Made by a program: the position numbers and the translations under genes. 64,000 bases of DNA from an uncultured archaeon (GTDB lineage: Archaea; Thermoproteota; Bathyarchaeia; Bathyarchaeales; Bathycorpusculaceae): contig CAWALK010000020.1 in the NCBI GenBank assembly GCA_963782915.1, forward strand, positions 390,487 through 454,486, in the 5' to 3' direction. A model generated the notes under the pieces. That model worked only from the letters and a program-made list of their open reading frames with translations. It did not search any database and was not told the origin of the DNA. Shown here in pieces: positions 1 to 64,000 of the stretch; the stretch's first letter is position 1, and each line of letters begins with the position of its first letter.

Positions 1-68
1 AGTAGCATGCCAAGCAGGAGAACTTCAATCTCAGACGTAATGTAGACCTTTCTACATCAACCCTTTTT

Positions 69-554
69 TTATTCGAGAGTTTTTATGTAGTCCCAGATTT
101 TGTCGCTCACAAAATGCAGCGTTTTAACAACAGGGCCTTTCTTGGTAGTTCTAGCGGTGGCTGAATCCATCAAAACCTCGCCTATAGCCAACGCTTTACC
201 ATGCTTCATATCAACAACTAACGCTAAATCGCCAGTTGCAAACTCGCCTTCATAACGCACGATGCCCGGAGCCATAACGGTTGCGCCCTTACAAACATAG
301 GGGATAGCGCCCATGTCTACAACGATTTTTGGTGCCTTCGAAATAAATTCATCGAAGAGCAGCGTTGGCAGGACACGGTTGCCTGACTTGAAAAGCAGTG
401 GTTTGCCGCCGATGAGGTAGATTTCGCCAACATCAGATTCGACAACTTCTACGGTTGCCTCCTTGTCAAAACTGAGTTTTAATGTCTGGTTGGTTTCCTC
501 TATGATTTGTTTTGCTTCTTTGGCTTTTAGGGGGTATCTGCGTTGGGTGGGCAT
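69..554 (-). CDS. PUA-domain RNA-binding protein (DUF1947 + PUA, archaeal)
   Basis: C-terminal PUA signature IVVDMGAIPYVCKGATVMAPGIV...ALAIG; ends LHFVSDKIWD. Confidence 0.9.
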   Translation of the reverse strand: MPTQRRYPLKAKEAKQIIEETNQTLKLSFDKEATVEVVESDVGEIYLIGGKPLLFKSGNRVLPTLLFDEFISKAPKIVVDMGAIPYVCKGATVMAPGIVRYEGEFATGDLALVVDMKHGKALAIGEVLMDSATARTTKKGPVVKTLHFVSDKIWDYIKTLE

Positions 555-1204
555 GGTTTATCTTCCGTAATGGGTTCTTCGCTGGGCTTATATTCTTTTT
601 CTTGAGTTCCATCGGGTTTGCGGTGGAGATATTTCTTCATCAACTTATCCACATCCACCTTTAACAGAACTACTGTGATAACAACCGTTAGAATAATCGA
701 TACCACAATCGATACTATGAACGTAGTTTCAGGCGTTAAACCAAACCATGTTTCCAGGGTATTTCCTGCCCAACCGCCTAAAAAGACACCTATAATCGTG
801 ATCAAGAGTTTGCCAAAGAAGTAGGCTGTGAAAAACTTTACAGGACTATACTTCATCAACCCTAACGGTATAACTATGGGTTCATCAGGAATGGGTGTGG
901 CAGCCGCTAAAAACAATAGTGGAAATGCCCATCGATGAATTTTTTGGGCATCAGCGTTTAGTCTTGCCTGCCGTTTTTGGCTAAGGTGTCCACTGACAAA
1001 GAAGGTTACCATGTAATGGATTCCTTTTGCCATCGCGGCAGCGAGCGCTATTAAAAACCCAGCAATTACCAATACCGCAGGATCAGGGTTTCCTAAACCA
1101 ATTGCAGCCGTGGAGGCAATGAGTAAGTTTGAGGGTCCAGCGAATGGGATAAGGTTGAATGCAAATGCGGTTGCGAAGATTATTAGGAAATCAATTGGTA
1201 ATGC
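527..1204 (-). CDS. DedA/VTT (SNARE-associated) family membrane protein
   Basis: Multiple TM segments; motif AATPIPDEPIVIPLGLMKY...FFGK. Start set at MALPIDF (1204); the ORF track starts at 1234. Confidence 0.8.
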   Translation of the reverse strand, partial: ALPIDFLIIFATAFAFNLIPFAGPSNLLIASTAAIGLGNPDPAVLVIAGFLIALAAAMAKGIHYMVTFFVSGHLSQKRQARLNADAQKIHRWAFPLLFLAAATPIPDEPIVIPLGLMKYSPVKFFTAYFFGKLLITIIGVFLGGWAGNTLETWFGLTPETTFIVSIVVSIILTVVITVVLLKVDVDKLMKKYLHRKPDGTQEKEYKPSEEPITEDKPCPPNADTP

Positions 1205-1627
1205 CATTGCTAAGGAACCACGTTCTCTCTTCAAGATTTAGTGCACGCCGCGCTTATAAGTGCAAGCTAAAAGTAATCCTGAATTTTCTTGGTCAATCTT
1301 CCTTTGGGCATTTAGAAGTTAGTGGATTGCTTGGATTTTAAGTGCAGAATAATGTTTTGTTCCGCATTCTGTTTTGGGGCATCCTTCGCAACTGTTAAAG
1401 TTGACTTTTTGGCATGGGATTGTATAGGTTCTGTCCATTTGTTATTGTTCCCTCCCATTAATGTTTCGTACGTCTCAATATACAGACGATTATGCTTAAA
1501 AGACTTGTGAAGTAGCAATATTATCTAAAGGGAATTCATCCATTACCTGTTTCATCCAGTCCTTGAGATAGGTTTAAATGGAGAGAGTTAAAGTATAGAA
1601 GAGATAAAGATACTTGAGGATTCCAAT

Positions 1628-1855
1628 ATGAGCGAAATGACAACCGAGATCCTTGAACAAAACCTCAGTAAAATAGTACTTGTTCGCCTAAAAGGCGGCA
1701 AGAGCCTCAGAGGTAGACTCAAGGGATTCGACCAACACTTAAATCTAGTCTTAGAAGAGACTGAAGACACTACCGTCGTTGAAAACCAAAAGAAGTTAGG
1801 GCTAATTATCGTTCGCGGAGACAACGTAGTCCTTATTTCACCCCCACCCCGGTGA
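1628..1855 (+). CDS. Sm-like archaeal protein (Lsm/SmAP)
   Basis: Sm1 motif GRLKGFDQHLNLVL and Sm2 motif IVRGDNVVLISP; adjacent to rpl37e as is usual in archaea. Confidence 0.97.
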   Translation: MSEMTTEILEQNLSKIVLVRLKGGKSLRGRLKGFDQHLNLVLEETEDTTVVENQKKLGLIIVRGDNVVLISPPPR

Positions 1856-1861
1856 GTGTAG

Positions 1862-2050
1862 ATGGGAAAAGGTACTCCATCAATGGGCAAGCGCCAAGGC
1901 AAAGTAGTCCACATTATGTGTAGACGTTGCGGTAGACGTTCTTATCACGTTCGCAACCATCGTTGTGGAGCCTGTGGTTTTGGTGAACAGAAGACCATGA
2001 GGCGCTATACTTGGCGAACGAAGACTCTTCAGAGGCAAAGAGTCTGCTAA
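1862..2050 (+). CDS. rpl37e: 50S ribosomal protein L37e
   Basis: MGKGTPSMGKR...HIMCRRCGRRSYH...CGACGFG zinc finger. Confidence 0.98.
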   Translation: MGKGTPSMGKRQGKVVHIMCRRCGRRSYHVRNHRCGACGFGEQKTMRRYTWRTKTLQRQRVC

Positions 2051-2146
2051 ATAGCCAAAATTAATTTCTTTTAATTTTATTAATTTAGCTTTTAAAGCCT
2101 AATTTTACTTTTCTAAGCAGCTATTTTCTTCGCAATAGATAATGCT

Positions 2147-2288
2147 CTGTGCTGTTCTGGCTGCGGTTTATTATACAAGCATATTGTAACCCAAAACAGA
2201 CGCGGCAACCAAAAAGCAATAGCACCGCAAAGTCCGCTGGTAGATGATGAGCATAGTGGGTCTAGCCATTATCTACCCCTAGAAAACC
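2147..2288 (+). repeat. Dispersed ~140-bp intergenic repeat, copy A (variant hairpin)
   Basis: CTGTGCTGTTCTGGCTGCGGTTTATT...GCAAAGTCCGCTGG aligns to copies C and D; hairpin GGTAGATGATG (2239-2249) pairs with CATTATCTACC (2267-2277). Confidence 0.8.
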
Positions 2289-2494
2289 AACCTCCAACAC
2301 AGCCTCAAACCAACCAAACGATTCCAGTCTGAAAACAACTGTAAACAAAACCCCAATAGAACCCAACAAACCCCTAACCACCTAAACAAAAAGATTGCAC
2401 TCATACAATCCCCAAGCACCCAGCTAGGCAGTTGTGTGTCTATAAATAAGGGAGGGGGTAGGTGCTCTGAGGTAGGTAGGTCCTGTTAAGTCTA

Positions 2495-2635
2495 AAACTG
2501 AACTGCTTGCGTAAAACGCTACAACCAACCTGCAACCCAAACCAAACGCACAACACCAAACGCATTGCGCAATAAAGTCCGTTGGTTGTTGTTGTGTATA
2601 AGGGTTTTTCGGCAACAACAACTATAGAAAAAACC
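2495..2635 (+). repeat. Dispersed ~140-bp intergenic repeat, copy B
   Basis: CTGCTTGCG...CAACCAACCTGCAACC...AAAGTCCGTTGG, then hairpin GGTTGTTGTTG (2584-2594) / CAACAACAACT (2613-2623), then ATAGAAAAA. Confidence 0.8.
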
Positions 2636-2642
2636 GACTAGA

Positions 2643-3266
2643 TCACTGTTTAGGATAAGTGGTGCTATTTTTGTGCTGTTTAAACATGTTAACCAAATAC
2701 ACCCACAAAACAAACCCAATAGTATTAGCAGCAATCATCGAAAAGTAAATAGTATCAACAATATGCACTGCAGTGCTAAATGGCGAAACAAGCACTAAAA
2801 TCAAACCCATAGCCATAGACTCCAAAACAAACCCCATCGCAGCCGCTTTTAGAAGATACCATTTTCCAGTAATTCTGGAAGCGAGCAAACCCGCGATTAA
2901 CCCAATCAGAATCGTTGACACCGCACAGGGAATCGCAGTCAATCCTCCATAGAGATACCGATGGACGCCGCCGATTAATCCTGCCACAACTCCGCCGATG
3001 GGTCCAGCGGCTGCTCCGGCAATCATGGTTGCAAATTCCCGGACGTTAATGACTATGCCGCCTTCTAACTTCATGCCCCAAAGCGTTCCAAAAATCGCCA
3101 AGACACCCAACACGACACCGAATAAAACCTTGGCTAAGATGCCCTTTTTGGGTCCTTGGAGTTTGTTTAATGTTAAGCCTGAAGCGATGAGTGCTACAAC
3201 AATCATGGTGCATGCGGTGCCTAAAAGACCCAGAACGCTTGCCAAATTTTCAGTTAAGGGAACCAT
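2643..3266 (-). CDS. Stand-alone LytS/YhcK-type 5TM receptor (5TM-5TMR_LYT) domain protein
   Basis: IFGT...INVRE...AGAAAGPIGGVVAGLIGGVHRY...C..STIL.G pattern typical of the LytS sensor membrane domain; no kinase domain follows. Confidence 0.85.
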   Translation of the reverse strand: MVPLTENLASVLGLLGTACTMIVVALIASGLTLNKLQGPKKGILAKVLFGVVLGVLAIFGTLWGMKLEGGIVINVREFATMIAGAAAGPIGGVVAGLIGGVHRYLYGGLTAIPCAVSTILIGLIAGLLASRITGKWYLLKAAAMGFVLESMAMGLILVLVSPFSTAVHIVDTIYFSMIAANTIGFVLWVYLVNMFKQHKNSTTYPKQ

Positions 3267-3306
3267 GTATGGTCGCCCTCCTTTTTCTTAGGGTATGCAT
3301 AAGAAT

Positions 3307-4182
3307 TTATGGGTTGAGTGCATGCCAAATAACCAAGCGCCACTCCGTATCATATATCCCAATAGTTATCCAGTATGCTTCTTTGGCTACAACTTGGTTT
3401 TGGGTTTGATCAAGATTTTTAACGTAGTATTTGTAGCTGCCAAAACCGGATTGCTGCTCAGAAACTTGCCGCGCGAAGGCTTGCACTTCCGGGTACTCTG
3501 CGTATATTGGGTCGGTGAGCAGGTTTTTGCCTTGCTGTGCTGGGTCTGGGTCATAGATGAGGGTGCCGTTTGCTTGCATAGCCCACATAGCGTACTGCAC
3601 TGCATCGCCGGAGCCAGACGCGATTGATTGGTTAATCAAAGCGCTGGGTTGAATAACGATGCTTATTGAACCCATGAATTTGTTGCCGCTGTCAAAAATG
3701 GGTGCTGCCATGACTGCGCCGGGAAAACCTTCTACCAGCGGAATCATGTTGCTCATGGCTGGCATCATGGTTTCATGAACGCTGATGATGTGTTCTTGCA
3801 TGCTAATGTCTTCTCCGACAATGCTGCTGTAGCTGCTGGGTTGAGTTGCAACCAAAATGCCTTTCACATCTACTGAAGAGGCGCTAACTATGAGCGAGCT
3901 GTTAGCGGCAAGGTCACTTAGAACGGTTTCTGCTTGGGTGCCTGTTAATCCAGCTGCAGAAAGTTTTTGGCATGCGGACCTTAAGGCACTGTCGAGTGAT
4001 GCAAGTTTACTGTTTATGTTGTTTTGGGTGTGCATAAGTTGGCTAACCATTTCTTGTTTTACGGTTGATTCCTGATTCTGTTGGGTAGCTGAGAGGGTTG
4101 TGTTATATTGGTAAATATTGAAACCCAACGATACAACCATGACGACGATTAGGGCGAAAATTACTAGTTTGGATTTAGCCAT
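3307..4182 (-). CDS. Membrane-anchored Cache-domain protein (no cytoplasmic output)
   Basis: N-terminal TM; LVEGFPG..MAAPIF...FMGSISI, NGTLIYDPD, and terminal YW..IGIY.TEWRLVI typical of double-Cache domains. Confidence 0.8.
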   Translation of the reverse strand: MAKSKLVIFALIVVMVVSLGFNIYQYNTTLSATQQNQESTVKQEMVSQLMHTQNNINSKLASLDSALRSACQKLSAAGLTGTQAETVLSDLAANSSLIVSASSVDVKGILVATQPSSYSSIVGEDISMQEHIISVHETMMPAMSNMIPLVEGFPGAVMAAPIFDSGNKFMGSISIVIQPSALINQSIASGSGDAVQYAMWAMQANGTLIYDPDPAQQGKNLLTDPIYAEYPEVQAFARQVSEQQSGFGSYKYYVKNLDQTQNQVVAKEAYWITIGIYDTEWRLVIWHALNP

Positions 4183-4263
4183 ATCTCATCTGCTACCTTT
4201 TCGATAAATCAGGTTTTAAGCGTTACGTACGCTTACTAAACAAAAGAAAGAGAATAATTAGGT

Positions 4264-5121
4264 TTAGAGGGTGCGCGCGATAACTAGGCGCCAATCAGTG
4301 TTATAGATGCCAATAGTTGTCCAGTACCCATCCTTGTTAACAAGAGGTCTTCCCTGCGCAAGATCATCATAGTAGCTGTATGTGCCGTATCCTGACTGTG
4401 TATCTACAACTTGGTGGATGAATGTTTGGAGTTCCGTGTAGCCTTGATATTCTTGGTCGGTGAAGATGTTTTTGCCCTGTTCTCCGCTGTTGGCGTCGTT
4501 GGCATCATAGATTAATGTGCCATTGCTTTGCAATGCATAGATGGTGTAGGTGCCTTTGGTTGAGTCTTTAACGATTGGGTGTATCACTTGGTAGGGTTGG
4601 AAAACGATGCTTAGTGAGCCGATGAATTGTTCGTTTGGGTTGAAAATCGGCGAAACCATGACTATTCCGGGGAATCCTTCTACAAGTGGGATGAGGTTGC
4701 TGAGTGCGGGTCGCATGGTTTTGTGCATTTGCAAATTCTGTTCTTGGTTCTTGATGTCTTGGCCTATGATGCTGCTGTAGTTACTGGGTTGCACTGCTAA
4801 TAGAATGTCGTTTTGGTCTGCTGTTGCAGCATTGACTATTACTGATGGGTTGTTCGTGTAGAGGTCACTTAAGATTTTGTCCGCTTGTGAACCCGTTAAG
4901 CCAGCGGTGGATAACTGTTGGCATGCCGTTAAGAGGATGCCGTCTAGCCTTAAAAGTTCCGCATTAATCTCGGCTGCGTCATGAATAAGGATCTGAGCCA
5001 TTTCTTCTTTATCACTCTGCTTTGAAACAGCAAGGTTGCTGCTCCATTGGTAACCATTGAATGCTAACGAGGCGACAACGATCACGATTAAGGAGGCAAC
5101 TATTAGTTTGGTTTTAGCCAT
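4264..5121 (-). CDS. Membrane-anchored Cache-domain protein, tandem paralog
   Basis: Clear similarity to 3307-4182 (IPLVEGFPG, NGTLIYD, GKN, IGIY.T.WRLVI). Confidence 0.8.
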   Translation of the reverse strand: MAKTKLIVASLIVIVVASLAFNGYQWSSNLAVSKQSDKEEMAQILIHDAAEINAELLRLDGILLTACQQLSTAGLTGSQADKILSDLYTNNPSVIVNAATADQNDILLAVQPSNYSSIIGQDIKNQEQNLQMHKTMRPALSNLIPLVEGFPGIVMVSPIFNPNEQFIGSLSIVFQPYQVIHPIVKDSTKGTYTIYALQSNGTLIYDANDANSGEQGKNIFTDQEYQGYTELQTFIHQVVDTQSGYGTYSYYDDLAQGRPLVNKDGYWTTIGIYNTDWRLVIARTL

Positions 5122-5220
5122 TTTTCATCGAGAATAATGTTCATATGGTTTTGGTTTTAAGCCTTGTTACGCTGGCAAAGCAGACTGGTTGGCGATAACA
5201 AGAAAAAGAAAGATATAGGA

Positions 5221-5971
5221 TTACTTGAGGTAATCCACCGTAGAAGTCACAGACTTCACAACAGCAGTCGCGTTCTGTTCTAGGATGAATTCGCTTAAGC
5301 CAATATGTGTTGTTGAGTCGCCCCAATCGTAGGTGTAGCCAAGGCGTGTCCAGGGATACTTCATTGGAGTAGTATGAGCTGATTATGTTGCTGTTGAACC
5401 ATTCTTTGTAGTCAGAGGTTGCGTTAGCGGGGAAATTCAGTGATGCGGTTGTGTCGGTGATTTCGTTGTCCGGTGCTGGTCGGAAAAGCGATTGTGGCTT
5501 AACCCAAAGCTCTACGAAATAGGTGTTTGTGGTGTTTGCGGGTAAACCCAGTAGTTGCGCTGCCCGAATTGTATAGTTGGCGTCTGATGCAACGTGGTTT
5601 TGGAAGAAAGTTTGCATTTCCGGCGCTGCAGTTACCCATGTGTTGCCCCAACTGATTGTGATGTTTTCTCCGACTGGGTAGCTGTTGATGTATTTTGTCC
5701 ATGCGACGACTAGGACGGTTGCGTTTTCGCCTTCGCCCTGCCAAATCAAATTGCTATTGTTTAGGGTTATGGGTGTTAGGTTAGTGGTGATTTCGCTTTC
5801 TTTAGCTACCATTGCATCTTCGATGGCTGCTTGGTATTTCTGGTCGAGTGTTGGCGGCGGTGCAAAAGCCGGAGCGATTACCGCTGTGTAGAGGGTGGAT
5901 ATTCCAAGTGTAACGATTATGCCTATTACAAAGAAAACAACGATTACTGTGCGGTCTTTCATTTTGCCCAT
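5221..5971 (-). CDS. Membrane-anchored/secreted conserved hypothetical protein (frameshift near 5365)
   Basis: N-terminal TM, many N-x-S/T sequons, QLLGLP and LFRPA motifs; a shifted frame continues YPWTRLGYTYDWG...GLSEF...DYLK* ending at 5221. Confidence 0.7.
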
Positions 5972-6064
5972 CTTCTATTAAGCATACGATTAAGCGCTTT
6001 AGCCTAATAAAAAAATCGCAAAAGCTAGTTGGGCAAAAATTGGAAAAAGAAGTAGAGATAGGGT

Positions 6065-6709
6065 TTATTCGGCTGCTGTATCGTAGTAGCCTTTATCCAC
6101 TTTAACAAAAATCAGTGGACCACGGCTTTGTGCCATCTCTCTTGCTTTTCTTAGAGTATTGTTGAGTGTGGTGAAGACTTTTTCTTTCTCGTCAGCTAAG
6201 CCTTGAATGCTTTTTTCTCCTAACTCCATTTTTAGGAGGTTTTCTGCTAGGATTTCTGTGCCGCATACTTCGCCGTTTTTGATTAAGGTTGATATTACGA
6301 TTTCTTGGAGTTCCTGTTTATGCTCGAGTTTGCGCCATAATGGTTCTGCGTCGGTGACTGATTTGGTCATTTTGTTCCATTTGCTTGCGCTTTGGTTGCC
6401 GATGAGCAGTTTTACTCTTTGCTTCCATTTCTTAAACCAAATGTTGCACCAAACCGTTAGGAATGCGTCTAATTCGTCGGCGTCTTCTCTGAAAAGCACT
6501 TCCAGTTTATCGACGACTTCGCATTGGTTTGCCTCTTTGCCAATAAGGTTCCAATGGAATTTAAGGTAATTAGTAAAGTCTTGACAAGCCACCTGCAAGA
6601 CCTTTCGATCCGAACCCATCACATCTAATGCGGAGTCCGCATCTTTGAGTTTCTCCCCTATCATTATCTCCACGAAGTTCATTATGATTCCCGCTGAAGC
6701 CCTCTCCAT
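6065..6709 (-). CDS. Hypothetical protein (helical, Trp-rich middle)
   Basis: 214-aa ORF with coding-like composition; no recognised motif. Confidence 0.65.
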   Translation of the reverse strand: MERASAGIIMNFVEIMIGEKLKDADSALDVMGSDRKVLQVACQDFTNYLKFHWNLIGKEANQCEVVDKLEVLFREDADELDAFLTVWCNIWFKKWKQRVKLLIGNQSASKWNKMTKSVTDAEPLWRKLEHKQELQEIVISTLIKNGEVCGTEILAENLLKMELGEKSIQGLADEKEKVFTTLNNTLRKAREMAQSRGPLIFVKVDKGYYDTAAE

Positions 6710-6814
6710 CCTTCTGTAAGAATGAGGTTACAATTAAACCTTATTTTCAAAACCCAATATAACTGCCTGTGCAAAAACGCGCTATATTACGAGCTTCGAT
6801 ATACCAAACAAGCG

Positions 6815-7471
6815 CTATTCAACGTGTTCAGGAAGTGAATTCACGTTTGGCAGAACTAAATCGGGGTTTTCCTGTTCAAGTTCTTCTCTGCTGTAGAGTC
6901 CCGAGAGGAACCCAATTGTTTTTGCGCCTGCTGCTTTTCCTGCTCGTAAATCGTTGACGGAGTCGCCTGCCATTAAGCAGTCGCACATGTCAAGGTCTAG
7001 GGCTTCGACGCATCGGATTAAGCCTTCCGGGGCTGGCTTTGGTTTATCGCAGTCAAGTGATGTGACGATGTGGGTGAAGTATTTGGCTATGCCGTGTGTG
7101 TCGAGTTCTTTTTGCAGCACTGCGTTGGGGACATGGCGCATAGTAAATAGGGCGAGTTTTGCTTTTTTGGCTAAAAGCTCCAATGTAACTTCTACGTTTG
7201 GCATCAGCCTTGTCTCTTTCTCGGTGATGGAGTGGTAAGCATCAAGGTAGACCGGGAGAAACTCGTCTGTTGTGCCCAAAGTGATGTCTTCTAACGAGCG
7301 GCTTAACTCGAGTCTCTTTGGCAACTCAAGCATAACTGCATCGCTTGGCACAGGTTTGCCTACTGCGCGGAAAGCAATTTTGGCTGCTTCCAAATAAGCA
7401 ACTGTGGAATCCACTATGGTGCCGTCTAAATCGAGGAATATACCTTTGGCTTTGAACTTAATCTGCTGCAT
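6815..7471 (-). CDS. HAD-superfamily hydrolase (phosphoglycolate phosphatase-like)
   Basis: Motif I DLDGT, KPAP, motif IV GDSVNDLRAGKAAG. Confidence 0.92.
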   Translation of the reverse strand: MQQIKFKAKGIFLDLDGTIVDSTVAYLEAAKIAFRAVGKPVPSDAVMLELPKRLELSRSLEDITLGTTDEFLPVYLDAYHSITEKETRLMPNVEVTLELLAKKAKLALFTMRHVPNAVLQKELDTHGIAKYFTHIVTSLDCDKPKPAPEGLIRCVEALDLDMCDCLMAGDSVNDLRAGKAAGAKTIGFLSGLYSREELEQENPDLVLPNVNSLPEHVE

Positions 7472-7913
7472 TGCTGTCTGGTGTTGTGGGTGCTTTGTGT
7501 TTCTTTAAGGTTGCTCTGGGTTTGACGGATTTTTTGCCGAGGATTGGTTGAAGAGTTTGCCGCAACCATTGGCGCTAAAAGAAGGGTCTTATGTGATTTT
7601 TGCCTATCCCCCCTCTATTTATAGGCTCAACAAGTGTTGGGTTGGGCGTTTTGGTTGTCTGCATTCATTGGTTTAATGGTTAAGATAAGTTGCGTTTGTT
7701 GGAGAATTTGTCGGGTTTCTATGCGCCTGTTTTTGTACTCTATTGGCTTTGGCTGGTTTGGGGTTTGTTGCTGTGCCAAGACCTCCCTATCCCCTATTAA
7801 AAGAAGCCTTTGCTGCTCTGCCGACCCTCCCCCTCCCTTATATATAGAAACAATAGGGGCAGTTTGGGCTGGCGAAAACATCTCCGCCACTATGAGATAG
7901 CGGTATATTCCAA

Positions 7914-8390
7914 TCAAGGCGAAACCGTAGGCACAGGCACACTATTAGAGAAAATCATGACTTGTTCCAGCGCCAAATAAGCAATGAAGAAAATAATCAA
8001 ATGCTCAACGATTGGAATCAGCAACCGCAACCGATACATAGACTGGCTTCGGTTTGGTTTGCCATCAATTCTTGAATATAGCCAAGTTGCCGGCAACGTA
8101 AGGAAAAATGCGAAAAACATTCCATAATAAATCGTGAGAACCTCCGATAATTCCCCGTTGAAAAATCCGTAGTATACGAAAGCTATGATTTCGAAAACAA
8201 ACAAATTGCCGAAAAGGCACCAGCATAACTCTTTGATGTATCGGCGCCTGAATCTTCGCAAACCGCCAAGCTTCAAAGTTTCTGAGGGCGAAGGAATTAA
8301 ACTTACAAGAATCCAACTTACAACCAACGCAATGATTATTGTGGTAGTTACCCTGAAGAAGTAATTCACTTGAGCTAGATACGAAGGCAC
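7914..8390 (-). CDS. Hypothetical multi-pass membrane protein
   Basis: Four hydrophobic segments; frame stays open upstream to about 8510, so the true start is probably near 8548 across an indel. Confidence 0.55.
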   Translation of the reverse strand: MPSYLAQVNYFFRVTTTIIIALVVSWILVSLIPSPSETLKLGGLRRFRRRYIKELCWCLFGNLFVFEIIAFVYYGFFNGELSEVLTIYYGMFFAFFLTLPATWLYSRIDGKPNRSQSMYRLRLLIPIVEHLIIFFIAYLALEQVMIFSNSVPVPTVSP

Positions 8391-8775
8391 AGTTGAAGGG
8401 CACAGGTAAGCTACGTAGGAGAGTTCAGCGGTGGCTAAGACTGTGACTAGTAGAATGCATGCATCAAATACTCTGTCTACGTTTATTCGATTGGTGCTTT
8501 CTTCATTGCCTCAGTTTTGATGGGATCATTGGTTTGTCTCTTAGCCATTTAAAGGAGTTAGCGTTTAAGATTTGTTATCGATTAATTTAACATTGCCATG
8601 ACACTGAATTATTAGCAATGGAACGTGCAAATGGTCGGGTTATTCATTATAATACAGATTCGCATCGGAATAAGATGGCAGTCAACAAACCTTGACTACG
8701 AAAATAACTTTTAGTCCAGAAACGTTGACAAGAACGCTTATAACCCAACCGAAACAAAACTAAAAATGATCAAGA

Positions 8776-10308
8776 ATGCAAATATCCTCAAGAAAACGCT
8801 GGGTTTCAATTATTTCTTTATTGCTTTTATTATCAGGGTTGCTTTGTATGGGGCCAACTTTTACCGTGAACGCTCAACAGTCAACCCAACCATTTTCCGA
8901 CGACTTCAGCAGTGATTCGGGTCAATGGCAGTATTTAGGAAGCGCCTACAGAAACCAAACAGGCCAGAATCTAGTCTTAACTAATTCTGACAACGAACAT
9001 GCAGGAGTTGCCTTTTTCAATGCACCAATCCAAGGCTCTTTCACAGCTAACTTCCGTTACAAAACTGGTGGAGGATACTGCCAAGGGGATGGATTCACCA
9101 TTTTTTTCTACAAACAGGCTTATTCATCAGTGAATAGTGATAGTAGTGGGAACCATTTAGGATTCAACTCTTTTTCTGTTATTCCCGGATATGGCATCGA
9201 ATTTGACGGCTGGCAAAACATACCTTGGGATTTCGAACAAGTAACCGGCGGAGAACAAAATCCGCAGGGTGACCCATCTTCTAGCCATATCGCGTTAATA
9301 GAAGATTTTACAGGTAATCATTTAACATACGTTGATGACCAAAGAGTTGCCGACAATAATTGGCATAAAGTTACCGTAGAAGTCCAAGCGTCTTCTGTGA
9401 AAGTATACGTTGATGAGGATTTAGTGCTTCAAAGAGAGGGCGCACTAGACCGAACTTATAGTGGATTTGGATTCAGCGGGTCTAATGGCGGATGCGGCAG
9501 CAATTGGCACATAATAGATGACTTCTCAATAACCGCCCAGAACTTAAAGACGCCAACACTAACAACGACCTGCATCAGTTCAAGGTCACAATCAGCTTTT
9601 GAAGTACAAATTAGTGGTGATTTAACATTTAACGGCGCTGGAGTCCCCAATGCACCCGTATTGCTCTCTTATAGCGTAACCGGCGGCGATTCTTGGCAAG
9701 ACCTCACCTCTATCCACACCAAATCAGACGGCAGTTACTCAGCCCTGTGGTTACTTTCCGTCACAGGTGATTATATGTTAAAAGCTGTTTACAAAGGCAG
9801 CGAAAACTATCTCGGCACTACCAATGCAATCAGTTTCTCTATCGAACCGTGTGGAGAACAAAGTGTCTTCTCAGTAACCTCAAACTCAACCCTAAACGAA
9901 TTATCATTCAATCTGGCTAACAAAGAGCTGAGCTTCAGAGTAACAGGGGATTCTACAACAACCGGATACGTGAACGTTTACATTCCTAAATCTCTGATAA
10001 ACGATATCTCAGACCTCAAAATGAGCTTGGACAACAATCAAGTGGACTATACGGTGCAGCCTTTAAGTGAGGGCTGGTTCCTTTACGCTACATACCATCA
10101 CAGCACACATTTAGTAACGATTAATTTAGGGTCAAATGCCAATCCTGCAGAATCGAACGCTCAAAGTACACAAGCGCCAAATACACAAACACAGACACAA
10201 GAACTAGATTGGGTAAAGATCGCCATCTTGGCATCTATGATAGCTCTCGCCGTTATAGTGATCATCACAGCGCTTGTATTTATGAAAAACCAAAAAAATA
10301 AAAAATAA
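8776..10308 (+). CDS. Surface protein: legume-lectin/ConA-like domain, Ig-like domain, C-terminal TM anchor
   Basis: Signal peptide; LVLT...AG, GDGFTIFF, YGIEFD, WHKVTV and FGFSGS motifs of L-type lectins; C-terminal TM with Lys tail. Confidence 0.75.
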   Translation: MQISSRKRWVSIISLLLLLSGLLCMGPTFTVNAQQSTQPFSDDFSSDSGQWQYLGSAYRNQTGQNLVLTNSDNEHAGVAFFNAPIQGSFTANFRYKTGGGYCQGDGFTIFFYKQAYSSVNSDSSGNHLGFNSFSVIPGYGIEFDGWQNIPWDFEQVTGGEQNPQGDPSSSHIALIEDFTGNHLTYVDDQRVADNNWHKVTVEVQASSVKVYVDEDLVLQREGALDRTYSGFGFSGSNGGCGSNWHIIDDFSITAQNLKTPTLTTTCISSRSQSAFEVQISGDLTFNGAGVPNAPVLLSYSVTGGDSWQDLTSIHTKSDGSYSALWLLSVTGDYMLKAVYKGSENYLGTTNAISFSIEPCGEQSVFSVTSNSTLNELSFNLANKELSFRVTGDSTTTGYVNVYIPKSLINDISDLKMSLDNNQVDYTVQPLSEGWFLYATYHHSTHLVTINLGSNANPAESNAQSTQAPNTQTQTQELDWVKIAILASMIALAVIVIITALVFMKNQKNKK

Positions 10309-10319
10309 AAAAAAGTTTT

Positions 10320-11829
10320 TTACATGCCGCTTTTTAGGCGTCTATAAGTCGTGTAATCAACGTATTCGACGAATGGGTTTTCTGCGAGGAATTTGACGTT
10401 GATTTTTTGGCGTCTGCGTTTATCGAGCAATTGACTAGTGGTTCTTAGGACGTATGCGTCGCTGCCTGCGCCTGAACCGTAGCTGGCTACCAAGATGCGT
10501 TCTTCGGGTTTGGCTATGTCAAGGATTGCTGCTAAGCCGACTGGGGATGCGCCGCTGTAGGTGTTGCCGAACTTGTTAATCATCAGTGATGGGCAGTATT
10601 GTTCGTCTTTGAAGCCCAACTCCTTTGCTATGCGTACTGGGAAGGTTGGGTTTGGCTGGTGAGGTACGAAGTAGTTGATGTCGGATGGCTTTGAGGTTTT
10701 GGCGTTCCATGAGTTTAGTGGCTGATTTGCGTACATGTTTGAAGTATGCTGGGTCGCCGGTGAATCTGCCGCCATGCATTGGGTACGGTTCGCCGTCTCT
10801 GCGCCAAAAGTCCGGGGTATCAGATGTGCAGCTGTACCAGCCTTCGACTTCTGCGATGACGTCTTGTTTGCCAAAGATGAATGCTGCACCGCCGTAACCG
10901 ACGAAAGCGTCTAATTCGCCGCCGGGGCATCCTTTTGGTGCTGCTTGGGAGTTGTCTGCGCCGATAACCATGGCGTATTTGATGTTTGAGCGTGGGTAAC
11001 TGACGAGTGCACAGGCGTCTTTGAACATGCTTGTGCCTGCTTTGCAGGCGAATTCTGTGTCGATGGCGTCTACGCTTTGTAGGTCGCCTTCTTCTTCGCC
11101 CAATTTCAGGACTTGTGCGACTTTGGAGGCTATTGGTTTCACTGCGTAGGGGTTGGATTCTGAGCCAACATAGACTTTTCCGACCCAAGCGCTGTCCAGC
11201 CCTGAGTGGATTAATGCAAGTTTGCCTGCTTCAACCGCTGCAGTCACCGCGTCTTCATCGATGAAGGGTACTGCGCGTTCTAAGCCCTCGCCTTTTACGC
11301 GGAAACGCGAAGTGTAAGCGCCGTAGCCGACGATGCCTGGCAACTCGTAGTCTTTGGTTGGTTGGATTACTTTGTATTCTTGGTGTGGATAGTACTCGTC
11401 TGCTAAGGTAAAGGCGAGTGAGATGGTTGGGATAACGTCTGCTTTGCCCACTGAGTAGCGTCTGCGGAATCTTGGAACAACCTCGCGTCCTTCGAGGCTT
11501 GTGAGGTCTACTTTTTCGCCGTCACAGGTTAACTGGTCGGTTAATCTGGCTGGGACACGGATTTTACCGTCGTGGAAAGAGACGATGCCGTAGACGAAGC
11601 TGTTTAGTTTCGAGAATTTGTTAGTGGGTTCGTTGATGAATGTGCAGAGTTCAAGTTTTCCTTTGTCATAGAATAAGTCGATGCTGTCCATTTTGCCGTA
11701 GCTTTTACGACCGCAGACACTGCAGTAATCGCGGACTTCAAAGTATTCTTTGCCACAGCAGCTGCATCGGCTGGCTTTTAATCGGTCGCCTAAATAGGAT
11801 ACTCGACGCTCTATTGGTTCACTGCTCAT
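10320..11829 (-). CDS. HMG-CoA synthase with fused N-terminal DUF35 (Zn-ribbon/OB-fold) domain; one indel near 10690
   Basis: N-terminal CSCCG..CSVCG zinc ribbon plus OB fold; GSES (Glu), EFACKAGT (Cys), PHQPN (His), GNTYSG and SYGSGAGSD all present across the two ORFs. Confidence 0.92.
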
Positions 11830-13028
11830 TGCGTTTTCTCTCCAAGGATGGATACGTAGGCTTTTGTGCCGAAGCCTTCGAATTCGACGATTCCGCCGTA
11901 TTTTAAGCCGCCCGGCACAGTAACTTGGCGTTCTGCTGCTTCTCCGCGGAGTTGGCGGTAGATTTCATAGATTTGTGCTCCGCCGGTTGCGCCAAGTGGG
12001 TTGCCGTTTGCTTTTAAGCCGCCGTCTGTGTTAACGTGGACTTGTTTGCCGCTTAATTCGTAGCTGGTTTGGTTGTTGAGGTAGCTTTCATGGATGCTCT
12101 TCCATGCGGTGCCGGGTGCGCATAAGCCGAGGTCTTCGAGGGTAACCATCTCCATCATGGTGGATTGGTCGTTAAGTTCCCAAAGCGGTATGTCTGAAGC
12201 GGCAACTTTGGCGGTTTGGGTTGCGTTTTTCATTGCTAATTCGGTAGCTACGAAGCGTGAGAGGTCTTCGCGTGATGAGTAGTTGAGGTAATCTGTGGCT
12301 GAACCTGAAGCTAAAACAAACACCGGGCGGTTAGTCATTCTGTTAGCTACACTCTCGCTTGTTAGGATGACTGCTGAGGCGCCGTCTGACATCGGAGCGA
12401 AATCGTATAGACCCAACGGTTTATGCGCTGCTTTACGTGCGTTTATAACTTGTTCAACGGTAATTTTTCTTTGGAACTGTGCATACTTGTTTTTGACGGC
12501 GTTGGCGTGGTTCTTAACTGAGACTTGGGCGAGGGCTACGTTGAGTTTTTCTATGTCTTGCCCTTGTAAGCCGTGTTTTTTGATGTATGCACGCATCATG
12601 AGTTCATGGTTGGATTCCGGGGTTCCGCCGGCGTAGTAGCTCCATGGGTCGTCTAGGAGCATGAGGTCGTCGCGGATTTTGTCCCAGCGATCCGACATTT
12701 TCTCTATGCCGCCGACAAGCACCGTATTGTAGACTCCTGCCTGAATCGCGTGGCATGCAGTCATTAGGGCGGCGCTAAAACTGCGGGTGACCTCCATGGG
12801 TACATGCAACTCAGTTAATTCTGAGAGGAAACCCTCTTCGAGGCCGAGTTTGTTTGTGATTGGTAAGAAGCAATCAGACATGTAACAAGCTTGTAGATCT
12901 TTGCGTTCCATGTTACATTCCTTAGATGCGGCAAGCCAAGCTTCCTCGATGAGTTTCGCGGGTTCTTTACCGTAGTGCTCACCGAACTTGGTTCTGCCGA
13001 CAGCAACTATGGCTGGGCGGTTTTGCAT
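11826..13028 (-). CDS. Thiolase-family (archaeal/SCP2-type) protein lacking catalytic residues
   Basis: GRTKFG, GIEKM, KNHANA.KN.YAQ, SDGASA, VNTDGGL and QLRGEA are conserved, but there is no nucleophilic Cys motif and His is replaced by Asn in ELND and GNP. Confidence 0.88.
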   Translation of the reverse strand: MQNRPAIVAVGRTKFGEHYGKEPAKLIEEAWLAASKECNMERKDLQACYMSDCFLPITNKLGLEEGFLSELTELHVPMEVTRSFSAALMTACHAIQAGVYNTVLVGGIEKMSDRWDKIRDDLMLLDDPWSYYAGGTPESNHELMMRAYIKKHGLQGQDIEKLNVALAQVSVKNHANAVKNKYAQFQRKITVEQVINARKAAHKPLGLYDFAPMSDGASAVILTSESVANRMTNRPVFVLASGSATDYLNYSSREDLSRFVATELAMKNATQTAKVAASDIPLWELNDQSTMMEMVTLEDLGLCAPGTAWKSIHESYLNNQTSYELSGKQVHVNTDGGLKANGNPLGATGGAQIYEIYRQLRGEAAERQVTVPGGLKYGGIVEFEGFGTKAYVSILGEKTQ

Positions 13029-13166
13029 AACGTATGTGCTTCCCTGTTTGTGTTAGCATAGAAGATTTTCAAAAACACCTATTAAGTGTTTGCCATATTC
13101 AAAGAAATTTGGGGCGATGGGCTAATATAGAGAGAAATCAGATACAATGTGCAAGGGAGAGAAAGC

Positions 13167-13328
13167 ATGGGTAAAATTAAGGGAGCACTAGCGGGACTCC
13201 AGCACCGAGTAGACGGTTTCTTGTATACCTGTGAATACATTAAGGAATGCGATAAGACTACTCCGCAGTGCCGTGAGGGCGGGAACAGTTACTGCGGCGA
13301 ATACAAAAAACGCAGCCGCACAAAATAG
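13167..13328 (+). CDS. Small 4-Cys protein (53 aa)
   Basis: MGKIKGALAGLQHRVDGFLYTCEYIKECDKTTPQCREGGNSYCGEYKKRSRTK*, purine-rich GGGAGAG upstream; below the ORF-track cutoff. Confidence 0.55.
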   Translation: MGKIKGALAGLQHRVDGFLYTCEYIKECDKTTPQCREGGNSYCGEYKKRSRTK

Positions 13329-13392
13329 TTGCTTAAACCGTGTGGTTATGGTTTATTTCTTTCTCTGTTATCTGCGCCTTTAAGCGTTTCAA

Positions 13393-14733
13393 TCAGCTTT
13401 TGCAGTTTTCGCTAAGTTCTACGGGATACGCCGGTGCATTAGTCAAAACTTTGTATTGCTGAGGCAACTTTTTGAGGTTTTCAGCGGCGAAGCTGCGGAT
13501 TTCCTCAAGCGAGGGCAACGCTATCAATAATTTGCCCTTATCCATCACTTTAACAAGCAGTGGCTCTCCCATCGCGGATTCATCTGTCAAAGCAATAGTA
13601 TCCCGTTTGAATGTGCCGTCGCCGTTGGTGAAACGGTAAACTTGTTTTCTGCCGGGCAGGGTTATTTTGTCTTTGCTGAGCTTCATAATCGGGGCGAAGG
13701 TGCCGTCTGCTTTTTGGGTTTCACAGAGCTTATAGATCCCATCCAAATAGGGCCGGTCCGCGCTGGTGCCCATCTTTGTGCCTACGCCAAAAGAATCAAT
13801 CGGAGCGTCAGCAGAGAGCAACTCAGTAACTTTGTATTCGTCGAGGTCTCCGCTGGCAAAAATTTTGGCAAATTGCAGGTTTTGGGCATCGAGGATTTTT
13901 CGGATTTTTTTGCTGGACTCAGCCAAGTTTCCGCTGTCTAACCTGACGCCGCCTAAACGTATGCCCTTAGCTTGAAGCTCTTTGGCGACGACTACCGCTT
14001 TTTCTGCCCCTGCAATGTCGTCGTATGTGTCGATGAGTAGGGTGGATTTGTCCGGGAAGGTTTTGGCGAATGCTCGGAAGGCATCGATTTCTTTGGGATA
14101 AGACATGATGAAGCTATGTGCCATGGTGCCAAACACCGGGATACCATAGGTCATGCCTGCTAGGACGTTGCTGGTGCCTTGGCAGCCTGCGATGTAGCTG
14201 CTGCGTGCGACTTTCATGCCTGCGTCGATTCCCGGTTCCCGGCGGAGGCCGAATTCGATGACAGCTTTACCTTTTGCTGCGGTTACTACGCGGCTGGCTT
14301 TGGATGCAATCATCGTTTGGTGATTAATCGAGTTAAGCAGGAAAGTTTCGACCAGTTGCGCCTCGATAATAGGTGCAGTTATGCGGATGAGCGGTTCATT
14401 CGGAAAGGCGATTGTTCCTTCGGGGAGCGCCCAAACTTCGCCTGTAAACTTGAAGTTTCTCAGGTAATCGAGGAAATCCTCTTGGAACCCCTGGTTTTTT
14501 AAGTAAGAAAGGTGTTCCTCGGTGAATTTGATGGATTGTAAGTAGCCTAATGCTTCTTCTAGGCCTGCGAAGAGGAAGTAGCTGCGGTTTTCAGGCAAGC
14601 GACGGATGAAAAGGTCGAATGTGGCGGTTTCAAAGTTTTGGTTGTCGAAGTAGGCGGCGCACATGGTGAGTTCATAGTAGTCTGTGAAGAGGCTCATGTT
14701 TTCCTCTTTTAGGTAGCCCAGAAACGGTTTCAT
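13393..14733 (-). CDS. pncB: Nicotinate phosphoribosyltransferase
   Basis: TDYYELTM, EFGLRR, GTMAHS, LIDTYD, VRLDSG, SGDLDE, FGVGT; C-terminus may extend to about 13346 across an indel. Confidence 0.95.
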   Translation of the reverse strand: MKPFLGYLKEENMSLFTDYYELTMCAAYFDNQNFETATFDLFIRRLPENRSYFLFAGLEEALGYLQSIKFTEEHLSYLKNQGFQEDFLDYLRNFKFTGEVWALPEGTIAFPNEPLIRITAPIIEAQLVETFLLNSINHQTMIASKASRVVTAAKGKAVIEFGLRREPGIDAGMKVARSSYIAGCQGTSNVLAGMTYGIPVFGTMAHSFIMSYPKEIDAFRAFAKTFPDKSTLLIDTYDDIAGAEKAVVVAKELQAKGIRLGGVRLDSGNLAESSKKIRKILDAQNLQFAKIFASGDLDEYKVTELLSADAPIDSFGVGTKMGTSADRPYLDGIYKLCETQKADGTFAPIMKLSKDKITLPGRKQVYRFTNGDGTFKRDTIALTDESAMGEPLLVKVMDKGKLLIALPSLEEIRSFAAENLKKLPQQYKVLTNAPAYPVELSENCKS

Positions 14734-14885
14734 GGGTATGTAGAGTTCTGGTTTGCGATTTAATTCTTTCCTCGACTGCCATGGCTGAAAACTTTGTTAA
14801 TAGTGATTATTCGGTGTTCTAATGCGTAGATTTAAATGCAGAACCGCTAACTGACACATCAAGGGGTAGATAGTAAACGCCGCTA

Positions 14886-17787
14886 CTGTATCCAATCAAA
14901 CATGTATTTCGAAACTGGAAACTATTCGCTGCACTTTTAATAGGAATCGCACTTGCTGCAACCTTTTTCGCCGGCATAGGCGTTAAAGCTAACGTGGCTG
15001 CCGAGGATTCTCTGGATAAACAGATCAGTTCAGTCATGGTTGATATGAGTTCCCGGATTCAACTTAACATGTCAAACCTTGGGCTTGCCTACAAAGACAT
15101 CACAAATGTCGAGGGCGTTAAGGACGTTGATTATTTAGCGACTTTTTCTTCGCCAGTTGGGTTACCTGCAAATAATTATTCTGGTATGGGTTATTATTCG
15201 CAGATAGTGAGTTTTCCTAATAATTCAAGAGTTCTCAATGAATGGACAAATAAGCCCTCTGATGGGATACCTACGAACTACACCTATGTGATGGCTGGTA
15301 GTAACCTCGCGAAAAGTGTCAAGGTTGGCGATATCATAACAACAATGCTTACTTTCAATAGCCCCAAATATTACAACCAAACTACCTTTTACCTTAATTT
15401 GACAGTAGCCGGTGAGATTGAATTAACCGATAAAGGCTACTCACTAGTTAGCGGCAACACCTATGCTATAGACTCCCGATCTTCCTTGGGTTCTTACAGA
15501 AATGACATTTTGGTTGTTGACTGGGATAATACTCTACAGCCTCTCTGGAAAAGTGCCCTTGACAGCAGCACCGTTGACCTCCAATTCTACATTGACGTTG
15601 ACCGAGAAAGCATAATTAGCCCCTGGAACGTACAAACATCAGTAACAAAAATAAACCAAATTGCCGATAGAATCCAAAACAAGATTCTGGCAAACTATCT
15701 TTCATGGGGCTATGTAAATAACCAATTGGGTAATGCACTCCAAAATTACCAAAGCAACCTATCTGGTTTCACTATTAGTTTCGCCGTTGTTTCATTCCCC
15801 ATATTCATCTTGGCATGGTATCTCGGCAAAACAGTATCAGACGTATCCTTTAACATCCGTAGACGAGAAATCGGTCTTCTATCCACCAAAGGCTTATCCA
15901 GTGGCCAAATCCAGCGGATGTTCCTCTCCGAAGCCATAATAATAGGTTTAATGGGTGGATTCCTTGGTGTCATCGGGGGTTTACTGCTCAACCAGTACTA
16001 TTCTGGCTCTGTAAACCTTAACAGCCTCTTCACAGGTAAACTGTTTAGCCCCGAGATTGCCCTGTTCACCGTTATCTTCGGTGTAATTTTGGCGCTTATT
16101 TCAGTGTTTCTATCTTCCCGCCGAGCTTCAAGAATACCTGCAGTTGAGGCATTAAGAAATGACATGTCCGCCGGCGATAAGCCAAATCGCAAAATATTCC
16201 CGTTGATAGCATTGATTCTTGGCACTTACGCTGTCATAATATACCTTTTCGGATTAAACGTCCCCGCAGCTTTCAGCAACTGGTTATACGCTGGAGGAAA
16301 CATGTACCTCATGGTATTAACTTTACCAATAAGCTTGATTGACCAATTTTTGAGGTTCTTTGGGCCTTTACTCTTTTTCTGGGGCTTCTGTACCCTAATA
16401 ATTCGTGACTCTACAAAATTCCAAACGGTTGTGTCCAAAATCGCATCTGTCATGGGTGACTTGGGCGCATTAGCAGCTAAGAACGTACGGCGGAACCCTG
16501 GTCGCTTGGCAGCCTTAGCTTTCATAGTTGCTTTAGTCATGGGTCTAGGTGTCCAAGTAACAGGCCAGATAGCCAGCCAAAAAGACTACATAGTCAGGGA
16601 CTTGCAGGCACAAGTTGGCGCAGATATAGTCGTTAACTTGGCGAATGCTACAGAAGGTCAAATTGTCCTAAACCACTTGATAGCTAACATTTCCGGCATC
16701 CAAAATGCAACGGTGGAACGTATACTAAACCCAAGAATCGAAGGAGGCGACAACAACTATGGACCCACGATGAAGCTGAAAACTATTGACCCAACCACTT
16801 GGGAGCTATCGGCTCACTATGAAGAAGGCTGGTTCAGCGGTAACAACCTCCAAGACGCCCTGAAAACAATGAAAGCAGACAACAGCACAGTCATCGTTAG
16901 CCGTACCTTAGCTAAACAGTATGATTGGAAACTCTATGACCAAATAGGCGTCAACTTCAATTCAGCCGCACGCAAACTAAAGATTGTCGGGTTCTTTGGA
17001 CCCGAACCTGCAGACAATGCAAATACACCCTACTACCAATCATCACCTGCAATATCCATCGCGGAGGACAGATACACAACAAGCATTCTACCCTCCTACT
17101 ATCGAAAGCGGGTATTATCAACCAACTGACTGCTTCGCCCCAAGAGACCTCTTCAACGTAACAGGTGCAGACAGCGGCATCTACAAACTAGAAAATTTCG
17201 AAACTAACATACTAATCAAACTACAGCCAGGCGTCAACGGAGCTGCAGTAGCACAACAAATCCGCAACTTAGACCTCAACATAAACACTGTCACCTCATT
17301 CGACGAAGAATGGCAAAGCTCCTCAGAAATGAACAACCTCGCAACATACACCAGCCTACAAACCCTCGACATCCAAAGCTTCGGCCTTATATTCGCCGTA
17401 ATCTCCGCCTCCGTGGGAACAGCCCTCATCGCCATCGTCAGCCTAAAGGAACGCAATCGCGAAGCCACACTCATGAGCGTCCGCGGCTTATCCTATCGCC
17501 AACTAGTCTGGATGTTCCTAACAGAGAGCATGGCAATTATCACCTTCGCAGCCATCCTCGGCGTAGTGGTAGGCGTAATAATCGTCTATGGCACAGTAGC
17601 AATGGCTAACAACTCTGCAGGAATATACTCAGTATCTCTGGTCACTCAACGCTTAATCTTCCCCGCTGACGCAGTCGCAACAATCGGCACCTACGCCCTG
17701 TTAATCTATGCCTCCACAATTGGGGCAATCATAGTAATGTCGTATCAATACGTCACAAAACTAGAAAAGATGGTTAGAACAAGATGA
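14886..17787 (+). CDS. FtsX/MacB-type ABC transporter permease, two permease repeats (indel near 17100)
   Basis: RRREIGLLSTKG and RNREATLMSVRG repeats; frame is open upstream of 14994 (LYPIKHVFRNWKLFAALLIG TM) back to CTG 14886 / ACG 14877. Confidence 0.85.
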
Positions 17788-18686
17788 GCGCAAACAATAA
17801 CATAAAAATCCGTGATTTAGTCAAAATCCATCATACAGGAAAAATCGAAGTCCAAGCCCTCCGAGGCTTAAACTTGGATATTTCCTCAGGCGAACTTGTC
17901 TCCATCATCGGCCCCTCGGGCAGCGGCAAATCCACGCTACTCAACATCATCGGCGGCTTAGACAAAGCAACAGCAGGCACCGTAACCGTCGGCGAAAAAA
18001 CCGTAACCAACCTATCCGTCCGCCAACTAGTCGATTACAGAAGAAAAATGGTCGGCCACATCTTCCAAAACCTCAACTTAATCCCCACATTGACAGCGCA
18101 AGAAAACATCGAATTCTCCATGGTAGCTTCAGGCGTCAAACGGGGGAAACGCAAACAACGAGTCGAAGAATTACTAGACACCGTTGGCTTAAAAGACCGC
18201 GCCCACCACAAACCCGAAGAACTCAGCGGCGGAGAACAACAAAGAATCGCCATCGCCAGCGCATTAGCCAACGACGCACCAGTCCTCCTAGCAGATGAAC
18301 CCACAGGCGAATTAGACACTGCAAACGCCAAACTCATCGCAGAATACCTTGTTAAAGTGAATCGTGACTTCAAAAAAACCATCGTTATGGTTACCCATGA
18401 CCCCAGCGTCGCCAGAGTATCAAGCAGAATACTGCGCATCGAAGACGGCCTAATAAAAACCTCGTTGGCACCTTCCGACGTTATTGTGCAGGAGAAAGCT
18501 CATTCCTACGTGGACCAAATCAAAGAGCGCATCATGGAAATCAACACTCAACTAACCCAGCTAGACAGCGACTTCCGCGGCGAAAGAATTGAAGGCGACG
18601 AATACATGCAGAAACGCCAAACCCTCAAACACGTCAGAGACAGCCTCAGAGAAGAATGCTCAAGAATGGGCGTCATCCCACCCTAA
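17784..18686 (+). CDS. ABC transporter ATP-binding protein (LolD/MacB type) with C-terminal helical extension
   Basis: GPSGSGKS, LSGGEQQR, LLADEPTG, VTHD. Confidence 0.95.
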   Translation: MSANNNIKIRDLVKIHHTGKIEVQALRGLNLDISSGELVSIIGPSGSGKSTLLNIIGGLDKATAGTVTVGEKTVTNLSVRQLVDYRRKMVGHIFQNLNLIPTLTAQENIEFSMVASGVKRGKRKQRVEELLDTVGLKDRAHHKPEELSGGEQQRIAIASALANDAPVLLADEPTGELDTANAKLIAEYLVKVNRDFKKTIVMVTHDPSVARVSSRILRIEDGLIKTSLAPSDVIVQEKAHSYVDQIKERIMEINTQLTQLDSDFRGERIEGDEYMQKRQTLKHVRDSLREECSRMGVIPP

Positions 18687-18717
18687 TCCCCTTTTATCAG
18701 TTGATCAATAGTTTATT

Positions 18718-18859
18718 GGCTTGTTCTGCTTGCAGGTTATTGCACAACCAGTCTTCAACTTGAAGACCGCTTAGAAAACAAAAAGCAACTGTTCCCTTAG
18801 TCTGTTGGTTGTTGTTGTGTATAGGCGGTTTTTGGCAACAACACACTGTAGAAAAACAG
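18718..18859 (+). repeat. Dispersed ~140-bp intergenic repeat, copy C
   Basis: TTGTTCTGCTTGCAGGTTATTGCACAACC...AAAAAGCAA..., then hairpin GGTTGTTGTTG (18807-18817) / CAACAACA (18836-18843), then TAGAAAAAC. Confidence 0.8.
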
Positions 18860-18886
18860 ATAACCCCCAACTTTAATTTTACCGTT

Positions 18887-20980
18887 TTATCTTTCTATCG
18901 AGATTTTGCTAACACCCGCTTCCTTATCCAAAATAATCACATGGTCGCCTTTGGCAGCGAAATCTTCACTATGCGTTACCGCAATAATCTGCTCAATAGC
19001 CTTGAATCGGCTAATTGCCTCAGCCAACCGTTCAATGCTGCCGTCTTCACTGCCCAAATTCTCCGTGGGCTCATCAAGCATAAGCATACTCAAACCGTGG
19101 CCAGTGCGGGACTGCATAATCAACTGCCCCAAACCAAGTCGGTAAGCAAACGCCAACAACGTGCGTTCGCCGCCTGAAAGGTTAGCTACTTCTCGGTCAA
19201 CTCCTGCCTCGCTTTTCACGTAGGGCGTGTAGGTTTCGTCGATGACTACGTTTAGCATGGGTGTTTCGCCGCCGACTAAGTTGTCGAGGATTTGCTGTAC
19301 GAAGTTGCGTAGTACTTTGACGAATTCGCTGCGTAGTTTGGGTTGGATGCTGCGGTAGGCGTCGCGGACTGCGCTGAGTAATTCGACGGTTCGGCGGATT
19401 TTTTCCATGCGCTCCAGTTTTTCCTGTGCGAAATTGATGCGGTCTTTGGTGTCGTCTAATCGGCGGGCTAAGTCTTTTTTGCGGTTCTCTTTTGTGCGTA
19501 AATCTGATTCTACGGTGTAGTATTGTTTGAGGGCTTGGTCTTTTTTGTCTTTGGCTGCTTGGAGTTCAGATAAGTCGAATTTGCTGATTTCAAGGACCAA
19601 AGCTTCGAGTTCGCCGTGCTGCTCAACCTCTAGCCGCTGCTGCATCTCAAGCTCGGCGGTTAGGGTTTTGAGGTTAGTTTCTTCCTCAGCAATCCGCGAT
19701 TTCAGGTCAGCGCCTCGTGTTAGGCAATTCTGCAGGTTAGTGTAGGCTTCGGAAGCTACAGTTTTGGTTTTTTGTAGGGTAGCAACTTCGAGTCGTAGGT
19801 GGTTGATGGTTTTTTCCCGTTCGCTGTTTTCCTGTTTTATGCTGGACAATAAATCAGTCTTATAGTTGCCCAGTAAGGGTTGGCTGCAAACGGGGCATTT
19901 GCCTTCCCCAGTTTCAACCAATGTAGCGGCTCTTTTCTGGTCCTGCTGAATGCCCCGTGAGGTGGCTTCCTGTTCAGCTCGCATCTGAGAAATCTTATCA
20001 TCCAAACCCGCTAAGAATGGTGCTAGCTGCTCAAAGGGCTGATTAGCTGGCAACCCCGCCTGCTCCAGCTTGGCTAGGCACAGCTTCATTTGGCTATCCA
20101 AAGAGGTTTGGCGTTGCTGGAGGTTGTCGATGATGGTTTTTTTGCCCTCAACCCGCTCGGTAAGAGACGCCAAGTTTCGGGTCATGTTGGCGATGTTGGC
20201 GTTTACCCTTGCTTCTTTGCGTTTGAGTTCTTCTATGGCGAGTTTTTTCTCTTCGGAACGTTTCAGCCTCAGGTCAGCTTCTTCCAAAGCCCGTTTAGCG
20301 ACTTCTAGTCTCTGCGCTGAATCTTCCAAATCCATCTCTAAAAGCGTGAATTCTTCGCTTGCCCTGTTATACTCGGCGCTAAGCTTCTCCAAACCCACCA
20401 CATCGGGGTCCTTCTCATACACCCGTTTCTCAGTTTCGTAGTCGCGTTGGTACTGGGCAATGTTGCTCCAAGCCACCTCATAATCGGATAAGCCAAACAG
20501 TTCATCGAGGCGAGTTTGCCTATCGCGGGGCTTCGCATCCAGCAGTTCCTTAAGGTGTTCTTGGCGGAACCAAACAATCTCGCGGTACAAATCTCGGTCT
20601 AAGCCAGTGATGGCTTTGAGTTGTTCTGCGATGGCGTCAGTTTTCATGCTGGCAAGCAGCTTTTCCTCTTCAAAGAGTTTTAGCTGTTCTATGTCTTGTG
20701 TTATGCTTTTGCCCTTGCGTTTTAAGCCTCGGACCAACTTGTAGGTGTTGCCATTATGGCTAAACTGAACCGTAACTCGGCACCAATCTGCCCCTTCACG
20801 CATCAAATAATCAAAACTACGCCCAACCGCATCCCCGAACAGGGCAAAATCGACTGCGTAGAGGACACTGGATTTGCCGCATCCCACTCCCCCAACAACA
20901 CAGTTGAAGCCATGCGTAAAGGGCACTGTGGATTTGGTGTGGCTGCGGATATTTTCCAGCACAACTACGTCGATTTTCAT
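18887..20980 (-). CDS. rad50: DNA double-strand break repair Rad50 ATPase
   Basis: Walker A GGVGCGKS, coiled coils, Zn-hook CPVC, signature LSGGE, Walker B LDEPT, VTH; overlaps mre11. Confidence 0.92.
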   Translation of the reverse strand: MKIDVVVLENIRSHTKSTVPFTHGFNCVVGGVGCGKSSVLYAVDFALFGDAVGRSFDYLMREGADWCRVTVQFSHNGNTYKLVRGLKRKGKSITQDIEQLKLFEEEKLLASMKTDAIAEQLKAITGLDRDLYREIVWFRQEHLKELLDAKPRDRQTRLDELFGLSDYEVAWSNIAQYQRDYETEKRVYEKDPDVVGLEKLSAEYNRASEEFTLLEMDLEDSAQRLEVAKRALEEADLRLKRSEEKKLAIEELKRKEARVNANIANMTRNLASLTERVEGKKTIIDNLQQRQTSLDSQMKLCLAKLEQAGLPANQPFEQLAPFLAGLDDKISQMRAEQEATSRGIQQDQKRAATLVETGEGKCPVCSQPLLGNYKTDLLSSIKQENSEREKTINHLRLEVATLQKTKTVASEAYTNLQNCLTRGADLKSRIAEEETNLKTLTAELEMQQRLEVEQHGELEALVLEISKFDLSELQAAKDKKDQALKQYYTVESDLRTKENRKKDLARRLDDTKDRINFAQEKLERMEKIRRTVELLSAVRDAYRSIQPKLRSEFVKVLRNFVQQILDNLVGGETPMLNVVIDETYTPYVKSEAGVDREVANLSGGERTLLAFAYRLGLGQLIMQSRTGHGLSMLMLDEPTENLGSEDGSIERLAEAISRFKAIEQIIAVTHSEDFAAKGDHVIILDKEAGVSKISIER

Positions 20981-22192
20981 TTCGATAGCTCCTCGATGGC
21001 TTGCTTAACTTTCTCGTCCTGTTTGCGTGCCAATGGCTCGATTAAGTTGAGGGCTCCATGCGCTATTTTTTGTGCTTCTTCTTTGCCGTAGCGGTCAGCG
21101 AAAATCTCCACGAAGTACTCATACGCTTTAGTTTTTAGATCTTTGAATTCGCCCTCAAAGATGGAGCGGACCACTTCATCGGAAACCGCAGTCTCCTTTA
21201 GCTGCACTATCGGGTGCACAAGTAGCGCTTTTTGGGCGGCAGCACGAATTCTGGGCACATCCACTTCAGTTCTGCTTGCCTCCGCTGGCAGGGTGCCTTT
21301 TAAAACTGGGATTATGATGGCGTCTGCTTCGTCAGCATCCTTAACCATCTGCACCGCTTGCTCAGTAATCTTCGCCGCAGCCATCCCCGAATAATCAAAC
21401 TCTACAATAACGAATCTACGTGGGGATGTTAACTCGATTAGTTCGGGGTAAACTTGGCCTTTTTCGTCTACTTTGACGTGGTAGAAGCCTTTGGTTATTG
21501 TGGCTTCGTCGTAGCCGACGGTTTCTGTGCAGCCACTATAAACGAGGATGCCGTCTTTGAATTTGCTTTGAATTCGGTCATGGATGTGTCCTGCGGCGTA
21601 ATAGCAGAATCCATCTGGTAATTCGGAGGGTAATATTTCTGCCTCGATATAGGGTGGTTTGACGTCTGGTAAATCGAGGGCGCCATGAAACACAAAAATG
21701 TTGGCTACGCCTGCTTTGGGTGTCGGCGGGTTTTCTTCCATGAATTTCGGGAGGGCTTCTTGGGTTTTGTGGCGGTTGTGGTAGTTTGGGATGCCGTAGA
21801 CGTAGCAGGAGTCGGGTTTGCTCCAGCATGCGCCCCGATGTCGTGGGAGGTGAATGATGAGGCCTGCGCTGTCCAATGGATACAGGATGGTGCTTGTTAT
21901 GGTGTTAGGCGCGGAGTCATGTGAACCGTCTACAGTTAAGACTGGGATGCCTGCGTCTTTTAGGCGCTTGAAACTCCGAATCGTATTTTCCAGAGTATGA
22001 TTGGAGGGTCTGGCTTGATGAAAGAGGTCACCTGCGATAATCATGAAGTCAGGTTTTAAGCTCGATTGTTTTATCCACGAGTTCGCTGAAAGCGTTGTCG
22101 AAGTCTTGCCTACGCACTTCTAAACCGTACTGAGAGTACCCCAAATGCAGGTCAGATGCGTGGACAAAGCTAAACGGCTTCAAAGATTGCAA
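20977..22192 (-). CDS. mre11: Mre11 nuclease (indel near 22055)
   Basis: Upstream frame encodes FVHASDLHLG (motif I); main ORF has GDLF, GSHD, FHG, GHIH and YSG. Confidence 0.92.
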
Positions 22193-22282
22193 GACTCCCT
22201 TACGTTTCCTTCGATGGTTGTTATGGTTTGCTTGTTTTAAAGCGTTTATGCTTCTGCCGTTTCAGCTAGTTAGAGCTTCATG

Positions 22283-22682
22283 CTAGGACATTTGTTCTAT
22301 TGGAATAGCGACTTTGCATTTCTTTAGCAAATGAGAATCCACAGTAACGAGCTTCAAGTTTTCTTTCTCTGCTAAATAAGCGTAGGAAGCATCATAGAAA
22401 GTAAGGTTCCTCTCTATAGCAACAGCTAGAACATTAGCCATTGAGTCGAGTTCAAGTTTAGTTAAAGCCTGCATTGCTTTCGAGAAAGTGGTTGCAGCTA
22501 ATTGCGGGTTCTTCATTCTTCCATGCTGGGTTTCTCTCCACAACACATTACCTATTTCATATTCTGTTAGTGCGCTTATTGCGCAATCCTCTGACTTTTA
22601 GAGGAATGCCTGAAAGTAGAATAGGATAGAGTGCGGATGTATCGATCAGGTACTTACATTTCGTCCCTTGTAGCTCTGACAT
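22283..22682 (-). CDS. vapC: VapC/PIN-domain toxin (indel near 22590)
   Basis: YLIDTSALYP, EYEIGNVLW, LTFYDASY and LVTVD..L PIN motifs across two frames. Confidence 0.85.
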
Positions 22683-22881
22683 CTGCTGCCCACTCTTCAG
22701 GTGTAACGTTCATGGCTTCTCTGAGGTCTTTAGCAATTTGTTGTGCTTTTAATTTTTTATTGGCAACTAAATCTTCAAGCGTCGCTTCCACTACTGCCTT
22801 TACGTCTATTCCTAATTTTTCTGCTTCGTCTTTGAGACCTTTTTTGACTCTAACGGATAATACTTCAGTTGTCATAACCAT
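22654..22881 (-). CDS. vapB: VapB-type antitoxin (RHH-like N-terminus)
   Basis: EVLSVRVKKGLKDEAEKLGID...VRATRDE; overlaps the PIN gene. Confidence 0.8.
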   Translation of the reverse strand: MVMTTEVLSVRVKKGLKDEAEKLGIDVKAVVEATLEDLVANKKLKAQQIAKDLREAMNVTPEEWAADVRATRDEM

Positions 22882-22886
22882 GCCGC

Positions 22887-22914
22887 CGTATACAAATGAA
22901 TAATATTGTATACG
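22887..22914. promoter_or_regulatory. Perfect 9-bp inverted repeat, probable VapBC autoregulatory operator
   Basis: CGTATACAA-N10-TTGTATACG, located between a minus-strand TATA (CTTATATA, about 22920-22927) and the vapB start. Confidence 0.6.
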
Positions 22915-23045
22915 ATCGTTATATAAGATTAACGTTGAACCCCCGAAACGAATTTTTCAAGCAGGTATATGTTCAGTTAGGGTTTGAGTGGCAAGTTTTA
23001 AGCCTTTAGCATACAAGAGGCTAATGCAACGCATTGGGGGTTCTG

Positions 23046-23834
23046 CTATTTTTTGGTTCCAGCAACCACTATCATGTCTACATGATAGAGAAAAGTTCCC
23101 TGCTTTGTCTTTTGGGTTAATTCGCTGCGCCACTTCGATAGTTCCTCTTCTGATGCGACTTTGCTCTTTGCAGCTTCAGTGCAGAGCCAATCGTCAAAGG
23201 GTGTCTCAGAAAAGTCTCTTAGAACATACGGGTACACCTCAACCACAAGGTCCACATAGCCGTAGTCATGGAAAAGCTGTAGGAGTTCTCTGCCCGCGAA
23301 CCCGTTGGGCCGCATCTGAGTTGCAAAGAAGGACATAAGCCGCCGCTCAAGGGCGATGTCGCTGAAGTTTACGGAGACACTGCCCCAGTCAGTATCAACC
23401 ACAACCAACCTGCCCCCAGTTCTCAAAACCCGACTGATTTCGGCTAAAACAGTGGGTGCCTCTGATTTCGGTAACACCTGAAAAAGCCGCTCCGCATGAA
23501 CCCTATCAAATTCGCCCTCGCCAAACGGCAACGAAAAAACATCTGCTTGTATGTGCTTCACGTTTTTAGTTACTTTGCTTTCTGCTAATTGGGCGTCTGC
23601 TTTTTTGACCATTTCAGGGTCATTGTCGACGCCTACGATTCTGCCCTCATCGCCGATGTATTCTGAGAGCGCTATTGTATCTATGGCTGGACCGCAGCCT
23701 ACATCGAGCACCTGCGAATCCGCTTCAATCTCCATTAGTTGGTGGCTTCTGGTTTTGATTTGCTCTTCATTGTATGCTGTTTTTTTGAGGTATTCGGCGC
23801 TGATATAGCGTTTATTCTCTTTTGGTTCACTCAC
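23046..23834 (-). CDS. Class I SAM-dependent methyltransferase (UbiE-like)
   Basis: VLDVGCGP, GVD, LPF..GEFD, RVLRTGG. Confidence 0.9.
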   Translation of the reverse strand: MSEPKENKRYISAEYLKKTAYNEEQIKTRSHQLMEIEADSQVLDVGCGPAIDTIALSEYIGDEGRIVGVDNDPEMVKKADAQLAESKVTKNVKHIQADVFSLPFGEGEFDRVHAERLFQVLPKSEAPTVLAEISRVLRTGGRLVVVDTDWGSVSVNFSDIALERRLMSFFATQMRPNGFAGRELLQLFHDYGYVDLVVEVYPYVLRDFSETPFDDWLCTEAAKSKVASEEELSKWRSELTQKTKQGTFLYHVDMIVVAGTKK

Positions 23835-23964
23835 GATTCATCAGCATCTTCTCAATTAGTAAGAGGTGTAATTAAGTCATGCTTTGCTGATGGTTTAACC
23901 GCATCATGCTTTGTTTTTTATAGTTAGTAGAAAATGGCGGAGAGCCTCTATACTCTTCTTCTTC

Positions 23965-24055
23965 CTGTGGGCTGGCAGGTGGCTGCTTTTTGGTTTCTGC
24001 GTTGGTGGTGGTTGCAGGCGTTTGAAGAGAATTCCGCAAGCAGATACAGTTAGCC
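23965..24055 (-). repeat. Dispersed repeat, partial copy E (5' part, no hairpin)
   Basis: Reverse complement reads TCTGCTTGCGG...CGCCTGCAACC...ACGCAGAAACCAAAAAGCA. Confidence 0.6.
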
Positions 24056-24164
24056 AACCAGAAGCATTAACTTGCCTACCTCAGGGACCTCCTTATTGCT
24101 AATAGGACCTATGGTACTCTGCCACTGATCCCCTATAGTAGTAGATTAAAAGTTGGTTGGTGTT

Positions 24165-24310
24165 CTTGTTTTTCTTTATTGTGTTGTTGGTAGAAAGCCC
24201 CTATATACAACAACAACCAGCGGCGTTTGCGGGCGATTGTGTTTTAGCTTTAGCGTCCAGAGTTAGGTTGCAGGCGGGTTGTGCAATAAACCGCAACCAG
24301 AACAACACAG
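24165..24310 (-). repeat. Dispersed ~140-bp intergenic repeat, copy D
   Basis: Reverse complement reads CTGTGTTGTTCTGGTTGCGGTTTATTGCACAACC...CCGCTGGTTGTTGTTG-N18-CAACAACA...AGAAAAAC. Confidence 0.8.
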
Positions 24311-24429
24311 ATTTTAAGGGTCTGCCAAAAAAGTCGGAAATGGGTAATGCAGCACACGATTTAATCCCCATATTGGCGTAAAAATATAAGATACCACATG
24401 CATTAACTCAGGAAAGGCGCCAAACAGTC

Positions 24430-25266
24430 ATGAAATGTCAAGCATGCGAAAGAGAAGAAGACCTGCCATTCCGTTGTCCCTACTGCGGCGGAGGATTCTG
24501 CGGTGACCATCGTCTACCGGAAAACCATGCATGCCCCCGAATAGAGCAAGCCAAAGCAGAACGCCAAGGTCAAGTCATGCAACAACAAGGCTACGGCAAT
24601 TATAGTTACAGTTACGTGTATGGGCAAGACCCTCACAAAAAGCAGTTCCATATCCGATGGAGCCCAAAAGAACTCAAACACATAGGTATTGCAGCAGCGC
24701 TTGTCATGGGAATCGGCATCTCCATCGGAGCATTCGCAACATTGCTCCCAGAGTTTTTCGGATTCAGTTTCAAATGGGATCTAACTATGATGGCTGTCTT
24801 CGGAGTAGTCATGATAATCTCATTTCTCACTCACGAAATAGCACACAAAGTCACCGCTCAAAAGAAAGGGTTATGGGCTGAATTCCGCCTAACAACCTTC
24901 GGAGCACTCTTAACGTTTGCATCAATATTCTTGCCTTTCCGCATGATTGCTCCGGGCGCCATGATGATCGGCGGCACCCTACAGAAAAAAGAGGACATCG
25001 TAACAATATCCATAGCCGGACCCATAACCAACATGGCATTCTCAGCGGTATTTCTCGGATTAGCCTTTACGCTGCCCCTTACATACGCATGGTTCGGGGT
25101 ACTGTTGTTCTCAGCATACATCAACGCATTCATGGCTGTCTTCAACTTGGTACCATTCGGCGTCTTAGATGGCCTCAAAATATTCAATTTAAACAAAAAG
25201 GTCTGGGTAGCCGCATTTGTACCAGCCGCGATCTTAGCAGTATTCACTTACCTGCTTTTCGTATAA
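24430..25266 (+). CDS. AN1-type zinc finger fused to M50 (site-2) membrane metalloprotease
   Basis: CQAC..LPFRCPYCGGGFCGDHRLPENHAC; HEIAH, AGPITN, NLVPFGVLDG. Confidence 0.9.
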   Translation: MKCQACEREEDLPFRCPYCGGGFCGDHRLPENHACPRIEQAKAERQGQVMQQQGYGNYSYSYVYGQDPHKKQFHIRWSPKELKHIGIAAALVMGIGISIGAFATLLPEFFGFSFKWDLTMMAVFGVVMIISFLTHEIAHKVTAQKKGLWAEFRLTTFGALLTFASIFLPFRMIAPGAMMIGGTLQKKEDIVTISIAGPITNMAFSAVFLGLAFTLPLTYAWFGVLLFSAYINAFMAVFNLVPFGVLDGLKIFNLNKKVWVAAFVPAAILAVFTYLLFV

Positions 25267-25534
25267 CCCTATTTTATTGTCCTCGCTCAAAAAGCAAATA
25301 ATGATTTACTGTATAATTCCATGCTCCACCCATCCCTGCAGTATTATAACTGTGCAGGTGCCAGCCTTGCGCTTCCCATTCAACAATAGCTCTACCCACA
25401 TCTTCATGATGAGTGACTACAATACATCGCCATTCCTTCATTTCTTTCACCTCTCAAACTTGTGAGGTTACAGCGGCGAGATTTAAGGCATACGCTAAAG
25501 CTAGAAAACTTAAAATTAAAAGTTAAAGGGTTGT

Positions 25535-25843
25535 TTAGATTAATTCGATTGTTACGTGCACTTCTTCAGGCACACGGATACGCATGATTCTACGCATGAC
25601 ACGTTCTTCAGAATCAATGTCGATTAAGCGTTTGTGAATGCGCATTTCCCATCGATCCCATGTCGCTGTACCTTCGCCTGATGGACCTTTAAGGACTGGA
25701 ACACGTAGGCGTTTGGTTGGTAGCGGTACTGGACCGTTCATTTTGACACCTGTCTTTGAAGCGATGCTTCTGAGTTCTCCGCAAACCTCTTCTAGTTTCG
25801 CGTAATCGGTGCTTGTGAGGCGTATTCTTGCTTTTCTTACCAT
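25535..25843 (-). CDS. rps10: 30S ribosomal protein S10 (uS10)
   Basis: KARIRL...[10 protein letters not shown]...[21 protein letters not shown]. Confidence 0.98.
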
Positions 25844-26190
25844 TTTGGTCCATCAATCCATTGTTTTGCCGTTTATTATACGTTGAGTGCACCTATGAGA
25901 CTTAAAGGGCACATAAAAACCTTGCGACGCCCCTAAAACAAAGTGTTATAGGTGTGCACTGCAAAGTTGCAGCTTTTAATACGCTCAATGGTATGGGGAT
26001 TTTCCCTTTTAAAGACTATGGTTGACCAAAAACGCGGATAATCTGCAGTACACACTTTCAATTACACTATTGTTGCTCCAATAAGCGTCTAAGTTTACCG
26101 ATGATAATTCATTGAATTGCAAAAAAGCGCTCTGTCGCTTGATAACATACCTTAAGTACGATTACAACCGACATAGCGCCCGGAATCAAC

Positions 26191-26940
26191 ATGAAAAAAA
26201 CAGCCTTAATTGCAATCCTCATAACCCTAACATTACTCGCACCACTATACGCCTGCCTAAGCATTAACTCCACAGCCGAAGCAGCAACAACCCGAACAAT
26301 CCAATTCTCAGGCTACACCTGGTACGTCGAAAACACAGTCCAACGAGCCCAACCCGGACCCAACTACTGGTCCAACAGCCCCCAAAACGTCTGGCTTGAT
26401 GCAAACGGTTACTTGCACCTAAAAATCACTTACAGCAACGGCAAATGGAACTGCGCAGAATTAACATGCACCCAAACCTTTGGCTATGGCACCTACGCCT
26501 TCTACCTCGCCAGCAGAATGGACAACTTTGACAAAAACGTCATCTTAGGCTTATTCGCTTACAAAGACGACTCCCATGAAGTAGACATCGAATTCTCCAA
26601 ATGGGGCCAAACCAACTACAAGAATGGATGGTACACCGTTCAGCCCCCTGCATACATTGAAGGCAGAAACCAGCGATCTTTCAACGTACAACTTTACGGC
26701 GACTACACCACACACTACTTCACATGGAGAGCAAACAGCATCTACTTTGAAAGCTTCGGCGGCCACTACACAATCGGCCAAGAACCAGCAGGCAACATCA
26801 TCCAATCCTTCACTAGCAACAGCCAAGTTAGCGCAACAGGCGTCAAAGCACACATCAACCTATGGCTCTACCAAGGGCATGCACCCTCCGACGGATCCCA
26901 AGCTGAAGTTATAGTCAAGAGCTTCAAGTATACACCGTAA
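26191..26940 (+). CDS. Secreted GH16-family glycoside hydrolase
   Basis: Signal peptide; NVWLD.NG.LHL, FGYGTY, catalytic EVDIE, INLW. Confidence 0.8.
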   Translation: MKKTALIAILITLTLLAPLYACLSINSTAEAATTRTIQFSGYTWYVENTVQRAQPGPNYWSNSPQNVWLDANGYLHLKITYSNGKWNCAELTCTQTFGYGTYAFYLASRMDNFDKNVILGLFAYKDDSHEVDIEFSKWGQTNYKNGWYTVQPPAYIEGRNQRSFNVQLYGDYTTHYFTWRANSIYFESFGGHYTIGQEPAGNIIQSFTSNSQVSATGVKAHINLWLYQGHAPSDGSQAEVIVKSFKYTP

Positions 26941-26948
26941 TGGCGAAC

Positions 26949-28406
26949 TTAGCTGCGAACGCTGATGGCTTCTGTGCCACCGGCGCGGTCTAGTTTATGC
27001 CACTTTTTCTCTTTTCCAGTTAACGCCTTTACGATGGAAACTATGGTGACTATGTCTATGAACTGTTTGTAGACAAATACGAAGAAGGGCGAATACACTG
27101 CTAACCCATTATGCTCATTATCTATGGACAGCGCCAATAGCGAGACGAAGAGTTGAATCAACATAAACATGAACATCATACGTGCAAACAGCAGCAAACC
27201 ACCCGTTAACATCATCATAACTCCTGCACCTAACGCAATGAAGCTTGCAAGCGGATTAAACAGCGAAAACAGCATGATTGGGAATACAAAGCTGTGAAGA
27301 GCGCCATAACGGCTGTTAGAGAATATGTCTTTGTGTTTGATTATGGTCTGGAATGTTCCTGTGCCCCATCTTACACGTTGTTTGTAGAGGGATTTCCAGC
27401 TGGAGGGAACTTCTGTGTAGGCGTGGGCTGCGGAGCTGGAGCTTACGGCGCCGTGGGTTTTAAGCAACTTGATGGTGATGTCGAAGTCCTCTGTTTGGGT
27501 GTCAGTGTCATACCCACCTACTTCTAGCACTGTTTTCTTTTTAAAAGCACCAAACGCTCCGGGAATAACCATGACTGCGCCAAACAAGGCAAATGCCCTG
27601 CGGATGGTGTTGATTGCCATGATGTATTCGAGTTCTTGGATTTTGGTAATGGTGGATCTGCTGTTGAGAACTTTGATGTTTCCGGCGACTGCGACGTTAT
27701 TGGGGTCGCTTTCCATTGCTTGAACTATTTTATCTACGGCATCTCTGGTGACCATGCTGTCAGCGTCTATGGTGATGATTATGTCGCCTTTAGCGAATAG
27801 AAGCCCAAAATTAAGAGCGGACGCTTTCCCGCCATTGGGTTTTGACACCACTTTCACCCCTTGTTTCTTGTAGCCTTGGGCAACAAAGCGTGTTAGGTCG
27901 CTTGAACCGTCGTCGATTATGATGATTTCTTTGCGTTCATACTTTAAGCTGAGCAAGCTGGTTATCGTGCGTGTGATAACGCCTTGCTCATTGTAGGCAG
28001 GCACCAAGATGGAAACCAGGGGGGTGTTTTTGTTTTCGGGAAGATGGTCTTCTAGTTCCTTGAATTTAGCCGCCGGTATAATGGGATAGGACGTGATGAA
28101 GAAAGCGATGCTAAAGCCCGTTGTAGTTAGGGTTCGATAAACGGCTTCTATTGGACTTGAGCCTAAGAAACCAAAGAAAAACAGTGCAACACACATTACC
28201 GCAGGCACCACTGCCACAAGCATTAATGGTGCGAAACGGCTGCCAACAAACATTTTCTCCTTTTGTCTAGAAAGAAAAATAACATACAAATCAGCGCCAA
28301 AGCCACATGCCATTGCAACAACGATGTCTATGGTTCCGATTAACAGCGACGCAATAGACAGGGTAAGAACCACTAATGCGCCGTAGAGGAGTGTTAGCTG
28401 CCGCAC
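26949..28406 (-). CDS. Processive GT2 membrane polysaccharide synthase (PgaC/IcaA/BcsA-like)
   Basis: PAYNE, DDGSSD, NGGKASALN, IDAD, TED, QRVRW; TM segments at both ends. Confidence 0.92.
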   Translation of the reverse strand: MRQLTLLYGALVVLTLSIASLLIGTIDIVVAMACGFGADLYVIFLSRQKEKMFVGSRFAPLMLVAVVPAVMCVALFFFGFLGSSPIEAVYRTLTTTGFSIAFFITSYPIIPAAKFKELEDHLPENKNTPLVSILVPAYNEQGVITRTITSLLSLKYERKEIIIIDDGSSDLTRFVAQGYKKQGVKVVSKPNGGKASALNFGLLFAKGDIIITIDADSMVTRDAVDKIVQAMESDPNNVAVAGNIKVLNSRSTITKIQELEYIMAINTIRRAFALFGAVMVIPGAFGAFKKKTVLEVGGYDTDTQTEDFDITIKLLKTHGAVSSSSAAHAYTEVPSSWKSLYKQRVRWGTGTFQTIIKHKDIFSNSRYGALHSFVFPIMLFSLFNPLASFIALGAGVMMMLTGGLLLFARMMFMFMLIQLFVSLLALSIDNEHNGLAVYSPFFVFVYKQFIDIVTIVSIVKALTGKEKKWHKLDRAGGTEAISVRS

Positions 28407-28486
28407 TCAAACCTACCATCCATGCCTGAAACCGCAAGGAGATAGCGGAGAACAACTTAGTTGGTGGTTGAATGCGGCAGCAGACT

Positions 28487-29995
28487 TCATGCTTTTGCCC
28501 CATTTACTTGTGGAATCTTTGAGTTAGCCAATGCTTCTTCGATGTTTTTGCCCTCGCTGACTTTCAAACCGTAGGCTTTTGCGTAGTTACGTGCTTCCGG
28601 AGTCAAACCAGGGATGGCGAAGAGTAGGAAGTCTGTGTCGATGTCGCTGATTTTGCCGTAGATCTGGGTCATGTCTCCGAGTTTTAGGGGTTTGCCTGAG
28701 ATGCGTACTTCTACTGCTGTGTTGCCGTTGTCATTTCTTGGCGTGGTGGTGTAGGCGCCTGCTTTTTGTATTTCGACCCAGCCGACTCTGCCCAAGATTA
28801 GCATGTCAAAGAGGTGCTGTGTGCCCGATTTGCCGCTCACGAATGCCGGTGCAACTATGGTGTAGCCCAAGTTTTTGAAGAACTGATTGCAAGTTTCCAA
28901 TGGTTTTATGTGTTGTAGTTCCTGTAGTGGCATTTGCGGATTGGCAACATATTTGTATAGCAGGATTTCGGGTTCGTCGTCTATGTCTGCGCTTGAGGTG
29001 CAGTCGCTGCATTTGATGGTTAGTTTGGGTTCGCTGTTGAGTGTGTTGCAGCCGAGGCATTTGTATGCTGGCGGTAGAGTGCGGTAGTCGGAGCCAATAA
29101 GCTGCAACTTTACCTTGCATTTAGGGCATAGTAAATCGCCGTTTTTAGTTTCAAACGCGCTTTGGCGTTCGACTGCTCCGCATGAGAAATGCTCAATCAA
29201 GCCTTCCTTATGCAAGCGCAGGGACCCGCATTCTGGGCAGGTTCTAAGGATTCTGACGTTGCCTGAACCGCATGTTTGGCAAACGATGACTTTGTCGATT
29301 AACTCCGCATTCAAGTATCCTTTACGTACCAAAGCATCGAGTACTTGGCGGGAATGTTTGGTGTCCCAGTCAAGCTGTGGGATGCCTTCGTATGTGTAGC
29401 CTTCGGGTTTGTTGGGGTTAACTATGGGGGTGATTTGGTTGACTTTTCCGTAGAGGAACAGTTCCATCATGCTTTGTTCGTCTCGTCGTAAGCCTTCTTC
29501 TGGTGCATCTTCTGGTTTTGTTTGTGTTAGGTTTGTTAGTGCTGCTGTGGGGTTGGTTTGGGTATTGATTTTGTTTGCTGCTTCACCTTGCTTGATTGCA
29601 TCGTCGGTTGCTGTTTTGGCTGCTTTACGTTTTTCTTGCATGTTTCCAACAGCAAAGGCAGCGCCAAAACCAGAAGCTAACCCAATTTCGAGCCCTCCAA
29701 GTAAAATAACTGCTGCAACGAGTTCAGCGTTATATTTAATGATTGAAACTTCAATGCCCGCAAAAATTGAAGCGAAATTCTGGAATAACCCAATAGAATA
29801 TACTGTACTGCTCAAGACGCTGCTGAATAGGAAAATCAGGATTAACCCAACCGCTCCTAAGGCTGCGGCGAAGGCAACCAGTGGAATCGGTTTGCGCTTC
29901 TTGGTTTTTGAGGGTATAGAGTTGAAGACGACACCGATAATTATCGCCATAATTACTGTAATGATGGGGGCGACTAGCATGGATAGCTCTACCAT
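28487..29995 (-). CDS. Membrane protein with TackOD1-like multi-Zn-ribbon domain and C-terminal restriction-endonuclease-like domain
   Basis: N-terminal TMs; CQTC, CPEC, HFSC, CPKC, CLGC and CSDC clusters; C-terminal GKSGTQHLFD...VEV...AIPGLTPEARNYA. Confidence 0.75.
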   Translation of the reverse strand: MVELSMLVAPIITVIMAIIIGVVFNSIPSKTKKRKPIPLVAFAAALGAVGLILIFLFSSVLSSTVYSIGLFQNFASIFAGIEVSIIKYNAELVAAVILLGGLEIGLASGFGAAFAVGNMQEKRKAAKTATDDAIKQGEAANKINTQTNPTAALTNLTQTKPEDAPEEGLRRDEQSMMELFLYGKVNQITPIVNPNKPEGYTYEGIPQLDWDTKHSRQVLDALVRKGYLNAELIDKVIVCQTCGSGNVRILRTCPECGSLRLHKEGLIEHFSCGAVERQSAFETKNGDLLCPKCKVKLQLIGSDYRTLPPAYKCLGCNTLNSEPKLTIKCSDCTSSADIDDEPEILLYKYVANPQMPLQELQHIKPLETCNQFFKNLGYTIVAPAFVSGKSGTQHLFDMLILGRVGWVEIQKAGAYTTTPRNDNGNTAVEVRISGKPLKLGDMTQIYGKISDIDTDFLLFAIPGLTPEARNYAKAYGLKVSEGKNIEEALANSKIPQVNGAKA

Positions 29996-30097
29996 TTTTG
30001 CTGGTCACTCCATTGCTTGTAAACTGACGTTTTGATGTTTTTGGGATATCTTGAAAAAAGGGAAAAACGGATTTTTAGAATCAATAGTGTAATCTCC

Positions 30098-30343
30098 TTA
30101 TTGAATTGTTGAGCCTTCTACAATCAACATTGTAACGATGCTTAGCGGATTAATCGAGAACCTCTTGATTTTAGAGATAACTGCTGTTAGTTTATCGAAG
30201 GTTTCCGCTTTTACTTTGACGATGATGTCATATGCGCTTTGCACCGCGTATGCTTCCTGTACACATTCGTGCTTTCGCAGGCTGGTTAGGACAGCTTTTT
30301 CGGTACCTGACGCAGTACTTAACAATATTATTGCTGAAGGCAT
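30098..30343 (-). CDS. Stand-alone Lrp/AsnC ligand-binding domain protein
   Basis: VQEAYAVQSAYDIIVKV...T.LIVE. Confidence 0.85.
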   Translation of the reverse strand: MPSAIILLSTASGTEKAVLTSLRKHECVQEAYAVQSAYDIIVKVKAETFDKLTAVISKIKRFSINPLSIVTMLIVEGSTIQ

Positions 30344-30509
30344 CTTACTCTACCTCTGCACAGAGGGCATGGCGATCAAAATTAAGGGTTTTTGAAAAGC
30401 CTAGTTTGCATGTTCTGTTAAAGCGTACAAGCGTTAAGCAAAGCCCAAGAGGCTAACATTGCAAACTGGAGTTGACCCTTTGCGAAGTCAAATCCTGAAC
30501 AAGCGTCAA

Positions 30510-30944
30510 CTAGCCCTCGGAGAGGTGCCGACGAATTTGCACTGCATCCCCCTCTAAGGCTTCAGGCATCCGCCCCTGACTTTGATCCCTGTAAGCCTTA
30601 CCATGCGTAAACCCTTCATGAGGCTTCATAGGAATAACGTGTACATGGAAATGGAAAATCACTTGCCCAGCCGCCCAACCATTATTCTGCACAACCCGAA
30701 TACCCTCAGCTGCCATAGCATCCCTAACCGCACACGCCACTCGTTTGACAATCTTAAACAAGTAAGCGATTTCGTCTTCGGGTATATCATAGATGTTTTC
30801 ATAATGTTTTTTCGGAACCACCAAAGTGTGTCCCTCGTTCACTGGGCGGTTACTTAAAAACGCCACAACACGGTCATCTTCGTAAACTCTGCTTGCAGGC
30901 GCCTCTTTGCGGATTATAGAGCAGAAGATACAGTCTTCAGACAT
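30510..30944 (-). CDS. HIT family hydrolase
   Basis: CIFC, GHTLVVPKKH, QNNG..AGQ, HFHVHVIP. Confidence 0.95.
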   Translation of the reverse strand: MSEDCIFCSIIRKEAPASRVYEDDRVVAFLSNRPVNEGHTLVVPKKHYENIYDIPEDEIAYLFKIVKRVACAVRDAMAAEGIRVVQNNGWAAGQVIFHFHVHVIPMKPHEGFTHGKAYRDQSQGRMPEALEGDAVQIRRHLSEG

Positions 30945-31017
30945 CGGTTTTCATACCTTTCAGCGGTTTAATGTTAGGGTAATGGTTTAATAGAATTTAC
31001 TGAGTCAGTAATACTTT

Positions 31018-32041
31018 ATGGAAACTTTCGTTGATGATATCGGTAGCTTCCCCTTGCCAGCGGGAATTAAAAGAGAAGACTACGCGAAAGCGTATGAAAT
31101 GGCACGGGACGCCATAATCAAGGGCGAAGACCCATACAAAGACACGTTTGTAGAGAAAACCTTCTGCACTACAGTGGTTGATTCATTCAAGCAAAAAGCT
31201 TGCTTCCGGCTTAGATGTAGTTAATTACCCCCAGCACTTCAGCGGATTACGCCAAGTCGGCGACGCCATCCACGCTGCAATGGCAACAGGCTCCTTTGTA
31301 GTAGACGAAAAAACCGCCATACTCCCCGAAATCTACGTACTAAACAAAGAAGCGAAAACGCTTAGCGAGGAATTCGGCAAAAAAATCCAACTCCGAGTCT
31401 CAATTTTTGGCCCCATCGAGCAGTACCTAAACGAAGTCGGCGCAACAGCCTACCCCGACGTACTCGACGGATTCGCCCAAACCATCAACCGCTTCGCAAA
31501 AAACAGCATCCTCAACACCAAATACATAGAAACCAAAGCCATATCCATCGATGAACCCAGCCTCGGCCACAGCAGCTTCACAGGAACCCCCGAATTAATC
31601 CGCGAAGCACTCGAAAAAGCCTACGACTTCCAAGGACCCATACGGCAAATCCATCTGCACTTTGCCTCAGGAATACATGATTTGCTAACTGTAAAAGGCC
31701 TTGATGTATTATCGTTTGAGTATGCTGCTTCACCCAAAAACATAGATGCCGTCTCCAAAGCCATGCTGGAGCAAGCTGACAAACAAATTCGCGTCGGCAT
31801 CGCCCGAACAGACATCGACGCCATTTGGGCAGAGCTCTACGAGAAAGGCATAACTCAGCCTACAAGTGACCAAATAGTTGAGCCACTGGATACGATAAAG
31901 AAACGGTATCGGTTTGCTAAAGAAAAGTATGGTGAACGCATGACTTTTACGGGTCCTGACTGCGGCATGGGAAGCTGGCCAAGCCAAGACGCCGCACAGT
32001 TGTTGCTAAAAAGAGTGGTTGAAGCAGTAAAAACTGCTTAA
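31018..32041 (+). CDS. Cobalamin-independent methionine synthase (MetE C-terminal)-like protein (indel near 31195)
   Basis: DDIGSFP, GLDVVNYPQ, ISIDEPS, IHLH, FEY, GPDCG. Confidence 0.75.
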
Positions 32042-32045
32042 CTTT

Positions 32046-32912
32046 TTATTCTGTTGACGGCTCTGCCACATCAGGCTGAGGTGGCAAAGGCGTTGTTTTC
32101 TTTGCTGGTTTTTCGCCGGGTTGCCCTCTTGGCAGTTCCTTGAAGCCGAAAGTGCCAATTGGAGGCCAACCTGCCTCAGGCATAGATGAAGGCACAAGCA
32201 TAATCGTGTTAGTACCTGACTGTTGCCCCAATTCATAGAGGATGTTCATCCATCTTAGGCGCAAACCCTCTGGGCTTGTCTCATACATTTTGGCGGCTTC
32301 AATCATTTTCTGTGCAGACTCAAACTCGGCCGTTGCTAGTGTAACTCTTGCGATGCGTTCCCGTTCTGCCTGTGCTTGGCGACTCATGGCATCTTGAAGG
32401 TTGCCGGGGATGATGACGTCTCGGACTTCAACTGCGGTAGCTTTTATTCCCCATGCCTCGGTTTTTTCGTCAATGATTTCTCTTAGGTGAGCGCCGACTT
32501 TTTCTCGTTCAGCCAGCAATTCATTTAGGCTGACTTTGCCGATCACTTCCCGCAGGGTTGTTTGTGCGGCTAGCTGGGTTGCTTGGTAATAGTTTTCAAC
32601 TTGTAAAACTGCTTTTTCTAGGTCTATTGGCTTCATGTACATGACTGAGTCAACATTTACGGGCACGTTGTCTTTGGTTAGGGTTGATTCTGTTCGGAAC
32701 TGGATTGTATCCAATCTTGTTGAGATGCGGATTGGAGAGCGATCGATTAGGGGTATAAGATACGCAAGCCCTGGGCCTCTCAAACCTACATAACGGCCTA
32801 AACGTAAAACGGGCATACGTTCCCATTCTTTAAGGATACGAATACCGCTTATGAAGAAAAGTGCAACAACAATAACAACAAAACCAATGATTGGAATTAT
32901 AATATCAACCAT
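32046..32912 (-). CDS. SPFH/band 7 (slipin) protein
   Basis: TKDNVPVNVD, AQTTLR.VIG, WGIK, QAQAERE. Confidence 0.95.
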   Translation of the reverse strand: MVDIIIPIIGFVVIVVALFFISGIRILKEWERMPVLRLGRYVGLRGPGLAYLIPLIDRSPIRISTRLDTIQFRTESTLTKDNVPVNVDSVMYMKPIDLEKAVLQVENYYQATQLAAQTTLREVIGKVSLNELLAEREKVGAHLREIIDEKTEAWGIKATAVEVRDVIIPGNLQDAMSRQAQAERERIARVTLATAEFESAQKMIEAAKMYETSPEGLRLRWMNILYELGQQSGTNTIMLVPSSMPEAGWPPIGTFGFKELPRGQPGEKPAKKTTPLPPQPDVAEPSTE

Positions 32913-32950
32913 TCTCTAACCTCAATTAGGCTATTGGATGCTTTATGGAG

Positions 32951-33343
32951 TTAAGCTTTTTGCTCGACAGGCTTAACCACTAAGAACATGCCTTCCATCG
33001 ATACCACTTCAACGTCTTGCCCAATGGGAACTATTCCATCTTTGGTGGTGGCTTGCCAGAATTCGCCCCCAAGGCGGATTTCACCTTTTGGCGCAAGTTC
33101 GGTGGTTACTACACCTTTCGCTCCGATTAGGGCTTCTTTACCGGTTTTTATTTTTTTATACTGCGCTTGGACGCCAACATAGAATAGCCAAGCGAAGATG
33201 GCGGCGAATACTAAAAGGATAATGGCTATAGTGACTTCAACTTCAACGGCTAATCCGTAGTATATACCTAAATCTGCTGATAGGATAAGAAAGGCGCCAA
33301 TAACTACTAATGCGCCAGCAAGGAAAGCGAGCCAAGCATGCAT
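32951..33343 (-). CDS. NfeD-family protein (short form)
   Basis: TMs followed by KTGKEALIG...GEFWQA OB fold; upstream of slipin as usual. Confidence 0.9.
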   Translation of the reverse strand: MHAWLAFLAGALVVIGAFLILSADLGIYYGLAVEVEVTIAIILLVFAAIFAWLFYVGVQAQYKKIKTGKEALIGAKGVVTTELAPKGEIRLGGEFWQATTKDGIVPIGQDVEVVSMEGMFLVVKPVEQKA

Positions 33344-33459
33344 TCTAGTTGCCTCTAAGGAGTGATAGGTTGAATTTGCTTATAAGTTGCACTAGTATTG
33401 GATAAAAGGCTTAAGATATTTTAAAAAAAATGAAAAGAAGTAGTTTTTTAGTGGTTTTC

Positions 33460-35085
33460 TTAATGCTTAGCTGTATCTCGTTTCTGATCTGAAACGTATG
33501 TAAATAGTGGACCTGATCGTTCGTTTCCCTCTGTTTGGACTTCAATCAGCGAAAACACTTTTTGTTCTTTCGCATCTTTTAGGGCTTCCCATAACTCGTC
33601 TAATGTTTTACAATTGTAGCCTTTGCCGCCCCAGAGCTGTGCCATCTTTGCGTAGGGCCAATCTACCAAGTTGTTAATGGTGGAGGGGTGGAAAAGCTGC
33701 TCCATACCCCACACATGGTTGTTGCTGACTATAACTATGGGGTTTATGCCGTAGCGTGTGCAGTGGCAGATTTCTTGGCCTGTCATTTGAAAGGCGCCGT
33801 CGCCGACTAAGACGAGTGGGCGCTTCTTGGATTCAATCATGTAGCCTATTGCGGCCGGAACAGCGAAGCCCATAGTGCCATAGAATGAGGCACCGATTAT
33901 ACTGGAGGATTGAAGGCGTAGTGTGGCGAAGAGTAGTTCGCCGGTGTCTGGGATGGTGGGCATTTCGCCGTATTCATGGAAGAAGCGGTTGAGAGTGTCA
34001 ATTATGCCGTCTGTGGTTACGGTCGAGGAAGCTTGGGCTGCTTGGGCTTGCACTGCTGTTGCGGGCAGGTCATACCATTTAATTTTCGCTTGTGCCTCGC
34101 TCAGCTTGGAGACTAAATTACGAAGAGATACACCCTCGAAAGTCCTGTGGACCGCTTTAACCTTGGATAAAACACACCTGACAACTTCGGCACTCCGCAA
34201 ATTAGCCGCTTTCATACCTAAATTAACGTCTGAAACATCTTCGCCCAGCATTAAAACGAAGTCTGACGCATCAACCAGCTTCTTGGCTTCGGAGGTTCCA
34301 GCCTCGCCCAAGTAGACGCCGAAATAATTCTCTGCCTTGGGCGAATAGTCCCGTGCAAGCATGGTTGAAACAACCGGTACATTGAGTTGGCGTGCAACGG
34401 CAACGATTTCATCGACTAAACCATACCGTACTGCTTCAACACCGTACACAAAGACGGGTTTGTATGCTTCTGCGAGTTGGTTTTTAATGAATGTGTTTGC
34501 TTCTTCGAATTGTCCCTTATTCAACAGATTGGGCTCAAAGGTGAATTGAGGTATAACCATTGGGGCTTCAGCCATGTCAGAGGGTATTTCGATGTAAACC
34601 GGCAACATACGCTCTAAACAAACCGCCAATGCCTCTGCAATCAGTGATGCAGCGGTTTTTGGGTTATCTAAAACCACTGTTTTAGCAGTGACTTCCGAGT
34701 AGACTCCCCGCTGTGTAGCAGAGCCTTTTACGGTGTGGTGTACTAGAAAGCCGCTTTCTCGTACATCCGTCGGCGGTCCACCTGCAATCACAATCAATGG
34801 TACTCTCTCGGAGTATGCGCATGCTACAGCGTTCACCATGTTCAAAGCTCCCGGTCCGTAGGTGACGCAGGCAACCTGAGGTTTCCGGGTGGCTCTGGAT
34901 GCTCCGATGGCTGCGAAACCAACTGCTGGTTCATGCGATAGGGTGCATAGTTTGAGGGTTGGGTCGTTTTCGATTTGGCGGAAAAATTTTATTATGAAGT
35001 CGCCGGGGATGCCATAGATTGTTTGGATGCCTAAGTTCTTGATTGCTTGTAGAAGATATTGGCCGACTGTGGATGTGTTCTGCAA
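33460..35085 (-). CDS. TPP-dependent 2-oxo-acid (indolepyruvate/phenylpyruvate) decarboxylase
   Basis: YGIPGDF, HEPAVGFAA, VHH, GTMGFAVPA, GDGAFQMTG...NN. Confidence 0.9.
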   Translation of the reverse strand: MQNTSTVGQYLLQAIKNLGIQTIYGIPGDFIIKFFRQIENDPTLKLCTLSHEPAVGFAAIGASRATRKPQVACVTYGPGALNMVNAVACAYSERVPLIVIAGGPPTDVRESGFLVHHTVKGSATQRGVYSEVTAKTVVLDNPKTAASLIAEALAVCLERMLPVYIEIPSDMAEAPMVIPQFTFEPNLLNKGQFEEANTFIKNQLAEAYKPVFVYGVEAVRYGLVDEIVAVARQLNVPVVSTMLARDYSPKAENYFGVYLGEAGTSEAKKLVDASDFVLMLGEDVSDVNLGMKAANLRSAEVVRCVLSKVKAVHRTFEGVSLRNLVSKLSEAQAKIKWYDLPATAVQAQAAQASSTVTTDGIIDTLNRFFHEYGEMPTIPDTGELLFATLRLQSSSIIGASFYGTMGFAVPAAIGYMIESKKRPLVLVGDGAFQMTGQEICHCTRYGINPIVIVSNNHVWGMEQLFHPSTINNLVDWPYAKMAQLWGGKGYNCKTLDELWEALKDAKEQKVFSLIEVQTEGNERSGPLFTYVSDQKRDTAKH

Positions 35086-35321
35086 GGTTGTTTCCTTACA
35101 GTGGTTGGTTGCTTGGATAATTTAAGCCTTAAGCTTCAAAGCTAAAAAGAAAAAGAATTGTTGAAAAGGAAGAAGGGATGTTCCTCAGTCGAATTCTGAG
35201 GGTAGAATTGATGGGCCTGTGTTGTTTGCGCTGCTGAACTGCGGGGTTATGGTTGGTCTGCGACGTAGTGGCGGTGCGGGCATTGGGGATGGCGGTTCGA
35301 GTTCAACTTGGATTTTGTTTA

Positions 35322-36254
35322 TCAGTCTTCTTCGCCTCCGTGGGTTGTGGGGATTACGGTTGCTTCGAGGAGTGTTTCTCTGCGGATGATGGTTAGTTTG
35401 GTTTCTTTGTCGATTACGTCTTCGGCGAGGAGTCGTGGTAAGTCGTAGAAGTCGGTGACTGGTTTGCCGTTGAATTTCACGAGTACATCGCCCATTGCTA
35501 ATCCTGCTTTCCGTGCGGGAGAGCCTGCTTCGACGCTAAAGATCATGACGCCTGTTTCCTGTTCTAAGCCTGCTTGTTCAGCGATTTCTTCGGGGATGCC
35601 TACGGTGTTTGCGATTATGCCGAGGTAGCCTCTTTGGGCGGTTTTGCCCGTCATGAGGCGTTCTGAGATGGCTTTGACTTTGTTTATTGGGATGGCTATG
35701 CCTCTTTGCCAAACATATGCGGTGTTTATGCCGATTAGTTTGCCTTCTACGTCGATGAGTGGGCCTCCGCTGAATCCTGGGTTGAGTTGTGCGTCGGTTG
35801 CGATGACGTTTTCCATGGCGGTTGAGCCTCGCCAGCCGCGTATGGTGCTGTTTACGCTTGTGACCATGCCGCTGGTGGCTGTGGGTTGGTTTTTGTTGAA
35901 TGGGTTTGCCAGTGCCAGTACGTATTGGCCGACGTCAAGTTTCTCGCAGTCCCCCATTGTTATGGGTGTGAATTCCCCCCTCTCCGCTTTCAATAGGGCT
36001 ATGTCGTTGTATGGGTCGGTGCCCACGATTTTGGCGTTTATTGTTTTTTCGCCTTGCCCGATTTTTATTGTGCCGCATCCTGCGAGTACATGGTTACAGG
36101 TGACTATGTAGCCGTCCTTTGACAGGACGACACCTGTCCCCCGTGACATCTGCGCTTTTACTGCGACGACTGACTGCGAAGTTTTTTTGATTAATTCGCT
36201 TGTCGCCTCAGAGACTGATTTTAGGACTTCTAATGAAGTGGCTAGTTGAGTCAT
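35322..36254 (-). CDS. HtrA/DegP-like serine protease with PDZ domain
   Basis: TCNHV, DIALL and NPGFSGGP triad; C-terminal PDZ; no signal peptide. Start set at MTQLA. Confidence 0.92.
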   Translation of the reverse strand: MTQLATSLEVLKSVSEATSELIKKTSQSVVAVKAQMSRGTGVVLSKDGYIVTCNHVLAGCGTIKIGQGEKTINAKIVGTDPYNDIALLKAERGEFTPITMGDCEKLDVGQYVLALANPFNKNQPTATSGMVTSVNSTIRGWRGSTAMENVIATDAQLNPGFSGGPLIDVEGKLIGINTAYVWQRGIAIPINKVKAISERLMTGKTAQRGYLGIIANTVGIPEEIAEQAGLEQETGVMIFSVEAGSPARKAGLAMGDVLVKFNGKPVTDFYDLPRLLAEDVIDKETKLTIIRRETLLEATVIPTTHGGEED

Positions 36255-36501
36255 TTTGTTTTTCACCGAAAGATGATACATCAAAAAGGTATTTGTTGAC
36301 TAAGGAACAAGCAAACCTAGTCACAAAAGATTGTTTGGATTTCTTTTTTCTGGTGTTAGAAGAAGGCACAGACTCCCTTACACATCTTCTTACTATGGAC
36401 TTGGCGGCGAGTTGTTTTTTAAGTTCGGAAGGGTTCTGTGGCTTACTGGCTGGTTGTGAAGCAAAAATTGCTGATGGGTAGAAGATTACTGGGTGTGATT
36501 T

Positions 36502-37140
36502 CTATGCCTTGTTTAAGTTAGGAAGTAGCCGCCGAAGTAACCCACGTTTCGGGTCATCGCGTGAAGCTGTCTGTGAACTTATGCATACCTTACCGATCAA
36601 TGACATCAGCTGGTAAGATGCCTTCAGCGCCAAGTTGAGGTTGTTGTTGGTTAAGAATTTGGCGTCGATGTTTAATGCAGAGCCCGCTATGTTGGCTGAT
36701 ATTTGTATTCCGCCGTCTTCTGTTATCCATTTCAGGGTGACGCCTTGACTGTTTTCGGAGATGCCTAGCCAGCGGAGCATTCCGAACCATTTACCTTTAA
36801 GCTGCAGGATAAGCTGCTGTGTCATAAGGTCAGAGGGCAAAAACGTCTGTATCAGCGGCGTCGAAGGGGTTTCCTTTGGGGGGGTTTGGAGTTTTAGTTC
36901 TGTTATTTTTGGGGTTACCTTGTAGCCTTCAGGTCCCTTTTTGACTATGCCTTCCTCTTCTAAGCGGGCAAGGATGCGTGAGAGGGTTTCGGAATGAAGT
37001 CCTGTTCTGCGTTTTAATCCGTCGAAGGTGAATGTGGCTAAGTCTTCCGTTTCGATTAGCGCGAGCACGTCTGCATCGCGTTCGCTAAGGGAATAATCGG
37101 TTGGTTGGCTTTGCCAATTAACATTCAGAACAGGTATCAT
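36502..37140 (-). CDS. Winged-helix domain protein
   Basis: FTFDGLKRRTGLHSETLSRILARLEEEGIV wHTH; C-terminus possibly frameshifted. Confidence 0.7.
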   Translation of the reverse strand: MIPVLNVNWQSQPTDYSLSERDADVLALIETEDLATFTFDGLKRRTGLHSETLSRILARLEEEGIVKKGPEGYKVTPKITELKLQTPPKETPSTPLIQTFLPSDLMTQQLILQLKGKWFGMLRWLGISENSQGVTLKWITEDGGIQISANIAGSALNIDAKFLTNNNLNLALKASYQLMSLIGKVCISSQTASRDDPKRGLLRRLLPNLNKA

Positions 37141-37297
37141 TGATTGATTAGATGGTTTGGGTGCTGCTTTTGAAGATTACGCCTGTTTTTGTTGTTAATT
37201 ATTGGTGTTTTATTGTTTTTTGTTTTTTGTGTGGTTTTGCGCTTTATTTGTTGCTGTTTTAGTTAGTGTGTGATTAGTTGAGGGAGGAGGGGTAGTG

Positions 37298-37333
37298 TGT
37301 ATATATGGTTTGTATATATGAAATGTATATATG
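37298..37333 (+). promoter_or_regulatory. Three exact TGTATATATG direct repeats at 13-bp period
   Basis: Copies at 37298, 37311 and 37324, directly upstream of GGTGAGGT (SD-like) and TTG 37345. Confidence 0.6.
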
Positions 37334-37344
37334 GTGAGGTTGAT

Positions 37345-37689
37345 TTGCGGAAAGTATTTCGCGGATTTCGGTTTGAAACACAGATGTATGAATCATTCTG
37401 TGGTTTAGCGGAAAAAGAGGGTTTGACGGCAACTGGGGCGCTTGAGAGGTTTATGGCTAGCTGTGTTGAGTTGGAAGAACTGGTTTATCCAGAGCAGCGG
37501 CTTTTGGACTTTGAGAGGGAGGCTCGAGTTCTAGTGGATTGGTTGAGTAAAGGCAGGTATCTTTACCGTAATGAGGATGGCGTCGAAATCAACATTGCAG
37601 GACGATTGTTGACTCTTTTGCCCAAAGTAGCGGATAATACGTTAAAGAATGTGGTAGAGGAAGCGCTGAAGGGTTCGGTTTTGAGGTAA
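37345..37689 (+). CDS. Hypothetical protein with RHH-like N-terminus
   Basis: RKVFRGFRF...F..LAEKEG....ALERFM; SD-like GGTGAGGT before TTG. Confidence 0.6.
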   Translation: MRKVFRGFRFETQMYESFCGLAEKEGLTATGALERFMASCVELEELVYPEQRLLDFEREARVLVDWLSKGRYLYRNEDGVEINIAGRLLTLLPKVADNTLKNVVEEALKGSVLR

Positions 37690-37738
37690 TGGAGATTTTT
37701 TGAGGCTGTTACTTCATCGAAGGGTATGACTCTTGGGT

Positions 37739-38407
37739 TTAACCTACCCATACGAAGTAAGAGACCGCTAGAAATAGTGTGCCAATTGCGGCCATCCCAA
37801 ATCCCAGCGCTATTTTGTGCTTTCCAAGTATTTTTCCAAGTTGAAAGCCGTACCAGAAGAGCCAAGCAATTCCTATTATGTTAGAAATAAACCAGGCAAG
37901 AAGCTTATCTGGAAGAATTAGAAACGGCAAGGCAAGCAAAAATCCGACTGATAAATAAATCAAAACAATAGATGCCCATCCTAACGTTTCTTCTCTTGTG
38001 AATAATTTGTTTTCAGCTACCTTTGCTTGAGGCGAGTAATCAACTATGTCTTTTGCGATGGCTTTTTTTCCGTCCTCGTTGTAAGACGAGAAAAGGCTGT
38101 TATCCATGTTCTTCTCGATGTTTTCAAGGAGCATTTTTCTGGTTACGTCATCTTTTTCTTCAGAAAGCTTCCTCATTTTAAATATCTTATTTCGAAGATT
38201 GTTTCGGTCAATTGAGCTAGTGATGGCGTAAAGAAACCCGTCGATAAATCCCCAACCAGCGCATGCCCCAATGTTCACTGCTACTATATACACAAAACCA
38301 GTGTTGAGGTTGGAGAGAGCCACATAACCATTAATAATTATTACCATAAAAACAGCAAAAGCTACTTCTCCAGTTCTATCAGTAAAAGAAAGATATCTGC
38401 GGGCCAT
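37739..38407 (-). CDS. VIT1/CCC1-like membrane protein
   Basis: DRTGE..F, WGFIDG and LPF patterns; about five TMs. Confidence 0.6.
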   Translation of the reverse strand: MARRYLSFTDRTGEVAFAVFMVIIINGYVALSNLNTGFVYIVAVNIGACAGWGFIDGFLYAITSSIDRNNLRNKIFKMRKLSEEKDDVTRKMLLENIEKNMDNSLFSSYNEDGKKAIAKDIVDYSPQAKVAENKLFTREETLGWASIVLIYLSVGFLLALPFLILPDKLLAWFISNIIGIAWLFWYGFQLGKILGKHKIALGFGMAAIGTLFLAVSYFVWVG

Positions 38408-38922
38408 TTCTAGGGGATCCCAAAAAACTGTCGATGAGAATAGTATTAAGTGTTTGTGGCTTCACTCTTTTGCCACAATAGATGTTACCTTCAGTTAGTT
38501 ATAGCTTGATAACAATACGTATCGCTCTGTTTCTTTAGGGAATGTTTTGGGGGTTCCTGACCATTTATGAGAAATTCCTATAAGCGATTATGGCTGACCA
38601 AGTTAAAACAAAACTTGAGGCGGATTTAGAAATACGGAAGGAAATAAGGCGTATGGCTCAAAAGGCTTCATTTGTAATCGTCAGTTTTGATCACGCACTA
38701 AAACTATGCGCCCAGGAGTTTCTGGTAAAGTTTTATCCGCTTTCAATGTAGCTAAAAAATTAAAGGACATTTTGAGAAGATATCAATCCGCCATTTTGAC
38801 TGCACCTTCAACCGGCAAGCTAGGCGTCCCTATGTTGGAAATCTCTGTGCTTGAAAATATAGCCGATTCTTTGAGGGTACTGAGGAAGGAGGAATGCTAA
38901 AAAAATATGTGAGGGATAAAAA

Positions 38923-39323
38923 CATGACAAATGACCAAAATCAAAGAACAAATCACGCCACAACTCAGCACCAATTGTGAGTTCAGAAGAAATTCTCAAC
39001 CTTCCACTTAATGAATTACTTCCCCGTTTGGATACCTCTCCAGCAGGACTTAGCTCAGAAGAAGCAGAAAAGCGCCTCGAAACTTACAGTCGAAATGAAT
39101 TTGCAAGAAAAAAGAAACGCGCTGCAATCCTTAACTTTCTTGAACGCTTCAAAAGCCCACTTGTAGTAATACTGATCATTGCAGGGGGCGTCTCTGCAGC
39201 CCTTGGTTCAATTCCACGCGTAATCGTAATCTACAGCATGGTTTTTCTAAGCGTAACTCTAGCATACTATCAAGAAAATAACGCTTCAAAGCAGCTGAGT
39301 TACTAAGAGAAAAAGTTGCCACT
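38923..39323 (+). pseudogene. 5' fragment of a P-type cation ATPase (MgtA/Ca-ATPase-like)
   Basis: GLSSEEAEKRL..Y..NE, F..PLV.IL, YYQE..AS; similarity stops after ...LREKVAT with no catalytic domains. Confidence 0.8.
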
Positions 39324-39512
39324 CTATATCTTACGGTGCCTCTGAGGCTTGTTGGTCACTATTGAAATCAGTCATGCGAACGAACTCTAAAATAGTATGG
39401 CACAACGGTCGCTTTATAAAATTTGAGATGCACTCAAACCAGAGGTGAAGTAAAGACACATCGCACCTCAAAGGTGCTAAACAGACACAGAACTTGCAAA
39501 GCCGTCACTTAA

Positions 39513-39698
39513 TCAAAGACGCGACAATAATTTCCTGAATTTCTTAACAAGCACTATCGAGCTAAAACTGGCAATAGTTGTTCCAGCTGCTATAAACACA
39601 AGACTAAGTTCTGCTTCTTGCAAGCCACAGGTTATTACCAAGAAGCCTACCAATACAAAGATAGCGACGAAGACCCAAGACTCCAAGGGCATCACCAC
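39513..39698 (-). CDS. Small two-TM protein
   Basis: 61-aa ORF with two hydrophobic segments. Confidence 0.4.
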   Translation of the reverse strand: MVMPLESWVFVAIFVLVGFLVITCGLQEAELSLVFIAAGTTIASFSSIVLVKKFRKLLSRL

Positions 39699-39873
39699 TT
39701 ACTTTTCAGTAGTATGCGCTTATAAATTATCGCATAAAAAACCCCGTTTTGACAATTGCCCAACAAATCTACGATATATGACAATACGCTACGAAGTTAT
39801 CTACTTTTTTGAATGAAGATTTAGTATAATCGAGCGCTTAGTTTTAAATAACTAAATTCTTAATACGGTCAAC

Positions 39874-41049
39874 ATGGCTGACCCAACCTCGTTCGTTCTT
39901 CAATTATCCATACTATTGGTAGCTGCAATCGTCGGTGGCTTACTGATAAAGAGGTTCGGTTACCCAGTAGCTTTAGGCGAACTCTTAGTCGGAGTCTTAA
40001 TTGGACCCTCAGTATTTAACTTAATTTCAGACCAAGCAACAGTAAGCGTCTTTGCAGAGTTAGGCGCAATTATTTTACTGTTCTACATTGGTCTAGAAAC
40101 AGAGATGGGTGACCTAAAAAAACAGCTCATACCATCACTTTCCGTGGGAGTACTAGGCGCAATAGTGCCTTTAGTCCTCTGCTACTATACTGCGCTTTCT
40201 TTTGGAATTTCAAGTAATGAAGCACTTTTCTTAGGCGTTGTTTTTACAGCCACAAGCATTGGCATAACCATTCGATTGTTAAAGGACATGGGTAAACTAA
40301 ACAATCCAACTGGTTTAACGATTCTGGGTGCAGGTATTGTTGATGACGTAGTAGCAGTTATTCTTCTATCCGTTGTTCTGAGTATTTTATCTGGTGGCGT
40401 TAATGCCCTTGATCTAGGGCTTGTTGTCGTAAAAGCTGTAATATTTTGGGCTATCATAGTTCTAATAGGCTCAAAAGTTCTAGTTCGAACCATTGACAAA
40501 GTCAAACTTGATGATGAATACATGATTCTGTTGATTTTGGCATACGGCTTCTTTGCTGCCTATATCTCTGCATCAATTGGATTGTCCGCAATCGTTGGGG
40601 CGTTTGCTGCTGGTCTACCGTTATCAACAAGACAGGTAAAGGTTAAGATGGTTCTTGAAAAAACAAAGAGCCTCTACATGTTCTTCGTACCAATATTCTT
40701 TATTTCCATAGGTACTTTGGTAAATCTTAGCGTATTTGGCGAAGCCGCATTCTTGGGGTTGGTTATCACTGCTATGGCTTTTATAGGCAAGATAGTTGGT
40801 AGTTTTGTTGCTGCACGCATGACAAAGTTCTCGACAAAAGAATCCCTCAAGATAGGCCTCAGCATGACGCCCAGAGGTGAGATGGGTCTTATCATTGCAA
40901 GCCTTGGATTAACAAGCGGATTAATTTCGACGGGAACATATTCCATAGCTGTAATGGCAGTTATCTTAACGACCTTCATAGCGATGCCAATACTAAAGAA
41001 ATTGTATGAAACAAAAAGAAAGAGTGTTCCGTTAGCAGAAAAGACGTAG
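39874..41049 (+). CDS. CPA2 cation:proton antiporter (NapA/KefB-like)
   Basis: GELLVG.LIGP, LLFYIGLE, ATSIGIT, IVDD, FF.SIG, PRGE. Confidence 0.93.
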   Translation: MADPTSFVLQLSILLVAAIVGGLLIKRFGYPVALGELLVGVLIGPSVFNLISDQATVSVFAELGAIILLFYIGLETEMGDLKKQLIPSLSVGVLGAIVPLVLCYYTALSFGISSNEALFLGVVFTATSIGITIRLLKDMGKLNNPTGLTILGAGIVDDVVAVILLSVVLSILSGGVNALDLGLVVVKAVIFWAIIVLIGSKVLVRTIDKVKLDDEYMILLILAYGFFAAYISASIGLSAIVGAFAAGLPLSTRQVKVKMVLEKTKSLYMFFVPIFFISIGTLVNLSVFGEAAFLGLVITAMAFIGKIVGSFVAARMTKFSTKESLKIGLSMTPRGEMGLIIASLGLTSGLISTGTYSIAVMAVILTTFIAMPILKKLYETKRKSVPLAEKT

Positions 41050-41536
41050 GAAATAAAGACGTTAACTTCTACTGGGGGCTTGCTATCCAAAAAAAATTGG
41101 GAGCGGTCGTTCCAACATGGAATTCCGCCTGCGCGGCTGCGTTATTAATCAACGTGGCTTGTCCAGATGCGTACGATTTCTTTGAAGTCCAGGATTTTAG
41201 CGCCAAACGTGTGGCTTGCGGTGATCTTCAGCTTGCGAGTCTCGATTGCTTTGTCGGTTTCAATGAGTAGCTCCCGTTTTGGAGTCAATGCGACTGCACG
41301 TTTGCCTCTCATAGCAGAAGCACAAATCCACAGTACCGGTGCCTGCGTTGGTTCTTTGCTGGCTTGGTCTATAGCCGCCCACGACTAAGCCCACGCCCAT
41401 GAGTTCCTCGATTTAGAGCGTACGCTTGAAAATTGGCATTATTGATTTTACCGCCATGGCCTGCTCTTGTGACTCTCCAGCCCCTCAATCCAGTGCGAAT
41501 CAGCTGAGGATTACTCGCATAAGAGTCAAGTTGTCA

Positions 41537-43007
41537 TTATCGGGGAACAATATAGAGGAATGGTTCGGGTTCTGTTTCTTTGCTTGCATAACATGCCAAC
41601 GCCAATGCAAAGAGTTGGTCGTCATGGCGGCCTCTGGGATGTTGGAATTTGATGTGGATGCGTTCTTGCGCTGTGTTGGGTTTTAGGTATTCGTATTGTT
41701 GCTCGTTAATTTGGGCTATGAGTTGCTTGTCTTCTCCGCGGATAGCGAGCTGTTTTTTTTCCATGAGCAGTTTGAGGTAGTTTAGCATATTTTCTTTCTC
41801 AGCGTCCGTAAAGAATATCCCTTGCACGTTTGGGATTTCTATGCTTTCCAATTCATCCACCACTGCGTCTCCGATTCCTGTCTTGTCGACAAATAAGCCG
41901 TTTAAGTCGAATGTTTGGTGAGCTTTAGCAGTGTATGCGCTACTTCAGGGTACGGTGTACCCAATGGAAACTCACGTTTATGAACAAGCCTAACCTGTTC
42001 TGTATCGGTTAATTCCACAATAGCTAAGACGAGTGGTCTACTTGTTTACCTAAGTCGAGTCCGCCAAAGTATCTGCGGCCAGTTTGTTCGGGGGTTATCT
42101 CGTCTAGTTCTTGGATGTACTGGTTTGGAGAGTTAGGGTTGTCAAGTTCTGGGTCGATAATGGATGCGATGAGATCCATGGGGAAAAATGTTTGACTTAG
42201 TTTCTGTCCAAAGAGCTTCGACTTCTCGTTCCCACTCTTCTTTTGTCATCATTTGACGCCATTCTGCAGCTGGGGTTTGCTCACTAAGTGGGCTGGATAT
42301 CGCTTGGGTAGTGATGAACTGAATAGCGTTGTGTGTCTAGGAATGCTTTGCGAAAGACATGATCAAAAGCCATAGGGGTTCCACTCATAACTAAAGAAGC
42401 ATTAGGTTTAGTGAGCATCATTATTATTTCGCTTGTAATCATTTCAGAGGGGACAATGCTTGCTTCATCTGACGAAAATCCAGTCGGGATGGTAGCCTCT
42501 TAGTTTATTGGGGGAGCATGGTAGGGCGATAAGTCGGCTGTTGAGGGGTGGCTTGAGTTTTATGATGGTTCGAGTTGACCCTGGATGCTGAATCATCTCA
42601 CGTAGAAGTGGATTACCTAGAATAGTTGAGTAGCAGTAATCGAACATAATCATACTTTGGCGCTGGGTGCTGCTTATGATTAGGCTTTCGATGTTGGGTT
42701 TGGTGAAAAGTAGCCAGAGATTTTTTCTGCTAAAAACAAGGCTTTTACCCCAACCCCTGCCGCAGACAGCCACTTGCCTTGAACTTAGTCTCTTAGAAGT
42801 TTTTGGTGATTAGGCGCATCAACTAGCCAGTTGTCGCCGCACATTAATAGTAGCGAAGAAAGCGGGGTCATCGACTATTTTTTGTGCGATTTCTTTGTGG
42901 GCGAGAAGTTGTTTGAAGGCTTTTGGTCTCTGCCGCAGATCAGTGTAGATTTGAGCAGAGAAACTTGGGTCGTTTATGACCTTCTTGACGAAAGCGTCCT
43001 CTGCCAT
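41537..43007 (-). pseudogene. Terminase large subunit-like ATPase-nuclease, multiply frameshifted
   Basis: Across frames: Walker A GRGWGKS, Walker B WIFV-DEA, SGTP, EREVEALW, nuclease GLDLGKQVDH, VDKTGIG, HDDQLFALALA. The frameshifts may be assembly errors. Confidence 0.8.
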
Positions 43008-43300
43008 ACTCTAAAATCACGCCTAAAATGTCTAGCAATCCGCGGCTCAATACCCCTAATATAATCGCCTAAATTTTGCTCATCAAACTCTAACCTTGAC
43101 CCGCTCTGCAACAACAGCTTATTTAAAATGTTAACGTGGAAAGCAAGGACGTTAGCCACGCCTGTTTTTTCTTTAACTGTAAGTTGTGGATCACGTAGCA
43201 TATTCTCTAATTGTTTAATTGTTGCCCATTCACTCGAAATTAATTCGTCCTGTGTTGGGCGTTTAGTTTGTGTGTTCTCTTGCGGGTTCTGAGGTTCCAT
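42974..43300 (-). CDS. Hypothetical protein overlapping the terminase start (small-subunit position)
   Basis: 108-aa helical ORF overlapping the 5' end of the TerL-like gene; function inferred from position only. Confidence 0.55.
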   Translation of the reverse strand: MEPQNPQENTQTKRPTQDELISSEWATIKQLENMLRDPQLTVKEKTGVANVLAFHVNILNKLLLQSGSRLEFDEQNLGDYIRGIEPRIARHFRRDFRVWQRTLSSRRS

Positions 43301-43579
43301 TCCTTGCTACCCTTCAGCCAACAGATAGTTTGGTTAATTGGTTGTATAGTTTTCAAGCTATAAGTTTATTGTTAGTTACTATAGTTAACCGTGAAACCGA
43401 ACATTGGCTAATATCTAGCGTTTTACAAATCAAAGCTCAGAAATGTTGCTTTCTGGATAAAAAAGAAGCATTTCAAGGGAAAGGAGAATGAATAATGAAA
43501 GGCTACCTAACTTAACTATAGAAACTATATTGACGATATTCTTATATTCATATGAGAAATCGTTTGAGGTTGAGGTTTA

Positions 43580-44053
43580 ATGCCCAAAACAAAAGTCTTA
43601 TTCCTGTGTACTCATAACTCCGCTCGATCTCAAATAGCTGAAGGTCTTCTTAGATCTCTTTACGGCGACAAGTACGAAGTATTTAGTGCTGGAACAAACC
43701 CTACACAAGTAAATCCCTTGGCTATCCAAGTTATGGCTGAAATAGGGATAAACATATCAGGACAGTATTCCAAAAGTCTAGATGTTTTTAAAGATACTGA
43801 AATCGAGTTAGTTGTGTCAGTTTGCCGTAGTCGGTCAAAAATAAACTGTGCCATCTGTGCTTCACCGATAGTTATGGGAAAGCCTGAGTTGATTACCTCA
43901 AGACTGCCCAAAGCCAAAGATTATTTAGACCATCCTTTCGATGACCCATCTGAAGTACAGGGAACAGAACAAAAAAGACTTCAAGCTTTTCGTCTTACAA
44001 GAGATGAAATGAAAAAGTGGATTAAAGAGAGGTTTGCTCTTGACGAAAGCTAA
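43580..44053 (+). CDS. arsC: Arsenate reductase ArsC (LMW-PTPase family)
   Basis: FLCTHNSARSQIAEG, SAGT, DDPS...F..TRDE. Confidence 0.9.
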   Translation: MPKTKVLFLCTHNSARSQIAEGLLRSLYGDKYEVFSAGTNPTQVNPLAIQVMAEIGINISGQYSKSLDVFKDTEIELVVSVCRSRSKINCAICASPIVMGKPELITSRLPKAKDYLDHPFDDPSEVQGTEQKRLQAFRLTRDEMKKWIKERFALDES

Positions 44054-44114
44054 CATACAGCTTGTTTTTAAAATTAAATACTTCTTATGGTATACAAATG
44101 GACGGTAAAAGTTA

Positions 44115-44685
44115 ATGGTTAAGGCATTGATTGTTTACGGAACTCGTTACTGGAACAACTGAGAATACTTCTGAGGTAATCGCTGATACTCTGAGACAAG
44201 TAGGCTATGAAGTCAAGATTGTGGATGCTAAAAAAGAAAAAGTTCAAAGCATAAGCGAATTCGACCTAATTATAGTGGGCAGCGGAATCCAAATGGGTAA
44301 ATGGACAAGCGAACCTGAAGACTTCATCAAAAAATACCAGAAGGAACTAACAACCAAGAAGTTAGCGCTCTTTGTCTCTTGTGGTGGTGCTAATCCTTTG
44401 TCTGAAGGGGAACAAAAAGACAAAGAGTTGAAAAATGCTAAGACTAAGTATCTTGAGGATAAAGCTGTAGAACTCAAGGTAACTCCAATAGCATTAGGTT
44501 TCTTTGGAGGGTGCTATGACTTTAACAAAATGTCTTGGTTCTTCAAAAAAACTCTATCATCAATCAAGCCCAAACTCGAAGGTGCTGGTTACAAAGAATC
44601 AAAAGCCGGCGTTTATGATTTAAGGGACTTGGATGCAATACGTAATTGGACAAGAGAAGTCGCCAAACAATTGACGGTAAAATGA
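44115..44685 (+). CDS. Flavodoxin-domain protein (HemG-like; indel near the start)
   Basis: MVKALIVYGTRY..T, DLIIVGSGI.MGKW, DLRD.DAIRNW. Confidence 0.85.
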
Positions 44686-45052
44686 ACTGGTTTGAATTAC
44701 AATAAATCGAGCTTTCTTAGCCCAGAAACTGTGAAATCTCGCATAGTAAACTCAACAACTGAGTCGATGATACAATACCCGAAGAAACGCTCAAGCTTAA
44801 AAAGAAGATTGCTGGCCGAATCAAACGTTTAGCCGGGTAGTAGAGGAGAAAGGGCAAACTCTGTGATGGAATTGTTAAACGCTGATTCGCCAGCAATTGC
44901 TCGTTTGTGTGTTCATGGGCTACACTTACTAATTACAAACTTTTTGCTCTTAATAGTTTCACAAATAATCTATAGAGACTCTATTAGAATGCTTCAAATT
45001 GTCCAATCCCCAAAATATTAAAAACGGGACGAATGATTCAAGGTGCTGATAT

Positions 45053-45565
45053 TTGAGTAGTAGGATTAGGCTCGCCCTTCTGTGTATTATACTTCTAATT
45101 CATCTATTAGTTGGAGCTGTTGTTTGGCGGGAGAAGGCAGATTTTGACCCCAATCATACGTCTATAATCACCATAAACCCTCCATTGACTGATGAAATTT
45201 ATAATTCTTCAAGTGTTCGATTGAATGTTGATGATTTTGGTCTTTATCCTTGGGATTCAGACAACATAACCTCATTAAGTTACTGTTTAGATGGGCAAAA
45301 AGGTGTGCCTTTAACTTTCACATCAATTAATGGGGATGCTGCTTTCAAAGCGAATGCAACACTTGACGTTTCATATGGCCTTCATAATTTGTATGCACCT
45401 GGATTATCTATAAGGAATCATTTTGATGAGCAAGAGAAAGAACCAAATAATGTAATTGTCACAGCGATAGTTGTGCTTACAATCGTTGAAGTGTTAATTG
45501 TTATCGTTACCAACACTAAGAAGGTTCGCAGGTTTATGAAACCTATGCCTCGGTACGGTTTTTGA
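45053..45565 (+). CDS. Hypothetical surface protein or remnant
   Basis: N- and C-terminal TMs; SYCLDG...GLHNL Ig-like fragment. Confidence 0.45.
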   Translation: MSSRIRLALLCIILLIHLLVGAVVWREKADFDPNHTSIITINPPLTDEIYNSSSVRLNVDDFGLYPWDSDNITSLSYCLDGQKGVPLTFTSINGDAAFKANATLDVSYGLHNLYAPGLSIRNHFDEQEKEPNNVIVTAIVVLTIVEVLIVIVTNTKKVRRFMKPMPRYGF

Positions 45566-46078
45566 TATTTACGGGATTAAAACGCTAAATAAACAAGAGC
45601 TATATCGTTTCTATTTATTACTAACAAATTTCGCTTATTCCTAAATAGCCGAGTTGTATTTAGCGAGTGAGCGTAATGCAACAACTTGGAAGAAATCCAA
45701 ATACAATTTATTTGCCCATCATGAAAGATGACTATTATCTTCATATTCTATGTACAGGTGCTTTATCTCTAACTTAGATTGTTGATTTCAAAAAGCAAAT
45801 CTCTTCATTTGGAGAATAAAAGCGGAAGTAAATATCAAAATATAATATCATTAATCTACCTTTAGTGTGCGAATACTGAAAGAGACCGCAGACAGAACAA
45901 AGACCATTTAGAAGAAGAGACTCTTGATTAGACTTAATTTTTGCTACTTATCAATAGCTCGTTAACGCTCTTTTGAAACAAACTCTCACTTTATTATTCC
46001 ATCAGGATTCACCTTTTCTTTAAACAAGCTTTTAAACTCATTGAATGCGAGTATTTAGTCGAGAAGGCGAGTGGGCTT

Positions 46079-46372
46079 ATGCAAGATAAGGGCGAAATCA
46101 TCCGCAAATTGCGTGAATCGAAATCTTTCTTGGCCGAACACTTCAACGTAGCTACTATTGACTTGTTTGGGTGTTACGCAACCGATGAAGCGGATGATGA
46201 AAGTGAAATTGGTTTATTGGTCACATACACTGAACCATTAGACCCTACAGAACTATCTCAACTTGCTAAATTTCTGCACGACAAACTCACTACTGATATT
46301 AATCTAGTGTCAAAGAGTTATCTTAGTCCATCATTGAAGGAAAAAGTCCTGAAGGGAGCAATCCCGATTTGA
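46079..46372 (+). CDS. Degenerate minimal nucleotidyltransferase (MNT antitoxin-like)
   Basis: LFGCYA.DEA..ESEIGLLV compared with canonical FGSYARGE...SDIDILV; followed by an RDYLVYI HEPN-like scrap. Confidence 0.7.
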   Translation: MQDKGEIIRKLRESKSFLAEHFNVATIDLFGCYATDEADDESEIGLLVTYTEPLDPTELSQLAKFLHDKLTTDINLVSKSYLSPSLKEKVLKGAIPI

Positions 46373-46501
46373 CAGGTGTGTTATAGAGACTATTTAGTGT
46401 ATATTTGTAATGGATAATAGAAATTCTCGTAGCTAAAGGCACAAAAGTGTTCGACGACTGGTTGCAAACGTTGGCACAACATAAGTTTCAAGGATCGATA
46501 A

Positions 46502-48088
46502 CTAGTTGTATGTTGGCGTAACTATACAATGAACATCTAACTGTTTGTCGAATGCATCATAGAATGCTTGTTTGTTTTGTTCTATACTCCATTCTTCAAA
46601 ACTACAATCGGAATCTGAGTAAAAAGAAAGCAAAACCTGGTCCGCATCAATAATGCCGAATTTCACCTTATTTACAAGTTCACAATGACTGCGATCAAGC
46701 TTCTCAGCAAACCGGAGAAAAGCCGAAAGTACCACAACATCGCTTTTTGCTTTCTCATCTAACCCAGTGTTTTTAAGCGCTTTTTTAGAGGGCAACTTTT
46801 TTCTATGAAAACGGGCAACATTCGCCATAATTTGAATATCTCGACGATCAAATCCCAACAATTCAGCATTACTAATGATATATTGAGAATGTAGATGGTG
46901 GTCATTAAACGACAGAAAATCGCCTACATCATGCAAAACAGCGGCATACTTTAAAAGTTCCCGCTCCGGCTCACCCAAATTATGCAACCCAACTAGTTTG
47001 GCACTATCAAAAAGCTGCAATGCCAAAGAGGAAACAGCCAAAGAATGTTTCTCGTCAAAATTGCAGGACCTGCCCAAATGTAAAACACTCCTGTTACGCA
47101 TGGGAGATTTCTGCAGCTCCCTAAATCCCTCAAAACCGGATAAATATTCGACGAGAAGTCCATCCCGCAGTTCACGGTGGCTGATGATGATTTCTTCTAA
47201 ACCAAACTCTTCCATAATGGCCTCAATTACTGCTGCTCCACCAATTATAATATCACTTCGTTCAGGGTTGATTGCTGGAAGTTTCTTACGTTCTTCAAGA
47301 GTGAGCGAACAAAGAATCGGCACCAATTTTTGGAGATTTTTACGAGAAATGATTAATCCATCTGCATTATTGGTCTTTTTAAATAATTTGTTTGAAATTT
47401 CAGCCAAATTAATTATCGTACCTGATGAACCATAAGCCAACCTAGCTCCATAATCCAGTACCCTTCTTTTAACAACACCAATCTTTTGACAGGCAAATCG
47501 TTTAATCTCCTTGTAAGTGTCTAATCGTACTGGATCGGTCCAACCTTCACCAATAAATTGAGCAGTTAACCTAATTGCACCTAAACGAAGAGTGTCCAAA
47601 GAGAAATATTCATATTGATTTCCGATGGCAATTTCAGTGCTACCACCGCCTAAATCGAGGAAAATGGCTTTTTGTTCCCCAATATCAATTCCACTGGACA
47701 CACCCAACCAAATCAAACGGGCCTCTTCTTCCCCTGAAATAACTCTAACTTCAAGACCGATTTCTTCTTTGAGGAGTTTGAGAAAATCGGATTGATTTTT
47801 TGCTTCGCGAGTTGCTGATGTTGCAACAGAAATTATTTTTGAAGCCCCATATGTTTTGGCGAGATTAATGAATTTTCCACAAACGAGAACGGCTCGTTGC
47901 ATCGCTTTGGGTTTAAGTATGCCATCTTTAAATTCCTGTTCGCCAAGCCTAACAACCTCTTTTTCTTGGCTAATTATGGTATAAGAGAAATTCTGGTTTA
48001 TTCTTACTACTAAAAGTCGTATTGCGTTTGTACCGATATCTATGAACCCAACGACGTGGTCAAGTGCATTTTTTAGGTCTGTTTCCAT
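46502..48088 (-). CDS. ppx: Exopolyphosphatase Ppx/GppA with HD domain
   Basis: IDIGTN, ATSATREA.N, ISGEEEA, DLGGGSTE, LRDG, LHDVG. Confidence 0.95.
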   Translation of the reverse strand: METDLKNALDHVVGFIDIGTNAIRLLVVRINQNFSYTIISQEKEVVRLGEQEFKDGILKPKAMQRAVLVCGKFINLAKTYGASKIISVATSATREAKNQSDFLKLLKEEIGLEVRVISGEEEARLIWLGVSSGIDIGEQKAIFLDLGGGSTEIAIGNQYEYFSLDTLRLGAIRLTAQFIGEGWTDPVRLDTYKEIKRFACQKIGVVKRRVLDYGARLAYGSSGTIINLAEISNKLFKKTNNADGLIISRKNLQKLVPILCSLTLEERKKLPAINPERSDIIIGGAAVIEAIMEEFGLEEIIISHRELRDGLLVEYLSGFEGFRELQKSPMRNRSVLHLGRSCNFDEKHSLAVSSLALQLFDSAKLVGLHNLGEPERELLKYAAVLHDVGDFLSFNDHHLHSQYIISNAELLGFDRRDIQIMANVARFHRKKLPSKKALKNTGLDEKAKSDVVVLSAFLRFAEKLDRSHCELVNKVKFGIIDADQVLLSFYSDSDCSFEEWSIEQNKQAFYDAFDKQLDVHCIVTPTYN

Positions 48089-48118
48089 ACAAGCACCAAT
48101 TTCTTGTTGAAGACCTTT

Positions 48119-50266
48119 TCAAAGGATGTGAGTTGCCCACTCATGCCAGATACCTCGATTTTGAATTAGCCAAAACTGAGAGTTAATACTTGTTTCTCCC
48201 TCTTTAGGGGTTACTCTTTGGTAAGTTCCATCGGGCAGGAGTCTTCTAGCTTTAACGTTGTCTTGAATGCTTATCCTGAGCATGTTTTCAAATATGGCCC
48301 TTCGTATTTGTGGATCGGGTACGCTGAAGAGAACTTCAACTCGGTCGTTAAGATTCCTGAACATCAAATCTGAACTGCCGATTAACACTTCACTCTCTTC
48401 ATCGCCTTGGAAGTAATAAATTCGGGCATGCTCAAGAAAACGCCCAACTATAGAAACTACCGAAATATTATCACTAACACCCTTGACACCAGGCTTTAGG
48501 CAACATAATCCTCTAACGTTGAGGTCAATTTTGACTCCAGCTATTGAGGCTCTATAGAGAGCTTGAATGACTTCTTTTTCTTCCAGGTTGTTTAGTTTGA
48601 AGGCTAAGTAGCCGTTTCCAGTTCTTTGATGAAAGGCAATTTCTCGATCGATTCGCTCTAATATTTCATGCTTTAAGGTTTTTGGAGCTACAAGTAAGTG
48701 CTTGAATTCTTTTTCTTGAAGCCCATTTATTAAAATGTTAAAGAGTTCTTCGAGTTCAAGCCCTACTTCTTTGTTAACGGTTAAATAACCTATGTCGCCG
48801 TAAATTTTCGCTGTAACCGCATTATAATTTCCTGAGCCTATGTGTGAATATCTGACAAGGCCAGTCTTTTCTTTTCGTTCAATCAGGCAAAGTTTTGCAT
48901 GGACTTTAATGTTAGGAAAATTATAGATAACATTGACACCTGCGTCTATAAGTTCTGAGGTTAAGATAACGTTATTTTCCTCGTCAAACTTTGCTTTAAG
49001 TTCAATAATTACTGTAACTTTTTTGCCCCTGCTTGCTGCATCCATCAAAGCTGCAATAATTGGCGATTTATGGTCAACCCGATACATTGTTATACAAATG
49101 TTAAAGACATATAGATCTTTGGCAGCTTCTTTCAATAAATTGACTATAACATCAAAGCTATCATAGGGATGGTAGAGGACTATATCCCTCCTTGAAATTG
49201 TAGCAAATAAGTCCTTCTCAGGTGCCAGCAAAGGCAGAACTGAAGGCAGAAAAGTTTTATCCTTAAGGTCAGGATGGTTAATTTTGAGTACTTGCCAGAG
49301 ATCAACCAATCCAAGAGGGCTTTCAACCTCATAACACAGCTTATCTGGTAATCCCAAACTCTTTGTCAATGCTTCGCGGATTTTAAGAGGCATTTTTTTA
49401 TCAAATTCTAGTCTACTTGGAAAACCTTCTTTTCGGCTTGAAAGGCTTCTTTTTACTGAATTAAGGAAGTCTGCGGATTCATCCATTATGATGTTAATTT
49501 CACCATTCCGAGTAAGCCTAAAAGGATAAGCAACTAAGGCTTGTTCATCGGGGAAAACAAGATCTAAATTTGACATGATTAAATCTTCGAGAAATACAAA
49601 GTAGTATTCCTCGGTGGGTAATCCTGTTTCTACTCCAACCATCCGACCCCTTCTTGAAATCCTTATTAATCTACCGAATTTTTCAGTAGGAACATTAAGT
49701 ATATAACAGGTATTCCTTGAAGAGAAACCGGTTATATAGATGGATATATGTAGATTTTCTAGCTCAGCAATGTTAATGTCTTCCTTTGGAATTCTCAGAT
49801 CAGGAAGAATGGAAATTTGGAAGAATTCTCGCAGGTTCTTTTTTTGTTGCTCCTGCAAATCAGCGACCTTTGTAAAGTGAATAAACTCTTTCTCTAGAGC
49901 AGGTATAATTTCGTTTTTCCAGCAATTAGTATGTTTTTCTATTAGAGGAAGTATTTCTCTTCGTGTTGCTTCAATTTGTTCGATTGGTGACATACCATCC
50001 ATTGATTTTTCTTTCGACCCTTTGTTAATCTGCTTCATGAGACGAGGAATTCTAGTCATAAAGAACTCGTCTAGATTGCTGCCGCAGATAGCAATGAATT
50101 TTACTCGTTCCAGCAGAGGATGCCAAAAATCACTTGCTTCCTCAAGGACCCGTGCGTTAAATCTGATCCAGCTGAGTTCTCGGTTGAGAAAATAGTCAGG
50201 GGCATCAAGTGCTTTTTCTAATTCTTGGTTTGGTGCTTTTTCAGTGTCGGTACAACTCTTGAGCAA
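48119..50266 (-). CDS. ppk1: Polyphosphate kinase 1
   Basis: NRELSW..FN.RVL, NLDEFFM.R, HPYDSF, ELKAKFDE, KVHAK, GNYN, RFLEHAR. Confidence 0.96.
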   Translation of the reverse strand: MLKSCTDTEKAPNQELEKALDAPDYFLNRELSWIRFNARVLEEASDFWHPLLERVKFIAICGSNLDEFFMTRIPRLMKQINKGSKEKSMDGMSPIEQIEATRREILPLIEKHTNCWKNEIIPALEKEFIHFTKVADLQEQQKKNLREFFQISILPDLRIPKEDINIAELENLHISIYITGFSSRNTCYILNVPTEKFGRLIRISRRGRMVGVETGLPTEEYYFVFLEDLIMSNLDLVFPDEQALVAYPFRLTRNGEINIIMDESADFLNSVKRSLSSRKEGFPSRLEFDKKMPLKIREALTKSLGLPDKLCYEVESPLGLVDLWQVLKINHPDLKDKTFLPSVLPLLAPEKDLFATISRRDIVLYHPYDSFDVIVNLLKEAAKDLYVFNICITMYRVDHKSPIIAALMDAASRGKKVTVIIELKAKFDEENNVILTSELIDAGVNVIYNFPNIKVHAKLCLIERKEKTGLVRYSHIGSGNYNAVTAKIYGDIGYLTVNKEVGLELEELFNILINGLQEKEFKHLLVAPKTLKHEILERIDREIAFHQRTGNGYLAFKLNNLEEKEVIQALYRASIAGVKIDLNVRGLCCLKPGVKGVSDNISVVSIVGRFLEHARIYYFQGDEESEVLIGSSDLMFRNLNDRVEVLFSVPDPQIRRAIFENMLRISIQDNVKARRLLPDGTYQRVTPKEGETSINSQFWLIQNRGIWHEWATHIL

Positions 50267-50536
50267 ATGCCTTTGTCAACCTATGCAGAGGGTATGTTTC
50301 GTTGTGTTAATACTTTAGCGATTATTTTTTTTGGGCAAGTCTTGAAGTCCCTTTGATTTTGATTTACGTACAGCGAATGTTTCGTATTCGAAAAGTGGGG
50401 CTCTTTTATGCATTCAGGTTTCTCCTATTTAGAAGATAAGAGCTTTTATCGGCATTAAGGCCTTTGAAGGTAGAATCTATAGATAGATATAGAATATATA
50501 GGAAAGATTAAATTTCACAAAGATTCACCTAGAATT

Positions 50537-51001
50537 ATGAATTCTTCAACACTCAGGGACAAAGGTTTCGTAGAATTTGTTCCGATTAAACAGTTATCGT
50601 TTTCAGCTATTCCATTAGACAAACTCGTAGTTTTAGCTCTAGCTGATAGTTCCTCTACTGAAAAATCAACATCAGATCTTTTATTCATAGGTAAATCAAA
50701 GAAACCCGCAAAAAGAATCTTCGCCGGATACTTTGCGGGGTATGGTGGAAAAACAAGCAAAAAAATCAACTCCAAACTTTTTAAAGATGGATATCTGGAG
50801 AAGGTTTCAGTCAGCTGGATGCTAAGTGATGACCCCAAGGCAGCCCAAAAGCAATTACTGGAAGAGTTCAAGAAAGAGCACGGGCAATTTCCTGAATGGA
50901 ATTCACCCAGTAAAAAAGCTGAGAAACCAACTGTTGTAAAGAAAAAAATGCAGGCACATCCGACTAAAAAGCCAGCTATAGTGACAAAATCTCCAGCCTA
51001 A
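50537..51001 (+). CDS. GIY-YIG-like protein (degenerate) with Lys/Pro-rich tail
   Basis: LLFIGKS....R, then LL..FKKEHGQFPEWN; first Tyr motif and catalytic Glu appear absent. Confidence 0.55.
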   Translation: MNSSTLRDKGFVEFVPIKQLSFSAIPLDKLVVLALADSSSTEKSTSDLLFIGKSKKPAKRIFAGYFAGYGGKTSKKINSKLFKDGYLEKVSVSWMLSDDPKAAQKQLLEEFKKEHGQFPEWNSPSKKAEKPTVVKKKMQAHPTKKPAIVTKSPA

Positions 51002-51242
51002 CCCCAAAAACAATTTGTTTTCAGATTCACCCTTCTCTTTGTGGGTCTCATTCATTGTTGCAGCAGCAGATATACGCTCGGAATTCTTCGTCAAGTGCAA
51101 TAAAAAGCTACCATTAACTAACTTTGTAACCTACCGTGTACGTACCTTGACAAACTAGTCTTTAATTTGTAAATTGGAATAACAGGGAGTAATATTGTGG
51201 TAAGTAGTACAGAGCTAGATCGATTCTGAAATTCTCTGTAGC

Positions 51243-51887
51243 TTATCCTAGATTGGTTTTTTCTCCTGTCACTATATAGAGAATGGATTCACAGATGTAT
51301 ACGGCGTGGTCGGCTATACGTTCAAAGTAGCGTGTGACAAGTATGCTTGAGGCGAGACATTTACTATTAGATGTTTCTTGGCTGATTAACCTATTAACGT
51401 ATTCAAGATACATCCGATCCACTTCGCGTTCTGTTGGTGTTATAGTTTTGGCAAGGGCAACATCATGTCTGCGGAGCGAATCTATGCTTATTTTAACCAT
51501 AGAGAGAACTTTTTCACTCATCTCTGAGAGACATTGTTTTGTCCATGATTCACACTGTGTTAAGCCGCCTAGTTGGTCGCCGATTGTGGTTATGTCTAGG
51601 GCGTATCTGCTGTATCTTGCGAAGTCGTTACCGATTTTCATATAAGATTTTATGGCACGAAGGTCTGAAGCGACGGGTTGGAAACGTGCGATTAACTCAA
51701 AGGTTTTATCCTCTACTTTTGCGGCCATGGAAACGATTACTTCTGACATTTCTCTAACTTGGGCTTGGACACTTCTGCCTTCTAAGTAGCCATGTATGGA
51801 TAATGCAAGGGTTTCGTAGGTTAACTCGCCCATCTTAGCAAGTAGGGTTGATTGTTCTTCTAATCCACTGTCAATTATTCTGCTCAT
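51243..51887 (-). CDS. phoU: Phosphate uptake regulator PhoU
   Basis: QPVASDLR, EVDRMY, ERIADHA..I.E...YIVTG. Confidence 0.93.
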   Translation of the reverse strand: MSRIIDSGLEEQSTLLAKMGELTYETLALSIHGYLEGRSVQAQVREMSEVIVSMAAKVEDKTFELIARFQPVASDLRAIKSYMKIGNDFARYSRYALDITTIGDQLGGLTQCESWTKQCLSEMSEKVLSMVKISIDSLRRHDVALAKTITPTEREVDRMYLEYVNRLISQETSNSKCLASSILVTRYFERIADHAVYICESILYIVTGEKTNLG

Positions 51888-51900
51888 ATGGTTTTCCTCT

Positions 51901-52687
51901 TTAGCTGAATTCTCCTGTTATATACTTCTCTGTCAGTTCGTTTTTGGGTGACTCAAAGATGTCTTTGGTTTTGCCATACTCGATTAAGCTGCCAAGGTAC
52001 ATGAAGGCGGTGTTTTCTGAAACTCTGGATGCCTGCTGCATGTTATGAGTTACTATAATCACTGTGTAATCACGCTTTAATTCTACTACTAGCCGCTCAA
52101 TTTTTGCGGTGGCAATAGGGTCCAAGGCGGAGCAGGGTTCATCCATCAAGATAACTTCAGGTTGCAGGGCGATGGCGCGGGCGATGCAGAGTCGTTGTTG
52201 TTGACCGCCTGAGATGCTTGTGCCGGGTTTTTTTAGGTCATCTTTAACTTCATCCCAAAGTGAAGCTTTTTCTAGGCTGCGTTTGACGATTTCGTCGAGG
52301 TTCTTGCCTTTTTTTGCTCCGGTTAGTTTGAGTCCTGCGGCAACGTTGTCGTAGATGGACATTGTTGGGAAAGGGTTTGGTTTCTGGAAAACCATACCGA
52401 CTCTTCGGCGTATCATAACTGGGTCAACGTTTTTGCTGTAGATGTCTTCGCCGTCAAGTAGGATTCGCCCGGTCATTTTGGCGTTTGGGACAAGTTCATG
52501 CATGCGGTTTAGGCATCGGATTAGGGTGGATTTGCCGCAGCCTGATGGTCCAATGATTGCGGTTACGGCGTTTGCTTTGAAGCCTATGTTGATGTCTTTT
52601 AGGACCTGCTTTGGTGCCAAACCAGCCGTTTAAGCCGATAGTTTGCATTTTATAGGTTAAATCTACGTTTTCTTGTTTGGTGGTCAT
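51901..52687 (-). CDS. pstB: Phosphate ABC transporter ATPase (indel near 52625)
   Basis: [50 protein letters not shown]. Confidence 0.96.
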
Positions 52688-53516
52688 TTTTTGAATCTTC
52701 CTCTACTTGCAACTCTAACTAAGATGTTTAGTGCTAACACGATTAAGATGAGAATCAAAGCTGCACCCCAGCCTTGAGCTTGACGTTTGCGTATGGTTGA
52801 AGCGAATCTCGCCAGATTTCAAGAGGTAACGCAGCCATAGGTTCGGTTAAGCCTTGGAAGAAGTACCTGTTACCCAAGATAGTAATGATTAGGGGTGCGG
52901 TTTCGCCGGCGACTCTGGCTATTGCGAGCAGTGTGCCGGTGATTAAACCGCTTTTTGCTGAGGGTAATATGACACTAAGTGTTGTTCGCCATTTGTGTAC
53001 GCCTAAGGCGAGGGAAGCTTCCCGGATGTTGTTGGGTACAAGTTTGAGTGATTCTTCTGTTGTTCTCGCAACGACGGGGATTAGGATAAATGCTAATGCG
53101 ATTGCGCCCGCGATTGCACTATAGCTTCCAATTAATGCGATGACGATGACGCCGTATGCAGTTACACCCACGATAATCGAGGGAGAACTTGTTAGAGTGT
53201 TGTTTATAGTGCGCATGGTGGATCCATAGTGATTGTCGCCGTATTCGGCTAGGTATATGCCTGAGATTATGCCGATTGGGACGCCGATGAGACTGGTTAA
53301 GCCGATTAGGATTAGTGTGCCTTGTATGGCAGGTCCAATACCGCCAGTGGCATTGGTTCCAGTTATAAAGCCTATGCTTAGTTGAGGTGCACCTCGTAGT
53401 ATAACTTCCCAAAGAATGCTGAGTAATGGCACAACGGCTAAGACTATGCATATTGCGCATATGACAAAGAAGAGGCGGTTCTTGAATTTTCTGAAGGCAT
53501 AACTGTTTAGGTTCAC
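52684..53516 (-). CDS. pstA: Phosphate ABC transporter permease PstA (indel near 52785)
   Basis: GIYLAEY, PSIIVG, REASLALG, ARVAGETAP; a shifted frame gives GWGAALILI...FKK* at 52684. Confidence 0.94.
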
Positions 53517-54487
53517 TCTATTGCGCCTCCCTTAACCTTGAGCACCCTCGTCACCATCAAATGTGCTCCAAAGTTGATGGCTAAGCTCATGACAAGCAAG
53601 ATTAAGCCGACACCGATGTAGGCTGAGATTTCCAATGAACCTGTAGCTTCCAAGAAGCCATTGGCAATTAGTGACGCCATGGTTTGTCCGGGTTTAAAGA
53701 GCGATGTTGGCATGGCTGCTGGGCCAGTTGCGTTGCCGATGAGCATGGCTACCGCCAAGGTTTCGCCGACTGCTCTGCCTAAGCCCAATATGACTGCGCC
53801 AAATATTCCTGAGCGGCCATAGCTTATTACCCAGTGGCGTATGACTTCCCATTTTGTTGCGCCGATGCTGTAGGCGCCTTCTCGGATGCTGTTTGGTACT
53901 GCGCTTATAACTTCCCGTGAGATTGAGGCAATTGTGGGGATTATCATGATGGCTAATATGCATCCGGCGGTGAAGATGTCTAAACCGATGGGTGATCCGC
54001 TAAATATCGGAATCCAACCCAGATAGGTATTGATGGGTATTTCTATGTAGTTTAGTATGAAAAAGCGAAAGATGAAAAGCCCCCAAAGGCCATAGATGAC
54101 GCTTGGAACTGCAGCTAAGAGTTCAACTAAATAGCTTATTGGAACTCGAAGTTGTCGTGGGGCCATTTCTACAAGGAACACGGCTATGCCTATGCTCAAT
54201 GGTACCGCTATAATGAGTGCTATTGATGAGGTGACAAGGGTACCCAGAAGGTATGGTAGGGCACCGAAGGCTTCTCTGCCTTCTACTGGGTTCCATGCAG
54301 TGCCCACAAAAAAGTTTGCTCCAAAGGTCTGTATAACCGGCGCTGAACCGGAGGTGAGGACATATCCTGTGATGATTAGGATGACTAATGCTGATGCTGC
54401 TATTACGGCGGCTAAGTTTTGGAAAACAAAGTCGCCAGTAACTTTAATTTTTTTAGTAAGAAACTTTGGGTTTAATTTTTGAAACAG
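53513..54487 (-). CDS. pstC: Phosphate ABC transporter permease PstC
   Basis: ELLAAVPSVIYGLWG, LGLGRAVGET; frame open upstream (first TM) to CTG 54487, preceded by GGTGG. Confidence 0.94.
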   Translation of the reverse strand: MFQKLNPKFLTKKIKVTGDFVFQNLAAVIAASALVILIITGYVLTSGSAPVIQTFGANFFVGTAWNPVEGREAFGALPYLLGTLVTSSIALIIAVPLSIGIAVFLVEMAPRQLRVPISYLVELLAAVPSVIYGLWGLFIFRFFILNYIEIPINTYLGWIPIFSGSPIGLDIFTAGCILAIMIIPTIASISREVISAVPNSIREGAYSIGATKWEVIRHWVISYGRSGIFGAVILGLGRAVGETLAVAMLIGNATGPAAMPTSLFKPGQTMASLIANGFLEATGSLEISAYIGVGLILLVMSLAINFGAHLMVTRVLKVKGGAIE

Positions 54488-54498
54488 GGCTATTCCAC

Positions 54499-55611
54499 CT
54501 ATGAAGTGGGTAGAGTTTGTCCATTGAAGGTTATTGACGCAATCGTTGTTTCATCGAGTTGTACTACGTTGTTTGGTAGTGGTGCATATCCGAGTGCAGG
54601 TCCCAATGCTTGTCCGTCGTGGATTACATAAGAGAGAAATTGCACGAGTGCTGTGGCTTGTTGTTCGGTTAGATTCGGGATTACGTTGAGTTCTTTGTAG
54701 ACGATCAGGTAGGTAAAGCTTACAATTGGGTATGCGTTTGCATCGCCTGTGTTGAGTAGGTTCACGCTTGTCCAGCTTGCACTGCCGGCTGGTAATCCAG
54801 TGACTGCTTGGGCTGCTGCTGTTGTTGATGCTAATGTTGGGAGGATATAGTTTCCTGATGGGTTTTGGACTGCTGCTACGGTCATACCGTTTGTTACTGC
54901 ATATGCAAGTTCAACGTAGCCGATTGCATATTGTGTGCTGTTGACTGTTGATGCTACACCTGTGTTGCCGTTTTGGCCAATTCCGCCTGTCCAAGATACT
55001 GATTTGCCTGAGCCGATTGTGGTGTTCCATGATGTGCTTGCTTTACTTAGGTAGCTTGTGAAGATGAATGTGGTTCCTGAGCCGTCTGAGCGGTGGACTG
55101 TTGTGATGACTTGGTTTGGAAGGGTGATGCCGGGGTTTAAGTTTTGAATTGCGGCATCGTTCCATTTTGTAATTGTTCCTTGGAAGATGTCTGCGATGAC
55201 CTGTCCGCTAAGTTTTAGTCCCGAGGATACACCTGGTAGGTTGTATGCGATGGTTACTGCACCGATTGTTTCAGGAATGTGGAGTGCGTTTGGTGCGTTT
55301 GTGGTTTCAGAGGCGGTTAGGGGTGCATCTGAGCCTGTGAAATCAGTGTTTTTGCTCTTTAAATCCGAGATTCCGCCGCCGCTTCCGATTGCTTGATAGT
55401 TTATTTGGACGTTTGATTTTATTGTTTGGTAATGTGTTATGGTGCTGTTTAGGAATGGATATGGGAATGTTGCGCCTGAACCGTTTAGTGTTACTGTGGC
55501 TTCGGTTGCGCCTGGTTGGGAAAGATATGCGTATGCTGCTACTGCACTTATTGCTATGACTATTGCAAGGATTGCGCCTATAATGGTATATTTAGTACTC
55601 ATATTTTTCAC
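54499..55611 (-). CDS. pstS: Phosphate-binding protein PstS
   Basis: GSGATFPYP, IGSGGG, GSDAPL, HRSDGSGTT, IGYVE, YPIVSFTY. Confidence 0.96.
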   Translation of the reverse strand: MKNMSTKYTIIGAILAIVIAISAVAAYAYLSQPGATEATVTLNGSGATFPYPFLNSTITHYQTIKSNVQINYQAIGSGGGISDLKSKNTDFTGSDAPLTASETTNAPNALHIPETIGAVTIAYNLPGVSSGLKLSGQVIADIFQGTITKWNDAAIQNLNPGITLPNQVITTVHRSDGSGTTFIFTSYLSKASTSWNTTIGSGKSVSWTGGIGQNGNTGVASTVNSTQYAIGYVELAYAVTNGMTVAAVQNPSGNYILPTLASTTAAAQAVTGLPAGSASWTSVNLLNTGDANAYPIVSFTYLIVYKELNVIPNLTEQQATALVQFLSYVIHDGQALGPALGYAPLPNNVVQLDETTIASITFNGQTLPTS

Positions 55612-55698
55612 TCTTGTTTTTGTTTACCATTACAAGCTCCATTTGTTATATAGTAAATCTCCATAAACTTTATAGTCTATATAGATATAACTAATATA

Positions 55699-56787
55699 AT
55701 GATTGACCATAGAAAGAGTAACTTGGAGTCAAGCGTGACAACAATAGCAACGGAAAAATTAAATGAAGAACAACGCAAACTACAGGTCACTGGCGGATCA
55801 ACATTTATTCTCTCGCTTCCAAAGGATTGGGCCATCAAAAACGAGCTTAAACGAGGCAGCTCTATGCTGGTCCGGGAAGAAGAAGACGGTTCACTATCAA
55901 TCACACCTTCCAGTTTTCCTCAAAAAGAAAAACAAGACGAAGCCTACATCAAAGTAACACAAAACGACAACCCCGACGCAGTAATGCGCACTGCGATCTC
56001 AGCCTACCTAAACGGCTACAACGTCCTACACGTAAAAGCGCAAGGACAAAAATTGCTCTCCTCCAAAACACGCAACCACCTTAAAAATTTTGCCAGAAAC
56101 TACCTAGTCGGCACAGAAATAGTCATAGACACCCAAACCGAATTAACCCTCCAAGTGTTGCTGAACTATCCTGAACTTACCGTACAGAATGCGCTAAGCC
56201 GCATGTCAATCATTGCTTCATCTATGCATAAAGAGGCCATGGCTGCACTCAAAGAACTCGATTATGGCAGCTCCAAAGAAGTTATCGAAACTGACCGCGA
56301 AGTAAACCGTTTTGCACTCTATATTGTGCGGCTGTTAAAAATAGCTGTTTCTAACCAGAGGATCGTTAGAGACATCGGTATTGAATCGCAGAAGGAATGC
56401 TTAGGGTACAGGTTGATTGCAAAGTCTGTTGAGCGAACTGCAGATCACTCAACAAAAATTGCTGAAAACACTCTGTTGTTAAAGGACCCAGTAAATGCGG
56501 AAGTCTTTGAGAAGTTATTTTCACTTAGCAATTTAGCAAACTCGATGTTCGAGAGTTCCATGGAAGCTCTTTTCAAACATGACTTTAACTTGGCAGAAAA
56601 TGTCATTGAAAAGTTAAGTCAAGTTCAGCAGTTAGACAAAGAGACGGTTCTCAGCTTACCCAACGCAAAGGTTGATGAGATGGTAAATTTGAGGTTGATT
56701 ATTGAGAGTATTAGGCGGATTGCGGAGTATGCCAGTGACATCTCTGAGGTTGTGCTCAACATGAACGTTGAGTCGGTTTTAAGTTAA
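55699..56787 (+). CDS. AbrB/SpoVT-PhoU fusion phosphate regulator
   Basis: RKLQVTGGSTFILSLPKDW AbrB domain plus two PhoU repeats (ERTADH, RRIAEY). Confidence 0.93.
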   Translation: MIDHRKSNLESSVTTIATEKLNEEQRKLQVTGGSTFILSLPKDWAIKNELKRGSSMLVREEEDGSLSITPSSFPQKEKQDEAYIKVTQNDNPDAVMRTAISAYLNGYNVLHVKAQGQKLLSSKTRNHLKNFARNYLVGTEIVIDTQTELTLQVLLNYPELTVQNALSRMSIIASSMHKEAMAALKELDYGSSKEVIETDREVNRFALYIVRLLKIAVSNQRIVRDIGIESQKECLGYRLIAKSVERTADHSTKIAENTLLLKDPVNAEVFEKLFSLSNLANSMFESSMEALFKHDFNLAENVIEKLSQVQQLDKETVLSLPNAKVDEMVNLRLIIESIRRIAEYASDISEVVLNMNVESVLS

Positions 56788-56949
56788 ATCCAAAATTTTT
56801 TATTATTTTTTAAAATATTAAAAGCGATTGCTTCAACTGCATTGAGTTTCCATTGGCTCATAAAATAGCCCTAATGGATGACAGAATTATGCGGTGCAAT
56901 AAACACTGAAAGTTCTTTAAAAAAATAAAAAAGAAAAGTTTAGGGTTGT

Positions 56950-58225
56950 TTAGGTTGTGGGCAAACTTTGCCCGTTGAAGGTTATCGATTGTATTGTTGC
57001 TTCATCGATTTGCACTACGTTTGCTGGCAGTGATGCGTATGATAAGCCTGGTGCTAAGCTTTGGCCGCTGTGAACCATGTACCATAGGAACCGTACTAGT
57101 CCTGCTGCTTCTGCTTGTGTTATGTTGGGTATTGCGTTGAGTTCTTTGTAGACTATGATGTAGCTGAAGCTTACGATTGGGTAGGAGTCTGTGCCTGCTG
57201 CATTGAGGATGTTTACGCCTGTCCAACTTGCACTGCCTGCTGGTAAGCCTGCGGATGCAACTGATTGTGCAGCTGCAGTTGTTGAGGCTAATGTTGGCAT
57301 TACCCATGTTCCCGCGGGGTTTTGGATTGCTGCTACTTTCATCGAGTTGGCTATTGTGTAGGCTAATTCAACGTAGCCAATGGTGTATGCGTTGCCTTCT
57401 ACGATTCCGGCGACGCCTGAGTTGCCGCTAGAGGCTAATCCTGCAACTGGCCATGACACTGATTTGCCTTGTGAAACGCTTGTACTCCATGTGGAGCTTA
57501 CTGCACTGAGGTATCCTGTGAAGACAAAGGTTGTTCCTGAACTTTCAGAGCGGTGGACTGGAACTATGTCTTTGTCTGGTAGAGTTGTGGTTGGGTTGAG
57601 AGCTTGGATTGCTGCGTCGTTCCATTTTGTGATTGTTCCGAGGTATATTTTTGCGATGACTTCACCTGTTAAGTGTAGGCCTGTTGGGATTCCTGGTAGG
57701 TTGTATGCCATGGTTACTGCGCCGATGGTTTCTGGGATATGTAGTGTGTTGGGTAGGTTTGCTGGCTTCTGTGGCGCTTAAGGGTGCGTCTGAGCCTGCG
57801 AAGTCAACGGTTTTTTCTGTTAATGCTTTGATTCCGCCGCCGCTGCCTATGGATTGGTAGTTTACTTGTGCCCAGGTTCTGGTTGCTGTGTAGTCTGTGA
57901 TCATTGCGCCGATGAGTGGGTATGGGAAGGTTGCTCCTGCTCCGTTGAGTGATGCTGGTTCGGGGGTTGGTGTTGGGCTAGGCGAGGCTGTTGGAGCCGC
58001 AGTTGGGGCTACTGTTGGCTTTGGTGTTGGGGTGTGGGTTGGGCTGGTTGTCGGTGAAGCCGTTGGGGTTGCTGTTGGGGTGACTGTTGGTGTAACAGTC
58101 GGGGTTGGTGTTGGGTTTGTGCCTGGTTGGCCTTGGGTTGGGCTTGATAAGTATATGTAACTGAACACTGCTACGACGATGATTACGATCGCGAGTGCGC
58201 CTATAATTTGGTATGATTTTTTCAT
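56950..58225 (-). CDS. pstS: Second PstS with Pro/Thr-rich stalk (indel near 57760)
   Basis: TM, (TP)n linker, GAGATFPYP, IGSGGG; second ORF has HRSESSGTT and IGYVE. Confidence 0.92.
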
Positions 58226-58282
58226 TGTTTTTCGTTCTCCCTATAGCTTCCTTGTAGGGGAACCGCGTAAAATAATCGATGA

Positions 58283-58334
58283 GCATAGAATACAGATGCC
58301 ACTATAGCTCAATATAGTGATGCATAGAATATAG
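58283..58334. promoter_or_regulatory. Phased ATAG repeats upstream of the second pstS
   Basis: ATAG at 58304, 58314 and 58324 (10-bp phase); GCATAGAATAYAG at 58283 and 58322. Confidence 0.5.
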
Positions 58335-58447
58335 CGAAGTACTGTTTCAAAAGCAAATAATGAGCTAAAAATCTGATTAAAAATATGAAAATAAAAATTG
58401 CTGGTTCTTACGCTTCCGTTTTGGCACTATTGTGCCGTCTGCTGAAT

Positions 58448-58660
58448 TTAGAATGATTCAAAGAAACAAATGACTTCTGGGCTTGGATAGACGCTAACGC
58501 TTGCGCTGTCTATTAGATGGGCTGTGCCATCTGGGCAGTAGACTTTGTCGCCCTGGTTTGCTCTTTGGAAGCGTTTGTTGCATGATTTTAGGCTTGAGCA
58601 GCCATCACAATCTCGTGATAACAATTTTGTTTTCATCTCCACTTTATTCAAAAATAACAT
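58448..58660 (-). CDS. Small Cys-rich protein
   Basis: CDGC....C...YCPDG.AH candidate metal-binding motif. Confidence 0.55.
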   Translation of the reverse strand: MLFLNKVEMKTKLLSRDCDGCSSLKSCNKRFQRANQGDKVYCPDGTAHLIDSASVSVYPSPEVICFFESF

Positions 58661-58805
58661 AGGGCCTTGGCTGCCTATAGAGTTAGCCTCTATAAAATAT
58701 ATAGTGATATAGAGAGCGTTCTCGCGGGAAATTCCTCGAAAGCCTTACAAGTACCATTTCACTCAAGCTTAGATTGCACAGAGTTGCACTTTTGGAGGCT
58801 TTTTT

Positions 58806-58967
58806 ATGTACTGTGAAATAATGGAATGCGAAGTCACGGTAGAATTGGGCAAATGCAACTTGAAGGTAGGTTCATTGCTTGGCCAAAGTTCTTGCCCCTA
58901 CAAAAACAGCGTTGCCTGCCCACTCAAAATAACTGACGAGTTACAGCCCATTAGCCAGCCCAGTTGA
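58806..58967 (+). CDS. Small Cys-rich protein (53 aa)
   Basis: MYCEIMECEVTVELGKCNLKVGSLLGQSSCPYKNSVACPLK...; GGAGG SD upstream. Confidence 0.5.
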   Translation: MYCEIMECEVTVELGKCNLKVGSLLGQSSCPYKNSVACPLKITDELQPISQPS

Positions 58968-59486
58968 ACAAAAATAATTAATAGAGGTATTTTGCCCCAG
59001 AATAGAGGTAACTATGTTCCTGCACCGACCAAAAACAGCGTGGTTCGAATACATAAACAAGCCAAAATAAGACCAAATTAAGTCGTATTTTATCCAAATA
59101 ACGCCCTACAATAGCCATCGATAATAGAAACCTAAAAACAGTGGGAATCCATAGGTAGACGAACTAAACCAAAAAATAAATTTGCCATCGCTCTTGAAAT
59201 TGGGTTTTTTAAAATTAAAGTCTTTCTTCTTTTTCGATCTCTATTAGCTTTCCTGAATCATCGCCTAGCTCTAAACACTTCATCGCAATTTGGTCTACGA
59301 AATAATCTAGTATTGCAGTAAGGTCATTCGAAGTTATTTGATTACATTCCGAATAGCCAGTTTCTCTCTCAATACGCCAATAAGCAGAGTCTTTAGCAAG
59401 TTTCAGGCCAAAACTATAGATGATTCAAAATGAAACGTATGCTTCTAAATATTTTGTGCGACTTTTTCCCTTGCACAATACTAAGC

Positions 59487-59720
59487 TCAAGGCTTTTTAA
59501 TTCCTTTTTTAAGCATTATATTCATTATGTTCATTTGCAATAAGATTTTAGCAGATTCGAGCCCGCCACCATGGTCATCTATGCCAATATAATGACCCTC
59601 ATAATTCGCTTCAATTATGCTGTTCCAATCCCTACTTTTGGGCATTTGATAAGTACGTCTAAATGTGTAAGTTATCGTTTCTCCATCAACTTCTAGTTCA
59701 CCAGTTATCGCTTTGCTCAT
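59487..59720 (-). CDS. Small hypothetical protein
   Basis: 77-aa ORF; no recognised motif. Confidence 0.45.
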   Translation of the reverse strand: MSKAITGELEVDGETITYTFRRTYQMPKSRDWNSIIEANYEGHYIGIDDHGGGLESAKILLQMNIMNIMLKKGIKKP

Positions 59721-59900
59721 TTATTTCACAGGAGTTCATTCTTCTTTTCGCTTTTTAATTTTTCCTCCAACAACAACCAAAAAACAGTTTAACCCCAACC
59801 CAAAACCCCTATGCCCAGACACCGCCACCTTACCACAGTTACTGGTAAACACTTAATAACTCCGTGCAATTCTTCAACTACCAAAGGAGAAAAAAAACAA

Positions 59901-61157
59901 TTGTTTCTCAACGACATCCTCCAAGTCATATATGCACCAAAAAAAGCATTCAAAAACATAATCACTAACCCAAAATATCTAGGCATAATCGTAATCCTGG
60001 TCTTATTCATGGGTCTACAATTAGGCTATGAAGCCTCCCAATTCAGTAAAGTCCACATTGAAACCACCTCTCCAGTAGCTGGTGTAATGCAGGACTATAA
60101 CAACGCCACAAACTGGCAAAGCGGCCCAAACGTATTGTTAACGAATAACTTTGACGATTACTTCAACAACACAGTATACCTGGCAGATTACGCTCAATAC
60201 TACTCATTATTCGGCAACAACAGCATGCAGATACAAGCCAACAACACCAACACCATCCTAGTAGCCCTAACGAACACATCGAACGTTGATTGCACAGCAA
60301 GCGGCTTCCAAAACCTCTCCATAACCATGAAATTAGTACAGCCACAGTCAGCACCCTCCAATGCAACTTTAACCCTCTACTCATTAGGAGACGCTAACTA
60401 CTACACCTATGACTTAACGGGCACATTATCCAGTGCAGATGCAATCAACCAATGGGGCAACCTAACCGTTCCACTGGGTCCAAACGCAACCGGTTGGACA
60501 GCATCAGGTAACCCAACATGGCAAAACATCACATCACTAACACTCCAACTAACCTACCCCAACAGCCAAGACATAACCGTGCGCGTCGGCGCATTGTTCT
60601 TCCGAGGAGAATTCGTACAGCCACTCATCGCAAACGCAAGCGGATTCCTCTACACATTCCTGCTGCAATTCTCACTGCAATTCCTCGCTTCATGGCTTAT
60701 CCTAACAGGCATGATGTATGTGATGTTCAGAGTACTGAAAGGCACTGTACCATGGAAACCAATCTTCATCGCAGCAGGCTTCGCCATGACTGTTATGGTT
60801 ATCCGTGCACTAGTAAATGTCATTGCAACATTGACTCTGCCAGCACTCTACTATCCATATGATGCAGCATTAGGAGTAGTTTATGACACATTCGGATCAC
60901 TCAACTATCCAGCAGCATTAACTCTACCAGTCGCGCAATCAGCAGCCGCCATAAGCAGCATCAGCGCCTCGATGGAAGCTTTCAAGGCAATCCTAACAGG
61001 CATGTTCATAGTATCCTACATTTGGCTAGCAGGCTTAGCTGCTTTGATAGTCAAGGAACTACAACCAACATACACAACCATGAAGTGCCTGCTAATCGCC
61101 GCTGTAAGCGTCGGTGTCACCCTTCTGGTGCTGTTCCTCTTCATCGGCTTTGTTTAG
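59901..61157 (+). CDS. Yip1-like membrane protein with inserted extracellular beta domain
   Basis: VIYAPKKAFKNI Yip1-type N-terminus, Asn/Thr-rich ectodomain, four C-terminal TMs; start set at TTG 59901 after AGGAG. Confidence 0.7.
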   Translation: MFLNDILQVIYAPKKAFKNIITNPKYLGIIVILVLFMGLQLGYEASQFSKVHIETTSPVAGVMQDYNNATNWQSGPNVLLTNNFDDYFNNTVYLADYAQYYSLFGNNSMQIQANNTNTILVALTNTSNVDCTASGFQNLSITMKLVQPQSAPSNATLTLYSLGDANYYTYDLTGTLSSADAINQWGNLTVPLGPNATGWTASGNPTWQNITSLTLQLTYPNSQDITVRVGALFFRGEFVQPLIANASGFLYTFLLQFSLQFLASWLILTGMMYVMFRVLKGTVPWKPIFIAAGFAMTVMVIRALVNVIATLTLPALYYPYDAALGVVYDTFGSLNYPAALTLPVAQSAAAISSISASMEAFKAILTGMFIVSYIWLAGLAALIVKELQPTYTTMKCLLIAAVSVGVTLLVLFLFIGFV

Positions 61158-61264
61158 CCGATCCCACACTATTTCTTTTTACTTTTTTTGTCTTTTACTG
61201 TTTAGTTAGGGTTCTGTAAAGTCTCTGTCGGAAGCTTCTCCATGTAAAATTTCATCGGATAAGT

Positions 61265-61452
61265 ACCTCAAGCAGTTTTTCCAGTTTTTATGGGGATGAC
61301 TTTTATTACTAACGTATTATTTTCAACAACAAGCGACCAATCTAATTCATCATATTCTGTTAGTCCAAACTGCTTGATGATGCTAAAAGGGATGGTCGTG
61401 CTAGGGATTGGCTTTTTGGGGTTTGTTTGTTTTATTTGGTGATTTTGCCCAA
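61265..61452 (-). pseudogene. Small AbrB-like regulator inside the transposon (frameshifted)
   Basis: Across frames: ...SQSL.TTIPFSIIKQFGL...LDWSL.V...LVIKVIP. Confidence 0.5.
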
Positions 61453-61573
61453 TGTGTTAACCTCTATATTGGTGTATTTGGTTAAGCACTATATTAGGTT
61501 TACCAACTCATATACCAACATCTTTAATAATCGGTTTGTGTATTGGTAATTGGTTGGTAAACATGTGCAAGTA

Positions 61574-62685
61574 ATGACACCAAGAGAAGAAAGAGGACAA
61601 ACAATCGCACAGCACAACGGACAAGTCAACGAATAGACGAATGCTCTACATAGTAAAATCCCAAAGCGGAAACGGCGAATACACAGTCAACAAAATAAAT
61701 GGCGAATGGATATGCGCATGCCCAGACAACAAATACCGACAGCACCATGCAAACACATCTACGCAGTAAAATTCTCACTAACAATCAGAGCAGAAGTAAA
61801 AGTAAGAACAATCAAACCAATCGAAAACCTAACCAAATGCATCTATTGCGGTTCAACCAACATAGTAAAAGACGGCAGTACGCAAAAACAAAACAGGAAA
61901 CATCCAATATTCGAGTGCCAAGACTGCCACAAATACTTCACCTTCAACATAGGCTTTGAACACATGAAACACAACCCACAAGCAATCACATCAGCCATGC
62001 AACTATATTTTAGCGGAGAAACCCTAAGAAACACAATGGAATCCTCAAACTTTTAGGCGTAGAAGTCTCACACCAAACAGTTTACAACTGGATAAAGAAA
62101 TATGTTCGATTAATGAAAGACTACGCTGAAAAAATAATTCCAAACGTAAGCGACACATGGAGAGCAGATGAAATCTACATCAAAGTAAAGGCGACATGAA
62201 ATACCTCTTCGCAATGATGGATGATGAAACACGCTTCTGGATAGCTCAAGAAGTAGCAGAAACAAAAGACAAGCATGATGCAAGAAACTTTTTCAGAATG
62301 GCTAAAGACCTCATGGGTAAAACAACCTAAAACCTTCATAACCGATGGATTACCATCTTACTCATGATAGCATGCAAGCAAGAGTTTTTGACCAAACAAC
62401 AACACATACGACGAAATCACCCTAAAAGGCAAAGTACACAACAATAACAAAATGGAACGCATGAACGGTGAAATCCGAGATAGAGAAAAGACCATGAGAG
62501 GACTAAAAAAAAACGACACAGCCAATCTTAAAAGGCTACCAAATATACCACAACTACATACGACCACATGAAGCATTAAACGGAAAAACCCCAGCTGAAG
62601 CATGCGGAATAACATCGAAGGAAAAAACAAATGGATAACCCTAATACAAAACGCAAGCAAAAACCAAAAACACCACATGACTTAA
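61574..62685 (+). CDS. SWIM + Zn-ribbon + HTH + DDE (IS6/IS240-like) transposase, multiply frameshifted
   Basis: WICACPD..CKHIYAV (SWIM), CIYC..CQDC, VYNWIKKY, WRADEIYIK, ITDGLPSY, NNKMERMNG, YHNYIRPH...TPAE. Confidence 0.88.
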
Positions 62686-62749
62686 CCCTAACCTTTCCAC
62701 AACTCTTAAGTTAAGTTAGCCCCAAACTGCTCTGCTTGAGAGAAGTAAA

Positions 62750-63680
62750 ATGCGAAAGGTGACGGTGCAACCTTCTGATGACTTACTAAAAGAGATTAAA
62801 GATGAAAGAAGAACAAGAAAAATCGAAAATCTGCCCGACACAATAATAGCGATTCTAAGAGATTATTTTAAACTCCCGAAAATACAACCACAAGGCAACC
62901 CGAACCGTAAGAAAAGCAAGATGCAGAAAATCATTATCAACAGGAAGTTTAGAGGTTTCTTAGTTTTTATTTACATTATGCTCATGCTTGTGATTTTGGT
63001 AAATATATCCGATTGGCAAATTCCTTACCTTAACGTTGAATATTTTGTTGTGAATACCCCGACTGATTACACCTTCATACAGTCATATCCACCTAGTATA
63101 GATGGGATTGAAACCACACTTGCAAGTGAAACTATAAATTTTCAAGTTCACATGCACGCTGATACGATAATCACCCAAAATACAGAAGTAAATATTGAAG
63201 CCGAAGCAGGGGTTGGCGCCTCTTTTGCACAAAATATAAACCGCACTAGGTATCGGTTTTTACGATGCGAATTACATCACATCTCAACAAACTATTTTTC
63301 AAATACCGAATGGTAACAAGTACGAATTATGGACTGGATGGGCAGGTGAGAGGCTTTACCCAAATACTTCGACACAGTCGATGCTACTTATAATACCTGA
63401 TGGCGGTACGACTTTTGGAGGAAATAATGCGACAGTTTATTGGACTGAATCAGGAAATAAACCCATTAGCATAGTTTTTGAGTGGAAAGATCACACCTAT
63501 TTTTCTAATAGCTTTACGTATGAGCATTCAACAATCCATGTATATGCTAAAGAGGACTTGAGGGCTAACCAACTTGCCAGTAATCTCAGAACTGTTAATA
63601 GTTTTCTTTGTGTCAATATTTGGTGCTGTTGAGGTTTACAAAGGAATCTATAGGAAGGCGTGAAGAAGAATAAATAAACT
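62750..63680 (+). CDS. Transposon cargo: RHH-like N-terminus plus membrane-anchored ectodomain (frameshifted; possibly two genes)
   Basis: ORFs 62750-63316 and 63381-63632 are co-linear; one TM near the start and a hydrophobic end. Confidence 0.5.
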
Positions 63681-64000
63681 ATTTTTTGGATACTCCTATT
63701 GAAAAAATTATTGCTCCAATAATAAAAAGTATAAACGCAAAGTAAACAACCATTAAGGAAAATCCAGAATAAATAACTTGATCCCCCACATGGTTGTTTA
63801 TTGAAAATTCGATGATGGCAATAAGAACTGAAAGAGCTAATAAAACAGACCCTATTTTGTAATAAAATCGTTCTCCGCAATTTCACACTGCCAAATCGCC
63901 AATCCCCCATACAATCCCTAAAAGAAAAAGAATAATCCGATGAAATTTTACAGAGGTTATTCATCAGCGCCTCTCCGATAGAGACTTGACAGAGCCTTAG

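Follow-up and report, generated by a model that had tools for sequence, protein, structure and literature searches.

The repeat that recurs in this window (the whole 64,000-nucleotide stretch of archaeal DNA that was analysed) is probably the internal core of a MITE family, whose members would be moved in trans by an ISH3-like DDE transposase. This reading is preferred because the elements have terminal repeats in common with an insertion sequence, because 4-bp target duplications flank that insertion sequence and a few of the elements, because orthologous sites in relatives are empty and because the family is spread patchily within one genus. The initial annotation had described a dispersed intergenic repeat of about 140 bp ending in a hairpin, and had proposed that it is a structured ncRNA, or a REP/BIME-like or non-autonomous mobile element that is recognised as single-stranded nucleic acid. 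A non-autonomous mobile element is supported by the repeats held in common with a transposase-bearing element, by the target duplications and by the empty orthologous sites. Recognition as single-stranded nucleic acid, as in REP/BIME elements with a HUH enzyme, finds no such support: the partner encodes a DDE transposase, and Y1_Tnp has no match.

The four near-full copies first noted, A to D, are real. They can be aligned over 147 columns with a mean column identity of 76%, and a nhmmer profile built on these four, with two rounds of iteration over the genome that contains the window (G000; 3.28 Mb in 25 contigs, ~45% G+C, 93.5% complete) finds each of them at E<=1.6e-19, placing them at 2156-2286, 2503-2632 and 18725-18855 on the plus strand and at 24301-24170 on the minus strand. 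A genome scan for further copies, which had been proposed, yields many. The whole genome has 189 matches at E<=0.01 and 169 at E<=1e-5, and 131 nhmmer matches span 85% or more of the model's 131 positions, numbers that exclude a chance likeness. Six copies (A to F) are found by nhmmer in the window, so the earlier list was incomplete. The supposed partial copy at 23965-24055 is in fact near-full copy E (24044-23919, minus strand, model positions 1-129), and a sixth copy, F (36464-36346, minus strand), had been overlooked. The fragment suggested at about 7547-7570 has no match at E<=0.01 and bears a weak likeness to the first 30 nt of the core. The boundaries first given were also too narrow: full elements extend ~25-35 nt further on each side and have inverted repeats at their ends. 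The features in the window are as follows.

2133..2648, plus strand: composite element of ~516 bp, taking in the whole span noted earlier; its core-unit-module-core order recurs elsewhere in G000
2133..2144, plus strand: left end of the composite, a putative and degenerate terminal inverted repeat that matches the family left repeat at 8 of 12 positions
2156..2286, plus strand: core copy A (nhmmer E=1.6e-19, model positions 1-131)
2239-2249 and 2267-2277, plus strand: hairpin arms of copy A, a variant (A-rich), mixed-arm stem
2320..2439, plus strand: conserved C/A-rich unit, found upstream of the module in composites and recurring genome-wide
2440..2483, plus strand: second repeat (the "module"), with a TATA-like box at 2440-2449, a G-run at 2450-2459 and a conserved 24-nt tail
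2503..2632, plus strand: core copy B (nhmmer E=6.9e-31)
2584-2594 and 2613-2622, plus strand: hairpin arms of copy B, common stem class
2638..2648, plus strand: right end of the composite, a putative and degenerate inverted repeat
18698..18884, plus strand: copy C, a single-core MITE of 187 bp with its core at 18725-18855 and its hairpin at 18807-18846
18698-18709 (12-mer) and 18871-18884 (stretch), plus strand: repeat-like ends of copy C, as read in the sequence
24139..24301, minus strand: copy D, with its core at 24301-24170 and a right inverted repeat at 24150-24139
23919..24100, minus strand: copy E, with its core at 24044-23919, a variant-class stem and a degenerate module ahead of it (~24100-24074)
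36346..36464, minus strand: copy F, a core without the first 12 positions and with a variant-class stem (nhmmer E=5.1e-12, model positions 13-131)

Read 5' to 3', the composite consists of the degenerate left repeat, core A, a C/A-rich spacer with the ~130-nt unit, the module, core B and the degenerate right repeat. The 5TM-LYT gene (2643-3266, minus strand) ends inside the putative right inverted repeat, its stop codon being at 2643-2645 on the same strand. Copy C has TTTTAT on both flanks (18692-18697 and 18885-18890), and a G-run module (24137-24116) adjoins the right inverted repeat of copy D.

A complete element is ~180-210 bp long and holds the 131-nt core between 12-nt terminal inverted repeats. 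From left to right it has the 12-nt repeat, a spacer of ~15 nt, the core, closed at its 3' end by a 10-11-bp hairpin with an A-run, a spacer of ~20 nt and the second repeat. The terminal 12-mer starts CAGTAGATC. When flanks are anchored on the model, a weak additional motif is seen ~20 nt 3' of the core. Among 109 near-full flanked cores of G000, the left 12-mer is present with at most 3 mismatches in 18, the right in 19 and both in 5, where chance is estimated to give ~2 per side. With at most 4 mismatches, both 12-mers are found in 13 copies of G000, with element lengths of 178-209 bp. At least one inverted repeat is likewise present in 8 of 20 copies in G081 and in 8 of 20 in G099, two other genomes. 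Note that the family inverted repeat can be detected only when it is sought by its own sequence. Unnamed exact inverted repeats between the two flanks have the same distribution as in mismatched flanks, and long target duplications are not found (the longest exact repeat between 65-nt flanks has a mean of 6.08, vs 6.00 in mismatched pairs).

Four insertion-sequence copies, three in G000 (1127-1317 bp) and one in G081 (~1113 bp), also have this 12-mer at one end and its reverse complement at the other. In the two intact copies of G000 the open reading frame encodes a 343-aa protein. It scores 39-43 bits against Pfam DDE_Tnp_1, above the cut-off of 23, and its best NCBIfam model is ISH3 (NF033541), at 181.4 and 172.9 bits, below the equivalog cut-off of 225. 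Judged by these scores, the partner insertion sequence appears to be a distant relative of ISH3 and not a certified member. It is like ISH3 in its size (1.13-1.32 kb in G000), its single 343-aa DDE transposase, its inverted repeats and its 4-bp duplications; it is unlike ISH3 in its score below the cut-off (173-181 vs 225) and in having the TATA-like part of a host repeat as its target in four of four cases. All four copies, those of G000 and that of G081, have perfect 4-bp target duplications, ATAA or TTAT, and all four are inserted in the TATA-like part of the G-run module. Perfect ATAA and TTAT duplications also flank two MITE copies of G081. The MITE and the insertion sequence are alike only at the 12-nt ends and the A-run that follows; their interiors differ. 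A candidate for a fourth insertion sequence in G000 (contig C22, 78443-79511, 1069 bp) was rejected, being a patchwork of other repeats with no similarity to a transposase.

The initial annotation had advised looking for empty orthologous sites, and such sites are found for two loci. None of 11 relatives' loci carries a copy at the L37e site, and the spacer from L37e (1862-2050) to 5TM-LYT, ~590 nt in the window, is 63-100 nt in the related genomes G014, G054 and G072. None of 39 related loci carries the repeat at the site of copy C, between convergent genes for an ABC-ATPase and an SMC-like protein. Six relatives have a spacer of 10-30 nt there, a single T-rich TTAT stands at the empty site in relatives, and two other relatives have a different insert that includes a G-run module. 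A co-assembled homologous contig, 84-96% identical to this region of the window, has copy C and one extra copy beside it.

The distribution of the family was searched with a covariance model of the core. Within the genus, 64 of 120 genomes have the family, and about 20 of these have at least 27 matches. In a sample of the order, 10 of 141 genomes are positive: G000, five of the 12 others of the genus, three of five of the sister genus and one genome elsewhere with a weak match (E=5.8e-4). The family is restricted to one lineage and barely extends beyond the genus. Were the repeats immobile, for example conserved protein-binding or regulatory sites that are inherited vertically or spread by recombination, their conserved blocks of primary sequence and the lack of near-identical copies would be accounted for. 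But orthologous sites are empty at the 11 and 39 related loci, species of the one genus differ in copy number between zero and at least 27 matches, and some of the copies bear inverted repeats and target duplications, which makes this explanation very unlikely.

Several features that define MITEs are found in this family. The elements are short and non-coding (178-209 bp, composites ~516 bp), they have the inverted repeats of an autonomous element, although most copies have lost them, and many dispersed copies exist whose presence or absence varies at orthologous sites. Most likely, these non-coding elements are mobilised as double-stranded DNA, with the DDE transposase supplied in trans by an insertion sequence. 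The copies of this insertion sequence carry the terminal repeats of the MITE and sit at ATAA/TTAT targets that are duplicated over 4 bp. The outer repeats of the MITE appear to have decayed about as fast as unconstrained positions of the core, while several core motifs and the hairpin are retained. Cores are also built into larger mosaics with a second module, the A-B span being one of them.

This second repeat is made up of a TATA-like box followed by a run such as GGGAGGGGG and then by a conserved tail, of which there are two subtypes. G000 has 123 copies of its motif and 220 profile matches. Its arrangement with the cores is strict. Within 150 nt upstream of 147 cores with an intact 5' end, the module occurs 54 times in the same orientation and never in the opposite one, and only 6 module matches are found downstream of them. 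In module-linked cores, the right inverted repeat is often present without the left one. The C/A-rich unit of ~130 nt stands directly before the module or its remnant in 11 of 13 pattern matches in G000. Six of these 11 unit-bearing loci are core-unit-module-core composites, two of them with a left repeat before the first core. In the composites, the first core tends to belong to the variant stem class and the second to the common class. The "tandem pairs" noted earlier are explained by the A-B span being one composite, and the comparison with BIME is apt as a description of a mosaic, in that the cores and this repeated second module are combined in a constant order. The module was also considered as a promoter of the neighbouring genes; this was rejected, its orientation to the flanking genes being even (32, 29, 28 and 24).

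Most copies are old. The median identity among cores is 62% pairwise, 79% to the nearest neighbour and 73% to the consensus. No near-identical pair of copies is found in G000 outside duplicated contigs, and with a nearest-neighbour median of 79% there is therefore no sign of recent movement. A recognisable inverted repeat is present on a given side in only ~17% of copies. Those that have one are not clearly younger, since their identity to the consensus is 0.742, vs 0.722 in copies without. A binomial estimate with ~0.6 identity per unconstrained site predicts that ~22% of copies keep at least 9 of 12 repeat positions per side. The observed ~17% comes near this value, so simple decay of the old copies may account for the missing ends. 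It leaves unexplained why the core motifs outlast the ends: conservation in the core is uneven, with six blocks at a column identity of 0.72-0.87 and a mean of 0.64 in the other 60 columns.

This pattern is one of several that argue against a simple MITE, as the core motifs (0.72-0.87) are better kept than the repeats that a DDE transposase needs. Further points are the lack of near-identical copies and the lack of any excess of inverted repeats when none is named in the search. Of the 120 genomes of the genus, only 11 have the transposase and 64 the MITE; single-contig, copy-rich (at least 27 matches) genomes G064, G099 and G014 have no transposase at E<=1e-20. The strict order of module and then core is not explained by the target choice of the insertion sequence alone. 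Half of the cores (64/125) have neither an inverted repeat nor a module nearby. Finally, none of the 13 two-repeat copies of G000 has a perfect 4-bp duplication, although three match at 3 of 4 positions and the mean match is 1.9, vs ~1.15 in controls.

What may keep the core motifs leads to the hairpin. In the initial annotation, copy A was said to preserve its stem by compensatory changes, and reading of the sequence agrees: three two-sided changes and one G-T pair separate its arms from the common arms. Pairing is also upheld in the family as a whole. In a profile alignment of 125 distinct copies, from which the stem statistics are taken, 81.7% of 1359 stem cells are paired, vs 72.2% in column shuffles, and none of 500 shuffles reaches this value. 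Both T-A and A-T, each in at least 7 copies, are present at 5 of the 11 stem pairs of the 125 copies. Folds of the 3' 60 nt of these copies fall into three stem classes: a common one with a T/G-rich 5' arm (copies B, C and D), one with an A/G-rich 5' arm and a matching C/T-rich partner arm, and a mixed one (copy A). G-T pairs outnumber A-C mismatches in the stem by 100 to 15, 62 of the G-T pairs being at the outermost, doubtful pair; with that pair left out, there are 38 G-T pairs and at most 15 A-C mismatches. The fold of the plus-strand RNA is more stable than that of the minus strand in 111 of 124 copies. When 19 copies taken from five genomes are aligned with MAFFT, RNAalifold predicts the hairpin alone, with 10 pairs, 5 of which have two-sided changes. 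The consensus fold of the 125 copies on the profile alignment has no structure on either strand, and the first 78 nt of the core fold no better than shuffles (median z -0.69). Owing to a 3-nt period in the arms, pairing is just as high (83.5%) in a register slid by -3. As the stem swaps are common to whole subfamilies, the number of independent events of change is small. Pairing of the CAACC block with the 5' arm of the stem was considered as well, and was rejected with the block unchanged in the variant stem class. Inverted repeats can stay complementary through template switching in replication (quasi-palindrome correction). Retention of the hairpin may reflect selection as plus-strand RNA or single-stranded DNA, or self-correction of the inverted repeat in replication.

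The position of the copies among genes was taken from crude calls of open reading frames (ATG start, at least 80 aa), which cover 72% of the genome. Outside these frames lie 149 of the 169 copies. As had been noted from the first copies, they occur in more than one gene context; by the calls in G000 these are convergent, divergent and tandem. Among 148 copies with two flanking frames, the upstream gene is co-oriented in 94 and opposed in 54 (p=0.0013), and within tandem contexts it is co-oriented in 53 vs 26 (p=0.003). Convergent spacers are mildly enriched, with 41 observed vs ~29 expected. In tandem contexts, copies are closer to the 3' end of a gene than to the next start (medians 124 vs 289 and 88 vs 270 nt).

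The core could instead be mainly a functional RNA, carried by a MITE or co-opted by the host, such as a 3'-UTR stem-loop that guards the upstream mRNA or a small RNA transcribed from the module. Pairing upheld through three stem classes, the excess of G-T pairs, the more stable plus-strand fold and core motifs that outlast the inverted repeats are all consistent with this, as are the co-orientation with the upstream gene (94/148), the closeness to gene 3' ends and the module that is invariably upstream in the same orientation (54 vs 0). The same data also hold points against it. The stem swaps are subfamily-wide with few independent events, the register slid by 3 does equally well, and the 5' 78 nt are unstructured, with the hairpin the only structure from RNAalifold. 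No Rfam family matches, the module has no orientation bias to genes and its role as a promoter is putative, and selection against harmful insertions could also produce the biases of orientation and position. A functional RNA as the main explanation is possible but rather unlikely. In its fuller form, which we regard as a tentative proposal, a DDE transposon family would have spread an RNA module of use to the host or to itself (a small RNA with its own promoter, or a stem-loop in 3'-UTRs) through the intergenic DNA of one archaeal genus, and selection would maintain it once the transposon ends have decayed. The TATA-like and G-run module would then be both a putative promoter of the core and the site at which the partner insertion sequence prefers to land.

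A protein-coding origin has far less in its favour. It had been stated earlier that copies translating as fragments of one decayed protein gene would overturn the interpretation, and this is ruled out by the copies themselves. No reading frame is conserved, the best frame being open in 57 of 125 copies, and core lengths do not go in threes but fall in all three classes modulo 3 (64, 38 and 23 copies). The minus-strand consensus has, as read by eye, an open frame rich in hydrophobic residues, but an A-poor minus strand alone lowers the number of stop codons. That the copies are remains of one decayed gene can practically be dismissed.

The initial annotation had also advised looking for a linked HUH gene. 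IS200/IS605 elements are not known to have terminal inverted repeats or to make a target duplication, and they have sub-terminal hairpins at both ends. If the family were REP/BIME-like or derived from IS200/IS605, it would be moved as single-stranded DNA by an HUH enzyme (RAYT/TnpA) that recognises the hairpin. The hairpin near one end, the G-T pairs tolerated on one strand only and the mosaics with a second module could be read in this way. But no HUH gene is found with Pfam Y1_Tnp (PF01797) in G000, a genome 93.5% complete, while the same model is positive in 6 of 14 control genomes; the only match to a TnpB-type zinc ribbon is marginal (E=8e-4). The family has terminal inverted repeats as well as 4-bp duplications, the 131-nt core is far longer than a REP, and the single hairpin is near the 3' end with none at the other end. 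Movement by such an enzyme is highly improbable. Compared with REP/BIME, then, the family is similar in its dispersed intergenic palindromes and its mosaics. It is different in that no RAYT/Y1 gene is found, and in that the element is about five times longer, bears inverted repeats at its ends and is flanked by target duplications in a few copies.

In other archaea, MITEs linked to DDE insertion sequences include SM1-SM4 of Sulfolobus and those of Halobacterium salinarum. Like these, the elements described here are small, non-coding, multi-copy and mostly intergenic, their ends match a resident insertion sequence and the target duplications, seen in a few copies, are short. Unlike the Sulfolobus and Halobacterium MITEs, they belong to a Bathyarchaeia lineage, their internal motifs are better kept than their ends, their likeness to the partner is limited to the 12-nt end and the A-run, and they have a fixed association with a second module. 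Among bacteria, the Correia (Neisseria), ERIC (enterobacterial) and BOX and RUP (pneumococcal) elements are intergenic, often co-transcribed and form stable stem-loops, and BOX is modular. Effects on mRNA stability or termination have been proposed for them, and RNA effects are documented. The present family is likewise structured and MITE-like; those elements are bacterial and unrelated to it in sequence, and an RNA role is here only putative.

The repeat had been said to belong to no known family. This holds for the sequence family: the proposed Rfam search (Rfam 15) gives no match at gathering score in the whole window, with two chance-level matches (E ~6) in 2050-2700. It does not hold for the kind of element, which is that of a MITE. 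A 21-nt pattern of stem and loop has no exact counterpart in viral contigs. A search of a paper library found no account of MITEs in Bathyarchaeia and, judged by titles and abstract openings, none of repeats in Bathycorpusculum. The main text of a 2026 survey of archaeal insertion sequences gives ISH3 in Sulfolobaceae and halophiles, and Bathyarchaeia are absent from that main text (PMC13343696).

A MITE family of high copy number, with its likely ISH3-like partner, is thus described in Bathyarchaeia, apparently for the first time. The family explains the long and variable intergenic spacers of this genome, and could serve as a strain-typing marker for soil and sediment metagenomes. It also carries a warning for annotation, as some genes end inside the repeat ends, a probable example being the stop codon at 2643-2645. 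The persistence of internal motifs and of a strand-biased hairpin after the transposon ends have decayed is of wider interest, as is the constant placement of the module upstream in a single orientation. If these features reflect an RNA function, the family would be an archaeal case of regulatory RNA distributed by a transposon.

In the G-run module, the second dispersed repeat family, a TATA-like box is followed by a G-run and then by a conserved tail, of which there are two subtypes. Searches of the window's own genome (G000) give 123 motif copies of it and, with a profile, 220 hits. Long stretches of this assembly exist twice, on different contigs (C14 vs C20, C5 vs C22, and others), at 84-98% identity. 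This points to a bin in which two related strains or species have been merged, and copy counts would be slightly inflated by it. C14, for example, is syntenic with the window's region. Modules are frequently arranged in tandem, and genome-wide in G000 their orientation relative to genes shows no bias. In the window they are found as follows:

2440-2483, plus strand, G-run module
7840-7826, minus strand, G-run module
within 7880-7600, minus strand, two further G-run modules
24137-24116, minus strand, G-run module

The module may serve as a promoter of small transcripts, or it may be one more mobile module.

Four copies of the ISH3-like insertion sequence were located, three in G000 and one in another genome (G081), and each is inserted at ATAA/TTAT within the TATA-like box of a G-run module. 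The element appears to have a host repeat as its strongly preferred target.

G000 C23:82973-84099, ISH3-like insertion sequence
G000 C18:122595-123911, ISH3-like insertion sequence
G000 C15:305350-306477, ISH3-like insertion sequence
G081 locus L072, ISH3-like insertion sequence

Intergenic DNA of G000 is generally repeat-rich. Other repeat families, with lengths of about 200-300 nt and no relation to the core, are found at C22:78443-79511 and at related places on C14, C19, C9, C15, C24, C20, and C23. The window also has two diverged direct-repeat pairs (70-73% identity), which are probably paralogous neighbouring genes:

54506-55301 and 56957-57761, direct-repeat pair, spacing about 2.45 kb
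3646-3773 and 4594-4721, direct-repeat pair, spacing about 0.95 kb

In two related MAGs, the convergent ABC/SMC spacer, where copy C is located in the window, has a different insert carrying a G-run module. Elements appear to land in this spacer repeatedly.

locus L024, about 2420-2560, G-run-module insert
locus L058, about 2420-2570, G-run-module insert

The 5TM-LYT gene (2643-3266, minus strand) has its stop codon at 2643-2645, within the putative right inverted repeat of the composite, and the SMC-like gene (18887-20980, minus strand) ends with a stop codon at 18887-18889, within the putative duplicated target of copy C. Therefore, element insertions may have reshaped the 3' ends of genes.
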